A DNA stretch of 64,000 nt, taken from Mobula hypostoma (Eukaryota). A program made the translations under genes and the position numbers. The stretch is from assembly GCF_963921235.1 (NCBI RefSeq), contig NC_086097.1, positions 5,952,001-6,016,000 on the forward strand. Reading direction: 5' to 3'. This document shows, piece by piece, positions 1 to 64,000 of the stretch (positions are counted from its first letter, which is position 1; each line of letters begins with the position of its first letter). The notes below the pieces were generated by a model. It was not told the DNA's origin. It did not search any database and saw only the letters and a list, made by a program, of their open reading frames with translations.

Positions 1-245
1 ACCCAGACAGAATATAAGGAGTTGCTTCTCCTCCGTGAGGGTGGCCTCATCTTGGCACAAAAGGAGACCATGGATCAACACGTCAGAACAGAAATGGGAA
101 TTAGAATTAAAATGTTTGGTTACTGGGAAGTCCCACTTGTGGTGGATGAAGCAGAGCTGCTCGACAAAGCAGTCCCCAGTTTGGGATGGGTCTCACCAAT
201 ATAGAGGAGGCCACATCCATAGCACAGACCCCAGCAGATTTGCAG
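1..245 (-). mobile_element. Penelope-like element fragment (GIY-YIG endonuclease C-terminal part)
   Basis: Minus-strand translation gives HFNSNSH...HGLLLCQDEATLTEEKQLLIFCLG, matching the Penelope copies at 23384-23611 and 52214-52450. Confidence 0.75.
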
Positions 246-504
246 GTTAGACTGCACTGATTATACTATATTTACAATGTATATATTCATGAATAATGTT
301 TATCTCTAAAATTAAAGAATATAATCTGAAAGTGTTTTTGCAATGGTTTCCATAATGCATAAACTTCCTTTGTATACTGATACTTAAATAGGCCCCTTCA
401 AAACAATGTTCCACGGCTCTGCTATTGAATTCACTAATTCATTTAAAATTGTGAACTTTTCTCTGGATCTAAAGATCAATTACTAGGCTATTTAATTCTG
501 GGTG

Positions 505-640
505 CATCTGGTCCTGAACAAGGTTCTTGACCTGAAACATTGTTTATTAATTTCCATTGATGCTGCCTGACCTGCTAAGTTCCTCCAGCATTCTGTGTGC
601 GTTGCTCTGGATTTCCAGCATCTGCAGAATCTCTTGTGTT
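505..640 (+). mobile_element. Penelope terminal (pLTR) fragment with degenerate hammerhead motif
   Basis: gatgctgcctgacctgctaagttcctccagc...ccagcatctgcag is shared with the other Penelope ends; ctgaaca-agg...cct-gaaac at 514-538. Confidence 0.7.
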
Positions 641-1627
641 TAGGCTATTTAATAATTCCATGTAGGAAACTGCACTTGCACATGGTTAAATATTGCATTA
701 TTTGTGAATAAGAAGCTGTCACATAATCAGTTCGGGTTCTTCTATCAGGTTCAAACACATGAGTTTGACAATATTTTTTCTATTCATACATTTATTGTAC
801 ACACAAGTTACAAGGCAGCTGATTAACACACAAGCTTTGAAAATTATGACTTCTCAAGATAATAAATAGTTTATTCGTTGCAATAGGACCATCTTTTTTA
901 ATGACAAAACATGCCCTTGATGAGAGCAGAAAAGACAATCTAACTTCTGGTTTATAGTCTGGATGGAGCAACATTTACATATACTGATTGCAGTGTTGTT
1001 AATCATAAAGGTAAGCCACATCTTACAGCAATTAGCACTTTCTTATTACTTCAACAGAGAATCATTAAATCTAAAATACGCGTGTGGGTGAATTGAAAAA
1101 TGATGCATTGATGTGGCTGTTGTGCTTTTTATTCACCCGAGGAACTATCTGTAAACTTCCTCACTTTGATGAATAGGATTTTATTCACAATGATTTCTCT
1201 GTATGTATCCAGAGATGGTAATGGCACTTTGTTAAGGATTCACTTTGCAATTCCAAGCTGTTTTACATAATTCCATTTCTACTAAAATAATCCATTAGAT
1301 GAAAATTATAGTACTTCATACATTTCTGGCACAAGCGGTGTAACAATATATTCCAATTTTTGTGTGACTGTAGCAAAATAAACAAAGTACTTTGCAACGA
1401 TGTTATCTACAGTAATTTTTTTTTTTCTGAATCCTGTAAGCTACTAAGATAGAAATGTAGACCAGTACATCACAGGGTAAACCCTTCTGGCCCACAATGT
1501 TATGCCAAACCAGTTAAATTCGCAATCAAATAGCCAACTAAAGTAATCCCTTCTATTTACAAAATGTCCATATCCTTCAATTTTCCTCTCATTCATTTGT
1601 CTATCTAAACATCTATTTAAAGACTGT

Positions 1628-1695
1628 AGGGTGGCGAGGTGGAGATACATCTCTAACGAAAGAGGTGTAAGGTACTCCTTCTCTCCACTAGCCTT
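1628..1695 (+). mobile_element. 5' fragment of RTE-related SINE
   Basis: gggtggcgaggtggagatacatctct...ctagcc matches the 5' ends of the copies at 30225 (+) and 40652 (-). Confidence 0.65.
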
Positions 1696-1874
1696 AGAAA
1701 AATAGAGGGCTATGAGTAAGCCTAGTAATTTCTAAGGTAGGGACATGTTCGGAACAACTTTGTGGGCCGAAGGGCCTGAATTGTGCTGTAGGTTTTCTAT
1801 GTTTCTATGTTTTTACTGAACCTATATCCACTCTTATTTCTCCTTTATTTTTTACATACTTGAAAAAGCTATTC

Positions 1875-2140
1875 CTAAAGTTTAAAGGGAACATTAGGAG
1901 GGGCTTCTTCACACAGAGGGTGGTGGGAGTGTGGAATGAGCTGCCAGACGAGGTGGTAAATGCGGGTTCTTTTTTAACATTTAAGAATAAATTGGACAGA
2001 TACATGGATGAGAGGTGTATGGAGGGATATGGTCCGTGTGCAGGTCAGTGGGACTAGGCAGAAAATGTTTCGGCACAGCCAAGAAGGGCCAAAAGGCCTG
2101 TTTCTGTGCTGTAGCTTTTCTATGGTTTCTATGGTTTCTA
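1875..2140 (+). mobile_element. CR1 LINE 3' end
   Basis: FFTQRVVGVWNELP...FKNKLDRYM followed by a (tttctatgg)n tail; near-identical to 36886-37140 (-). Confidence 0.9.
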
Positions 2141-2450
2141 TCCACCTTGATATTTTTTGCTAGCTTGCTTTCATATTTCATCTTTTCCCTTCTACTGATT
2201 CTTTTAGTTGCTCTCTGTAGGTTTTTGAAAGCTTCCCAGTCATCTATCTTCCTGTTAATTTTTGCTTTGTTGTATGCCCTCCCTTTTGCTTTTACAATAC
2301 CTTTGACTTCCCTTGACAGTCATGGTTGTACTTTTTTGCCATTTGAGTATTTCTTCATTTTTTAAATACATCTATCTTACACCTTCCTCATTTTCCCCAA
2401 AAACTCATGCCATTGCTGGTCTGTCATGAGCCTGGCCAGCATCTCCTTTC
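2141..2450 (-). mobile_element. CR1 LINE ORF2 internal fragment
   Basis: Minus-strand KMKYESKLAKNIKVD resembles the CR1 linker region (cf. YERKLAGNIKTDCK in 46082-47320). Confidence 0.7.
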
Positions 2451-2547
2451 GTAAGCAGAAAATAAAAGGACGTCTCAGCTCACTGTGCAGTCTGCTGGAA
2501 GCTAGTACTTATTGCCTGTTATGCCATTGGTCTTTAGGGCAGCAAAG

Positions 2548-3017
2548 CCATAGTCATAGTCATAGTGATAGTCATAGTCATACTTTATTGATCCCGGGGG
2601 AAATTGGTTTTCGTTACAGTTGCACAATAAATAATTAAATAGTAATAAAACCATAAATAGTTAAATAGTAATATGTAAATTATGCCAGGAAATAAGTCCA
2701 GGACCAGCCTATTGGCTCAGGGTGTCTGACCCTCCAAGGGAGGAGTTGTAAAGTTTGATGGCCACAGGCAGGAATGACTTCCTATGACGCTCTGTGCTGC
2801 ATCTCGGTGGAATGAGTCTCTGGCTGAATGTGCTCCTGTGCCCAACCAGTACATTATGTAGTGGATGGGAGACATTGTCCAAGATGGCATGCAACTTGGA
2901 CAGCATCTTCTTTTCAGTCACCACCGTCAGAGAGTCCAGTTCCATCCCCACAACATCACTGGCCTTATGAATGAGTTTGTTGATTCTGTTGGTGTCTGCT
3001 ACCCTCAGCCTGCTGCC
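2548..3017 (-). mobile_element. Rex1/Babar-type LINE 3' end with (GACTAT)n tail
   Basis: ORF ...NVSHPLH...RHRKSFLPVAIKLYN; (catagt)n on the plus strand; near-identical to 33814-34275. Confidence 0.85.
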
Positions 3018-3264
3018 CTCCATTACTGTCAGAGCTTTACAAACAAATGTAGAAGGATTCTTCACTGCTATTTCCATCACACATTTATGGATTCATATAA
3101 CCCATTGTAGAAACTTGGAGGAAAACTTGGAATCAAATTACAGTCTGACATAAAGGTCAAATTTCTGGCACTACATGAAAAGAACCTTCCATGTGGAAGA
3201 CACTAAATTGGATCCAAATCAGGCACGGGCCCCGCTATGGTAACTTAATGTGACAAAACATTGT

Positions 3265-3655
3265 TGTGGATCCTAGCAACCCATCCCACAACTCTTTGAC
3301 CCACTACCATCAGGGAGGAGTTACAGTAGCACATGGTCTAGGATTGCCAGACTATGTAATAGCTCCTTCCATCAGGCTGTGCGAATAATGAACACCTTGC
3401 CACTACCAAAGTATAGCCACCAGGACAGCGAGCTGTTTACTGTTTATTGCACTGTCCTCTATTCATTGTACACCTGTGTTGCTCATGACAGGCATACTGA
3501 TTGATATTTCATTTACATATTTATAGTAATATTTTGTTTTATGTGCTGTGTGTGATAAATGCTTTGTGGGTGCACCATGGTATGGAGGAACATTGTTTCA
3601 TTTGGTTATATACATGTGCAGTCAGATGGCAATAAGCTTGAACTTGAACTTGAAT
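3265..3655 (+). mobile_element. Rex1-type LINE 3' end
   Basis: LFDPLPSGRSYSS motif and (ttgaac)n tail. Confidence 0.7.
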
Positions 3656-4334
3656 GCATGCATTAATGGTATCCTAGGAGGTGTGTCAAATGTGACAGTG
3701 GTTTATAAAGAAACTTTCTGACTTCTTCACAAATTTGAGGTGGAAGTGTGGAGATGCATTTTCTTCCCACAAGCATTTTACACTAGAGACCTGTGTCCAA
3801 TTTAGACTTGTTGGCACAAGTTCCAAGAAAGTGGGGGGGGGGCAATGTAGGAGGGAAAGGTTAGACTGATCTTAGAATAAGTTAAGGGGTCATCGTGGGC
3901 CAAAGTGCCAGTACTGTTCTATCCTGTTCTATGTTGTATGTTCTATATTATTAAATTGAATTATATGAAAGAAGACACAGTAATACCAATGGATCTCACA
4001 TAAAACATTTACTTGTTACTTCAGACACTATTTGAGACTGGACTATGTATGACTGGGCTTTCTTTCTTGGCAAGATGGCACCAAGATGTTGACAGACTTG
4101 GCATTAGATATCACATTTAGTCAATGCATGCTGTAATGAGGGGAGGTTATACCGGCATCTGCAGTCCAAGCAGAAAGGAATTATTTTGTTGGCTCTGTGG
4201 AATTAGGTGGAAAATCACTGACAGAGATCTATTTGCTAATATTCAGTTGTACTGTGCATTGCAGCATTCTTGAAAATAACCCTCAATGATTTATTTACTT
4301 TATTTTATTTACAGATACAGCATGGAAAAAGAAA

Positions 4335-4470
4335 CAGAAATATGAGAAAATCTGCAGATGCTGGAGATCCAAAGCAACACACACAAAATGCTGGAGGAAC
4401 TCAGCAGGTCAGGCAGCATCTATGGAAAAGAGTAAACAGTCGACGTTTTGGGCCGAGACTCTTCATCAGG
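4335..4470 (-). mobile_element. Penelope pLTR fragment with hammerhead-like motif
   Basis: Minus strand cctgatgaagagtctcggcccaaaacgtcgactg, followed by the common Penelope terminal sequence. Confidence 0.8.
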
Positions 4471-4733
4471 GCCTTCCAGCCCAGTAAGCCGCACCACCCA
4501 GCTCCCCACCTATTCAACACTAAGCTAATCATGGGACAATCTACAATGACCAGTTAACCTAGTAACCAGTACGTCTTTGGACTGTGGAAGGAAACCAGAG
4601 CACTGGAAGGACATCCATGGCCTCACAAGAAGTACACACAAACTCCTTATAGACGGCGCGGGAATTGAACTCAGAACTCCGATGCACCGAGCTTCAATAG
4701 CATCATGCTAATTACTACACTACACTGCCTCCC
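4471..4733 (-). mobile_element. tRNA-derived V-SINE (HE1-like)
   Basis: Reverse complement of the V-domain (ggtttccttccacagtccaaagacgtac) and a B-box-like gttcaattcc. Confidence 0.75.
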
Positions 4734-4779
4734 CAAAATGTTTTTCAAAATTTATTTATTTATTTGTTTAATGTAGAGT

Positions 4780-5035
4780 CCGCCCTTCCAGTCCTTCAAA
4801 CCCCCCCCTGTCCAGGCAACCCCACAACCATAATTAATGCTAATCTAATCACAAGGCAACTTGCAATGACTAATTAACCTACCCCATATATCTTTTGATG
4901 GTGGGAGGAAACTGGACTACCCAGGGGAAACCCAGGCGATCACGGGAAGAACGTACAAACTTCTTACAGACAGTTCAGGGAATGAACTCTGAACTCTAAT
5001 ATTCCGAGTTGCAATAGCATCACTCTAACCGTGAG
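4780..5035 (-). mobile_element. tRNA-derived V-SINE (second adjacent copy)
   Basis: Same V-domain and tRNA-like head as 4471-4733. Confidence 0.7.
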
Positions 5036-5619
5036 AATACAGTAATCTAAAGTGATCCCAAAATGTAATGAGAAGATATAAGCATATGAAAAAGATGTGC
5101 AGGTACATTCCAGGTTGTATGTTCTATATTTCTATCTAACATTCCTGAACCTGCCTCATACCCATTGATTCCACTTCTATCTAAAACCCTAGTGTTTATG
5201 CCCATGGCACAGCTGGCAAAACAAGACAGAGAAGAAGAAGAAAACTTCTACAAATTACTTGGGAAGAGAATTCCAAATATACATTGCTCTCTAATTGAAG
5301 AAATCTATGCTAATCTGAGTCCTGAATATCTCCTTATTTTGAGACTGTGAAATTTAGTTCTAAAGACATTCTAAAGACAAGAGAAACATTTCAATAACAC
5401 TCACCTTATCAAGGTTCCTAAGGATTTCAATGTTTCAATGAGAGTTGTTTCCATTCTTCCAAACACGAAAGAGAATGAGGCCAGTCTGCTCGATATTTTC
5501 AGATAATCTGGGTGAAAATTGTCATCATTAAAGCTTATATATAATAAATTAATACATCCTTTGCATGCCATCTGATTTTCCTTTCTAGTTCCAGATGTAC
5601 AGTATAAAGAGGATTGCTG

Positions 5620-5842
5620 ATACCCTTCCACCTGCTTTCATCTATCACCTTCCAGCTTCTACTCTTTCCCCTCCCAACACCTCCTTATTCTGGCTTCTTC
5701 CCTCTTCTTTTTTGAGTCCTGATGAAACGTTAGACTGTTTATTCTCCTCCATAAATGCTGCCTGACCTGCTGAGTTCGTTCAGCAGTTTGTGTGGGTTGC
5801 TCTGGATTTCCAACATCTGCAGAATATATCTCTTGTGTTTTT
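5620..5842 (+). mobile_element. Penelope 3' region/pLTR
   Basis: Pyrimidine-rich tract, then agtcctgatgaaacgttagact and the Penelope terminal motif. Confidence 0.75.
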
Positions 5843-7369
5843 GATTTGCTGATACACTGCCCTCTTTTACAAACTGGACTATTTTGTGTTCCTAAATTTA
5901 TAATTTTTTGCACAATTTTGCTGCTTTCAGATGATTTTATATTCATAACTTATAAATGTTACCATTTGCTCTTTCCTTCTAAACAGATCAGGAATGATTT
6001 TTGCTCCTAAATGTAGGGAATTTCAATCAGAGAGATCATTGTCAGGGTGAATCAGAATTAAACTGTGTGCCTTTAAATGCTAAAACCATGTTTATTAATG
6101 AACGTCTTTGGTAGACTGGCTGGGAAGATTTTCTGACCAAGATAGCTTATTGCATTTGATGTAATAAATTAAATTGTATACAAAGACAGAATAATTCTTC
6201 CTCCCTGGCTGCTATCTGTTCAAAACAAAATCATGAAAGTAACAGACTACATTGTTTACCTCTAAATTATGTGGCTCTTGAAGATTTTTTATGGCTTATC
6301 AGCTGCGGATTGGAATATACCATGGGATTTCACTCCTGGAATCAGTTTTCAACAAGTGCATTTTAAGCAGCCATAAACCAAAATGGTCTAAAATTGGCTC
6401 AAATTTCTACCCCAGCATTGCACAACAAACCAAGTTATTCAATACTGAACTTGTCAAGCAGTCTGAACTGATAAATAACCCAGAATAACTGGTTGATACA
6501 AAATCAAAAAATCTTCCGTTCCTTTACTTTGTCACTGAAAACTTATTAATCACAAAGATATAACCAGGATATTTCAGAGTTCAAAGTTAATTTATTATCA
6601 AAGTACATATATGTTGCCATATACAACACTGAGATATATTTTCTTGTGGGCATACTTAATAAATCCATAACAGAATAATAACCATAATAGAATCAATAGA
6701 GTGCATGAACAGGGCATTGAAGCCAAGACCGGTTATGTCCAGCATCTTTTCTCTTCATCTTCTCTCAAAAGACAAAAGCTCACACCAGCGTTGGGCACAA
6801 ACTCCCCCCTTCCAGCCTTCTCTCTTGATTGGATGGCTCTGTTGGCCAGAAGAAATTTCAGTCTGAACAAGGACCGGGAAGCAGACAAGCCAGTTGTCTC
6901 TGTTTCTCCCTTTTTGCAGACTCCGAACTGATTCTTGTCCTGGGACAATCTATTCAGAGCAATAAACCTGAGACCATTCTCAAAGGAGTAGCTACTTGTT
7001 ATGTAAAAATCCCGATCTGCAAACGGTAATCTTGTTAGAATCTGGGTTGCCTCATTTAACTGGTTTGGACCAGTCAGAGTGTAAAGCCACAAATACACAA
7101 GGCTGGGACGGGCAGAGCCATGAAACGATGTTGGCTGTAGCCCTGTACAATGACTAACAAGAAGGTGACCCAGGTAGGTCAGGTGACATTGAGCCACTGG
7201 GCTGGAGATCCAATGGTTAAATTGATGAGGAGCAGTATAAGACTCAAGAGCTCCAAATATGCCGGGGAGATAACTCTCCAGCAGCCAGAGACCAACCATC
7301 GCAGATAAGGAGGACCCCATGGACACGTGGAGATCGGGTCCACAAGGAACGCCTGGCCAGCGTGGACTT

Positions 7370-7954
7370 CTTTGCCGGGTGTAATTCAGCATGAAGAGAA
7401 TAATGTTCTTTGTTGCGATGGCATCAACCATGACTAGGGCCATGGTCAGTCTTGTTCCAGAGCCAGTACAGTGGAACGATGTGTCAACAATGATATCATT
7501 GCTTCGAAGACACTCAGTGAAAAAAAATTTTCTCAACGGACACGGGTAATACAGTACAAAGGAGAAATGAAGGACTCAAATTTGTATTATATACAGTAAT
7601 GAAAGAGAACTTCATGATCCAATGCACTGATACAGATGAGTATCTGTGGGACTATGTTGTTACTAAGTTACCACCAATTCCTCAATTGACTGCAGACTGG
7701 ACACATGCTGTGGAGGAGGCAAGGGAGATCATCCATCAATGGACAAAACACACTGAAGTTATTAAAACACATGCTGGTAAGGCAAATGAAATATTGAGTG
7801 TCCCAGGCTTTTCGAGTAAGTTTTAGAATTGGGGACAAATGTTCAAATACATCCATGGGTAAGAATAGTATCACATGCTGCCGTAATACTGATTTTAAGT
7901 ACCCTGATAATTGTATTGCTCAATGTATATCAACTGAGAAGTTGGAAGGCTTAA
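7370..7954 (+). pseudogene. env-like membrane glycoprotein C-terminal remnant (frameshifted)
   Basis: Amphipathic segment (DWTHAVEEAREIIHQWTKHTEVIK), W-rich stretch and hydrophobic IHPWVRIVSHAAVILILSTLIIVLLNVYQL immediately before the PPT. Confidence 0.55.
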
Positions 7955-8618
7955 ATAATAGAAAAAATCGAGGATAATGCAGAGATGATTATCAGTATAA
8001 AGTGAGTGAATTTAGATAGTAAATGTTAATATTTTTTATAGAATGTAAGTGTTGCACACTTACTGGGGTTCCATGGCAGTCCTATGGTCAGTCAACTGAA
8101 TGAGAGGAGGATAATGATCCTAAGATAAATATCTTTGGATCAAGAGGAGAGAGATGTTGGCCAGAAGAAAGTGCAGTCTGATCAAGGACCGGGGAAGCAG
8201 ACAAGCCAGTTATCTTTGATTCCCCCATTTTGTGGAATCTGAACAGTTTCTTGCTGTTGGATAATCTAATCAGAGCAACTGAATGTGGACACAGGATGCT
8301 CCAGGTAATGATCTACTAAACCTGAGACCATTCTCAAAGAAGTAGCCATTTGTTATGTAAAGTACATGGACCTTGAACTGATTCTTGTTCTGGGACAATC
8401 AAATTAGAGCAATAAACCTGAGACTATTCTCAGAGGAGTAGCTACTTGCGTCATGGTCCGGTCCATGATGTCCGGATTCCAGTTCACGGTCCGGTCCATC
8501 GTTCCTTATTCCAGATTTTCTGGTTTTCCCTTTTTCTGTTGGGTGCTCTAATTGAGGCAGCTGATTCACATTTTGGGCTGGCTACATAAATAGCTCCTTG
8601 GTTCAGCTTCAGTTGCTG

Positions 8619-8974
8619 AGTTGCAGGAAGTATGGGATACAGAGAGAGATGATGAGAATTAAACTAAGGGAGTTGGGGATGTAGGAATTCACATTAAAAG
8701 GGTTGCTGGGCATGGGTGAGAGAGCACAAGTCCGGATATTTTTAGCGTTTTTAAGGGGTACAGGGGTTTTTTATAGAATATGACGAATAAACAGGAATAG
8801 GATACTAGGATGGTCAAAGATGGGAGGGTGAAGTGTAGGTTTGTGTGTGTGTGTGTGTGTGTGTGATTGGGTGAAGGGATTTAGAATGTGTCTAGTGCAC
8901 ATTCTGGAGCAGAGGGTGGCGGTAATGCACCATTAAGCTGGATGCCAACCGCCGTAAAACAAGATACAGACAGA
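8619..8974 (+). mobile_element. Nimb/I-clade LINE 3' end
   Basis: Perfect 15-bp TSD cagcttcagttgctg (8604-8618 and 8975-8989); C-terminus CRKY...FLAFLRGTGVFYRI*; 3'UTR gtggcggtaatgcacc...gccaaccgcc. Confidence 0.75.
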
Positions 8975-9072
8975 CAGCTTCAGTTGCTGGATTGTTCCTG
9001 TCCAAACCTCCTGTCTGAATCCCTTTGCTTCACCTTCCTCCTGGAGCCTTGCCCTGCAACCTGTGTCTGGAG

Positions 9073-9330
9073 CTGTCTCTTGCGTCCATGCCTCTGCTGG
9101 GTAGGTCTGGCTGTTTGCTGCTACCTAGTGTTGGGAACTGTCTCTTGTGTCCATGCCTCTGCTGGGTAGGTCTGGCTATTTGCTGCTACCTAGTGTTGAG
9201 AGCTGTCTCTTGTGTCCATGCCTCTGCTGGGTAGGTCTGATCATTTGCTGCTACCTAGTGTTGGGAACCGTCTCTTGTGTCCACGCCTCCACTGGGTTGG
9301 TCTGGCCATTTGCCACTACCTTGAGTGGAA
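9073..9330 (+). repeat. 65-bp minisatellite, about 4 copies, inside the solo LTR
   Basis: Unit ctgtctcttgtgtccatgcctctgctgggtaggtctgg...ctagtgttgggaa starts at about 9073, 9138, 9203 and 9268. Confidence 0.9.
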
Positions 9331-10754
9331 ATCTGTCTCTCAGTGTTCTGTATATGAGCCCAAGCCCTGGCCCTATGTCCTGTTTCCAAGGAGGGGTCCT
9401 AGCTCGGTGTTCCATGTTCCTGCCTCTCCCTCGACTGGGGCTCTGCGTTCCTGCCTCTCCCTCAACCAAATCAAGGCTACGTTTTCTTGCCCAGGCCAGG
9501 AGTACCCTGCCAAGCCTAGTGCTGGATTTCCCTCATCCTGTCCAAGCCATGTCCAAGAACCTCATCCTGTTCTGTAGCCATGTCTTGTCCTCACCTGGTT
9601 CTGGAGTCTGAACCCAAATCAAGACCCTGGTTCTGGGTCCTTGTCCAGTCTGTGGCTCGGAGACTGAACCCAAGCCTTGTCATGTGCTAGCCATGAAGAA
9701 CCCAAGCGATGAAATACCCAAGCCATGTCCGGTCCTGTAGCCATGTCATGTCCTTGTCTGCTTCCAGGGTCCGAGCCCGAGTCAAGATCCAGGTTCTGGG
9801 TCCTTGTCCAGTCTCTGACTCAGAGTCCAAGCCCAGGCTCCTAGTTCCCAGTTCCTTGTCTTGGTCCCATGTCTCTTGTCCAAGTCCTAGCCCAGGCCTT
9901 GAATCCTGGTCTCACCCAGGGCTTGTGTCAATGTCCAGCATCATTTCTTCCCCACTTCCCTTGCTGCTTTGTCACACCTAGTTCTGGTCCTAGTACTTCA
10001 GTGTCTGTGTCTTGCATTTGGGTCCACCTCTCAACCAGCCCCCCCACCCGCCTTTATGACAACCTGTTTTGTAAAATGTCAGACCTGCAATCGGTAATCT
10101 CGTTAGACTCTGTCTGGGTTTCCTCATTTAACTGGTTTGGACCAGTCAGAGTGTAAAGAGACAAATACACAAGGCTGGGGTGGGCAGAGCCATGAAACAA
10201 TGTTGGCTGTAGCCCTGTACAATGACCAGTAAGAAGGTGACCTTGAGCCAATGGGATGGAGATCCAATGGCTCAATTGATGAGGAACCGTATAAGACTCA
10301 GGAGCTGCACATACGCAGGGGCGATAACCCTCAGCAGGCAGAGACCAGCCATCGCGGATAAGGAGGACCCCACGGACACATGGAGATCGGGACCACGAGG
10401 AACCTGGCCAGTGTAGACTCCTTCCCCAGGGAATACCTTTTCTCTTCACTGACTGTTCATGGAGTGTCAGGGATTCTAGTAGGGTGCACATGGAGACAAT
10501 TTGTGAACCCACGTGCTTTTAGTTGAAACAATAAAAGTTACCTGTTGGTAACTGCAGATTCTCTGTGCCTCATGATCATTATTATAAGGGGTGATCCTTG
10601 TAACAGCTCACATTCTGAAGTATCTCTAAACTCTGCTTCAACAGAAAGATCATTACATGAAATACCCTACAAGGTTAGCAGTGCAAGCTCTATCAGCACG
10701 TTATGTAGTGTGTGTAGTGTGTAGTTATATATAATGTGTGTGTTCATATTTTTA

Positions 10755-11030
10755 TAGAGATACAGCACGGAATAAGCTCCTCCAGCTCTTTGAGCTATGC
10801 CATCAGAAACACTGATTTAACCCCAGCCTAATCACAGGTCAATCTCCACTGAACATTTACTTTTCTCACTGGTACGTCTTTGGACTGTGGAAGGACACCA
10901 GAGCAGCCGGAGGGAAACCAGCAGCTGGCAGGAAGGATGTAGATTCCTTACGGATGGCAGCAGAATTGAATTCCGACCTCTGACTCTCTAGTCTGTAATA
11001 GTGTCACACTAACTGCTACGTTGTTGTGAT
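10755..11030 (-). mobile_element. V-SINE
   Basis: gtacgtctttggactgtggaagg, the reverse complement of the V-domain. Confidence 0.7.
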
Positions 11031-11379
11031 GGCCCATGGTAAAATGTTTTTTATTGCATGTTACTGCTGCCTCAAAACAGTAATTCCACATGTACGCCAG
11101 TGATATTAAGCTGATTCTGAAGTCTCTGTATGATGATGAGAGCGGTATTTTAAGGACCAATGTTACACTTCCCAGAGCTGCAGGGGAATATGACCAGGGA
11201 TGGGAAGGCTAGGTAACAAGGCGAGAGATGTCCAGTCAGTCATATAAAGATTGCTCAGTATAGAAAGCAGAAAGGTGGAGAGGGGAGGATGTGACTGCTG
11301 TGGGACACCAGTGGGACTCTATCCCATTGGATCACACGTGAACCCATCTGACTTAGACTATAGCCATCCATAACCCTCC

Positions 11380-11743
11380 TGTCACAACCACGGATTCGGC
11401 AGTGCAGTAGATATAGTAATTGTGCTTGTGAATATGCACGTGTCAGCTAATTACTATTTCATTGTGATAGTATTTAACTCCATTCTTGTCAGTGAAGTGC
11501 TTGTTGACACTTTGTTGCCTGGCATTTGGCCTTGCCTGAGAAACTGGACAGTTGCGTCAAGTGTTCTTTTTAGCCGCAGTGTAGGCTTCATTTTCCATTT
11601 GAAAGTTTTAGTTACGGCCCTATTTGCCCTAGTGTTTATTGTTTTCTTTTCCCTTTAACACTGTTTGTGTTAAAGTCTGTGAACTATCAACCCGCTTCAA
11701 TGTTTCTCACTCTGCACTTGGGCCATATCCGAAGCCAGTGACA
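11380..11743. mobile_element. Solo LTR inserted in a CR1 3' fragment
   Basis: TGTCAC...GTGACA termini with perfect flanking duplication ccctcc (11374-11379 and 11744-11749). Confidence 0.85.
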
Positions 11744-12309
11744 CCCTCCCATCTATGTACTTACCCAAATTTTTCTTAAATGTTGAAATCAAACCCACAT
11801 CCACCACTTCCACTGGCATCTCCTTCCTCAATCTCATCAGCCTTCACCTTAATCCATGACCTCTAGTTTTAGTTCCCCCCCCCAATCTCAGTGGAAAAGC
11901 CAATTTGCATTTACCCCAACTATACTCCTCATAATTTTGAATACCTCTATATTCAAGGTCTCAACCCTAAATGCTGACCGTCCCCTTGCTTCTACAGATA
12001 CTGCACAATCCACTCAGCTTGTCCACCAGTTTACATTTTGTTCAGGACTGCATCATCTGAAAGCTCTTGTGTCTCCATGTCAGACAATAAGCCTAACTGA
12101 CACGCAGTATTTGCAAGTATGCAAGAGTATTTCAAAGGATGGCATTAATTCCCTTCCTATTGCTTATGCCGAGGGAAGAGCACAAACAAAGAATAGTACA
12201 GAGCTGGATCAGGCCTTTCATTCCAAGATGTCTGCATCGAACATGATGCCAAATTAAATTCTCTTGTTCCTGAACATAATCTCTGGGACTATTCATATGT
12301 CGATCCAGT

Positions 12310-12797
12310 GTTCATTGTCTGTTGTATTGGTCGATGACAGGAAACTTTTGCGGGAGATTTTAAAGTGGAAAAGCAGTGGTATTGGATCAATTCCACTTTC
12401 TTGACTTTGGAAGTCCATGTCCAGTAATATAGGTAGTCGTCACAAACTGGGTCTTCGTTGTTTGCAGTGGATGACCATGACTACTTCTGTCCCTTCGCTC
12501 TCCATGGACTGTTACAGAACAGCCTTCCTGGCTATTGCATCTCACCATTAATCTCATTCACCCTAAGACAGGCATGTCCCGATCTCACTGGGGAATGAGG
12601 CCCTCCAGTTACCTTCACCTGGCCTAGCCCACCTGTGGAAGCAGTGTACCAGGGTGTGGCCACTGTCGCATGCAAACAGCTACCTGGAGTCACAGGTGAG
12701 CTGAGTGTCCAGTGGGGACTAAAGGTGAGTCAGCTTCCTCAGTACAGAGACAACAAGCCCCTTCACCAGAGGTGCTACCCCTCCCCGGACACCACAT
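12310..12797 (-). mobile_element. Non-autonomous RTE-related element
   Basis: Diverged reverse-complement match to 14171-14668 (ggggtagcacctctgg...ggggcttgt; catggtcatccactgcaa...gaagaccc). Confidence 0.6.
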
Positions 12798-13276
12798 TCA
12801 CCTCAACAGGAACTGAAGTACCTCTGTTTACTACCACTACGACCACAGACAGCCCATTCCAAGTATCTAGTATGCTCTGTGTAAAATACTTGCCCCATTA
12901 ATCTTTTTTAAACTTTCCCCATCTCACCTTAAGTGTATGTCCTCTGGTACTTGGTATTTCTATCATGGGAAAGTATTCTGGTTGTCTATTGTATCTTAAC
13001 TTCTCATAATTATATAAACTTCTATCAGGTTACTCCTCAGCCACTGGGAAACCAGCCCAAGTTAGTCCAACCTTTCCTCATAAATAATCCAGGCAACATC
13101 TTGGTAAACTTCCCCTTTCACCATTTACAAAGCCTCCATTTCTTTCCTACAATGGGGTAAGCAGAATAACATGCAAAAGTAGATTGGATAATCTTCTCTG
13201 CCAATTATTAAATAGTTTCACTAGATTATTATCAACAGCAGTTAACTATGAAGTTCATGTACAATGCATTATAAGG

Positions 13277-13605
13277 GGGTGGCATGGTAGCATGGCAGTT
13301 ATTGCAATGCTATTACAGCGCAGGGTGTCAGATTTCAGAATTCAATTCTGGTGTCTTCTGTGTGAAGTTTGTACATTCTTCATGGGCTTCCTCAAAGTGT
13401 CTGGTTTCCTCCCACAGTAGGTTACTTGGTTATTGTAAATCAGACATTCCCAACCTTTTTATGCCATGGACCAATACCATTAAGCAATAGGTCCATGGAG
13501 CACAGGTTGAAGACCCCTGTTGCAAATTTTCCTGTGATTAGGCTAGTATTTAATCGGTGAGTTGTTGGACAGTGCGGCCTGTTGGGCTGGAAGGGTCTGC
13601 ACCTC
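13277..13605 (+). mobile_element. V-SINE
   Basis: tRNA-like head ggtggcatggtagc... and V-domain ctggtttcctcccacagt. Confidence 0.65.
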
Positions 13606-14170
13606 CAAATAAAAAGGAAGTTGCTGATCTCCTGGTCACTGCAATGAAGTCCAAGCCCCATGTTGGGCATCTATCCCCCCTTTCAATGCCAGCTGCCTCT
13701 TCAGCTTGCAGAATGCTTATTTTTCATGTTGACAAATTTATGAAAAAAGACTGATGTCGAAAGACTTCTTATTTTTTAAATAAGAATGCATCAAAATGAA
13801 GCCTCAGAGTTCAACAGCTTATATTAATATAAAATTCTAGCTGCAGAGAATTGCAGGTCTGGGGTTGCTGACTCCGAATAGATAAATACTCCTTTTCATT
13901 ACCCACTCATTTATGTTTAATCATAATGGACAGGTTGTGAATGAGCTTTTTTTTAAATATTTGTTTATGAAAAAAACTATCATCACAGGCTGGCAGCTTT
14001 AAATTGCTGCACAGTTACAGCTAATGATATTGGATGTGATATGATGCCTCCAAGGCAAACTGATAGAAACTAATCCCCTGCAGAGAGCAGTCAGGAAAGC
14101 TTGAATTACAAGCTGGAGTGTTCACTGAGAGTATTTTAAAACTACAAGTAGCTTGTGTGTGTGTGTGTGT

Positions 14171-14668
14171 GTGGGGTGCCCTGAAAGGGGTAGCACCTCT
14201 GGGAATGGGGCTTGTTGTATCCATTCTGGGGCAGCTCACACACCCTTGCTTCCCATAGGGCACTCAGCTCTCTTGAGGATGTCAACAAGTGCCAGCAGCC
14301 ATTGCCCATACAGGGCATCAACAGGTGGTCTAAACCAGGTGAGAGGAGCTGGTGGGCCTCATATCCTGGTGAGTAAGGGGCATGCCTGTCGCAGTGTGTG
14401 GTCACCCCAGGCGGACAGGGTAGGTGAGATCTACAGTGAGATCCAATGTCCAGGAAGGCAGTTCTGCATCACTTCATGGAGAACAAAGACATGACAAGAT
14501 ACATACAATGTCATGGTCATCCACTGCAACGAAGGAAGACCCCTGCTGTGATGACTACTCACACCACCTGGACCCAGGCGTCCTAGCTCAAGAGAGTGGA
14601 ACTGTCCCAGGGCAATGACTTTAAAAACTCTCTCATACAGGTCTCTGGTCATTGTTGGATAGACCTAC
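14171..14668 (+). mobile_element. Non-autonomous RTE-related element
   Basis: Homologous to 12310-12797; preceded by (GT)n. Confidence 0.6.
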
Positions 14669-14939
14669 ATTCAAGAAATTTGAAATTAACCATTTATAAT
14701 CATGGGGATGTTCCAAAATGGATTTGTTTTATTTGAATTATAATAATTTGTGAAGAGTTGGTTGATTTTTTCTCTTTGTTTCTGATGCAAGATAAAGCAT
14801 GCATCAACACGGAGTTAAAATCCATTAAGTTGTGAACATAATTTATAATTTTATAATAATTCTTAGTGCTCAGAAATATTATGATTATTGATACCATAAA
14901 AAGTGAAAATATTCTGTGATGTTTCAGACTTGAATCTAC

Positions 14940-15410
14940 AAAAAGGTGTGTGTGTCCCATCATTGAACACATCTACATGGAGCGCTGTTGCAGGAAAACA
15001 ACATCCAACATCAAGGACCCCCACCATCCTGGCCATGTTTTCTTCTCACTGCTACCACCAGGAAGACAGTACAGGTGCCTCTGGACTCTCACCACCAGAT
15101 TCAGAAATAGTTACTGCTCCTCAACGTCAGGCTCTTGAACCAGAGGGAATAACTTCACTCAACTTCACTTGTCCCATCACTGAACTGTTCCCACAACTTA
15201 TGGACTCACTTTCAAGGACTCTTCATCATCTCATGTTCTCAATATTTATTGCTTTATTTATTTATTATTATTTTTGTTTTTTTTCTTTCTTTTTGTATTT
15301 GCATAGTTTGTTGCTCTTTGCACATTGACTGTCTGCCGTGTTGGGTGCAACCTGTCAATGATCTTATTGAGTCCTTGTATTTACTGTAATTGCAGCAAGA
15401 AATTGAACAA
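14940..15410 (+). mobile_element. Rex1-type LINE 3' end
   Basis: IKDPHHPGHVFFSLLPPGRQYRCLWTLTTRFRNS motif plus 3'UTR. Confidence 0.85.
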
Positions 15411-15429
15411 ATGAACACATTTCACGTCT

Positions 15430-15605
15430 TCTGCACACCACTGTTGTAATGCGTGGTTACTTGAGTTACTGCCATCTTCCTGTCAGCTTGAAGCAGTCTG
15501 GCCATTCTCCTCTGACCTCTCTCATTATCAAGATATTGTTGCCCACCAAACTGCTGCTCACGAGATATTTTTCATTTCACACCATTCTCTGGAAACTCGA
15601 GAGGC
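15430..15605. mobile_element. Tc1-like DNA transposon fragment
   Basis: cagcttgaagcagtctggccattctcctctgacctct resembles fish Tc1 subterminal sequence (pattern recall only). Confidence 0.45.
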
Positions 15606-15734
15606 CAATCCCTCCTTAAAGTTAACTCACTGACTGTGAAGGTTTCAGCTGCTGTCTCATTTCTATGTTCTTTCTGAATATCAAAGATGTTAATCTATTT
15701 AACGTGTAATAAATCAAGACTTTAACTTCACCTC

Positions 15735-15935
15735 AACACAAGAGAGTCTACAGACGCTGGAAATCCAGAGCAACATACGAAACATGCTGGAGGAATTCAG
15801 CAGGACGGGCAGTATCCGTGGAAATGAATAAACAGTCAATGTTTTGGGCCAAGACCCAAACGGTCTCAAAAAGGACTCAGTTTATTCCTTTCCATAGATG
15901 CTGCCTGACTTGCTGAGTTTCTCCAGCACTTTGTC
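15735..15935. mobile_element. Head-to-head inverted pair of Penelope pLTR fragments
   Basis: gctggaggaattcagcagg...aataaacagtc versus gactcagtttattcc...gagtttctccagc (reverse complement). Confidence 0.75.
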
Positions 15936-16104
15936 CTTTTTATTTTAACTTTGCATTCTATTTCTCACGTAACTACAAAAGAAGTAAATGGAACACTAGG
16001 TTCCCAGCAAAACTGTTCACAATACGTTTTGTCCAATTAACTGTTCTAAGACACAACATAATCATGTGAATACTTCCAGTATTTTCTTTTCAGTATGTAC
16101 TGCG

Positions 16105-16335
16105 GGGCAGCAGGATGGCAGAGTGGTTGGCACATCGTTTTACAGCACAACAGCCCGGGTTCAACTCCTGCCACTGTCTGTAAGGATCTCGTGTGTTCTC
16201 CCCGAAACTGCATTATTTTCCCCCGGTTTCCGCCCTCATTCCAAAGACGTACGGGTCAGTAGGTTAACTGGTCACATGGTGTAATTGGCAGCACAGCCTC
16301 ATAGGGCCAGAAGGGCCAATACTGTGCTGTATCTC
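16105..16335 (+). mobile_element. V-SINE
   Basis: B-box gggttcaactcc; V-domain tccaaagacgtacgggtcagtaggttaactgg. Confidence 0.75.
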
Positions 16336-16456
16336 GAAATTAAGTTTCAGTAAGAACTCTATAAGTAAGATAAAATCATTACGATATCAGAATCAGGTTT
16401 ATTATCACTGGCATGTGCCGTGGAATTTGTTAACTTAGCAGCAGCAGTTCAATGCA

Positions 16457-16964
16457 GTTACAAAATACATGTGGACTAAGATGTTAACTGTCCTGTGCTA
16501 TCACCAGTGGGATCATCAGTTGATCTGCCACCTGTCTTCAGGAGTTTCGGCCTGCTTATGATCAGGACTCCCTCGAGGTGGTGGGCCAGCAGTGCTAAAG
16601 CACCACCTCCCACTGGTGAGCTTAAAAACTTGGCATCTGCCTCTATCAGAGTTGTTGGTCACTTCCATCCAACAGATAGTCTGCTCTTCAGGTGTCTATG
16701 CAACTACTGAAGGGTTTGCAAGATATGTATACACTGTCTGACTATCTGCCCCTCTGGACATACTTGGTCCACACCAATGCTGATCCTGTCTCTGTTGCCT
16801 CAGCTACAGCCCTGCTGGTTGACTTGATCTCTCTTCTAGTGAAGCCAAGGTCACGCAGCCACTTCTGGAGAGTGAACGCAATAGACCCACGGCAAGCCTA
16901 CTTTGAATGGATAGCATGAGACCTTCCACCCTCTGCACTCTGATCTTAATTCTGCATACCTGGT
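16457..16964 (-). mobile_element. Hero-clade (R2 superfamily) non-LTR retrotransposon 3' end
   Basis: Frameshift-corrected RYAELRSECRGWKVSCYPFKVG-CRGSIAFTLQKWLRDLGFTRREIKSTSRAVAEATETGSALVWTKY, a REL-endonuclease C-terminus typical of Hero, followed by a structured 3'UTR. Confidence 0.8.
16501..16619 (-). ncRNA. Candidate permuted/pseudoknotted hammerhead-like ribozyme in the Hero 3'UTR
   Basis: GGGAGUC...GAAACUCCU (helix III, GUC triplet), UGAUC/GAUCA (helix I), CUGAUGA, and a 12-bp closing stem. Confidence 0.55.
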
Positions 16965-17557
16965 TAATATAGAAGAAAAATAATAATAATAAATGAATGA
17001 ATTACAGTATACATATATGGAATAGATTAAAAATTGTGCATGAACAGAAATAGTATGTAGTAAAAAAGTGAGGTTGTGTCCATGGATTTAATGTCCATTT
17101 AGGAATCGGCTGGCAGAGGGGAAGAAGCTGTTCCTGAATCGCTGAGTGTGTGCCTTCAGGCTTCTGTACCTCCTTCCTGTTGATAACAATGAGAAAATGG
17201 CATGCCCTAGATGCTGGGGAGGTCCTTGATAATGGATGCTGCCTTTCTGAGACACCACTCCTTGAAGATGTTCTGGGTACTTTGCAGGCTAGTACCCAAG
17301 ATGGAGCTGACTAAGTTTACAACCCTCTGCAACTTCTTTTGGTCCTGTGCAGTAGCACCCCCACACCAAACCCGACAGTGATGCAGCCTGTCAGGATGGT
17401 ACATCCATATCCATGGTACATCGATAGAAGTTTCGGAGTCAGGGCTTTATGCCTGGCTCTGTGTAGGGTCATCCATACCAAACAGGCCAAAGGGTAGGGG
17501 CAGGACTAAGAGTAGTCCACCTGTCCTCCAGGTTTGGGGGTTCAGCTCAGGAGTAAC

Positions 17558-17742
17558 TGTGGTGTCTTTAATATTTCAGTAATGTTTGAGTAATATTGTA
17601 AACATATTTCTGGTTAAGCAATCTTAATGTAGGTCAGATATGCACATCTCGCTTAAAGTAAAAACATAACTAAGACATGCATCTCTGGGTTCTGTGTTTT
17701 TCTTTCAATTAGTTTTATGCTTTGGAGTTACAAAATATAACA
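17558..17742. mobile_element. Short solo-LTR-like insert within an RTE 5' fragment
   Basis: TGT...ACA termini; near-TSD gtaac/ctaac. Confidence 0.45.
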
Positions 17743-17908
17743 CTAACAGCCCAGACTTGTCAAACAAAGCTGCTACAGAAACAGCAATGAAGAATCTTTC
17801 TAAATCTGTGTGCAATGGTATTCCTGAGTCTTCATCCAGGATTTGCATGACTGACATGTGAAAAACGAGCTTGGCAAAATGAAGGAAGCCCTGAACACCA
17901 TGCCAGAC

Positions 17909-17945
<37 letters not shown>

Positions 17946-19449
17946 CATGACTTTTGCACAATACTGTAGATAAAATAGCATTTGCTGATTTTTTAAAAAT
18001 ATTGTTTATTACATTTCTTCTATTTGCACAGGTGATATTTTGTGGTTTAAACAGGGAATTCTGAGTTGAGAGTTCTCCACAGATCATGATACTCATTTAT
18101 TCCCTGGTCCATTGATTGACAGTGTATGATCCTCTGTATAATATTTAGATTATGAGAATCCATTCTGTGACCGTTGGCTAAAGTCCTACTAGTGAAGTGA
18201 GAATTTTAATTAGTAAGATATGAGCAGAAGAAAGATATCCAGCTTTAACAAAACTGTAAGTTGGTTTCTATATGTGTACAGCAGTCAATTATTTTGGAAA
18301 ATTACAAACCTACAAATGGCAAGTTGTGTTATTTTAACTATCAAACTGACATAGGATACTACAGGTTTTTGATGTGCAAAATATTTCAATTTCCTGAGGT
18401 GATTTTCAGATAGCTTGCATTGGATATGTGTAATTAATACAGTATTTCCACTTAAATATTATATGGATGTGACCTATTTTAACATCCTTAAATCATGCTA
18501 TGTTGTAATTATGTAAAAACTCCAACTCATTTGGATAAATCTACCCCATTCAGAAACTTAATGAGGTAAAAAATAACATTATCAAACAACCAGATAAGGA
18601 ATGTCATACCAGTGGCATTTTACACCCAAAGTACTTTCATTTTCAATTGATTTCTGTGTTACCACAGGCAGCAGGATTGAACATCTGCTTTGCGCAGTTT
18701 CTGAGCAACCTAGACCCGCAGTACTTTAAGTTCTTAATGTCTAGAAGGATCTTATGATCATAGAAAATACATTTAAAAAGGGCAATAGCACCTTTTGTTG
18801 ACCCTGGAGAAGCTGTTGTGATCAAATGCGCCACCGTCTTACTAGAACCCAACTGGAACTTAGAAAGAACAGCCTTCTGACTTGGTTGTGACCAGCACAT
18901 TCTCACGTGGTAATCAGGGATGAGCAATAAACAATGCATTTTTGGTGACAGGCAAATACTGTCTTTATGGTGACACAAAAGTTTGATTTGCCTTCATAAA
19001 AAACAACTTATAATAGATAATTAATCTCCAACACTCATGTAGAATATGGGCAAAAACCAGCATATGCTGGGGAAGTCGGGGAAGTCTACAAAGTCATAGG
19101 GAAAACATGAAAGCTGCACGCAGTCAGGTCTCAGGGACTATGAAGCAGCAGAACCAACTGTTATGCCATTGCCCCCAATGTTATTGCAAGGGAGACAGGA
19201 AAGGAACAGCAGGACAACTTTTCAAGTGAGTGAATATATTATGCTCACTTTAATTAATAGGCAAGAGATGGTATTGAGTTCCTACAGCGTGTTGTAAGAG
19301 ATGGTATTGCCTCTTCAGTTGTGTACTCTGTGGGAAGCCATTTTATTGCCAATGCTATGGAGAAGAATAATGATTTCAAATTTCTATATTGTCTTTAATG
19401 TAAAACAATACAAAATGTTTCATAGAGGCCTTACCAATTAAATAGTAAC

Positions 19450-20690
19450 AGAAATAGGCCATTCAGTCCATCGTCTGTTCCGCCATTTCATCAGGGCAGA
19501 TCCAGTTTTCCATTCAGCCCCAATCTCCTGCCTTCTCAATTCATGCCCTGGCCAATCAAAGATCTATCAACCTCTGCCTTAAATATACATAAAGACTTGG
19601 CCTCCACAGCTACTGATGGCAAAGAATTCCACAGATTCACCACTCTCTAGCTAAAGAAATTCCTCTTTATCTCTGTTCTAAAAGGATACACCTCTATTCT
19701 GAGGCAGTGTCATCTGGTCTTCGATTTTTCCCATCATAGGAAACATCCTCTCCACATTCACTCTATCAAGGCCTTTTACGATTTGATAGGATTCAGTGAG
19801 GTCACCCATCATTCTTCTGAACTCTAGTGAATACAGGCCCAGAGCAATCAAACCCTCTTCATGTGACAAGCCATTCAATCCTGGAATCAGTTTCGTGAAC
19901 CTTTGAAACCTCTCCAGTTCTAGCACATCTTTTCAAAAATAATGGGGTTAAAACTGCTCACAATACTCCAAGTGAGGATTCACCAGTGCTTCATAAAGTT
20001 TCAACATTTACATCTTTGCTTTTATATTCTGGTCCTCTTTTTGAAATGAATGCTAACATTGCATTTGCCTTCCTCACCACGGGCTCAACCTGCAAATTAA
20101 TCTGCAGGCAATGCTGCACAAGGGCTCCCAAGTCCCTTTGTGCCTCATTTATTTGTATTTTCTCTCCATTTAGAAAATAGTCAATCCTTTCATTTCTGCT
20201 ACCAAAGTGCATGACCAAACACTTCCTGACACCGTATTCTATTTGCCATTCCTTTGCCCATCCTCCTAATCTAAGTCCTTCTGTAGTCTCTCTACTTCCT
20301 CAAAACTACCTGTCCTCCACCTATCTTCATATGGTCTGCAATTTATTTCAACATAGCCATCAATTCAATTATCTAAATCATTGACATATAAAGTAAGAAG
20401 AATTGATCCCAACGCAGACCCCTGTGGAAGGAACACCACTATTCCCCAGCAGCCAACCAAGAAAGGGCTACCTTTATTCCCATTCTTTGCCTCCTGCCAA
20501 TCAGCCACTGCTTTATCCATACTAGAATCTTTCCTGTAATACCGTGGCAATGTCAGGGGCGGCACCTTGTCAAAGGCCTTCTGAAAATCCAAATACACAA
20601 CATCAACTGATTCTCCGATGTCTATTCTGCATGTTATTTCTTTAAAAAATTCCAACAGATTTGTCAGTCAAGATTTTCCCTTGAGGAAAC
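19450..20690 (-). mobile_element. CR1 LINE RT/3' part (degenerate)
   Basis: VDVVYLDFQKAFDKVP, PQGSALG, LYSLEFRRM motifs. Confidence 0.9.
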
Positions 20691-21929
20691 CACATTTTCT
20701 CCCACAGTCCAAAGATATACCCGTCAGTGGATCAATTATCCCATAATTAGGTTCGGGTTAAATAGATGGGTTACTGGGGGGTTCAGCCTGAAGAGCCTGT
20801 TCCACAGCGTATTCCAAAAAAGAAATTAAATGAATAAACAAATAATCTCAAGGTTATAAAAGGTGACAAGAATGTACTTTGATAATAAATTTTCATTGAA
20901 CTTTGGAATTTATGAAGTAATAAGCTTGATGATTATGCAAGACAGTCAATATATATCATGTCTTAAACATTTTAAATGGCTTTTAAGTTTTCCATTCTGG
21001 AACATGTCAAGTTTTTATGACATAATTGTAGCCAAATATAATTCTGTCCTCCCCCTGGATTCCAGAATTCAGATTCCATTCTCCCTCACTATACCTTATC
21101 ATTGATTTTGTGGAGTTTGTACTCATTTTTCTGCTACTTTAGCTACAATAACAGTGATTTTGTCATGGTTAAATACCCCAAAGTGCTTTGTCCGAATTGT
21201 CAAGACTTGAAGGCGCGGATCATCTGTTTACAGTCGCCAGGAGAGAGGCTGCGTTTCACTGGGATCGGTGTTGGTTCTGCCCCCCATTGTTCACTCGGCA
21301 GAAGACAAGCTGTATTGTGATTGTAGATTTCTGCAGCATTTGTGGCTAGACTATTTGTTTTTGATTGGCTGTATTTTACTGATGTGTTTATGTGCTTGCT
21401 ACCTTATGTACGCTGTGTGCTTTGTGCTGTGTGTGACCATTGGTAATGCATTTTGCACCTTGGCCCCAGAACAATGCTGTCTCATTTGGCTGTATTCATG
21501 AGTATTCACATATGGTTGAATGACAATTAAACTTGAATTGAATAGAAATAAATTGAATGTTTTGAACAGCAAACTACTTTAGTGGGAGCTGAATCGCAGA
21601 TTCATGAGTCCAGATAAAGGTGCCATGTTTTCTCCAACGAGGATAATACTGTAGTGAATGAAATGGTGGTTCAACAACAATCCTGTAATTTAGGTAATCA
21701 TCATTACTGAGATTAGTTGTTCTTGTTCCGTGTTGTTAGATTGTTTAAATTCTGTAGATGGTATGGTGGGAACTGAACTCCGATCACCAGATTGTAAATC
21801 CATTTCTCTGGGTTATGGATCCTATAACTTAACCATTGTTCCACAGCCGAACCTCTGACTGTGTAAATGTTAGAGGAATGAATATTGGATGTTATTTTGC
21901 TTGTCCAATATTCTCCATAATTCTAGTCA

Positions 21930-22950
21930 CATAGCACTACAGTACAGAAACAGGCTCTTCAGCCCATCTTGTCTATACCAGACAATTAATTCTGCCTAGT
22001 CCCATGGACCTGCACATGGATCATACCCATGCCATCCATGTACATCCAAAATTCTCTTAAATAGATTCTTGATTAGTCATGGTGTGAAAAGTTATGGGGA
22101 AAGGCAGGAGAATGGTGATGAGAGGGAAATGGATCAGCCATTGTGAAATAGTGGAGCAAACTCGACAGGCTGAATAGCCTAATTCTGCTCCTATGTTTTA
22201 TGTCTAAATATTGAAATCGAACCCACATCCACCACTTGTGCTGGCAGCCCCTTCCACACTCTCACCATCCTCTGAGTGCAAAAGTTCCCCCTCATGTTCC
22301 CTTTAGTCATTTCACCTTTCATCTTTAACCCATGACCTCTAGGTCTAGTCTCACCAAAGCTCATCGGAAAAAGCCTCACGCACAAAATGCTGGAGGAACT
22401 TAGCAGGCCAGGCAGCATCTATGAGTACAGTAAATGTTTTAGGCCGAGACCTTTCAGCAGGACTGTCTGGATTTTTTGCCTGGATTTCCAACATCTGCAG
22501 ATATTCTCTTGTTTGTGCTTGGAAAAAGCCTGCTTGCATTTACCCTATCTCTAAGACTCATAATTTTATATACCTTTATCAAATTGTGCTATCTGTTATG
22601 TTTGTATCTACGAAGACTATAAGACATAGGAGTAGAATTTGGCCATTCAGCCCATCGAGTCTCCTACTAAGGAGACATTCAATATCTGGAAAACGTAAGT
22701 AGGATCATAGTCACCATTACAGAGAGAGACGATGATGGTCATCATATCCCTGCTATTTAAAACATATTTCAAACACCCGAAGCAATCGGGGAGATGCCAG
22801 AGGATTGGAGGATAGCTAATGTTGTTCCATTGTTTAAGAAAGCCTCTATAAAATAAGCCAGTAAACACTAGGCTGGTGAGTCTGGCATCAATGGTGGGAA
22901 AGTTATTGGAAGGTATTGTAAGGGACAGGATATTTGCATAGACAGAGATC
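21930..22950. mobile_element. Cluster of nested CR1 fragments with a Penelope pLTR insert (22378-22515)
   Basis: CR1 3' motifs on both strands; Penelope terminal motif. Confidence 0.7.
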
Positions 22951-22976
22951 GACTGGGGATCGTCAACTGTTCTTTT

Positions 22977-23975
22977 CACACAAAATGCTGGAGGAATTTA
23001 GCAGGCCAGGCAGCATCTAAGTACTGTCAACATTTCAGGCCAAAATCCTTCGGCAGGACTGGAGACAAAAAGCTGAAGAGTAGATTTAAAAGGTGGGGGG
23101 AGGGGAGAGAGAAACACAAGATGATAGGTGCAACCTGGAAAGGAGGGATGAAATAAAAAGCTGGGATGTTGATTGGTGAAAGAGATACAGGGCTGGAGAA
23201 GGGGAGTCTGATAGGAGAGGACAGAAGACCATGGAAAAAAGAAAAGTGGGGAGAAGCACCAGAGGGAGACAATGGGCTGGCAAGGAGTAAGGTGAGAGGG
23301 AAAAGGGGATCGAGAATGGTAAAGGAGTTGGGTGGCATTACGGGAAGTTCGAGAAAATTATGTTCATGCTATCAGGTTGGAGGCTACCCAGACGGAATAT
23401 AATGTGTTGTTCCCCAACCTGAGTGTGGTCTCATCGCGACAGTAGAAGAAGCCATGGATTGACATATTGGAATGGGAAGTGGAATTAAAATGGGTGACTG
23501 GGAGATCACGCCTCTTCTAGTGGACTGGGCATAGGTACTTGGGAAAGTAGTTTTCCAATCTACTTTGGGTCTCACTGATATACAGGAGGCTGCACCGGTG
23601 GAACCAGACACGGTATATCACCCCAACACTCACAGGTGAAGTGTCGCCTCACCTGGAAGGACTGTTTGGGGCCCTGAGTGGTAGCGAGGGAGGAGGAGTA
23701 GGGGCAGGTGTAGCACTTGTTCCATTTGCAAGGATAAGTGCCAGGAGGGAGATCAGTGGGAAAGAAAGAATGGACAAGGGAGTCGCGTAGGGAACGATTC
23801 CTGCGGAAAACAGAAAGTGCGGGGGGGTGGAGAAGACGTGTTTGGTGGTAGGATCCCATTGGAGATGGTGGAAGTTCCAGCAAATTATATGCCAGGTAGA
23901 GGCTGACGGGGTTGTAGGTGAAGGCAAGAGGAACCCTATCCCTGGTAGGGTGGCGGGAGGATGGAGTGAGAGTGG
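22977..23975 (-). mobile_element. Penelope-like element (RT C-terminus, GIY-YIG, pLTR)
   Basis: RVPLAFTYNP...PGTYPCKWNKCYTCPY...FQVRRHFTC and LYISETQSRL motifs; terminal hammerhead-like motif. Confidence 0.9.
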
Positions 23976-24234
23976 TGCCATTTTCCTGCTCTTTCTCATA
24001 CATTCCTGGAAATTATACTATCTCAATTGCCTAGTCGATTTTGTTTTTGTAGGTCCTAGTTGGTTCCTTTTCCACTACCCTTCCTGGCAGTACTTTCAAT
24101 TTCAGTCTATTTATATTGCCCTTTTTTACCAAGATCACTTCTGTTTGCACATTGTTGGCAGATTCACTATGACTGGGCTGTCCTCTGTCCAATGACTGTA
24201 TGGAGTTTACATATAGTCGGAGTCTTAGACTAGA

Positions 24235-25105
24235 GCACACAGACTCAGAATAGAAGGGATAGAGCACGGATACGTGGAGGAATTTCTTCAGCCAGAGAGT
24301 GGTGAATCTGTGGAATTCATTGCCACCGGCAGCTGTGGAGGTCAGGTCACTAGGTATATTTAAGGCAGAGGATTATAGGTTCTTGGTTGGTCATGACATG
24401 AAGGGATATTGGGAGAAAGCTGGAGATTAGAGCTGAGAGAGAAATGGATTAGCCATGATGAAATGGTGGAGCAGACTTGATGCGCTAAATAGTCTAATTC
24501 TGTTTCTATATCCTATAGTCTGAGTGCTGTAGTTTCCTCCTAGATCCCATAAATGTTTGGGTTTGATGAGTGTGAATTGTTGCTACTGTGTGAATGAGTG
24601 ATATGATCAGAGGAGGGCTGATGGGAATGTGGAATGATGAAAATGGGATCAGTGTAGGACTATTGTAAATGAGCGATTGATTCAGCACAGATAGTATTGG
24701 GCAGTGGGCTTGCAGAGTGCTGGAGAATGAGTGAAGATTAGATAGAGGTATATAAGATTATGGGGGCTATCGATAGGGTAAAAGTATGCAGGATTCTTTC
24801 CACTGAGGTTAGGTGACACTAGCATTAGAGGTCATGGGTTAAGGGTGAAAGGTGAAATGTTTAAGGGGAACATGAGAGGGGATCTTCACTCAGAGGATGG
24901 TGACAGTGTGGAACAAGGTGCCTGCAGAATTGGTGAATTCAGGTTTGAATTCAACATTTAAGAGAAATTTGTATAGGTACATGGATGGTAGGGATATGGT
25001 CTAAGTGCAGTCGAATGGGACTAGGCAGATTAATATTTTGGTATGGCCGAGATGGGCCGAAGGGCCTCTGTGCTGTAGTGTTCTATGATTTTATGACTAT
25101 GTATG
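24235..25105 (+). mobile_element. Two CR1 3' ends with an intervening SINE fragment
   Basis: ttcttcagccagagagtggtgaatctgtggaattc; VYKIMGAIDRV; CR1-type tails. Confidence 0.75.
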
Positions 25106-26934
25106 ACTTTACAACTCTTGTGCTCTGCATCTCTAACCCTGGTCGTTATCCATCATGCCCTGTTAGAGAACAATACTCCATCAGCTATCTAGGATTTCTG
25201 CTTACCCCCTTTCCCCCAGAGACCTTATTCCATCCATCCTCAGTTACATTGTGAAAGAGATGAACCACCCTTCCACTCCACTCACTCATTCCAAGAGTCC
25301 GGCTTCTTGGAATTCTATAGAATTATATACATTAAACAGTCCAGAAAGAGTCCATCTGGCTTAACTTGTCCACTTAGCTTGCACTGAATATCCTCCTATT
25401 CTCTTCCACCTGCGTCTTTAACCATAACCCTTTTCTCTTCTCCATTGTGCACTTACCTCGTCCGAAACATTGACTGTACTTTTTTCCTTAGATGCTGCCT
25501 GGCCTGCTGAGTTCCTCCAGCATTTTGTGTGTTGCTTGGATTTTCAGGATCTGCAGAATTTCTCCTGTCTTTAAATGTCACTTGGATCAATCTTCCCCTT
25601 TGGTAGCTGGTTCCTTATTCTCATCATTCAATGGGAAAATTATTTTGTCAAATTTCCCCATTTGACTATTTGGTGATTATTGTATATCAACACATGTCTC
25701 AAGAGTTGGTTTTCCCATATGGGCACACAGTTTCTGCATCCTGTTGGTTAAGAACATCTTCTCCCATAATTTTCTGTTCGGTCACATCTAAGGAATTCAC
25801 AATAAATACATGAAATGCAATAGAATCAATGAAAAAAACACAAGAAGATAGAAATCATTGTAACACACACAAATCTGGAGAAAGTCGGCAGATCAGGCAG
25901 CATTTATGGGAGTGAATAGTTGTGATGGACATTGGTGGAGTTTGTGGTATTTTTGGCAGGAGATGCAGAGAGGAGATCAGGAGAGATGGATGTATGATTC
26001 GATCCAATGGGAAGATGCAATTGAATGGAATGCTTCATGAAACAGAGGTCTAGGATGGGAAGTCCTACTGGTAACTGGTGATGAGAATTCAGTACCTTGA
26101 GTAATGGTCATGCCCAGCTTCTGGACAACACTAGCTCCAACACATGTGCACATTCAGATTGGTTTAACTGTAATGGGCTCTTCTATTTTTTTTGTCTTCT
26201 TTTCCTCTTAATAACTGGTTGATAAAGCTGAAATTAGTAAATGCACTTTCTTTGCAATTGTATGCAGTGTACAATCTGTTATTTCTTTGCAAAGGATAAT
26301 TGTGTATGGGCCTTATTATACAGCATTCACTCAAATTAGGGTTCAGTTAATCAAAACACCCCAACTTTCGTTGGCGCTTTAGTGGAGTCCTTGTGTGTTT
26401 GGGAGAATGATTTGTCTTATGTGTGTCAATCAGTCTTGCCTCTGAAGCTCTGTTGGCATTCCTCTGTTTAACCTCTTCTTTCCTTCTCTTCATGGACATT
26501 CTGCTATTCCTATGCTCCTGGGTCTAAGCGTTGGCAGTGCACCCCAGGACAGTGTCTGCACCTGCGTTGAGTCACCGTCAGCGCCCACCAGGACAAAGTC
26601 TGCCATTGCTCTGCACCGGGGTCCAGGCCTGCCAGCAGCCATGCTATCTCTGTATGAGAAAAGAGACACAGCTGATGGATCCTTGACCAATGCACTCACT
26701 TAGAGTTCCAGTAGACATGAATCTTTACTTTCTATTGTGGGTTTTGCATCTGTCGGCATTTTCATTTCCTTTACAGTGCCTAATTATTAACATGACTCCA
26801 AATGGCTTATGTCTGCTTTTCTGGAAGGCAGTACAATTAAAATTTTGGAAAATGAGGACATTTGTTCATATCTTGGAAGCTACTTCTTGACAAAGCTGAA
26901 TATCACTTTGCCTTCTGAGGAAAAATTTGTTCAA

Positions 26935-27510
26935 AGATCAAGTCAAGTTTATTGTCATTTTTAACTATATACATGTATACAGCCAAACAAGGCAATGTTT
27001 CTCCAGACCAGGGAGTAAAGCACAGAAATACACATAACACACGTATAACACACAATAACTTGGGAAAATAATAAAATCTGCAAATGAATTATATATAGAT
27101 AAACAAGGTAAAGTGTATAAACTAAATATTGTAGGGCACAGTACAATTATCCGGTGACACTTTGGATGCAATGTGGCAGGGAGTTCAGAAGTCTAATGGC
27201 CTGGTGTATCCCATCCTGACCATTCTTGTCTTTATGTATTGACATCTCCTGCCTGATAACAGAAAGTCAGAGAATGCTGGGTGGAATCCTTGATATTACT
27301 AAGGGCCCTGTGCTCCATATAAATTTCCCAATGGATGGTAGGGAGATCCCTATGATCCTCTCGGTTGTTCTCACAACCCTTCGTAGGGACTTCCGATCCG
27401 CTGTTCTACTGCTCCCATTCCAGTTGGAAATGCAGCTTAACAGGACATTCTCAATGGTACTCCTGTAAAATTCAGTTAATGTGGGGGTGGGAGGGAGCCT
27501 CACTTGCCTA
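26935..27510 (-). mobile_element. Rex1-type LINE 3' part
   Basis: LTEFYRSTIENVLLSCISNWNGS...RKSLRRVVRTTERIIG. Confidence 0.85.
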
Positions 27511-30224
27511 AAACCCATTATAAAGTTCATATCAAGCAGCTGAGATCCCTGCTCTCCTGAATGTTCTGTAGCAGAATCTACATCAGGTACAACAAAGTGA
27601 TGCCGAGTTCTCATCAACAACATTATCAGTGTTGTATCAACCTACTGTCTTCTACAAGACCCTTCCAGAGCTTGGGCAGAAACAAGCAAAAGCTGCCTCC
27701 ACCCATTCTGGGGCAATGATAACATACCTGGCCTTATTAGTAACCAATTAAACTCCATCCTCTAAACCTGTGCTGCATTTCCAAATCAGCCACGGTCCCA
27801 GTGTTTCAATTAGGTCTTTCACTTGTTCAGTCAACTGGGTTCCATTGCCTAGCAAGTGATTCCCCAGAATGTTATGGTAGTGGCACGAAGATTATTATTG
27901 TCACCATTATCTTGGTCTTAAAGCTCTCAATGGTCTGGGGCTAGAGTACATCAAAGAATTGTTTTCATTATTGTCCAGCTCAAGCTCTCAAAAATCTCAA
28001 AAATTGTCAAAAGACAATTAACAGGTCAGCTTTTTTTAAAACTACACTCAAAGGATTCAAAGTACATTTGTTATCAAAATATGCATGCAGTGTACAACCC
28101 AGAGATTTGCCTTCCCCCACAGACAGCCAAAAGCAAAGAAAACCATCAAACCCTCCCCACACACAAAAAAACACACACAAACAGTGACAGGAAAATTAGC
28201 AAAAAACGCAATATAAAACACAACAAAACAAAAGAGTCCTGGCATAATTCACTTCAATTCAGTGTTGATTATCTACAGATAGGCCCGATTCCAAGTCTCC
28301 TGAAATAGCAACAGAAAAAGGAGGAGCAGAAACCAGAAAAAATGTCATAATGTGATTTACAGTCCAATCCACAAAAACGGTAGACCCAGAGCTCCTAAAA
28401 CTATCAGGGATGCAACATATTGACATTTTTAAGTGCCAGCTCAAAACCTACTTATTTAACCTGGCTTTTAACCAACAACTTTTTTTTATCTTTTAATTTC
28501 ATGTTCATTGCCATTTTATTATTTTATTTTCATGTTTGCACTTTATCGCATTGAGGACTTTGAACTACATCGTCTATGCTGGAAATCACTGTTTTTTATT
28601 GGGACTTTTTAACAGACTCATGTATTTTTCACAGTATGTGGTGGTTTATCCCCATTCATCGGCACAAAGCGTATAATGGCTAAACTAACTGCTTATAGCT
28701 CTATGGTTTATCATCTTTCTCATTTTTCATTGGCTAAGTATCAGCACATTACCCACGTGATGTAATTGTTTTGATTATGTAGCCTGTTAACTAGTTTACT
28801 CCTCTCTAATGAATTTCTTATCTTATCAATAAAAGTGAAGGACTTTTCAGAGGGCCCATCTTTAATCTTTTGTCTTTGCCATTCTCTTAACTCTTGGCAT
28901 TGTTTCTCAGCTCTTTATTTAGTTGGCTTAGTATTTGTGTTTTTATACTCTAAAATAAACTATTGTTAGAATTAAGACTGCTATCATTCCTGACTCCCAG
29001 AAGAACCCTAAGGATTAGAAAAGGAGCAGAGATCCAACAGGCTGTATCAAAAATTCTCTATAAATAAGATTATTATTACTATTTTCTATTCCAGATATTA
29101 TAAACATCGTAAAGGCTGGTTGAGGTGGCCTTCAATTACTCAACATTCAGATTTTGAGGTTTAAAATACTGAAAGACATTTCCTTCTCGTTGATTATGTA
29201 ATGTTCCAGGGTAGCGATCTGTGAAATTGTGTCGTCTACAGATTGTGGATTTATGAAGTATGTATCTGTGTGACTTTATCATCTTTTCTGAATTTACCGG
29301 TGAAGACAAATTGCTTTATAATATTTTCTCTACTTTGTGTTGGAGCTGAGCTGAAAATATGCTTGTGATTGGGTTCAGCTCAATATTTTGCATTTGCAGT
29401 TTAACTCCCACATCTATAGTAATAGTGACAAGCAAATTTAAATTAATCATCAAGGATCAACGTAATTCATCATACATATATACAAGTGCTCTACCGTATT
29501 AGGAATCTGCTGCAATGCTTCGCACAGGCAGACATACAACAAAAAACAACATTCAACAATTATAAGGAATAAAACATCATATTGAAAATAAAAAAAAACT
29601 AATTTCCTTTTATATCATCTCAATGTGTACTTAAGAATGTATAAATAATTATAGTTTTATACATATAAAAAATGGAAAAGGTAAAAAAAAATAAAGAATG
29701 ATATTTGAAAAGCTGATAAAGTAAGAAGGTAAAGAATAGATGTAGAATAAAATATGCATAAATATACATAAATACATAGATATCAGCATATATTTGCAAT
29801 GCAGACACTCAGCAATTCAGGAACAGCTTCTTCCCCTCTGCCATCTGATTCCTAAATGGACATTGACACTACCTCACTTTTTAAAAATGTACAGTATTTC
29901 TGCTTTTGCACATTTTTTAAATCTATTCAATATACATAATTGATATATTTGTTCATTAATTATTTTTTTAAATCTTATTTATTATTTTTTTCTCTTCTAT
30001 ATTATGTATTGCATTGAACTGCTGCTGCGAAGTTAACAAATTTCACATCACATGCCAGTGATAATAAATCTGATTCTGATTTGATTCCAGTTTAAAGTTT
30101 TGAGGGTGCAGTGCAGTGATGGGCGTAATAGATAGATGTGATGAGGGGTGAGGGGGCTAACAAAATGACTCTGTCCCAAACATTAAAAAAATACTAGAGA
30201 CTATATCCTCATCATAATATCCAA

Positions 30225-30565
30225 CCTGCACAGAGTGGCGGAGTGGAGCGATGTCGCTACCAAAGAAGGCGTAAGGCATGCCTTCCCTTCACTAGCCTAC
30301 AGGTCACCCTTGCGCAAGGTAAAGCACCTGCTTAGGCCCCCTTCGCCAAGCCCACCCAGTCAGGGTCATGTGAAGCCGCGGGAACAGGTGGTGGATGGTC
30401 GTATGAGCAGCTGGTGAACATCACATGTCCTGGTTATGCGACCACTGACACCAGGCAGACAATCTCTAGAGTATTGATAATGGCTTCTGTCACCGTCTTG
30501 TACAGACACTGCTCAGAAAAAGGCAATGGCAAACCACTTCTGTAGAAAACTTTGCCAAGAACAAT
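30225..30565 (+). mobile_element. RTE-related SINE/non-autonomous element
   Basis: aaggcaatggcaaaccacttc (Bov-A/RTE 5'UTR-like); homologous to 40290-40652. Confidence 0.7.
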
Positions 30566-31153
30566 TCAGAATTCAGAATCAGGTGCATTATCACCTGCAT
30601 GTGACGTGAAATTTGTTAACTTAGCAACAGCAGTTCAATGCAATACATAATATAGAAGAGAAAAAATAATAAAATAAAAATATGATAATAAATAAGTAAC
30701 TCAATTACAGTATACATATATTGAATAGATTTTAAAAAACGTGCAAAAAACAGAAATAGTGTATATTAAAAAAAGTAAGGTATGTCCAAGGGTTCAACGT
30801 CCATTTAGGAATCCGACGGCGCACTCTTGAGGGGAAGAAACTGTTAGTGAATCGCTGAGTGTGTGCCTTAAGGCTTCTATACCTCCCTGGTGGTAACAGT
30901 GAGAAAAGGGCATGTCCTGGGTGCTGGAGGTCCTTAATAATGGATATGCCTTTCTGAGACACCGCTCCCTGAAGATGTCCTGGGTACATTTTAGGCTAAT
31001 ACCCAAGACGGAGCTGACTACATTCTAGATTTATAACCCTCTGCAGCTTCTTTGGTCCTGTACGGTAGCCTGCTCCCCCCCCACCCCCTCCATACCAGAC
31101 AGTGACGCAGCCTGTCAGAATGCTCTCCATGGTACATCTATAGAAGTTTTTGA

Positions 31154-32096
31154 TGTCTAACTCTCACCTCGGCTAGTGGCTTACTATAGGGGATGATAGA
31201 CCTGGGCCCGGCCAAACTTAAAAGATCTCGTTTGGGTGGATGCTGCCTGATGCGTCCCCTGTTACAAATCAGTACCCCAAAATAACAAACAGTACACAAT
31301 ATGCGATTAAACGACTGAGCTTTGTAACTCTTAATTTGACTATATGGTTAGTAAAGAAAACAAAAAAGAAAAAGGGCCCATTCTCATGAAACAATCTATT
31401 GTGCAATGTTGGAGCTCACTGATAGGCTGGTCGTCCACCATCGCCCTCCTCTGATCGTCGCTGCCCTTCGGACCCTCGCTCCAAGTCCACTCTGTCCGGC
31501 GGTCTACCAACTCTCTCCATTCGCGTCTTCTCTTCTCATCTCTCCCCAGCAAAAGACCCGCGAATTCCCAGCTCCCAGACACACAAGCAACAGCAACGTA
31601 AGATGTGTATAAGATGGTGAGAGGCATTGACCGTGTGGATAGTCAGAGGCTTTTTCCCAGGGCTGAAATGGTTGCCACAAGAGGACACAGGTTTAAGGTG
31701 CTGGGGAGTAGGTTCAGAGGAGATGTCAGGGGTAAGTTTCTTACTCAGAGAGAGGTGACTGCGTGGAATGGACTGCCGGCAACGGTGGTGGAGGCGGATA
31801 TGATAGGGTACTTTAAGAGACTTCTGGATAGGTACATGGAGCTTAGAAAAATTGAGGGCTATAGCTAAGCCTAGTAATTTCTAAGGTAGGGACATGTTCG
31901 ACACAACTTTGTGGACCAAAGGGCCTGTGTTGTGCTGTAGGTTTTCTATGTTTCTAACATCCTGCTCATTGGCTAGCATGCCCTATTATCTCCAGTCATA
32001 ACCCAAATATTGCTGCTACAGAGAAACAATTACCTCAGCAGAGGAACATTACAAAGAAGCCATTACACTAGCAGTGAAACCCTACAGCGTCCTACA
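31154..32096. mobile_element. LTR-like insert, itself carrying a CR1 3' end at 31597-31957 (+)
   Basis: TGT...ACA termini; interrupts the Rex1 frame; no clear TSD. Confidence 0.55.
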
Positions 32097-33813
32097 AGTG
32101 TATTTGTTGACATTCCAAATCTCTTCAAACTCCTAATAAAGTATAGCCACTGTCTTGCTTTCTTTATAACTGCATCGATATCTTGGGACCAGGTTAGATC
32201 CACAGAAATCTTGACACCCAGGAACTTGAAACTGCTCACTCTCTCCACTTCTGATCCCTCTATGAGGATTGGTATGTGTTCCTTCATCTTAATCTTCTGA
32301 AAGTCCACAATCAGCTCTTTCGCCTTACTGACATTGAGTGCCATGCTGTTGCTGGACACCACTCCACCAGTTGGCATATCTCACTCCTGTACTCTCTCTT
32401 GACACCATCTGAGATTCTACCAACAATGGTTGCATCATCAGCAAATTTATAGATGGTATTTGAGCTATGCCTAGCCATACAGTCATGGGTATATAGAAAG
32501 TAGAGCAGTGGGCTAAGCACACACCCCTGAGGTGCACCAGTGTTGATTGTCAGCTGAGGACGAGATATTACCAATACACACAGATTGTGGTCTTCTGGTT
32601 AGGAAGTTGAGGATCCAATTGCAGAAGGAGGTACAGAGGCCCTGGTTCTGTAACTTCTCAATCAGGATTGTGGGAATGATGGTATTAAATGCTGAGCTAT
32701 AGTCGATGAAAAGCATCCTGACATAGGTGTTTGTATTGTCCAGGTGGTCTAAAGCCGTGTGGAGAGTCATTGAGATTGTGTCTGCTGTTGACCTATTGTG
32801 GTGATAGGCAACTTGCAATGGGTCCAGGTCCTTGCTGAGGCAGGAGTTCACTCTAGTCATGACCAACCTCTCAAAGCATTTCATCACTGTCGATGTGAGT
32901 GTTACCGGGCGGTAGACATTAAGGCAGCTCACGTTATTCTTCTTAGGCACTGGTATAATTGTTGCCTTTTTGAAGCAAGTGGGAACCTCCACCCATGGCA
33001 GTAAGAGTTTGAAATTGACCTTGAAAACTCCCGCTAGTTGATTGGCACAGGTTTTCAGAGCCTTACCAGGAACTCCATCGGGACCTTCCGCCTTGCGAGG
33101 GTTCACTCTCTTTAAAGGCAGCCTATCATCTGCCTCTGAGACAGAGATCACAGGGTCATCAGGTGCAGCAAGGATCTTCACAGCTGTAGTTGTCTTCTCC
33201 CTTTCAAAGCAGGCATAGAAGAGGTCGAGTTCATCTGCCATTCATGCAATTGGGTTTCACTTTATGGGAAATAATGTCTTGCAAACCCTCCCAGAGTTGC
33301 CCTGCATCCGATGGGGCCTCCAGCTATGTTGAGATTGTCTCTTCGCCCTTGAAATAGATCTCCACAAATCATACCTGGTTTTCTGGTACAGGACTGGGTC
33401 ACTAGACTTGAATGTCACAGATCTAACCTTCAGCAGATGACGTACCTCCTGGTTCATCCATGGCTTTTGGTTTGGGAATGTACAGTAAGTCTTTGTAGGC
33501 CCACACTCATCCACTCAGGTCTTAATGAAGTCGGTAACTGCAGCATACTCATCCAGGTTCGAAGATGAATCTCTGAATACAGTCCAGTCTACTGATTCAA
33601 AGCAGTCCTGTAGGCGCTCCTGTGCTTCCCTTGTCCATACCTTCTTGGTCCTCACTACTGGTGCTGCAGTCTTCAGTCTCTGCCTATACTCAAGGAGAAA
33701 AGTATAGCCAGGTGATTGGACTTCCTGAAGTGGGAGCGTGGAATAGTATGGTAAGCATTCTTGATGGTGGTGTAGCAATGGTCCCGTGTGTTGTTTCCTC
33801 TGGTATTGCAAGT

Positions 33814-34805
33814 CATAGTCATAGTCATACTTTATTGATCCCGAGGGAAATTGATTTTCTTTACAGTTGCACCAACCAAGAATAGAGTATAAATATAGCA
33901 ATATAAAATCATAATTAATTAAATAGTAATATGTAAATTGTGCCAGGAAATAAGTCCACGACCAGCCTATTGACTCAGGGTGTCAGACCCTCCAAGGGAG
34001 GAGTTGTAAAGTTTGATGGCCACAGGCAGGAATGACTTCCTATGACACTCTGTGTTGCATCTCAGTGGAATGAGTCTCTGGCTGAATGTACTCCTGTGCC
34101 CAACCAGTCCATTATGTAGTGGATGGGAGACATTGTCCAAGATGGCATGCAACTTGGACAGCATCTTCTTTTCAGACACCACCGTCAGAGAGTCCAGTTC
34201 CATCCCCACAACATCACTGGCCTTACAAATGAGTTTGTTGATTCTGTTGGTGTCTGCTCCCCTCAGCCTGCTGCCCCAGCACACAACAGCAAACATGATA
34301 GCATTGGCCACCACAGACTCGTAGAATATCTTCAGCATCGTCCAACAGATGTTAAAGGACCTCAGTCTCCTCAGGAAATAGAGACGGCTCTGACCCTTCT
34401 TGTAGACAGCCTCAGTGTTCTTTGACCAGTCCAGTTTATTGTCAATTCGTATCCGTAGGTATTTGTAATCCTCCACCATGTCCACACTGACCCCCTGGAT
34501 GGAAACAGGGGTCACCAGTGCCTTAGCCCTCCTCAAGTCCACCACCAGCTCCTTAGTCTTTTTCACATTAAGCTGCAGATAATTCTGCTCACACCATATG
34601 ACAAAGTTTCCTACCGTAGCCCTGTACTCAGCCTCATCTCCCTTGCTGATGCATCCAACTATGGCAGAGTCATTAGAAAACTTTTGAAGATGGCAAGACT
34701 CTGTGCAGTAGTTGAAGTCTGAGTTGTAAATGGTGAAGAGAAAGAGAGACAAGATAGTCCGCTGTGGAGCCCCAGTGCTGCTGATCACTCTGTCGGAAAC
34801 ACAGT
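33814..34805 (-). mobile_element. Young Rex1-type LINE 3' part nested in the older Rex1
   Basis: 273-aa open frame TGAPQ...SFLPVAIKLYN and (GACTAT)n tail; host gtattgcaagt|gatctgttg resumes afterwards. Confidence 0.92.
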
Positions 34806-35784
34806 GTGATCTGTTGATGGTAATTGCTTTGTGGCTTTTTTCAGATTGGCATGGTTAAAATCTCCCAAAGTTATGGTGAAGTCATTAGGGTGTGCTGTTT
34901 CATGCATGTTGATCTCATTGCTCAAGTCATCTAAAGCATGGTTGACATTGGCCTGAGGTGGAATGAATACTGCTACCAAAATAACCCCGGAGAACTCCCG
35001 TGGTAGATGAAAAGGACGACACTTAACTGCTAGATATTCTAGGTCTGGTGAGCAGAATTGGGACAGCACTGATATATTTGTGCACTAAGAAGAGTTGATC
35101 ATGAGGCAAACTCCTGCACCTCTGCTTTTGAGAGACTCTATAGATCCATTCTGATGGTGTATAGTAAATCCGTCGATCCGAATCGCTGCATCTGGTACGA
35201 AAGGGGTCATGGAGGCCATTATTACACATGTCATACGACATGGCACATAACAATGTTGATGATGGCGACCTGTACAGTCCATACACTTCTCCTTGCTACA
35301 TAGCTAATCTGCAAAATGAACAGAAATTGTTCAAACTAAGTAATCTGCATTCCAGAACAGAGGATGCTCCAGCCTTATTCACCAATCTGCAGTACACACA
35401 TATCATTCCGTATGTGTTCATCTGGAGGCCAAGCCCCCAGTCATCATTGACTTGAACATAAAGAACATAGCGCAGTACAGTTCAGCAACAGCCCATGCTG
35501 TTGTTCAAAACTAATTAAACTAATGACACCTAATTACGCCTACCGGCATATCTTCCAGATCCCTCCATTCTTTGCCAATTCATGTGCCTATTTAAGAGCC
35601 TCAAATGATTCTATCTCACCTCACTCTTGTAATGACCCTGACAACAATTCCAGGTACCCACCTCCCTCTGTGAAAAATACGACCCCAAAAATCTCCTTTG
35701 GACTTCCTACTGCTCTCCTTAAATGACTGCCCTCCCATATTTTATAATACTTCGGTCCTGGGAAAAAGATACCAGCTGTCTACA

Positions 35785-39662
<3,878 letters not shown>

Positions 39663-40289
39663 AATTTTATGAAATTGTATCAGGTTTGGGTGTATTCTGG
39701 AGTTGTGGTATACAGCAAATATTAATTTCAACAGCAACCAGTGTTTAGATCTGACTATGGATTGGGTTTAAAGTGCATCTCAGAACAATAGTCTTCCTGC
39801 AGCTGCAGGCTGGGGTTGATTACAGACCAGGAATCACCTCATTGACCAGAGATGTCTGCATATAAATGAATGCAGCTCTGAGACAATGGTGATTAACATT
39901 CAGTCTAGAATGTCTGGAGTGTTGGTGTGAAGGTCAGGGTGCTTGAAAATTAACTGTATCCAAAGGATGTAGTGTGGATACATTGTACTGTAGAATTGAT
40001 CTGCCTTTAACTTTGATACTTAGCATATCAAAACTTCATGTAATATTGGGTCAGAGTGCCTCTTCCAAGAGTATCTCCAGTATGATGCCTTCTTGCTCTA
40101 CTAAATAGACTTCCATATCCACCAGTGTTTCCAGTAACTTAATTCACAGTAACAAGGTCTCCTCTCAGCTCTGTTGCTTCATGTTTGCCCAATCTCTCAT
40201 TATAGAATATTCCTTATAATCCATGCAGCATCCTATTAAATCTCTTCTGCACCTTCTCCATATCTTCCATGCCTTTAATATAAGGAGAT

Positions 40290-40652
40290 AATTCATCATT
40301 ATCATTAGTTGCTGTGTCATATGACACGGGGGATCATGGTCCTTCCATGACCATGATTGTTCTTGGCAAATTTTTCTACAGAAATAGTTTGCCATTGCCT
40401 TCTTCAGGGCAGTGTCATTATAAGACAGGTGACTGCAAGCATTATCAATACCCCTCAGAGACTGTCTGCCTGGTGTCAGTAGTTATAGAACCAGGACTTG
40501 TGATATGCACCAGCTGCTCCCATGGCTTCACGTGACCCTGATTGGGGGGGCTAAGCCAGTGCTACACCTTGCCCAAGGGTGACCTGCAGCTAGCGGAGAG
40601 AAGGGGCTTCTTACACCTCTTTTGATAGAGATGAATCTCCACACTGCCACCC
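40290..40652 (-). mobile_element. RTE-related SINE, near full length
   Basis: Homologous to 30225-30565; (tga)n-like tail. Confidence 0.7.
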
Positions 40653-41189
40653 GTATGAGACCAATATTGAATGTAATATTCCAGTTGTGTCCTAACCAGA
40701 GCTTTATAAAGCTGCAGCACAATTTTCTTGATCAACAAAGTGAATATAAAAATCCTCAAAAACAAATGTTGTCAACCGAAATGATCCTTCCTAAGTCTGG
40801 CTCTGAAGAATAAAATTGCTCTTTGAAAGACATCAAAGGTGAGAGGTAGGAGGTTTAGAATAGAATAGTACAGCACAGTACCGGCCCTTCGGCCCACAAT
40901 ATTGTGCCGACCCTTAAACTCTGCCTCCCATATAACCCCTCACCTTAAATTCCTCCATATTGAGGGCATCTGAAGGGAATTTATTCCCATAGACAGTGGC
41001 TGGAAACTGGAATACACTAGATGAGGGGGTACTGGTGGGAGATACTCTTACAACTTTTGAGATACATCTACCCAAGCACATTATTGCCAATATAGAGAAG
41101 ACTGTGGATTTTTTTTTGGATAAGTGGAATGGTTGCAACATTTGATACAGGCTAGAATGACCAAAGGGACTGTTTCTGTGTTGTATGAC

Positions 41190-41380
41190 TCAAAGTTCAA
41201 AGTCAATTTATTAACAAAATACATATACATGCATGGTCACCAGATACTACCCTGAGATTCGTTTTCCCGTGTGCATTCACAGTAAATAGAAAGAAACACA
41301 ACAGAATGAACAAACAAGGAAGACAAAAGCCAATCTGCAAAAACACAAAAAACAAGGAAATAATGATAATAACAACAATA
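41190..41380 (-). mobile_element. Rex1-type 3' terminus; its upstream continuation lies at about 56765-56895
   Basis: The two halves join into a 3'UTR resembling 15135-15410. Confidence 0.65.
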
Positions 41381-41879
41381 TTAACACCCAGAACCAGGGG
41401 CGGCCAGTAGAACAGCAGCAACAACTCCACGGATGGGACAAGACTATAGCACTGGGCTCTGGCCTCTGGCAGCGGGAGGTAGAGCTTGGAAAACTCGTCA
41501 GATGGAGAGCTGGTCGGCTGCATAGACTCGACAGATGAGGAGCCGATGCTCAGTGTTGGGCTCTTCAGGATGGTATGGGATGTGAGACATAAGGTGCAGG
41601 GAGTAGACATCCATCGGTGTAAAATCAGCCGCGGCCAATGGTCCTGAAACAAATCCCGACACGTCTGCACCCAGATTAAGTGGTGCTCTGGTCAGCTCTG
41701 TTCATGGTGTTAAGGGCTGCTGGAACGAAACCCTGGCTGACAGTATAAAAAGCAATACCCTTTCACTTTAGAAGTGGAGCTGTCTATAGAATAGGATGAT
41801 ACAGCTGCTGCTTGGGGAACACCAGAACAAGCCTGGAGCTGGCGCTGGGTGTGACAGTAAGTGAACCGCTAGTGATGCA

Positions 41880-42196
41880 GTGATGTAGTGTTGGTGCGTG
41901 GCCAAGTAGTTAAGGCGTTCATCTAGTGATTTGAAGGTCGCTAGTTCAAGCCTTGACTGAGGCAGCGTGTGTGTCCTTGAGCAAGGCACTTAACCACACA
42001 TTGCTCTGCGACGACACCGGTGCTAAGCTGTATGGGTCCTAATGCCCTTCTCTTGGACAACATCGGTGGCATGGAGAGGGGAGACTTGCAGCATGGGCAA
42101 CTGCTGGTCTTCCATACAATCTTGGCCAGGCCTGCGCCATGGAAACCTTCCAAGGTGCAAATCCATGGTCTTATGAGACTAACGGATGCCCCTACC
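41880..42196 (+). mobile_element. tRNA-derived SINE with CORE/Meta-like central domain
   Basis: A-box tggccaagtagttaagg, B-box gttcaagcc, gtgtccttgagcaaggcactt; TSD ctagtgatgca (41869-41879 and 42197-42207). Confidence 0.85.
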
Positions 42197-45100
42197 CTAG
42201 TGATGCACTGCTGAATAGATGGGCAGGCACCGGGAAAACCTGAAAAAGATACAGCCAATATTTAAAATAGCCCATCAACACCACAGACTGCAATACTGCA
42301 ATTGCTTCTTGGGGGACAGTCCACTTACAACAGAGGCACTCGAGTAGTTAAGAGAAGAAAGACACACATGAATTGGGCTTTGGAAGTGAACATATAAATA
42401 ATGCATGTATATTATCAAGTTAAGGACTTGAGACTGATATGACAGCATACAGGGACAATTTCATCAACAGTTTATAGACAATATCCCTCCCTGTAAATAA
42501 ATGCACAACAAATAGCAGATCATCATAGAGTGATTGTAAAAAATAACTTAATCTCCATATATATGTTAAACCAAACAAAACATGAAGTTGCACAAAAGCT
42601 TGAAAGAAACCAACCTAAAGACCACAACAAAACCATGCAAGAAAATAATGAAGATGCAACCCACTGAAACATTGATAAAAAGACAATTATTTCAAATGCT
42701 TCACAATAGGACAATAACAGTAACAGCCCAGACCCAGACCCTCTGCAGAATGGAGATAACAAAGCTGAGCTAACAGACAAAATTATCCTAATACTTAACA
42801 CCACACTAACAGAATATACAGGCATTGACCCAATAAAAAACCCTACACGCCAAAACAAAATGCATTCTCAGAATTTGCAAAACATGTTGATACTCCCAGC
42901 CATATTATATTACTATAACATTTCGGAAAACTTGATACATTTGAAGAACTACACACAATAAGATACTGTGCAGCATTAGCAGAATTGCAGTGCAATGGCT
43001 CCAAAATTGAGGCATTCAGCAACAGAAACTCAAAACTGAGTATTGAAATGAGACCTCCAAAGTGGCAGAAGAGATTAAAATCCAAAATTGAAACCTGAAG
43101 ATCAGAAATAGCTCGCCTGATGGAGGATAACCCAAGCAAGAAAGTTAAAAGAATAGCTAAGGAAATACTAAGTAAATATAAGGTCCATGCAAGATACAAT
43201 CAGCCTAACAAAAACACTGTAGAGTTTATTGATACACTAAAGCAAAAGCTTGCTGCATACAAAGCCCGACTAAATAGATGAATGAAATGTACCAGACGAA
43301 GCAAACAAAATTATCAGTTCAGAAACAATGAAAAAGATTTATATAGGAGATTGAAACTAAATTCAAGGTAGCAAAATTTCACCAACCTAAGCACGGAATT
43401 ACTATCAAACACAGAGATAATGAACTTTTGGTCTAATATCTGGGCAAACTGTTCTTACGTTCAAACTGGGTGATGCATGATCAAGAAGCAAACTGGAATA
43501 GGGAGGGAAAAGAATGCAGACATGCGACTGAAGAAATGCAAATACCTAAAGCTATAAAGGAATGCTGAAAGTAATCCGGTAGTGATAATATTCATAATTA
43601 TTGGTATAAAATTTTACTTGCCTTCATCCATATCTATTAACACATATCGACAATCTTCTTAAAAATCCTGAAAATGTAAAACATGTCTTTTACCTAAAGG
43701 GAAAATCATTAAAAATCCATCAAAATGTCATCCAATTGCTTGTTTACACACTATGCATAAAATTGTAATATGATGTATCTCATAACTAATCACCACTCAC
43801 TTAGATAACCACAATATACTTACAGAAGAGCAGGAAGGATTCAGTAAGCGTTCAAAAGGGTGTAAAGAATAACTGATTCCGTAATTCTAAATCAAGCTCA
43901 GTGGAAAAGCAGAAATCTGCTATATTGACTACCAAAAGGCATTTGACTCTGTCTCACACTCATGCTTAACAGAAGTTATAAACTACAGTGCTTATAGAGT
44001 GTATTCACTCCTAACCCCCCTTGGAGTTCTTCATGTTTTATTGTTTTACGACAATGGTTTACAGTGGATTTAATTTGGAATTTTTTTTGTAATTTATTTT
44101 TTATAGAAGTTCATCATCAAACAAGCATTTCCATAAGATGTATTTCAGATACTGTACATATATATCATATAGTCATATTTGTCACAAATCTCCACATAAT
44201 ATTTATCTGAGGTATACACTTATAGAAAGGTGAGGAAAGAAAGAACAATCAAAAGAAGAAAACTACAAACGTATGTACAAAGTAGGGAGTGATTTATTTT
44301 ATAACATATTCATTGACTTGTGAGAATAAAATCAGGCCTATGAGGTGTTATGTAGTTAGACCATTTTTCCCAGTATGAATTAAATTGTTCCAACCTATGA
44401 TTAACAGATGCTGTTCTCTTCTCCATTTTGTAAATGTCCATTGTAATTTCCATCCATATATTAAAGTTGGGCTCTCCTATGATAAATATTTCCTGGTGAT
44501 AGTCTTTCTACCAGCCACCAGCAGTATATTCATTAAATACTTATTTCCTTTCAACCTATCTTCAGGTATATCCCAAAATATATGGTCTTACTTTCTAAGG
44601 GTATTTCACATTTAAAGATGTCTCATAGGGCATTGTGTATCCTACTCCAATAGTCTTTGATAACGGGGCTTTCCCAGAAAATATGATAATGGCTTGCATT
44701 TTGATTTCCACAATTTCTCTAGCAAACAGGGAGGTTACTATCATAATGGGATTTCTGAAAGGGTGGAATAAAATATCTTATCAAGTTTTTCCACCCGAAC
44801 TCCCTCCATTTCTGTGAACTGGTACACTTCCATTGATACCTCCATATTATTGTCCATTCTTCCTCAGATATTATTATTATCCCTCCTTCCTTCTCCCATT
44901 TTGTTTTAATGTATGAAGTCGAATGAGTTTTAAGATTTGACAAACCCTTATACGTGCTTGAAATTATTCTACTACCGTTGTCTGAATTATATGCTTTTCT
45001 AAACAGCTCTATCAAACATGTGCTTGCCTTGGTTACATTTTTAACTGTCCTGTTAACATACCGTTGCATCTGTAAATACCGATAAAAGTCTTGTTTTTCT

Positions 45101-45960
45101 ACTGTGTTTCTCTTTGAGCATTTCAAAACTGAACAGTGTTCTTTCTTTCATTATATTGCAAATAGCTGTTATTCCTTTAGCTGTCCAATCCTTAAATCCA
45201 CGTTCCAGTTTGTTTGGCATAAAATCGGAGTCATATGCACACAATTTAAGAATTGTCTCTCTCTAGTTTATATTCTTTTATAATAGTTTTCCATATTTTA
45301 AGAGTCCATTTCACCCATGGGTTAGCAATAGTATTTATGCAACTTTGTAGGTTGTTATCAGCCAGAGTTGCCTGTATGGGGATGGAAAGTATCCTCTCCT
45401 CAATGTTTTTCCATTGAGCGTCATATGATGGGTTGCACCAGCATATCACAGCTCTCAACTGTGCTGCAAAATAATAATCTCTAAGAGAAGGGAGACCCCA
45501 TCCCCACTTTTCCTTGGCTAATTGCAAAGTTTTGAGACAAACTCTAGGTCTTTTACCTTGCCATATATATCTTGATAGCATCTTGTTCCATTCATTGAAC
45601 TGATTTTGGTTAATCTCTATTGGTAGAGTCTGGAAGAGATATATTAGTCTGGGCAGTATATTCATTTTAATAGATTCAATCCTTGAACTGAGACCAAGGA
45701 AAGGAATTAGGTTCCATCTTGCTATATCTTCCTTAATTTTTTTATATATAGGCTGATAATTGCATTCTGATAATTTTGTCAAATCTTTTGGCATAATGAT
45801 GCCCAAATATTTGTCAGACTCTGTTTGCCATGCCCAAGGATATCTACTTTCAATTTCTCTTGGTGGGCTATAGTTATATGAAAGTAGCTGGGTTTTATTT
45901 GTGTTGATCTTGTGTCCTGATAATTGGCCATATTTTTCAAAGGATTGCATCAATTTAGGT

Positions 45961-48786
45961 TTATGATTATGATATAGTTGGGATCAGAGAGACGTGGCTC
46001 CAGGATGACCAAGGATGGGAGCTCAACATTCTGGGATATTCAATATTCAGGAGGGATAGACATGAAAGAAAAGGAGGTGGGGTGGTGTTGCTGGTTAGAG
46101 AGGAGATTAATGCGATAGAAAGGAAGGACATAAACCGGGAAGATGTGGAATCAATATGGGTAGAGCTGCATAACACTAAGGGGAAGAAAACGCTGGTGGG
46201 AGCTGTGTACAGGACACCTAACAGTAGTAGTGAGGTTGGGGATGGTATTAAACAGGAAATTAGAAATGTGTGCAATAAAGGAACAGCAGTTATAATGGGT
46301 GACTTCAATCTACATGTAGATTGGGTGAACCAAATTGGTAAGGGTGCTGAGGAAGAGGATTTCTTGGAATGTATGCGGGATGGTTTTTTGAATCAACATG
46401 TCGAGGAACCAACTAGAGAGCAGGCTATTCTAGACTGGGTATTGAGCAATGAGGAAGGGTTAATTAGCAATCTTGTCGTGAGAGGCCCCGTGGGTAAGAG
46501 TGACCATAGTATGGTGGAATTCTTCATTAAGATGGAGAGTGTCATAGTTAATTCAGAAACAAAGGTTCTGAACTTAAAGAAGGGTAACTTTGAAGGTATG
46601 AGACATGAATTAGCTAAGATAGACTGGCAAATGACACTTAAAGGGCTGACGGTGGATATGCAATGGCAAGCATTTAAAGATGGCATGGATGAACTACAAC
46701 AATTGTTCATCCCAGTTTGGCAAAAGAATAAATCAAGGAAGGTAGTGCACCTGTGGCTGACAAGGGAAATTAAGGATAGTATCAATTCCAAAGAAGAAGC
46801 ATACAAATTAGCCAGAGAAAGTGGCTCACCTGAGGACTGGGAGAAATTCACAGTTCAGCAGAGGAGGACAATGGGTTTAATTAGGAAGGGGAAAAAAGAT
46901 TATGAGAGAAAACTGGCGGGGAACATAAAAACTGACTGTAAAAGCTTTTATAGATATGTGAAAAGAAAAAGATTGGTTAAGACAAATGTAGGTCCCCTGC
47001 AGACAGAAACAGGTGAATTGATTATGGGGAGCAAGGACATGGCAGACCAATTGAATAATTACTTTGGTTCTGTCTTCACTGAGGAGGACATAAATAATCT
47101 TCCGGAAATAGTAGGGGACAGAGGGTCCAGTGAGATGGAGGAACTGAGGGAAATACATGTCAGTAGGGAAGTGGTGTTAGGTAAATTGAAGGGATTAAAG
47201 GTAGATAAATCCCCAGGGCCAGATAGTCTGCATCCCAGAGTGCTTAAGGAAGTAGCCCAAGAAATAGTGGATGCATTAGTGATAATTTTTCAAAATTCTA
47301 GATTCTGGACTAGTTCCTGAGGATTGGAGGGTGGCTAATGTAACCCCACTTTTTAAAAAAGGAGGGAGAGAGAAACCACGGAATTATAGACCGGTTAGCC
47401 TAACATCGTTGGTGGGGAAACTGCTAGAGTCAGTTATCAAAGATGTGATAACTGCACATCTGGAAAGCGGTGAAATCATCGGACAAAGTCAGCATGGATT
47501 TGTGAAAGGAAAATCATGTCTGACGAATCTCATAGAATTTTTTGAGGATGTAACTAGTAGAGTGGATAGGGGAGAACAAGTGGATGTGGTATATTTGGAT
47601 TTTCAAAAGGCTTTTGACAAGGTCCCACACAGGAGATTAGTGTGCAAACTTAAAGCACACGGTACTGGGGGTAAGGTATTGATGTGGATAGAGAATTGGT
47701 TGGCAGACAGGAAGCAAAGAGTGGGAATAAACGGGACCTTTTCTGAATGGCAGGCAGTGACTAGTGGGGTACCGCAAGGGTCAGTGCTGGGACCCCAGTT
47801 GTTTACAATATATATTAATGACTTAGATGAAGGAATTAAATGCAGCATCTCCAAGTTTGCGGATGACACGAAGCTGGGTGGCAGTGTTAGCAGTGAGGAG
47901 GATGCTAAGAGGATGCAGGGTGACTTGGATAGGTTGGGTGAGTGGGCAAATTCATGGCAGATGAAATTTAATGTGGATAAATGTGAAGTTATCCACTTTG
48001 GTGGCAAAATAGGAAACCAGATTATTATCTGAATGGTGGCCGATTAGGAAAAGGGGAGGTGCAATGAGACCTGGGTGTCATTATACACCAGTCATTGAAA
48101 GTGGGCATGCAGGTACAGCAGGCGGTGAAAAAGGCAAATGGTATGCTGGCATTTATAGCAAGAGGATTCGAGTACAGGAGCAGGGAGGTTCTACTGCAGT
48201 TGTACAAGGCCTTGATGAGACCACACCTGGAGGATTGTGTGCAGTTTTGGTCCCCTAATCTGAGGAAAGACATCTTTGCCATAGAGGGAGTACAAAGGAG
48301 GTTCACCAGATTGATTCCTGGGATGGCAGGACTTTCATATGAAGAAAGACTGGATGAACTAGGCTTATACTCGTTGAAATTTAGAAGATTGAGGGGGGAT
48401 CTTATTGAAACGTATAAAATCCTAAAGGGATTGGACAGGCTAGATGCAGGAAGATTGTTCCCGATGTTGGGGAAGTCCAGAACGAGGGGTCACAGTTTGA
48501 GGATAAAGGGGAAGCCTTTTAGGACCGAGATTAGGAAAAACTTCTTCACACAGAGAGTGGTGAATCTGTGGAATTCTCTGCCACAGGAAATAGTTGAGGC
48601 CAGTTCATTGGCTATATTTAAGAGGGAGTTAGATATGGCCCTTGTGGCTAAAGGGATCGGGGGGTATGGAGGGAAGGCTGGTGCAGGGTTCTGAGTTGGA
48701 TGATCAGCCATGATCATACTGAATGGTGGTGCAGGCTCGAAGGGTCGAATGGCCTACTCCTGCACCTATTTTCTATGTTTCTATGT
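45961..48786 (+). mobile_element. CR1 LINE ORF2 (APE+RT), few disablements
   Basis: ORFs of 412, 233 and 199 aa: GDFNL, SDH, NYRPVSLTS, KFADDTK; (ttctatg)n tail; inserted into the L1 RT region. Confidence 0.96.
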
Positions 48787-51051
48787 AAAGAGTATGTTGG
48801 TTGCCCTAGATAGATCACAATGTCATCTGTATAACAGGCCAATTTAAGTTCTGTCCCTTTCGTATTAATTCCCCTGATATCTTCATTTTGTCTGATGTGT
48901 TGAGCTGATGGTTTCAGCTATAATGCGAAGAGTAGCGGTGACCATGCACAACCCTGTCTCGTTCCCCTTTCTTGGGTAAAACTATTAGATAAATATCCAT
49001 TGATTTTAATCCTAGCAGTAGGATTGTAATATAGTGCCTGTATATTTTTAATAATTGTGTCATGTAGAGCAAATCTATGTAAAACTCTGTAAAGAAAATT
49101 CCAATTAACCAAATCAAATTCCTTTTCAGCATCCACGCTTATCACTATTGCTTCAATTTTATTTATTTTATATGATCCATAAAGTGAAGTGTCCTTCGTA
49201 TATTATCTTGTGTTTGGCGTTGTTATATAAAACCTGTCTGATCATTATGTATCAGTGTGGGTAGAAACTCTTCAAATCGTTTGGCCATGATGGAGGTGAA
49301 TAATCTATAATCCACATTAAGAACAGATATTGTTCTAAATGACCCACATTCCATTTTATCCTTGCCTCCGTTCGGTGTAGCTGAGATTATCACCTCCTTC
49401 CAGCTGGGTGGCATTTGTGCCTTTTTCAAGAGTCCAGTTCAGGGTGGGGAGTAAAACAGCAACAAACTCATTTCTAAACTCTTTATACCACTCTGCCGTA
49501 TATCCATCTGATCCTGGTGACTTGCTTAATTTAAGCCTACTAATTGCAGATTTTAGTTCAGCTTCAGTTATGTCAGCAGTCATCTTTCTATTTTATTCTT
49601 TGCTAAGGTGGGTAACTAAAGAATTCAGGAAGGTGTCAAGCTGGGCTATGCTTCCCCCTGGAACTTTGGAATATAGAGTTTTGTAAGACATTTCAAAAGC
49701 TTCTTGAATTTCACTTTTGTTCTTGGATCCCTAATTCTATGAATCATATTTTCTGCTATCATTTTTTTCAGTTTCCACGCCAGTATTTTCGTAGCTATAG
49801 ATCCACTTTCATAGTGTCTCTGTTTCAGAAACATTATTTTTTTTCTAATTTCTTATGTAGCCAAACTATTAATTTCATTCCTAATTTTTAAAATTTCCTC
49901 TAGTGTATCCTGTGACAAACTCAATTTGTGTTTTTTTCTTGTTCCTTCAGCTTACTTTGTAATTCCTCTCATGTTTTATTCCTTTTTTTCCTTATATGAG
50001 GATATCGCTCTAATTTTCCCTCTTAAGACAGCCTTCAGAGTATCCCAATGAATTCTAAGAAAAGAACAATTTCTTTTTTAATTTGTTCCTTAAAATAGGA
50101 ATCATTGAGTAGACTTGAATTTAGTTTCCAAATAGTATTCTTTGGTTGTAGGTCAAAATCAACAGATAAATATATAGGTGCATGGTCACTTACATCTATT
50201 GTCCCAACTCCACAGGTGTTTATTTTGTCTTCATCTTTTCCAAATGTTATGAAATAGTCTATTCTTGTATATACGGAATGGGGGCAGAATAATGAGTGTA
50301 ATCCCCTCTGTCAGGGAAAAGGTTCCTCCATATATCAATTAGACTAACTTCCTCAAAAAGAGTGTTGACTTTCTTATGTAAGGACTTTGTTTCACAAGTT
50401 TTTCTATTGGAAGAGTCTAACTTTGGTTGTAATTGTAAATTTAAGTCTACTCCACATATCAAGAGACCTTCTGTTTCCATTACTATAATATTAGTAAGTT
50501 TCTGGAAGAAACTCATATCAGTTCTTGGGGGTGTGTATATATTCAATAAAATAACTGGATTTCCGACTATATTCCCCCTTACAAGAAAATATCTGCCCTC
50601 CTTATCTCCCATTTCAAATACTTTTTCAAAATTTAGCTTACTTGAGATGAGAATAGCAACTCCTCTTCTATGTCCTGATTTATATGAGGAGAAAAACAAA
50701 TTAGTGAAGCCCATTCTCTCTAATTTTCCATGCTGGTTATCACTTAAGAACGAAGAAACATGAATAATAAAAAAAAGGTAACAAAAGTGTGATTCCAAGG
50801 CTGGGATCTCCAGATGACCCTGGGTTGAGCTGGAAGAAACATCTAGCCGTGGGGGATAGCCCCTCCTACCTGTGAGTTGAGGGCCCCCACCGCAGTACCT
50901 ATAAAAGTAAGTAAAAAAATCTATGTCTATTACACAGAAATGATTTCCCTGTGTATTCCTCCCATATATATATATTCTCATTTAGGTGGGGGAAAAGGAG
51001 TGAATGAATGAATTTAAAAAATTGAGTAATATAGAATCCACATTATAATAC

Positions 51052-51714
51052 AGAGGGGAGGAGAAGATGGCGACGCAATGCAGGGCGCCCGGCCGCTCCG
51101 AAATGATATCGTATTTGTGAAGTAGGATGCCGTGCACAATCCTGATTTGATGGAGACAGACATGAGAAGCACGAAGGAACATCTGGAGAAACTTCTGAAA
51201 TGCCTGCTTCGCTGCCACTGCTACTGTGCGATCAAGAATCTCCACAGGGAAGGCCCCAAATCCTCGCTTTTGCCTATTGCTGGGGCCGGGGTTGAAGCGC
51301 TCGGCAGAGATGGTGCTCGGTGTTGGAGGGCTGGTAGGAGGCTCAAAGTTTTCGGACGGACTCAAGAGTCGGTTGTGGTCGGGCGCTTCCAGGGTGCTGC
51401 ATCAGCAAGTTTGCGGCACTGGAAGCTCATGGCAGGAAAAAAAGTTTCTCTTCCTTCTACCATCTGCGTGAGATGATGGGACTTCCAAGAGACTTTGAGA
51501 CTTTTTTTTACCGTGCCCATGGTCTGTTCTTTATCAAATTACGGTATTGCTTTGCACTGTTGTAACTATATGTTATAATTATGTGGTTTTTGTCAGTTTT
51601 TCAGTCTTGGTTTGTCTTGTGTTTCTGTGATATCATTCTGAAGGAACATTGTATCATTTCTTGATGCATGCATTACTAAAAGACAATAAAAGAGGACTGC
51701 GTGTCCTCATAATC
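51052..51714 (+). mobile_element. Non-autonomous element with AAGATGGCG head and Rex1-like 3' tail
   Basis: Interrupts the L1 inter-ORF region; tail ggaacattgtatcattt...gacaataaa resembles the Rex1 tail at about 3585-3640. Confidence 0.55.
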
Positions 51715-51925
51715 ATATTTCTTGAGATAAGTATATCACCGTCTATTTTTGCTTCCATTTAGTTTATCAGCACTTTTAAAGTTAGCCAAACCTTATGGCT
51801 CTTCTGGAGGAGGTGAGGGCTGTCTTTAGAGAACTCAGTCTCTTGTCCTCCTCCCGTCCCCTGCTTTCTCGGTTCTCTTACTATTTCTCCAGCAGATCGG
51901 GACAGCTGTTCAGCCAGACTTTCAA

Positions 51926-52570
51926 AACTGCAAACATGAGGAAATGTGCAGATGCTGGAAATTCAAGCAACACACATAAAAAGTGTTGGTGAACGCAGCA
52001 GACCAGGCAGCACCTATAGGAAGAGGTACAGTCGAAGTTTCGGACCGAGACCTTTCGTCAGGACTAACTGAACGAAGAGATAGTAAGAGATTTGGAAGTG
52101 GGAGGGGGAGGGGGAGATCTGAAATGATAGGAGAAGACAAGAAGGGGAGGGATGGAATGAAGAGCTGGAAAGCTGATTGGCAAAAGGGATATGAGGCTGA
52201 AGAAGGGAGAGGATCATGGGACGGGTGGCCTAGGGAGAAAGAAAGGGGAAGGGGAGCCCAGAGGATGGGCAAGGAGTATAGTGAGAGGGACAGAGGGAGA
52301 AAAAAGAGAGAGAGAGAAAAATATAATAAAAATATATAAGGGATGGGGTACGAGGGGGAGATGGGGCATTAACGGACTGTTAGAGAAGTCAATGTTCATG
52401 CCATCAGGTTGGAGGCTACCCAGACAGAATATAAGGTGTTGTTCCTCCAACCTGAGTGTGGCTTCATCTTGACTGTAGAGGACGCCTTATATTCCATCTG
52501 GGTAGCCTCCAACCTGATGGCATGAACATTGACTTTTCTAACTTCCGTTGATGCCCCACCTCTCCTTCTC
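51926..52570 (-). mobile_element. Penelope 3' part/pLTR with inverted 5' segment, inserted in L1 ORF1
   Basis: EEQHLIFCLGSLQPDGMNIDFSN; inverted repeat 52357-52436 / 52485-52565. Confidence 0.9.
52030..52065 (-). ncRNA. Minimal type I hammerhead ribozyme motif (Penelope pLTR), slightly decayed
   Basis: AGUC-CUGACGA-A-AGGUCUCGGUCC-GAAAC-UUC-GACU. Confidence 0.7.
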
Positions 52571-54791
52571 TGTCTCCGGGAGGCCTCGGGACGAGTGCAC
52601 AATGCACCCTTTCAATTTCAATCTCCAGCGCTTCCCGCAGCAGCTTTTCTACAAACTCCATGATCGATAACCCCTCCGCTCCTTCGGGAACATTATAAAT
52701 CCTGATATTTTTCCATCGCGATCTTCCCTCCTGGTTAAGCAATTTACTTTCCTGTTGATTTAATATTTTTATCGTCTTACTTAGTATCGTTTCCACATTT
52801 GCAAGCTATCTTCCATCTTCTCAGTTCGAGTCTCTGGCACCACTATTTTCTGATTGACGTTGGCGAGCTCTAACTTGATATCATTGAGTTGCTGTTTTAT
52901 ATCTTTTTGAACTTCCCTTATCTCTTCCAGAATCTTTATCATATTTGCCGCTTCGCCTGAATGAGGCCCAGAGTCAGCCTCGCCACCATGAGCACGTGTA
53001 GGAGAGCCGTGTGCTGCACCTCTCTCTTCCATAGGCTCTGCAGTGATGCTTTTTGTATCTCCATTCTTTTTCCCCATTCTTGCCCCCTTTTTTATCAATT
53101 CAGATATTTTCAGAAGATCTTATATTTGATGGATTAATGGGGCAAAATATGTGTTTTTTCCGGAGGAGCTATTGATTTTAGCTGCCATTCTGGACGATGA
53201 CGTCACCGGAACCTAATTTGGATTTTTTTGACAATGATCAACAGAAAAAGACTCTTTCATGTCAAGGTGAAAACAGACCTCTACAAAATGATCTAAATTA
53301 ATTACAAATATAAAACACAAAATAATTGATTGCACAAATATTCAAGCCCTTCAAGAGAGTATTTAGTAGATGCATCTTTGGCAGCAATTACGGCCTTGAG
53401 TCTGTGTGGATAGGTCTCTATCAGCTTTGCACATCTGGAGACTGCAATTCTTCCCCATCCTTCTTTACAAAACTGCTCAAGATGTGTCAGATTGCATGGG
53501 AATCATGAGTCATCAGCCCTTTCCAAGTTCTGCCACAAATTCTCGATTGGATTGAGGTCTGCTGACATGACCACTCCAGAACATCGACATTGCTCATTTT
53601 AAGCCATTCCTGTGTAGCTTTGGCTTTATGCTTAGGGTCATTGTCTTGCTGGAAAACAAATCTTCTCCCAAGTCGCAGTTTCTCTTGCAGACTGCATCAG
53701 GTTTTCCTCCAGGATTTCCCTGTATTTTGCTGCATTCATTTTATCCTCTCCGTTGCAGAGCTATTGAGAGTCTGCTGCAGTGAAGCATCCCCACAGCCTG
53801 ATGCAGCCACCACCATGCTTCATGGTAGAGATGGTGTTTTTTTTTGATGATATGCCGTGTTTGGTTTACACCAAACATAGCATTTAGACTGAAGGCCAAA
53901 ACGCTCAATGTGGGCTTTATCAGACCATAAAATCTTCTTCCAGCTGATGTCAGAGTCTCCCATATGCCTTCTGGCAAACTCTAACCACGATTTCATGTGA
54001 GTTTTTTTTCAACAGTGACTTCCTCTTTGCCACTCTCATAAAGCTGTGACTGGTGAAGCACCCCGGCAACAGTTATTGTACGCGCAGTCTCTCCTATCTC
54101 AGCTACTGAAACTTGTACCTCCTCCAGTGTTGTCATGGGTCTCTTGGTGGCCTCCCTCACTAGTCCCCTTCTTGCATCGTTACTCAGTTTTTGAGGACGG
54201 CCTGCTCTAGGCAGATTTACAGCTGTGCCATATTCTTTCCATTTCTTGATGATAGACTTAACTGTACTCCAAGGGATTTTGAAACATCTTGACTGCACAC
54301 AGTTGATCACCTATTAACTAAATATGTAACTTCTAAAACCAATTGTCTGAACCAGTGATGATTTGATGTGTCATATAAAGGGGAGGGGGGTGGTGAGTAC
54401 TTATGCAATCAATTATTTTGAGTTTATATTTGTAATTAATTTAGATCACTTTGTAGAGGTCTGTTTTCACTGAGGTCAAAAAGACAAATTAAGTCCACTG
54501 TGATTCAATGTTGTAAAACATGAAAACTTCCGGGGGGGGGGGGGGGCGAGAGAACACTTTTTACAGGCAAAACTTGTGAAATTACTGCAACATCTAATGA
54601 AGTACTGGCATACAATAATCACCATATCTATTAACAACCAAAAATGAGCAACCACCATTATTAAAATAGTCAGCTATGGTTCTGTTTAGCTTTAAACACA
54701 CTTTCTAATTTACTGAATTGGAAAAAAATTGGGTGTCAACTCAGAAACAGGCAAATAAGCTATATCTTAACACACCTTCTATACAAGGATG

Positions 54792-55103
54792 GTGGACATG
54801 TGGCCAAGTGGTTAAGGCATTGGACTAGTGATCTGAAGGTCGTGAGTTCGAGCCCCAGCCAAGGCAACGTGTTGTGTCCTTGAGCAAGGCACTTAATCAA
54901 GCATTGCTCTGCAACGGCACTGGTGCCAAGCTGTATGGGTCCTAATGCCCTTCCCTTGGACAACATTGGTGTCGTGGAGAGGGGAGACTTGCAGCATGGG
55001 CAACTGCTGGTCTTCCATACAACCTTGCTCAGGCCTGTGCCCTGGAGAGTGAAGACTTTCCAGGCGCAGATCCATGGTCTCGCAAGACTAACGGATACCT
55101 TTA
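54792..55103 (+). mobile_element. tRNA-derived SINE (same family as 41880-42196)
   Basis: A/B boxes; perfect 13-bp TSD ctatacaaggatg (54779-54791 and 55104-55116). Confidence 0.9.
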
Positions 55104-56386
55104 CTATACAAGGATGATTTGAAATCATACGCTCCTTCATCAGCTAAGTTAAAGCAATGAATTCAAAGAATAGAAGTACCTTCGAAATGTATAACCATGA
55201 ACTTTGGACTGGATAAGTTCAGAACATTAAACATAAAGAAAGGGGCAATAGAGCTAGTAGAATACAAGACAGAGCAGCAGGATACAATACAACTGACGGA
55301 TGAATATGCAACAAATAAGTAGCTGGGATATCAGCAAGGAAAGAATATAGATCATAGTGTGATAAAGGAAAAGCTTTAAACAGAATTTACTCCAAGGCTT
55401 AAGAATATCTGCCAGAGTTCAACAGTAAAAGTATAACAAAGGCAATAAACACTTTCTCTATATCCATATTAATGCATTCTTCTGGTATAATATCTTGGTG
55501 TGAAAATGATCTGGAAAATTTACTAAGAAAAATAAGGACTGAATTGACAAATTTCAGAAAATATTATGTACGTTTGAATGCACTTAGATTAACACCACCT
55601 AGGACAGAAAGGGGAAGTGGAATAACAGACATAAAAAATCTATACAACAATCAGATAAAACTTCTAAGGATACATTTTCATTAATGAAAACAGGAATCAG
55701 CACTCCATGCAAGCACAAGCAATTCTGCTAAGAAGTACACACCACTAAATTTAAATGAGAGTACAACCCAGAAAAAAGAAGATAATATCACTATTGAAGA
55801 ACGAGTTAACCATGACCCTCCATGGAAAGACATCCCCACAATCTCAGCTGACTAGATTTCGACAAGGAAGCATTGAATGCCTGGCTCAGAGTTGGAGACC
55901 CCTTCTCAGAAACAGAGTGCTCCTTGAGGCAATACAAGACCAGGTGGTTAACACAAAATATTATCAAAAATACATGATAAAAGACTAAAAAATTGAAGAT
56001 GATAAATGCAGAAAATTCCAAGAAACCAGATCCTGCAGCAGTTTAGCTTTATCTGATTACTTACACAGGCATAATCAAGTGGCCTGCATAATTTACCAAA
56101 ATCTGCCTTAAAATACAAACTCATGAAAGGCACCCTACCTTACTATAATTACAAGCCTGATCCAATTTTGGAGTCAGAATCATATAAAATTATTTTACCA
56201 CCAAGCCATTATTACAGATGAGACAATCCATAATAACCGTCCAAGATAAACAGGTAGAAACAACTTACTTAATAGATATAGCCCTTCCAAACACACATAA
56301 CATACAGAAATTGGTTAAGTGGAAAACACCAGAAACATGCTGAATTAAAAGGGGAAATTGAAAGACTGTGGAACATGAACAGGGTA

Positions 56387-56543
56387 TAGTCATAGTCATA
56401 GTCATACATTATTGATCCCGAGGGAAATTGGTTTTCATTACAGTTGCACCATAAATAATTAAATAGTAATAAAACCATAAATATTTAAATAGTAATAAGT
56501 AAATTATGCCAGGAAATAAGTCCAGGAACAGCCTATTGGCTCA
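56387..56543 (-). mobile_element. Short 3' tail of the young (GACTAT)n Rex1 family inside Dong
   Basis: Near-identical to 2570-2720. Confidence 0.85.
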
Positions 56544-57529
56544 TACATTGTCCCAATGCTAATGTCTACAATTCGTATCATTCCAAAGTCACTAAGCAAC
56601 AGCATTAAACAATTAGACCTGCACAGCAATATTTACATAAATCTCCAGAAAGCCACAATACTAAACTCTACTAGAATAGTCCAGAAGTTCCTAGTAATTG
56701 AGAAATGTGTGCTTGGCTCTGCCTGTCCCTCAACTTTTACCGGCTCGAGCTGAGAAAAAAATAAAAATAAGAGTAAATAAATAAGTAATTAATATTGAGA
56801 ACATGAGTTGTAGAGCCTTGAAAGTGATTCCACAAGTTGTGGAATCAGTTCAGTGTTGGGGTGACTTGATTCATCGTCACCTCTGGTTCAAGAGGGGGTA
56901 AATTATGCTGATACACAGACCTGTTTAATATTTGTGGTGCGTGTCTGGTGGAAGCAGAGCTGGACTGTTGCTTCCATGCAACGTGTAAGGTAGTCAATTG
57001 CTCCACTTACTCTGGACTCTATCTCCGGTATCAACCAGCTAGTCAAAAGATCTGTTCCAACACAGCAATCACAGGATAATTCTGTTAGGTGAGTGATTGC
57101 TGAACCAGGACTATATGGATTCTAGTGAATAAACAAAGCTTTTGCCTTTCCAATGTTTCAAATTTATGCCCGTGTCACAGTCATGTTAGAGCCCCAGACC
57201 CATTAAGTAACTCTGGCATTCAGGTTCAATTAGCACATTTTTTAAGCTGCTTTAAAAGACCCAGAAGTATCATTAGGATAAGTATGACCTTAGGTCTATG
57301 ATCCATTTTGAATTGTCATCAGTACTTAAAGCATCTTTTAGTGCAAATATAATGCAGTTAATGGCTAAGTGACCTTCCTTAATGCATTTCTCAAAAGAAG
57401 ACAATCAGAGGCAGTTACTGTCTCCTCCCTGACTGCTGAGATTTAGTTGCCATTGGTATTGTTTGCATATATGTCAGGGAGTCTGGACTATTTTGAGTCC
57501 AAGCATAGACCATAATTCTGCAAAAGAAC

Positions 57530-60500
57530 AAATAGAACATAGAACATAGAACATAGAATAGTACAGCACAGTACAGGCCCTTCGGCCCACAATGATGTGC
57601 TGAATATTAAAACCTGCCTCCCATATAACCCCCACCTTAAATTCCTCCATATGCCTGTCTAATAGTCTCTTAAATTTCACTAATGTATCTACCTCCACCA
57701 CTGACTCAGGCAGTGTATTCCAAGCACCAACCGCTCTGAGTAAAAAAACCTTCCTCTAATATCCCCTTTGAACTTCCCACCGACTACCTTAAAGCCATGT
57801 CCTCTTGTAATGAGCAGTGGTGTCCTGGGGAAGAGGCGCTGGCTGTCTACTCTATCTATTCCTCTTAAAATCTTGTATACCTCTATCATGTCCCTTCTCA
57901 TCCTCCTTCTCTCCTAAGAGTAAAGCCCTAGCTCCCTTAATCTCTGACCATGATGAATACTCTCTAAACCAGGCAGCATCCTGGTAAATCTCCTCTATAC
58001 CCTTTCCAATGCTTCCACATCCTTCCTATAGTGAGGCGACCAGAACTGGACACAGTACTCCAAGTGCGGCCTTACCAGAGTTTTATAGAGCTGCATCATT
58101 ACATCACGACTCTTAAACTCTATCACTCGACTTATGAAAGCTAACACTTCATAAACTTTCTTAACTACCCTATCTACCTGTGAGGCAACTTTCAGGGATC
58201 TATGGACATGTACCCCTAGATCCCTCTGCTTCTTCACACTTCCAAGTATCCTGCCAATTACTTTGCTCTCTGTCTTGGAGTTTGTCCTTTCAAAGTGTAC
58301 CACCTCACACTTCTCCGGGTTGAACTCCATCTGCAACTTCTCAGCCCACTTCTGCATCCTATCAATGTCTCTCTGCAATCTTTGACAATCATCTACACTA
58401 TCCACAACACCACCAACCTTTGTGTCGTCTGCAAACTTGCCAACCCACCCTTTTACCCCTACATCCAGGTCGTTAAAAAAAATCGTGAAAAGTAGAGGTC
58501 CCAGAACCGATCCTAGTGGGACACCACTAGTCACAACCCTCCAATCCAAAAGTACTACCTCCACCACGACCCTCTGCTTTCTGCAGGCAAGCCAATTCTG
58601 AATCTACCTAGCCAAACTTCCCTGGATCCCATGCCTTCTGACTTTCTGAATAAGTCTACTCTGTGGAACTTTGTCAAATGTCTTACTAAAGTCCATGTAG
58701 ATCACATCCACTGAAGTACCCTCATCTATATACCTGGTCACCTCCTCAAAGAATTCTATCAAGCTTGTTAGACACGATCTGCCCTTCACAAAACCATGCT
58801 GATTGTCCCTGATCAGACCATGATTCTCTAAATGCCCATAGATCCTATCTCTAAAAACCTTTTCCAACAGCTTTCCCACCACAGATGTAAAGCTTAGCGG
58901 TCTATAATTACTCGGACTATCCCTACTACCTTTTTTGAACAAAGGGACAACATTCGCCTCCCTCCAATCATCCGGTACCATTCCCGTGGACAACGAGGAC
59001 ATAAAGATCCTAGCCAGAGGCTCAGCAATCTCTTCCCTCGCCTCGTGTAGCAGCCTGGGGAATATTCTCCACTCGCCAAGGCCTTCTCATGCCCACTTCT
59101 TGCTCTCCTCAGCCCCTTCTTAAGCTCCTTTCTTGCTATCCTATATTCCTCAATAGACCCATCTGATCCTTGCTTCCTAAACCTCATGTATGCTGCTTTC
59201 TTCCACCTGACTAGATTTTCCACCTCACTTGTCACCCATGGTTCCTTCACCCTACCATTCTTTATCTTCTTCACCGGAACAAATCTATCCCTAACATCCT
59301 GCAAGAAATCCCTAAACATCGACCGCATGTCCATAGTATATTTCCCTGCAAAAACATCATCCAAATTCACACCCGCAAGTTCTAGTCTTGTAGCCTCATA
59401 ATTTGCCTTTCCCCAATTAAAAATTTTCCTGTCCTCTCTGATTCTATCCTTTTCCATGATAATGCTAAAGGCCAGGGAGCAGTGGTCACTGTCCCCCAGA
59501 TGCTCACCCACTGAGAGATCTGTGACCTGACCCAGTTCGTTACCGAACACTAGATCTAGTATGGCATTCCCCCTAGTCAGCCTGTCAACATACTGTGACA
59601 GGAATCCATCCTGGACACACTTAACAAACTTTGCCCCGTCTAAACCCTTGGAACTAATCAGGTGCCAATCAATATTAGGGAAGTTGAAGTCACCCATGAT
59701 AACAACCTTGTTATTTTTGCACCTTTCCAAAATCTGCCTCCCAATCTGCTCCTCAGTATCTCTGCTGCTACCAGGGGGCCTATATAATACTCCCAATAGA
59801 GTAACTGCTCCCTTCCTGTTCCTGACTTCCACCCATATTGACTCAAAAGAGGATCCTGCTGCAATACCCACCCTTTCTGTAGCTGTAATAGTATCCCTGA
59901 CCAGTAATGCCACCCCTCCTCCCCTTTTTCTGTCCTCTCTATCCCTTTTAAAGCACTGAAATCCAGGAATATTGAGAATCCATTCCTGTCCTGGTGCCAG
60001 CCAAGTCTCTGTAATGGCCACTACATCATAATTCCACGTATGTATCCAAGCTCTCAGTTCATCATCTTTGTTCCTGATGCATCTTGCATTGAAGTACACG
60101 CACTTTAGCCTTACTACCTTTACACCCTTTATTCTGCTTCTCTTTCCTCAAAACCTCTTAATATGTTAGATCTGACTTTACTCCATGCAGTATACTTGCA
60201 GTTCTCGCATGACCTTTATCCTCCTCCACCTCACTATCTGCTCTAACACTCTGGTTCCCCTCCCCCTGCAAACCTAGTTTAAACCCCCCGGAGCAGCACT
60301 AGCAAACCTTCCCGCAAGGATGTTAGTCCCCCTCCAGTTCAGGTGCAACCTGTCCTGTCAGAGCAGGTCCCACCTTCCCTGGAACAAGGCCCAATTGTCC
60401 AGAAATTTGAAGCCCTCCCTCCTGCACCAACTCCTTAGCCTCGTATTTAGCTTCATTATCTTCCTATTTCTAGCCTCACTAGCACGTGGCATGGGTAGCA

Positions 60501-60670
60501 TTCCTGAGATTGCAACCCTGGAGGTCCTGTCCTTCAACTTTGCACCTCTCTTTGCAGGACCTCCTCCTTCTTCCTATCCATGTCATTGGTCCCTACATGG
60601 ACCACGACATCTGGCTGCTCACCCTCCCTCCTGAGAATACTGAGAACTCGATCCGAGATATCGCTCAGCC
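57530..60670 (-). mobile_element. CR1 LINE: ORF1 end (esterase-like) plus ORF2 with an internal deletion near 59070
   Basis: LHLNWRGTNILAGRF; YFNARCIRNK...AITETWL; GDFNFPNIDW; KFADDTK; (ttctatg)n tail. Confidence 0.95.
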
Positions 60671-61074
60671 TGGCACCATCTATTTTGTCTTTCATCTATT
60701 TCTGTCTGAATTTATAGGAAATTTATAGTGAAGTTCAAAGTTCAAAGTAGATTTTATTATCAGAGTACACATATGTCATCACATATAAGCCTGAGATTCA
60801 TTTTCCTGCGGGCATACTCAGCAAATCTATAGAATAATAACTATAACAGGATCATTGAAAGATCAACCAGAGTGCAGAAAGACAACAAACTGTGCAAATC
60901 TAAATATAAATAAATAGCAATAAATAATGAGAACATGAAATAACAAGAAAAAATAGTCCTTACAGTGACATCATTGGTTGTGTGAAAATGCACATAAACA
61001 ATTATTAGATCACATAAAATTTCCAGTGAAGAGACTGTTCAGTAAGTAAGTATAGATAGCTATTTTGTGGTAGA

Positions 61075-61720
61075 TTCAAGATTGTTTAATATCATTTCCT
61101 GTACACAAGGGTAAAGGAGAACAACATAATTGTTACTCTGGGTTTGATGTAGCTCAATAAAAATCACAAAATAATACACAATAGCACAATAATAATAAAA
61201 CCCAATAAATATAAATACTTAAGATAGCTTAAATGCATGGATTGATTCTATATCCATAAAGTGATGCTAGACACAGGAGATTCTGTACATAAGGTGACTG
61301 ACAGGAAGTTTTAAAGTAGTGGTGATGTGGGGTACGGTGAGGTGGGTTAGAGGGTGGAGAAGTTAACCAGCCTTACTGCTTCGGAACATAACTGTTTTAT
61401 GAGACTAGTGGTCCTGGCGTGGATGATATGCAGCCTCCTCCTTGGTGGAAGTGGCACAAACAGTCCATGAGCAGAGTGGGTGAGACCCTTCATGATGTTA
61501 CTGGCCTTTTCTAGCACCTTCCTGTATACAGGTTCTTGATGGTGGCTGGTGCCGGTGATGTGTTGGTCAGTTTTGATTACCCATTGTAAAGCTTTCTTGT
61601 CCACCGCAGTGTAGTTTCCATTTTGTTAGGATCCTCTCTACTACAAACCTGAAGAAGGACATGAATATAGATGTGCAAAGTCCAGCTCTTTTCAGCCCCC
61701 TCAAAAAGTAGAGGTGTCTT
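61075..61720 (-). mobile_element. Rex1-type LINE 3' part
   Basis: KKALQWVIKT...HSAHGLFVPLPPRRR...EAVRLVN. Confidence 0.75.
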
Positions 61721-61792
61721 TCATGTGAGACATTAATGCAAGAGTTAACTTACTCACTCAGGTGAAGGTAGAAGACCCCAAACAAGATTTTA

Positions 61793-62478
61793 AATATCAC
61801 ATACCCCGTGACAGGTTAAAGAACTAGCAGAAATGGAAAACACTTTGGAGTCCAGTATCGCTATTAACTAATGGTATTTATTAGTAACGACTCAATACAG
61901 TAATATAAATGCAGATATATCAAAGAAGGTAGCAATGATTATATCTAAGTGCGGAAATATATGAAAACCAAGCTTCTTCAAGTCTAGGGGTAAGTAGTTA
62001 GTCTTACAATGATGAGTAAAGTTCAGTTCAGTTCGTGGTATTGAGTTTAATAGTGATGGAGAGAGAGACAGGGAGAGATTTGAGTTTTCAGGTGAGCTGA
62101 TGCCGTTGATCTTCCCATTGCCCTCTGAAATCCTTTAGAAGTCACCGACTGTGACCACAACCAAGGGGACTGTTCTTCTGTGGTGGAATTATCAACCTAG
62201 GCAAGGGTCGGACACATAAATAAATCCCCACCGATCACACCTTTTTCACACTACCAGAGCCACTGATCGATCTGCCTGATCGATCCTCCAAAACCCACCT
62301 TTTCTGTGGGCACAACAAAGCTCATTCAGTGTCCAAAACCATGTGTCTGTAGGTCCAACAGCCTTCGCCTCTCTGTCTCTTTCTTTCTCTCTCTTTTTAA
62401 CAAGGTGTCTGTGTTCCACACCTCTCTCTCTCTCTTTCAAAAGCACAGTTCATAGGGGTAATTCAGGACCCCGTCACA
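61793..62478. mobile_element. LTR-like sequence
   Basis: Ends in ...gtcaca with a related cgtgac near the start; no TSD confirmed. Confidence 0.45.
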
Positions 62479-62799
62479 AAGGAGAGTGGGTGAATATCCC
62501 TGGTACACGGACCAGTATCTATATGAAGATGTGAGCATGTGAATGGGAAGCTAGTATATTTCATCAGTCATTTGGGCACATAGACCTCTATGCAGCTTAG
62601 ACAATCAATGAGATATGAGATCATGGCAGATCCAAGTGTACCGTCATGTTCATGTTCCCATTAGGCTAGTGTAACCTGTTACAAATTTATTTACCTCTGC
62701 TGTGAAAATATTCAAAGACTCGGCTTTTGGCATCCGCTACAAAAGAGAGTACCAGATGCACCCCTCTCACTGGGGCTCATATACCAGCTTGGCTCATTA

Positions 62800-64000
62800 G
62801 CTACTCTGCTAAATATGGCTCAGCTGTTCATTATCACACCTACCCGTCCACTGGCAGTCCTCCCCATTACTTCTGAGTCACCGCTGGGAGATTCAGAGAT
62901 CTCTTCATCAATTTTTCAGGAGTTTGCATAAGATAAAGCATACATACTCCCATGTTCTCATCCTCTGAGTCCGTACAGTATTCTGTGGTTGGTCCCTCTT
63001 CAGGTCTTTCCGCTGAAATCACACAATTTGTCAGCGAGTTGCCTTTCTGTTCTCCTTCTTCTGTGCAGAGTTCTCCTACAAGGTGTAGGTTCTGTGTTAT
63101 GCTCCGGGTCAGCATCTACTTTCTGCCGTTGGGGTACAGGGTGATTCCGATAAAGAATTTCTGACAGGACCATTTCCATCCTCTGGTTTCACCCGGAGAA
63201 CTGGCAAATTTTACATCTGGCTGTCCATTGCGTAAGGCGTAAATACCCAGTAGTCAGCAACCTGTGCTCCCCTGGTAGTCCCAAATTTCCTATTAAAACA
63301 CTGTCTCCAGGCATCAGTTGGGAGAACCTAATTTTTTGTTCATATCTCCTCTCCTTTCCTTGATTTTGCCTGGTAGCAGAAACAGCTGCATGCCCATGAG
63401 CTTTTTGTAGATCATTCCTAATATCAGGCACATACTTGAGAATCGTCTTCTGTGGCAAGTTTTCACTGCCAGTTCCAAAATAGAGATCTACAGGTAATCT
63501 GGCTTCATGTCAAATAGTATGGTGAGCAGACAATAGCTCCATTCTGTGTACAGTTGTAGCAGCATACCAAAAGCCCAATATGCTGACTCCATTTGCTCTT
63601 TTTGCTGATATACAGGGTCCCAAGCATGTCTAACAATGTCCAGTTGAATCTTACAGGCTGAGGATCACCCAGAGGGTGATATTGTGTGGTCCTTGTCTTC
63701 TCGACCCCAAGCATGCTCGGTAACTGATGTACTCTCGAAATCCATTCTTTGATCGCTATATATCCTTCTTGGGAGACCATAATGAACAAAATACTTCTCC
63801 CATGGCACTTAGGCAACTGTGGATGCTCCCTGATTCTTTGCAGGGAAAGCTTGAGCATATCTGGTGTAGTGATCCATAATGACCAAGACTTTTGCAACGT
63901 TGCTCCATGGGGAGGAAATCCATACACACTAAATCAAGTGGCCCCACGCTCTGTAAATGGGATAATGGAGCAACTCTCGTCGGCAATGTCTTCCTCCAAA
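62800..64000 (-). mobile_element. Gypsy/Ty3 integrase pseudogene (runs off the window)
   Basis: PLDLVCMDFL, DHYTRYAQAFP, SDQRMDFES, TTQYHPLGDPQPVRFNWTLLDMLGTL. Confidence 0.9.

What the first reader, a model, noticed from the sequence alone, without database searches (positions are those of the whole stretch)
16501..16619. Hammerhead catalytic core in a non-canonical (reversed, pseudoknotted) strand order in a Hero retrotransposon 3'UTR
Seen, on the minus (element sense) strand: UCACCAGUGGGA-GGUGGUGCUUUAGCACUGCUGGCCCACCACCU-CGA-GGGAGUC-C-UGAUC-AUAAGCAGGCC-GAA-ACUCCU-GAAGACAGGUGGCA-GAUCA-A-CUGAUGA-UCCCACUGGUGA. GGGAGU (16572-16567) pairs with ACUCCU (16545-16540), placing a GUC triplet opposite GAAA as in hammerhead helix III. 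UGAUC after the triplet pairs with GAUCA before CUGAUGA as helix I, closed by a C-A mismatch in this copy. CUGAUGA runs straight into a perfect 12-bp stem (16501-16512 / 16608-16619) in the helix II position. Established: hammerhead types I-III are circular permutations keeping the order CUGAnGA strand > GAAA strand > UH strand. Here the order is UH > GAAA > CUGAUGA, which requires a pseudoknot, and helix II is supplied by a separate upstream strand. Inference: a distinct hammerhead topology carried by Hero elements, predicted to cleave between 16566 and 16565. My unverified recollection is that fish Hero 3'UTRs have the same layout with different paired bases, which would be covariation. I know of no description of this, but cannot search. 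Caveat: cleavage about 110 nt before the element's 3' end needs a biological explanation.
Basis: partly seen in the sequence, partly recalled or inferred. Interest (0 to 1): 0.9.

Follow-up and report, generated by a model that had tools for sequence, protein, structure and literature searches.

The report
Rearranged hammerhead-like fold in LINE tail
The tail of a very abundant jumping gene carries every catalytic letter and helix of a hammerhead self-cutting RNA, wired in an order close to, but not the same as, a rearranged form published in 2023; whether it cuts has not been tested.

Summary
It lies near the 3' end of a 5'-truncated, roughly 500-nt copy of an R2-superfamily (Hero-like) LINE, which is nested in another LINE's 3'UTR.

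The order UH > GAAA > CUGAUGA is not new. It is the published "type SGC" hammerhead (Eckert et al. 2023, PMC10085705).

- A 5-bp stem II (GGCCC/GGGCC, G10.1-C11.1) abuts GAAA.
- A 6-bp helix (CCACCU/AGGUGG) sits where type-SGC ribozymes have their stem I/II bridging stem.
- The stem II 5' strand lies upstream of the cleavage block. The outer 12-bp stem, a hairpin, stem II and the core therefore meet in a flush four-way junction between A9 and G10.1. My literature searches found no report of this wiring.

Evidence for the fold:
- The family majority restores two mismatches of this copy, one in stem I and one in stem II.
- A diverged sister family shows compensatory changes in the outer stem.
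- An unrelated metagenome repeat has the same architecture with different helix sequences. I estimate chance at about 0.003 or less after correcting for 76 loci.

Caveats: both relatives were found with a pattern that required the core words, no cleavage data exist, and cutting would remove the element's last ~104 nt. I put self-cleavage at about 0.5.

The parts
16457..16961 (-). 5'-truncated copy (about 500 nt) of an RLE-type (Hero-like) LINE, inserted in the 3'UTR of another LINE
   Evidence: Two other copies of the host LINE 3' end in the window (29798-30080 +, 30573-31149 -) run straight across this point without the segment. Family contigs end near 16462 and the host LINE resumes at 16456 (table 7).
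16745..16961 (-). Remnant of the ORF C-terminus in two frames (...RYAELRSECRGWKVSCYPFKVG / CRGSIAFTLQKWLRDLGFTRREIKSTSRAVAEATETGSALVWTKYVQRGR, stop at 16742-16744)
   Evidence: Taken from the ORF list. phmmer gave 7 hits, best E = 7e-11. The fragment matches the C-terminus of P0010 (985 aa), which carries RT, CCHC and RPD..ELTV..K.KY motifs, and of Branchiostoma belcheri proteins.
16501..16619 (-). Whole structured domain (hammerhead-like pseudoknot)
   Evidence: Supported.
16608..16619 (-). Outer stem alpha, 5' strand (UCACCAGUGGGA); pairs with 16501-16512
   Evidence: It is 12/12 bp here. The sister family reads UCAUCAGCAGGA/UCCUGCUGAUGA, and 3 pairs change on both sides in A3.
16588..16607 (-). 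Hairpin b' (GGUGGUGC-UUUA-GCACUGCU), flush between alpha and stem II
   Evidence: Supported. The loop grows to 10 nt in the sister family while the stem is unchanged. L036 has CUCC-UCAC-GGAG at the same place.
16583..16587 (-). Proposed stem II 5' strand (GGCCC; G16587 = G10.1); pairs with 16549-16553
   Evidence: Supported. The fifth pair is C-A in this copy and C-G in the family majority (16553 A>G in 89-100% of depth). L036 has GCGGC/GCCGC.
16576..16581 (-). Bridging helix gamma, 5' strand (CCACCU); pairs with 16528-16533 (AGGUGG)
   Evidence: Supported. L036 has GUACCU/GGGUAC. The connectivity matches the stem I/II interaction stem in the type-SGC Stockholm alignment.
16567..16572 (-). Stem III strand GGGAGU (U16567 = U16.1); pairs with 16540-16545 (ACUCCU, A16545 = A15.1)
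   Evidence: Supported. The sister family has G-C where this copy has G-U.
16565..16566 (-). Predicted scissile bond, after C17 = C16566 and before 16565
   Evidence: Inferred by analogy with the hammerhead. It has not been tested.
16560..16565 (-). Stem I strand 3' of the site (CUGAUC here, UUGAUC in the family majority); pairs with 16520-16525 (GAUCAA)
   Evidence: Supported. L036 has UCGAAA/UUUCGA.
16546..16553 (-). Stem II 3' strand (AGGCC here, GGGCC in the majority) followed by G12 A13 A14 (16548-16546)
   Evidence: Supported.
16513..16519 (-). CUGAUGA (C3-A9)
   Evidence: Supported. The variant share in three DNA runs is 0.01-0.16%.
16501..16512 (-). Outer stem alpha, 3' strand (UCCCACUGGUGA), directly after A9
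   Evidence: Supported.
16462..16500 (-). 3' tail of the element after the domain
   Evidence: Supported (loose ends at 16462) and by the sister-family copies, which end 45-50 nt after alpha'.

Best explanation
The 119-nt domain is a hammerhead-type ribozyme fold with a wiring my literature searches did not find reported. It sits in the 3'-terminal part of a very high-copy Hero-like (RLE) LINE.

It contains the full hammerhead core: C3-A9 = CUGAUGA, G12-A14 = GAA, the A15.1-U16.1 pair, and C17. It also contains the four helices that type-SGC hammerheads need:
- stem I (16565-60 with 16525-20)
- stem II (16587-83 with 16553-49, G10.1-C11.1)
- stem III (16572-67 with 16545-40)
- a stem I/II bridging helix (16581-76 with 16533-28)

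It differs from type SGC in one respect. The stem II 5' strand and the bridging strand lie upstream of the cleavage block instead of after CUGAUGA. The chain between A9 and G10.1 is therefore taken up by the outer 12-bp stem and a hairpin. These two, stem II and the core form a four-way junction with no unpaired nucleotides.

If stem II stacks on the core, as in a stacked four-way junction, the catalytic geometry can be kept. The RNA would then cut itself after C16566.

What is shown: the letters, the helices, their conservation and their recurrence. What is inferred: the stacking, catalysis and the biological role.

This particular copy is a dead, 5'-truncated insert with one mismatch in stem I and one in stem II.

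The most likely role, held at low confidence, is processing of read-through or tandem co-transcripts. The RNA downstream of the cut would gain a defined 5' end, as HDV-like ribozymes do for R2 and hammerheads do for Penelope-like elements.
For: 1. All core letters are in the right register with stems I and III. The descriptor is rare in shuffles: 10 of 400 with one mismatch, 0 of 400 with none.

2. Stem II with G10.1-C11.1 abuts G12. The bridging helix starts 1 nt after stem II and ends 2 nt before stem I. This is the same connectivity as in the type-SGC alignment, where each of the four stems was shown necessary by disruptive and compensatory mutants.

3. Family data from 4 runs of 4 coded organisms (4430, 4501, 4673 and 45 contigs laid).
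- Inside the domain this copy differs from the majority at only two places. RNA C>U at 16565 (99-100% of depth) gives U-A in stem I. RNA A>G at 16553 (89-100%) gives G-C in stem II.
- The other variable sites in the DNA runs are CpG pairs; one diverged contig in X19 carries several more changes (see evidence against).
- Organism D has 0 majority differences from A/B in 16462-16619, against 7 in 16620-16741.

4. Sister family: 5 contigs from one metagenome assembly, 92 of 109 non-core columns identical to the window copy.
- The outer stem has 3 pairs changed on both sides.
- Over all six helices 93.9% of cells are paired, against 25-52% when the 3' partners are slid.

5. A second lineage (L036 = L033) is identical at only 25 of 89 non-core columns. 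It has the same layout with different helix sequences:
- stem I UCGAAA/UUUCGA
- stem II GCGGC/GCCGC
- bridge GUACCU/GGGUAC
- hairpin CUCC/GGAG, flush between an outer stem and stem II

6. Shuffling L036's variable parts.
- Stem I >= 6, stem II >= 5 and bridge >= 5 bp occur together in 8 of 200000 shuffles. Multiplied by the 76 loci examined, that is about 0.003.
- The flush junction together with stem II occurs in 179 of 200000.
- None of the other 69 pattern hits has all three helices.

7. A covariance model built only from the nested helices of the close family scores L036 at 15.3 bits (E = 0.067). The best unrelated hit scores 10.3 bits.
Against: - No cleavage experiment and no RNA-end data exist. 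All runs were held as contigs, which cannot show RNA ends.
- The defining contiguity of block C (CUGAnGA directly followed by the stem II strand) is broken. Eckert et al. state that known hammerheads have no insertions of more than 1-2 nt there. The effect on the A9/G10.1 site is unknown.
- Both relatives were found with a pattern that required GAGUC, CGAAACUC and CUGAUGA. Conservation of those 20 letters across lineages is therefore imposed by the search. Lineages with the same fold but without the core would not have been retrieved.
- Within the close family, stems I, II, III and the bridge do not covary. The sixth pair of stem I is U-U in the sister family, in 5 of 5 copies.
- Cutting would separate the last ~104 nt, where target-primed reverse transcription must start, from the rest of the RNA. 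All genomic copies seen keep that part, so the templates were uncut.
- None of the 6 copies examined has its 5' end at the predicted site.
- Nested competitor hairpins are stable in silico. The MFE of -52.9 kcal/mol uses CCUG/CAGG and other pairings. Stem I alone is worth only -4.4 kcal/mol in this copy.
- Rfam gives no ribozyme hit. Permuted forms would not be expected to match those models.
- One diverged contig in run X19 has C3>U and G12>A without compensation. It is probably a dead copy.
Confidence: 0.5

Rival explanations
1. The domain is a non-catalytic structured 3'UTR element. It would be the recognition fold that the element's own reverse transcriptase binds to start target-primed reverse transcription, as the R2 3'UTR does. 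The hammerhead letters would then be a relic of an old ribozyme, or protein-contact nucleotides that happen to match.
For: - The domain lies 39 nt from the element's 3' end, where RLE LINEs carry their RT-binding RNA. That last point is recalled knowledge about R2, not tested here.
- The whole domain plus tail is more conserved between host organisms than the upstream UTR: 0 majority differences against 7.
- Every genomic copy keeps the part downstream of the putative cut.
- The outer stem covaries while the hammerhead stems do not within the close family.
- An earlier follow-up of this scan (e1-7364151) judged hammerhead-like words in a moss Penelope-like element tail to be non-cleaving.
Against: - It does not explain why an RT-binding fold should reproduce all hammerhead core nucleotides, the G10.1-C11.1 pair and the four type-SGC helices in exact register.
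- It does not explain why L036, with only 25 of 89 identical non-core columns, repeats the architecture.
- In L036/L033 the motif is not near a recognisable element end or ORF.
- A repeated junction at 16544 (15 contigs in X1, 24 in X3, with a consistent flank) suggests that the last 83 nt alone can be propagated. This is only a hint.
Confidence: 0.3
2. The outer 12-bp stem serves as helix II and stacks on A9. The GAA strand is supplied separately, and no further helices are needed.
For: - CUGAUGA runs directly into the outer stem in all three lineages.
- The outer stem is the best-supported helix, with 3 compensatory pairs.
- In a four-way junction either stacking partner is topologically possible.
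Against: - Under this model the 10.1-11.1 pair would be U-A (C-G in L036) rather than the usual G-C.
- G12 would have no stacked 5' neighbour from helix II.
- The model leaves the flush GGCCC/GGGCC and CCACCU/AGGUGG helices, and their counterparts in L036, unexplained.
Confidence: 0.1
3. The hammerhead words co-occur by chance inside an otherwise ordinary structured repeat.
For: - The core descriptor alone turns up in 10 of 400 shuffled windows, so a large genome holds many such sites.
- L070, which lies inside a bacterial ORF, shows 6-bp stems I and II by apparent chance.
Against: - With the majority letters the descriptor is found in 0 of 400 shuffles.
- Two further helices fall at the positions that type SGC requires.
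- An independent lineage repeats everything, at about 0.003 or less after correction.
Confidence: 0.07

Closest known systems
Type-SGC hammerhead ribozymes (HRIMA-1 motif and variants; Eckert, Friedrich, Weinberg & Weinberg, NAR 2023, PMC10085705)
   Same: - The order is the same: cleavage block, then GAAA block, then CUGAnGA.
- Stems I and III cross as pseudoknots.
- A short linker joins the stem I 3' strand to the stem II 3' strand.
- An extra helix ties the nucleotides after the stem II 5' strand to those before the stem I 5' strand.
   Different: - Here the stem II 5' strand and the bridging strand come before the cleavage block, not after CUGAnGA.
- Block C is therefore split between A9 and G10.1, and an open-ended 12-bp stem plus a hairpin sit there (four-way junction).
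- The linker is 5-6 nt rather than about 3.
- The host is an animal LINE 3'UTR rather than RNAs found beside hairpin ribozymes in metatranscriptomes.
Classical hammerheads, types I-III, including type I in Penelope-like elements and retrozymes
   Same: - The 13 core nucleotides, the A15.1-U16.1 pair, the GUC site and the G10.1-C11.1 pair are the same.
- They are also associated with retroelements (listed; references).
   Different: - The classical forms have a three-way junction without pseudoknots, and every block is contiguous.
- No Rfam hammerhead model matches here.
HDV-like ribozymes at the 5' ends of R2 and other LINEs (Eickbush & Eickbush 2010; Ruminski et al. 2011; seen only as citations)
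   Same: - It is a self-cleaving RNA carried by RLE-type LINEs.
- The cleavage site lies at the 5' side of the ribozyme, so the ribozyme stays with the downstream RNA.
   Different: - The fold and chemistry class differ.
- Those ribozymes sit at the 5' end, where cutting frees the element from a co-transcript. This one sits about 104 nt from the 3' end.
R2 3'UTR RT-binding structure
   Same: - It is a structured, partly pseudoknotted RNA at the 3' end of an RLE LINE. This is recalled knowledge, not tested here.
   Different: - No sequence or Rfam similarity was found.
- The R2 3'UTR is not known to carry a ribozyme core.

Membership tests
Hammerhead ribozyme (core definition) | CUGAnGA, GAAA and a UH site are all present | tested here: met
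   CUGAUGA is at 16519-13, GAAA at 16548-45 and GUC at 16568-66. They are kept in the family majority.
Hammerhead ribozyme (core definition) | Stem III closes with A15.1-U16.1. Stem I begins directly after H17 and ends directly before C3. | tested here: met
   Stem III has 6 bp. Stem I has 5 bp plus a C-A mismatch in this copy and 6 bp in the majority form.
Hammerhead ribozyme (core definition) | Stem II is contiguous with both A9 (10.1) and G12 (11.1) | tested here: not met
   A9 runs into the outer stem, while G12 is preceded by the GGGCC strand of a different helix. The two helices are joined through a hairpin.
Hammerhead ribozyme (core definition) | Match to the Rfam hammerhead covariance models | tested here: not met
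   There were 0 hits at gathering score on the window, and no ribozyme family at E <= 10 on 16350-16750. A permuted order would not be expected to match.
Hammerhead ribozyme (core definition) | Mg2+-dependent self-cleavage 3' of H17, giving 2',3'-cyclic phosphate and 5'-OH ends | not testable with these tools
   Only contigs of sequencing runs were available, and these cannot show RNA ends.
Type-SGC hammerhead (Eckert et al. 2023) | Block order S > G > C | tested here: met
Type-SGC hammerhead (Eckert et al. 2023) | Blocks are uninterrupted, and the stem II 5' strand directly follows CUGAnGA | tested here: not met
   UCCCAC... after CUGAUGA is not complementary to the strand before GAAA beyond 3 bp. 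The complementary GGCCC lies upstream at 16587-83.
Type-SGC hammerhead (Eckert et al. 2023) | A fourth helix bridges the far sides of stems I and II | tested here: met
   CCACCU/AGGUGG starts 1 nt after stem II and ends 2 nt before stem I. L036 has GUACCU/GGGUAC. Compare the SS_cons line.
Type-SGC hammerhead (Eckert et al. 2023) | Covariation in stems I, II and III | tested here: inconclusive
   There is none within the close family. Between the window family and L036, stems I, II and the bridge differ on both sides at 3, 3 and 2 pairs. That is only two lineages, stem III was fixed by the search pattern, and R-scape was not run.
HERO clade of RLE non-LTR retrotransposons | Single ORF with RT, then a CCHC motif, then a C-terminal restriction-like endonuclease | tested here: met
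   The full-length relative P0010 has RVT_1 at 245-498 (E = 1e-20). It has CCHACG...H...C and RPD...ELTV...K.KY motifs before the shared C-terminus (motifs recognised by eye).
HERO clade of RLE non-LTR retrotransposons | Placement inside HERO in an RT phylogeny with reference elements | not tested
   No Repbase or Dfam references were available. The nearest named proteins are from Branchiostoma belcheri, and HERO-1_BF and HERO-3_BF are Branchiostoma families.
HERO clade of RLE non-LTR retrotransposons | Mostly non-site-specific insertion | tested here: inconclusive
   The 6 copies examined have unrelated flanks. The feature is stated in PMC4640811.

The most novel reading that the evidence does not exclude
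This would be a further natural hammerhead topology. It is a type-SGC-like pseudoknot in which the CUGAnGA block is split from its stem II strand by a flush four-way junction. It would be catalytically active and maintained by selection in a very high-copy Hero-clade LINE of animals, and independently present in an unrelated eukaryotic repeat. That would make it the first non-circularly permuted hammerhead in a cellular genome, the first ribozyme of the Hero clade, and a ribozyme placed in a LINE 3'UTR, where its cut defines the 5' end of whatever is transcribed downstream or releases a ~104-nt 3' RNA.
Probability: 0.45. Interest if true: 0.8.

Novelty: new variant of a known kind. Interest (0 to 1): 0.65.

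Why it matters
- Structure. Eckert et al. assumed that the three hammerhead blocks cannot be interrupted, which limits the possible orders to six. If this RNA cuts, that assumption fails and the search space for hidden ribozymes in genomes widens.
- Mobile elements. It would add a third ribozyme-retroelement pairing, after HDV-like ribozymes in R2/RTE-type LINEs and hammerheads in Penelope-like elements and retrozymes. It would sit at an unexpected place, the 3'UTR.
- Testable question. It asks how non-site-specific RLE LINEs define their RNA ends.
- Feasibility. The family is extremely abundant in at least five host organisms, so RNA-end mapping should be easy.

Tried and rejected
- Whole-genome search. 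No genome is held for this window.
- Earlier notes of this scan. Nothing was found by place or by sequence.
- Other copies in the window. blastn of the region against the window found no second copy of the domain.
- Protein route to distant 3'UTRs.
  - The word-index search with the 51-aa remnant found nothing.
  - phmmer gave 7 hits. Five are ORF C-terminus relatives and two are unrelated repeat proteins.
  - A search with P0006 found P0010 to P0012.
  - The search for related loci with alignment A1 found no relative in metagenome contigs (131 pattern matches, 0 confirmed) or in viral contigs (94 matches, 0 confirmed).
- Exact 19-mer in viral contigs. It gave 0 matches.
- More of the L036, L033, L067 and L026 contigs. 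These records are not held, so only 400-nt flanks were seen. tblastn found no Hero-like ORF in those flanks.
- MAFFT alignment including L036 (A2). It misplaced L036's GAAA block by two columns, so it was not used for counting. The covariance-model alignment (A4) also shifts the unpaired-in-model stem II columns. The L036 helices were therefore parsed explicitly.
- Type-SGC proper. The strand after CUGAUGA gives only 3 + 2 bp with a mismatch against the strand before GAAA, and it competes with the 12-bp stem.
- Canonical types I-III on either strand. Rejected. The plus strand has no CUGANGA here, and on the minus strand nothing after CUGAUGA leads to a GAAA.
- L070. It shows 6-bp stems I and II but no bridging helix, and it lies inside a bacterial ORF. 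I treated it as chance.
- Depth steps. I considered them as a sign of copies starting at the cut site. The tool states that contig depth is not copy number, and the only repeated junction listed is at 16544, not 16565.
- Literature. Searches for Hero plus hammerhead, type-SGC, permuted hammerheads in non-LTR elements, Hero/NeSL plus ribozyme, and hammerheads with a four-way junction found no description of this motif. A word search of Forgia et al. 2023 for extra-helix terms found none.
Full report
**1. What is at the site**

The 119 nt fold far better than shuffles: -52.9 against -38.6 +/- 4.0 kcal/mol, z = -3.6, with 0 of 200 shuffles as good. Rfam has nothing here. There are 0 families at gathering score in the whole window. 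At E <= 10 on 16350-16750 the only hit is a spurious lncRNA match.

I wrote a descriptor asking for UH, GAAA and CUGANGA in this order and register. It required 6-bp stems I and III and allowed one mismatch in stem I. It finds exactly this site in the window. It also hits in 10 of 400 dinucleotide shuffles of the window, and in 0 of 400 when no mismatch is allowed. The core words alone are therefore unusual for one window but not for a whole genome.

**2. Context**

The motif does not sit in the 3'UTR of the LINE whose ORF ends at 17088. Two other copies of that LINE's 3' end lie at 29798-30080 (+) and 30573-31149 (-). Both run straight from '...tctatatta' to 'tgtattgcattgaac' without the segment from about 16961 to 16457. 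That segment is a separate, nested, 5'-truncated element.

Its upstream part still reads, in two frames, the end of an ORF...RYAELRSECRGWKVSCYPFKVG / CRGSIAFTLQKWLRDLGF...WTKYVQRGR*. A phmmer search with the last 51 residues found short relatives, 7 hits with best E = 7e-11. One of these led to P0010, a 985-aa protein with the following features:
- RVT_1 at residues 245-498 (E = 1e-20)
- a CCHC motif
- an RPD...ELTV...K.KY restriction-like endonuclease motif
- the same C-terminus as the remnant

The same search led to two Branchiostoma belcheri proteins. The element is therefore an RLE (R2-superfamily) LINE. HERO is the RLE clade that is mostly non-site-specific, and it has Branchiostoma families (passages read). 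'Hero' is plausible, but I ran no RT phylogeny.

**3. The family**

Runs of five coded organisms hold 26-66% of the insert's sampled words. I laid contigs of four runs at >= 80% likeness and got 4430, 4501, 4673 and 45 pieces.
- Family contigs end near 16462, and the host LINE resumes at 16456.
- Inside the domain this copy departs from the majority at only two places. At 16565 the RNA has C where 99-100% of depth has U. At 16553 it has A where 89-100% has G.
- The other variable sites in the DNA runs are CpG pairs: 16548/49 (which includes 'G12', at 4-5%), 16554 and 16574/75.
- Organism D shows no majority difference from A/B anywhere in 16462-16619, but seven in 16620-16741.
- One diverged contig in X19 carries C3>U, G12>A and uncompensated stem III changes. 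I read it as a dead copy.

**4. What is already known**

The order UH > GAAA > CUGAnGA is the 'type SGC' hammerhead of Eckert, Friedrich, Weinberg and Weinberg (NAR 2023, PMC10085705). I read sections 7, 13, 14, 15 and 18 and passages of the supplement.
- Those RNAs come from metatranscriptomes.
- They cleave at the predicted site.
- They need four helices: I, II, III and a stem bridging the far sides of I and II. Each helix was confirmed with disruptive and compensatory mutants.
- The authors assume that the three blocks (S, G, C) are never interrupted.

**5. A fuller model of the domain**

Two further helices fit better.
- GGCCC (16587-83) pairs with the five bases directly before GAA. These are GGGCC in the majority and AGGCC here. 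This gives the canonical G10.1-C11.1 pair next to G12.
- CCACCU (16581-76) starts one base after that strand. It pairs with AGGUGG (16533-28), which ends two bases before the stem I strand GAUCAA.
- This is the connectivity of the type-SGC bridging stem, as shown by the SS_cons line of the HRIMA-1 alignment.

The domain thus has all four type-SGC helices. The difference is that the stem II 5' strand and the bridging strand precede the cleavage block instead of following CUGAUGA. Between A9 and G10.1 the chain runs out through the outer stem (alpha') and comes back through alpha and the hairpin GGUGGUGC-UUUA-GCACUGCU. There are no unpaired bases between the arms, so this is a flush four-way junction. 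Only mine accounts for the two extra helices.

Both private changes of this copy fall on model pairs, and the majority letters restore them: U16565-A16520 in stem I and G16553-C16583 in stem II. Because 86 of the 119 positions are paired in the model, this is weak evidence by itself.

**6. Relatives**

The protein-based searches for related loci failed. I then scanned metagenome contigs with GAGTC N{14,20} CGAAACTC N{18,26} CTGATGA and got 76 loci. This is a number of the order I had roughly estimated beforehand for chance.

Five contigs from one assembly (L021, L023, L026, L039, L067) are a sister family. It is identical to the window copy at 92 of 109 non-core columns.
- The outer stem reads UCAUCAGCAGGA/UCCUGCUGAUGA.
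- On alignment A3, 93.9% of cells pair, against 25-52% when the 3' partners are slid.
- All three pairs that change on both sides are in the outer stem.
- The other helices are invariant, except that stem III gains a G-C and the sixth pair of stem I becomes U-U.
- These copies are 5'-truncated at various points. None is truncated at the predicted cut.

L036 and L033 hold the same sequence in two metagenomes. They are identical to the window at only 25 of 89 non-core columns, yet they repeat the architecture:
- stem I UCGAAA/UUUCGA
- stem II GCGGC/GCCGC
- bridge GUACCU/GGGUAC
- hairpin CUCC-UCAC-GGAG, flush between UGGG (which pairs with CCCG directly after CUGAUGA) and stem II

I shuffled L036's variable parts as a null model.
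- The three helices appear together in 8 of 200000 shuffles, which is about 0.003 after multiplying by 76 loci.
- Stem II together with the flush junction appears in 179 of 200000.
- None of the other 69 pattern hits has all three helices.
- A covariance model built only from the nested helices of the close family ranks L036 first among non-family hits: 15.3 bits against 10.3.

The main caveat is that my pattern required the 20 core letters. Their presence in the relatives is imposed by the search. Lineages with the fold but without the core would not have been found.

**7. How it most likely works**

Shown: the letters, six helices, the junction, family-level conservation, covariation of the outer stem, and recurrence of the whole layout in a second lineage.

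Inferred: stem II stacks on the tandem G-A core as in a stacked four-way junction, so that A9 and G10.1 remain neighbours without being covalently linked. The RNA would then cut itself after C16566.

The biological role is unclear. The cut would leave most of the ribozyme on the 3' product, as with HDV-like ribozymes at LINE 5' ends. My best guess is processing of read-through or tandem transcripts, which would give the downstream RNA a defined 5' end. Against any efficient cis-cleavage: it would detach the last ~104 nt, where reverse transcription must begin, and every copy seen retains that part.

**8. Verdict**

The strand order is published, while my literature searches found no report of this wiring or this host.
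- I put about 0.5 on real self-cleavage, 0.3 on a non-catalytic RT-recognition fold, and under 0.1 on chance.
- If it cuts, it is a new variant of a known kind.

Noticed in passing
window 29798-30080 (+) and 30573-31149 (-): There are two further 3'-end copies of the host LINE (ORF end ...RFRNSFFPS..RFLNGH*, tail ...aataaacctgattctga). They lie in inverted orientation about 500 bp apart. Both lack the Hero-like insert.
   Followed up: partly
window 19678-20667 (-): These are fragments of a third LINE with a CR1/L2-like reverse transcriptase (...VVYLDFQKAFDKVP...). The Pfam RVT_1 match is only weak, E = 0.0015 and below the cutoff.
   Followed up: partly
window 16544/16545: In runs X1 and X3, 15 and 24 contigs match the family from its 3' end up to 16544. 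They then continue with one consistent unrelated sequence, with agreement 0.70-0.77 (table 7). This may be a chimeric or SINE-like repeat that uses only the last ~83 nt of the element.
   Followed up: no
window 16525-16567: One contig of run X3 (depth 37) joins 16525 directly to 16567, skipping 41 nt. One edge of the skip is a single base from the predicted cleavage site (table 5). This is a single observation with no interpretation.
   Followed up: no
L036 1-855 and L033 1-725: This is AT-rich, apparently eukaryotic repeat DNA from two metagenomes that carries the second hammerhead-like lineage. The two contigs share sequence from about 190 nt upstream of the motif to at least 400 nt downstream, and differ further upstream. 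No ORF and no Hero-like protein match was found in the flanks held.
   Followed up: partly
L070 401-462: This pattern hit has 6-bp stems I and II at the right spacing but no bridging helix. It lies inside a 211-224-aa ORF of a 229-kb, GC-rich, bacterial-looking contig. It is probably chance.
   Followed up: partly
window 16566-16551: In this copy the two private changes (16565 and 16553) turn a weak competitor hairpin (CUUG/CGGG, with two G-U pairs) into a fully Watson-Crick CCUG/CAGG. This hairpin is part of the MFE fold.
   Followed up: partly
one search run list: Seven small runs guessed to be RNA, from organisms A, B and E, hold 26-55% of the insert's sampled words. The family may be transcribed. 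The library type is a guess, and these are contigs only.
   Followed up: no
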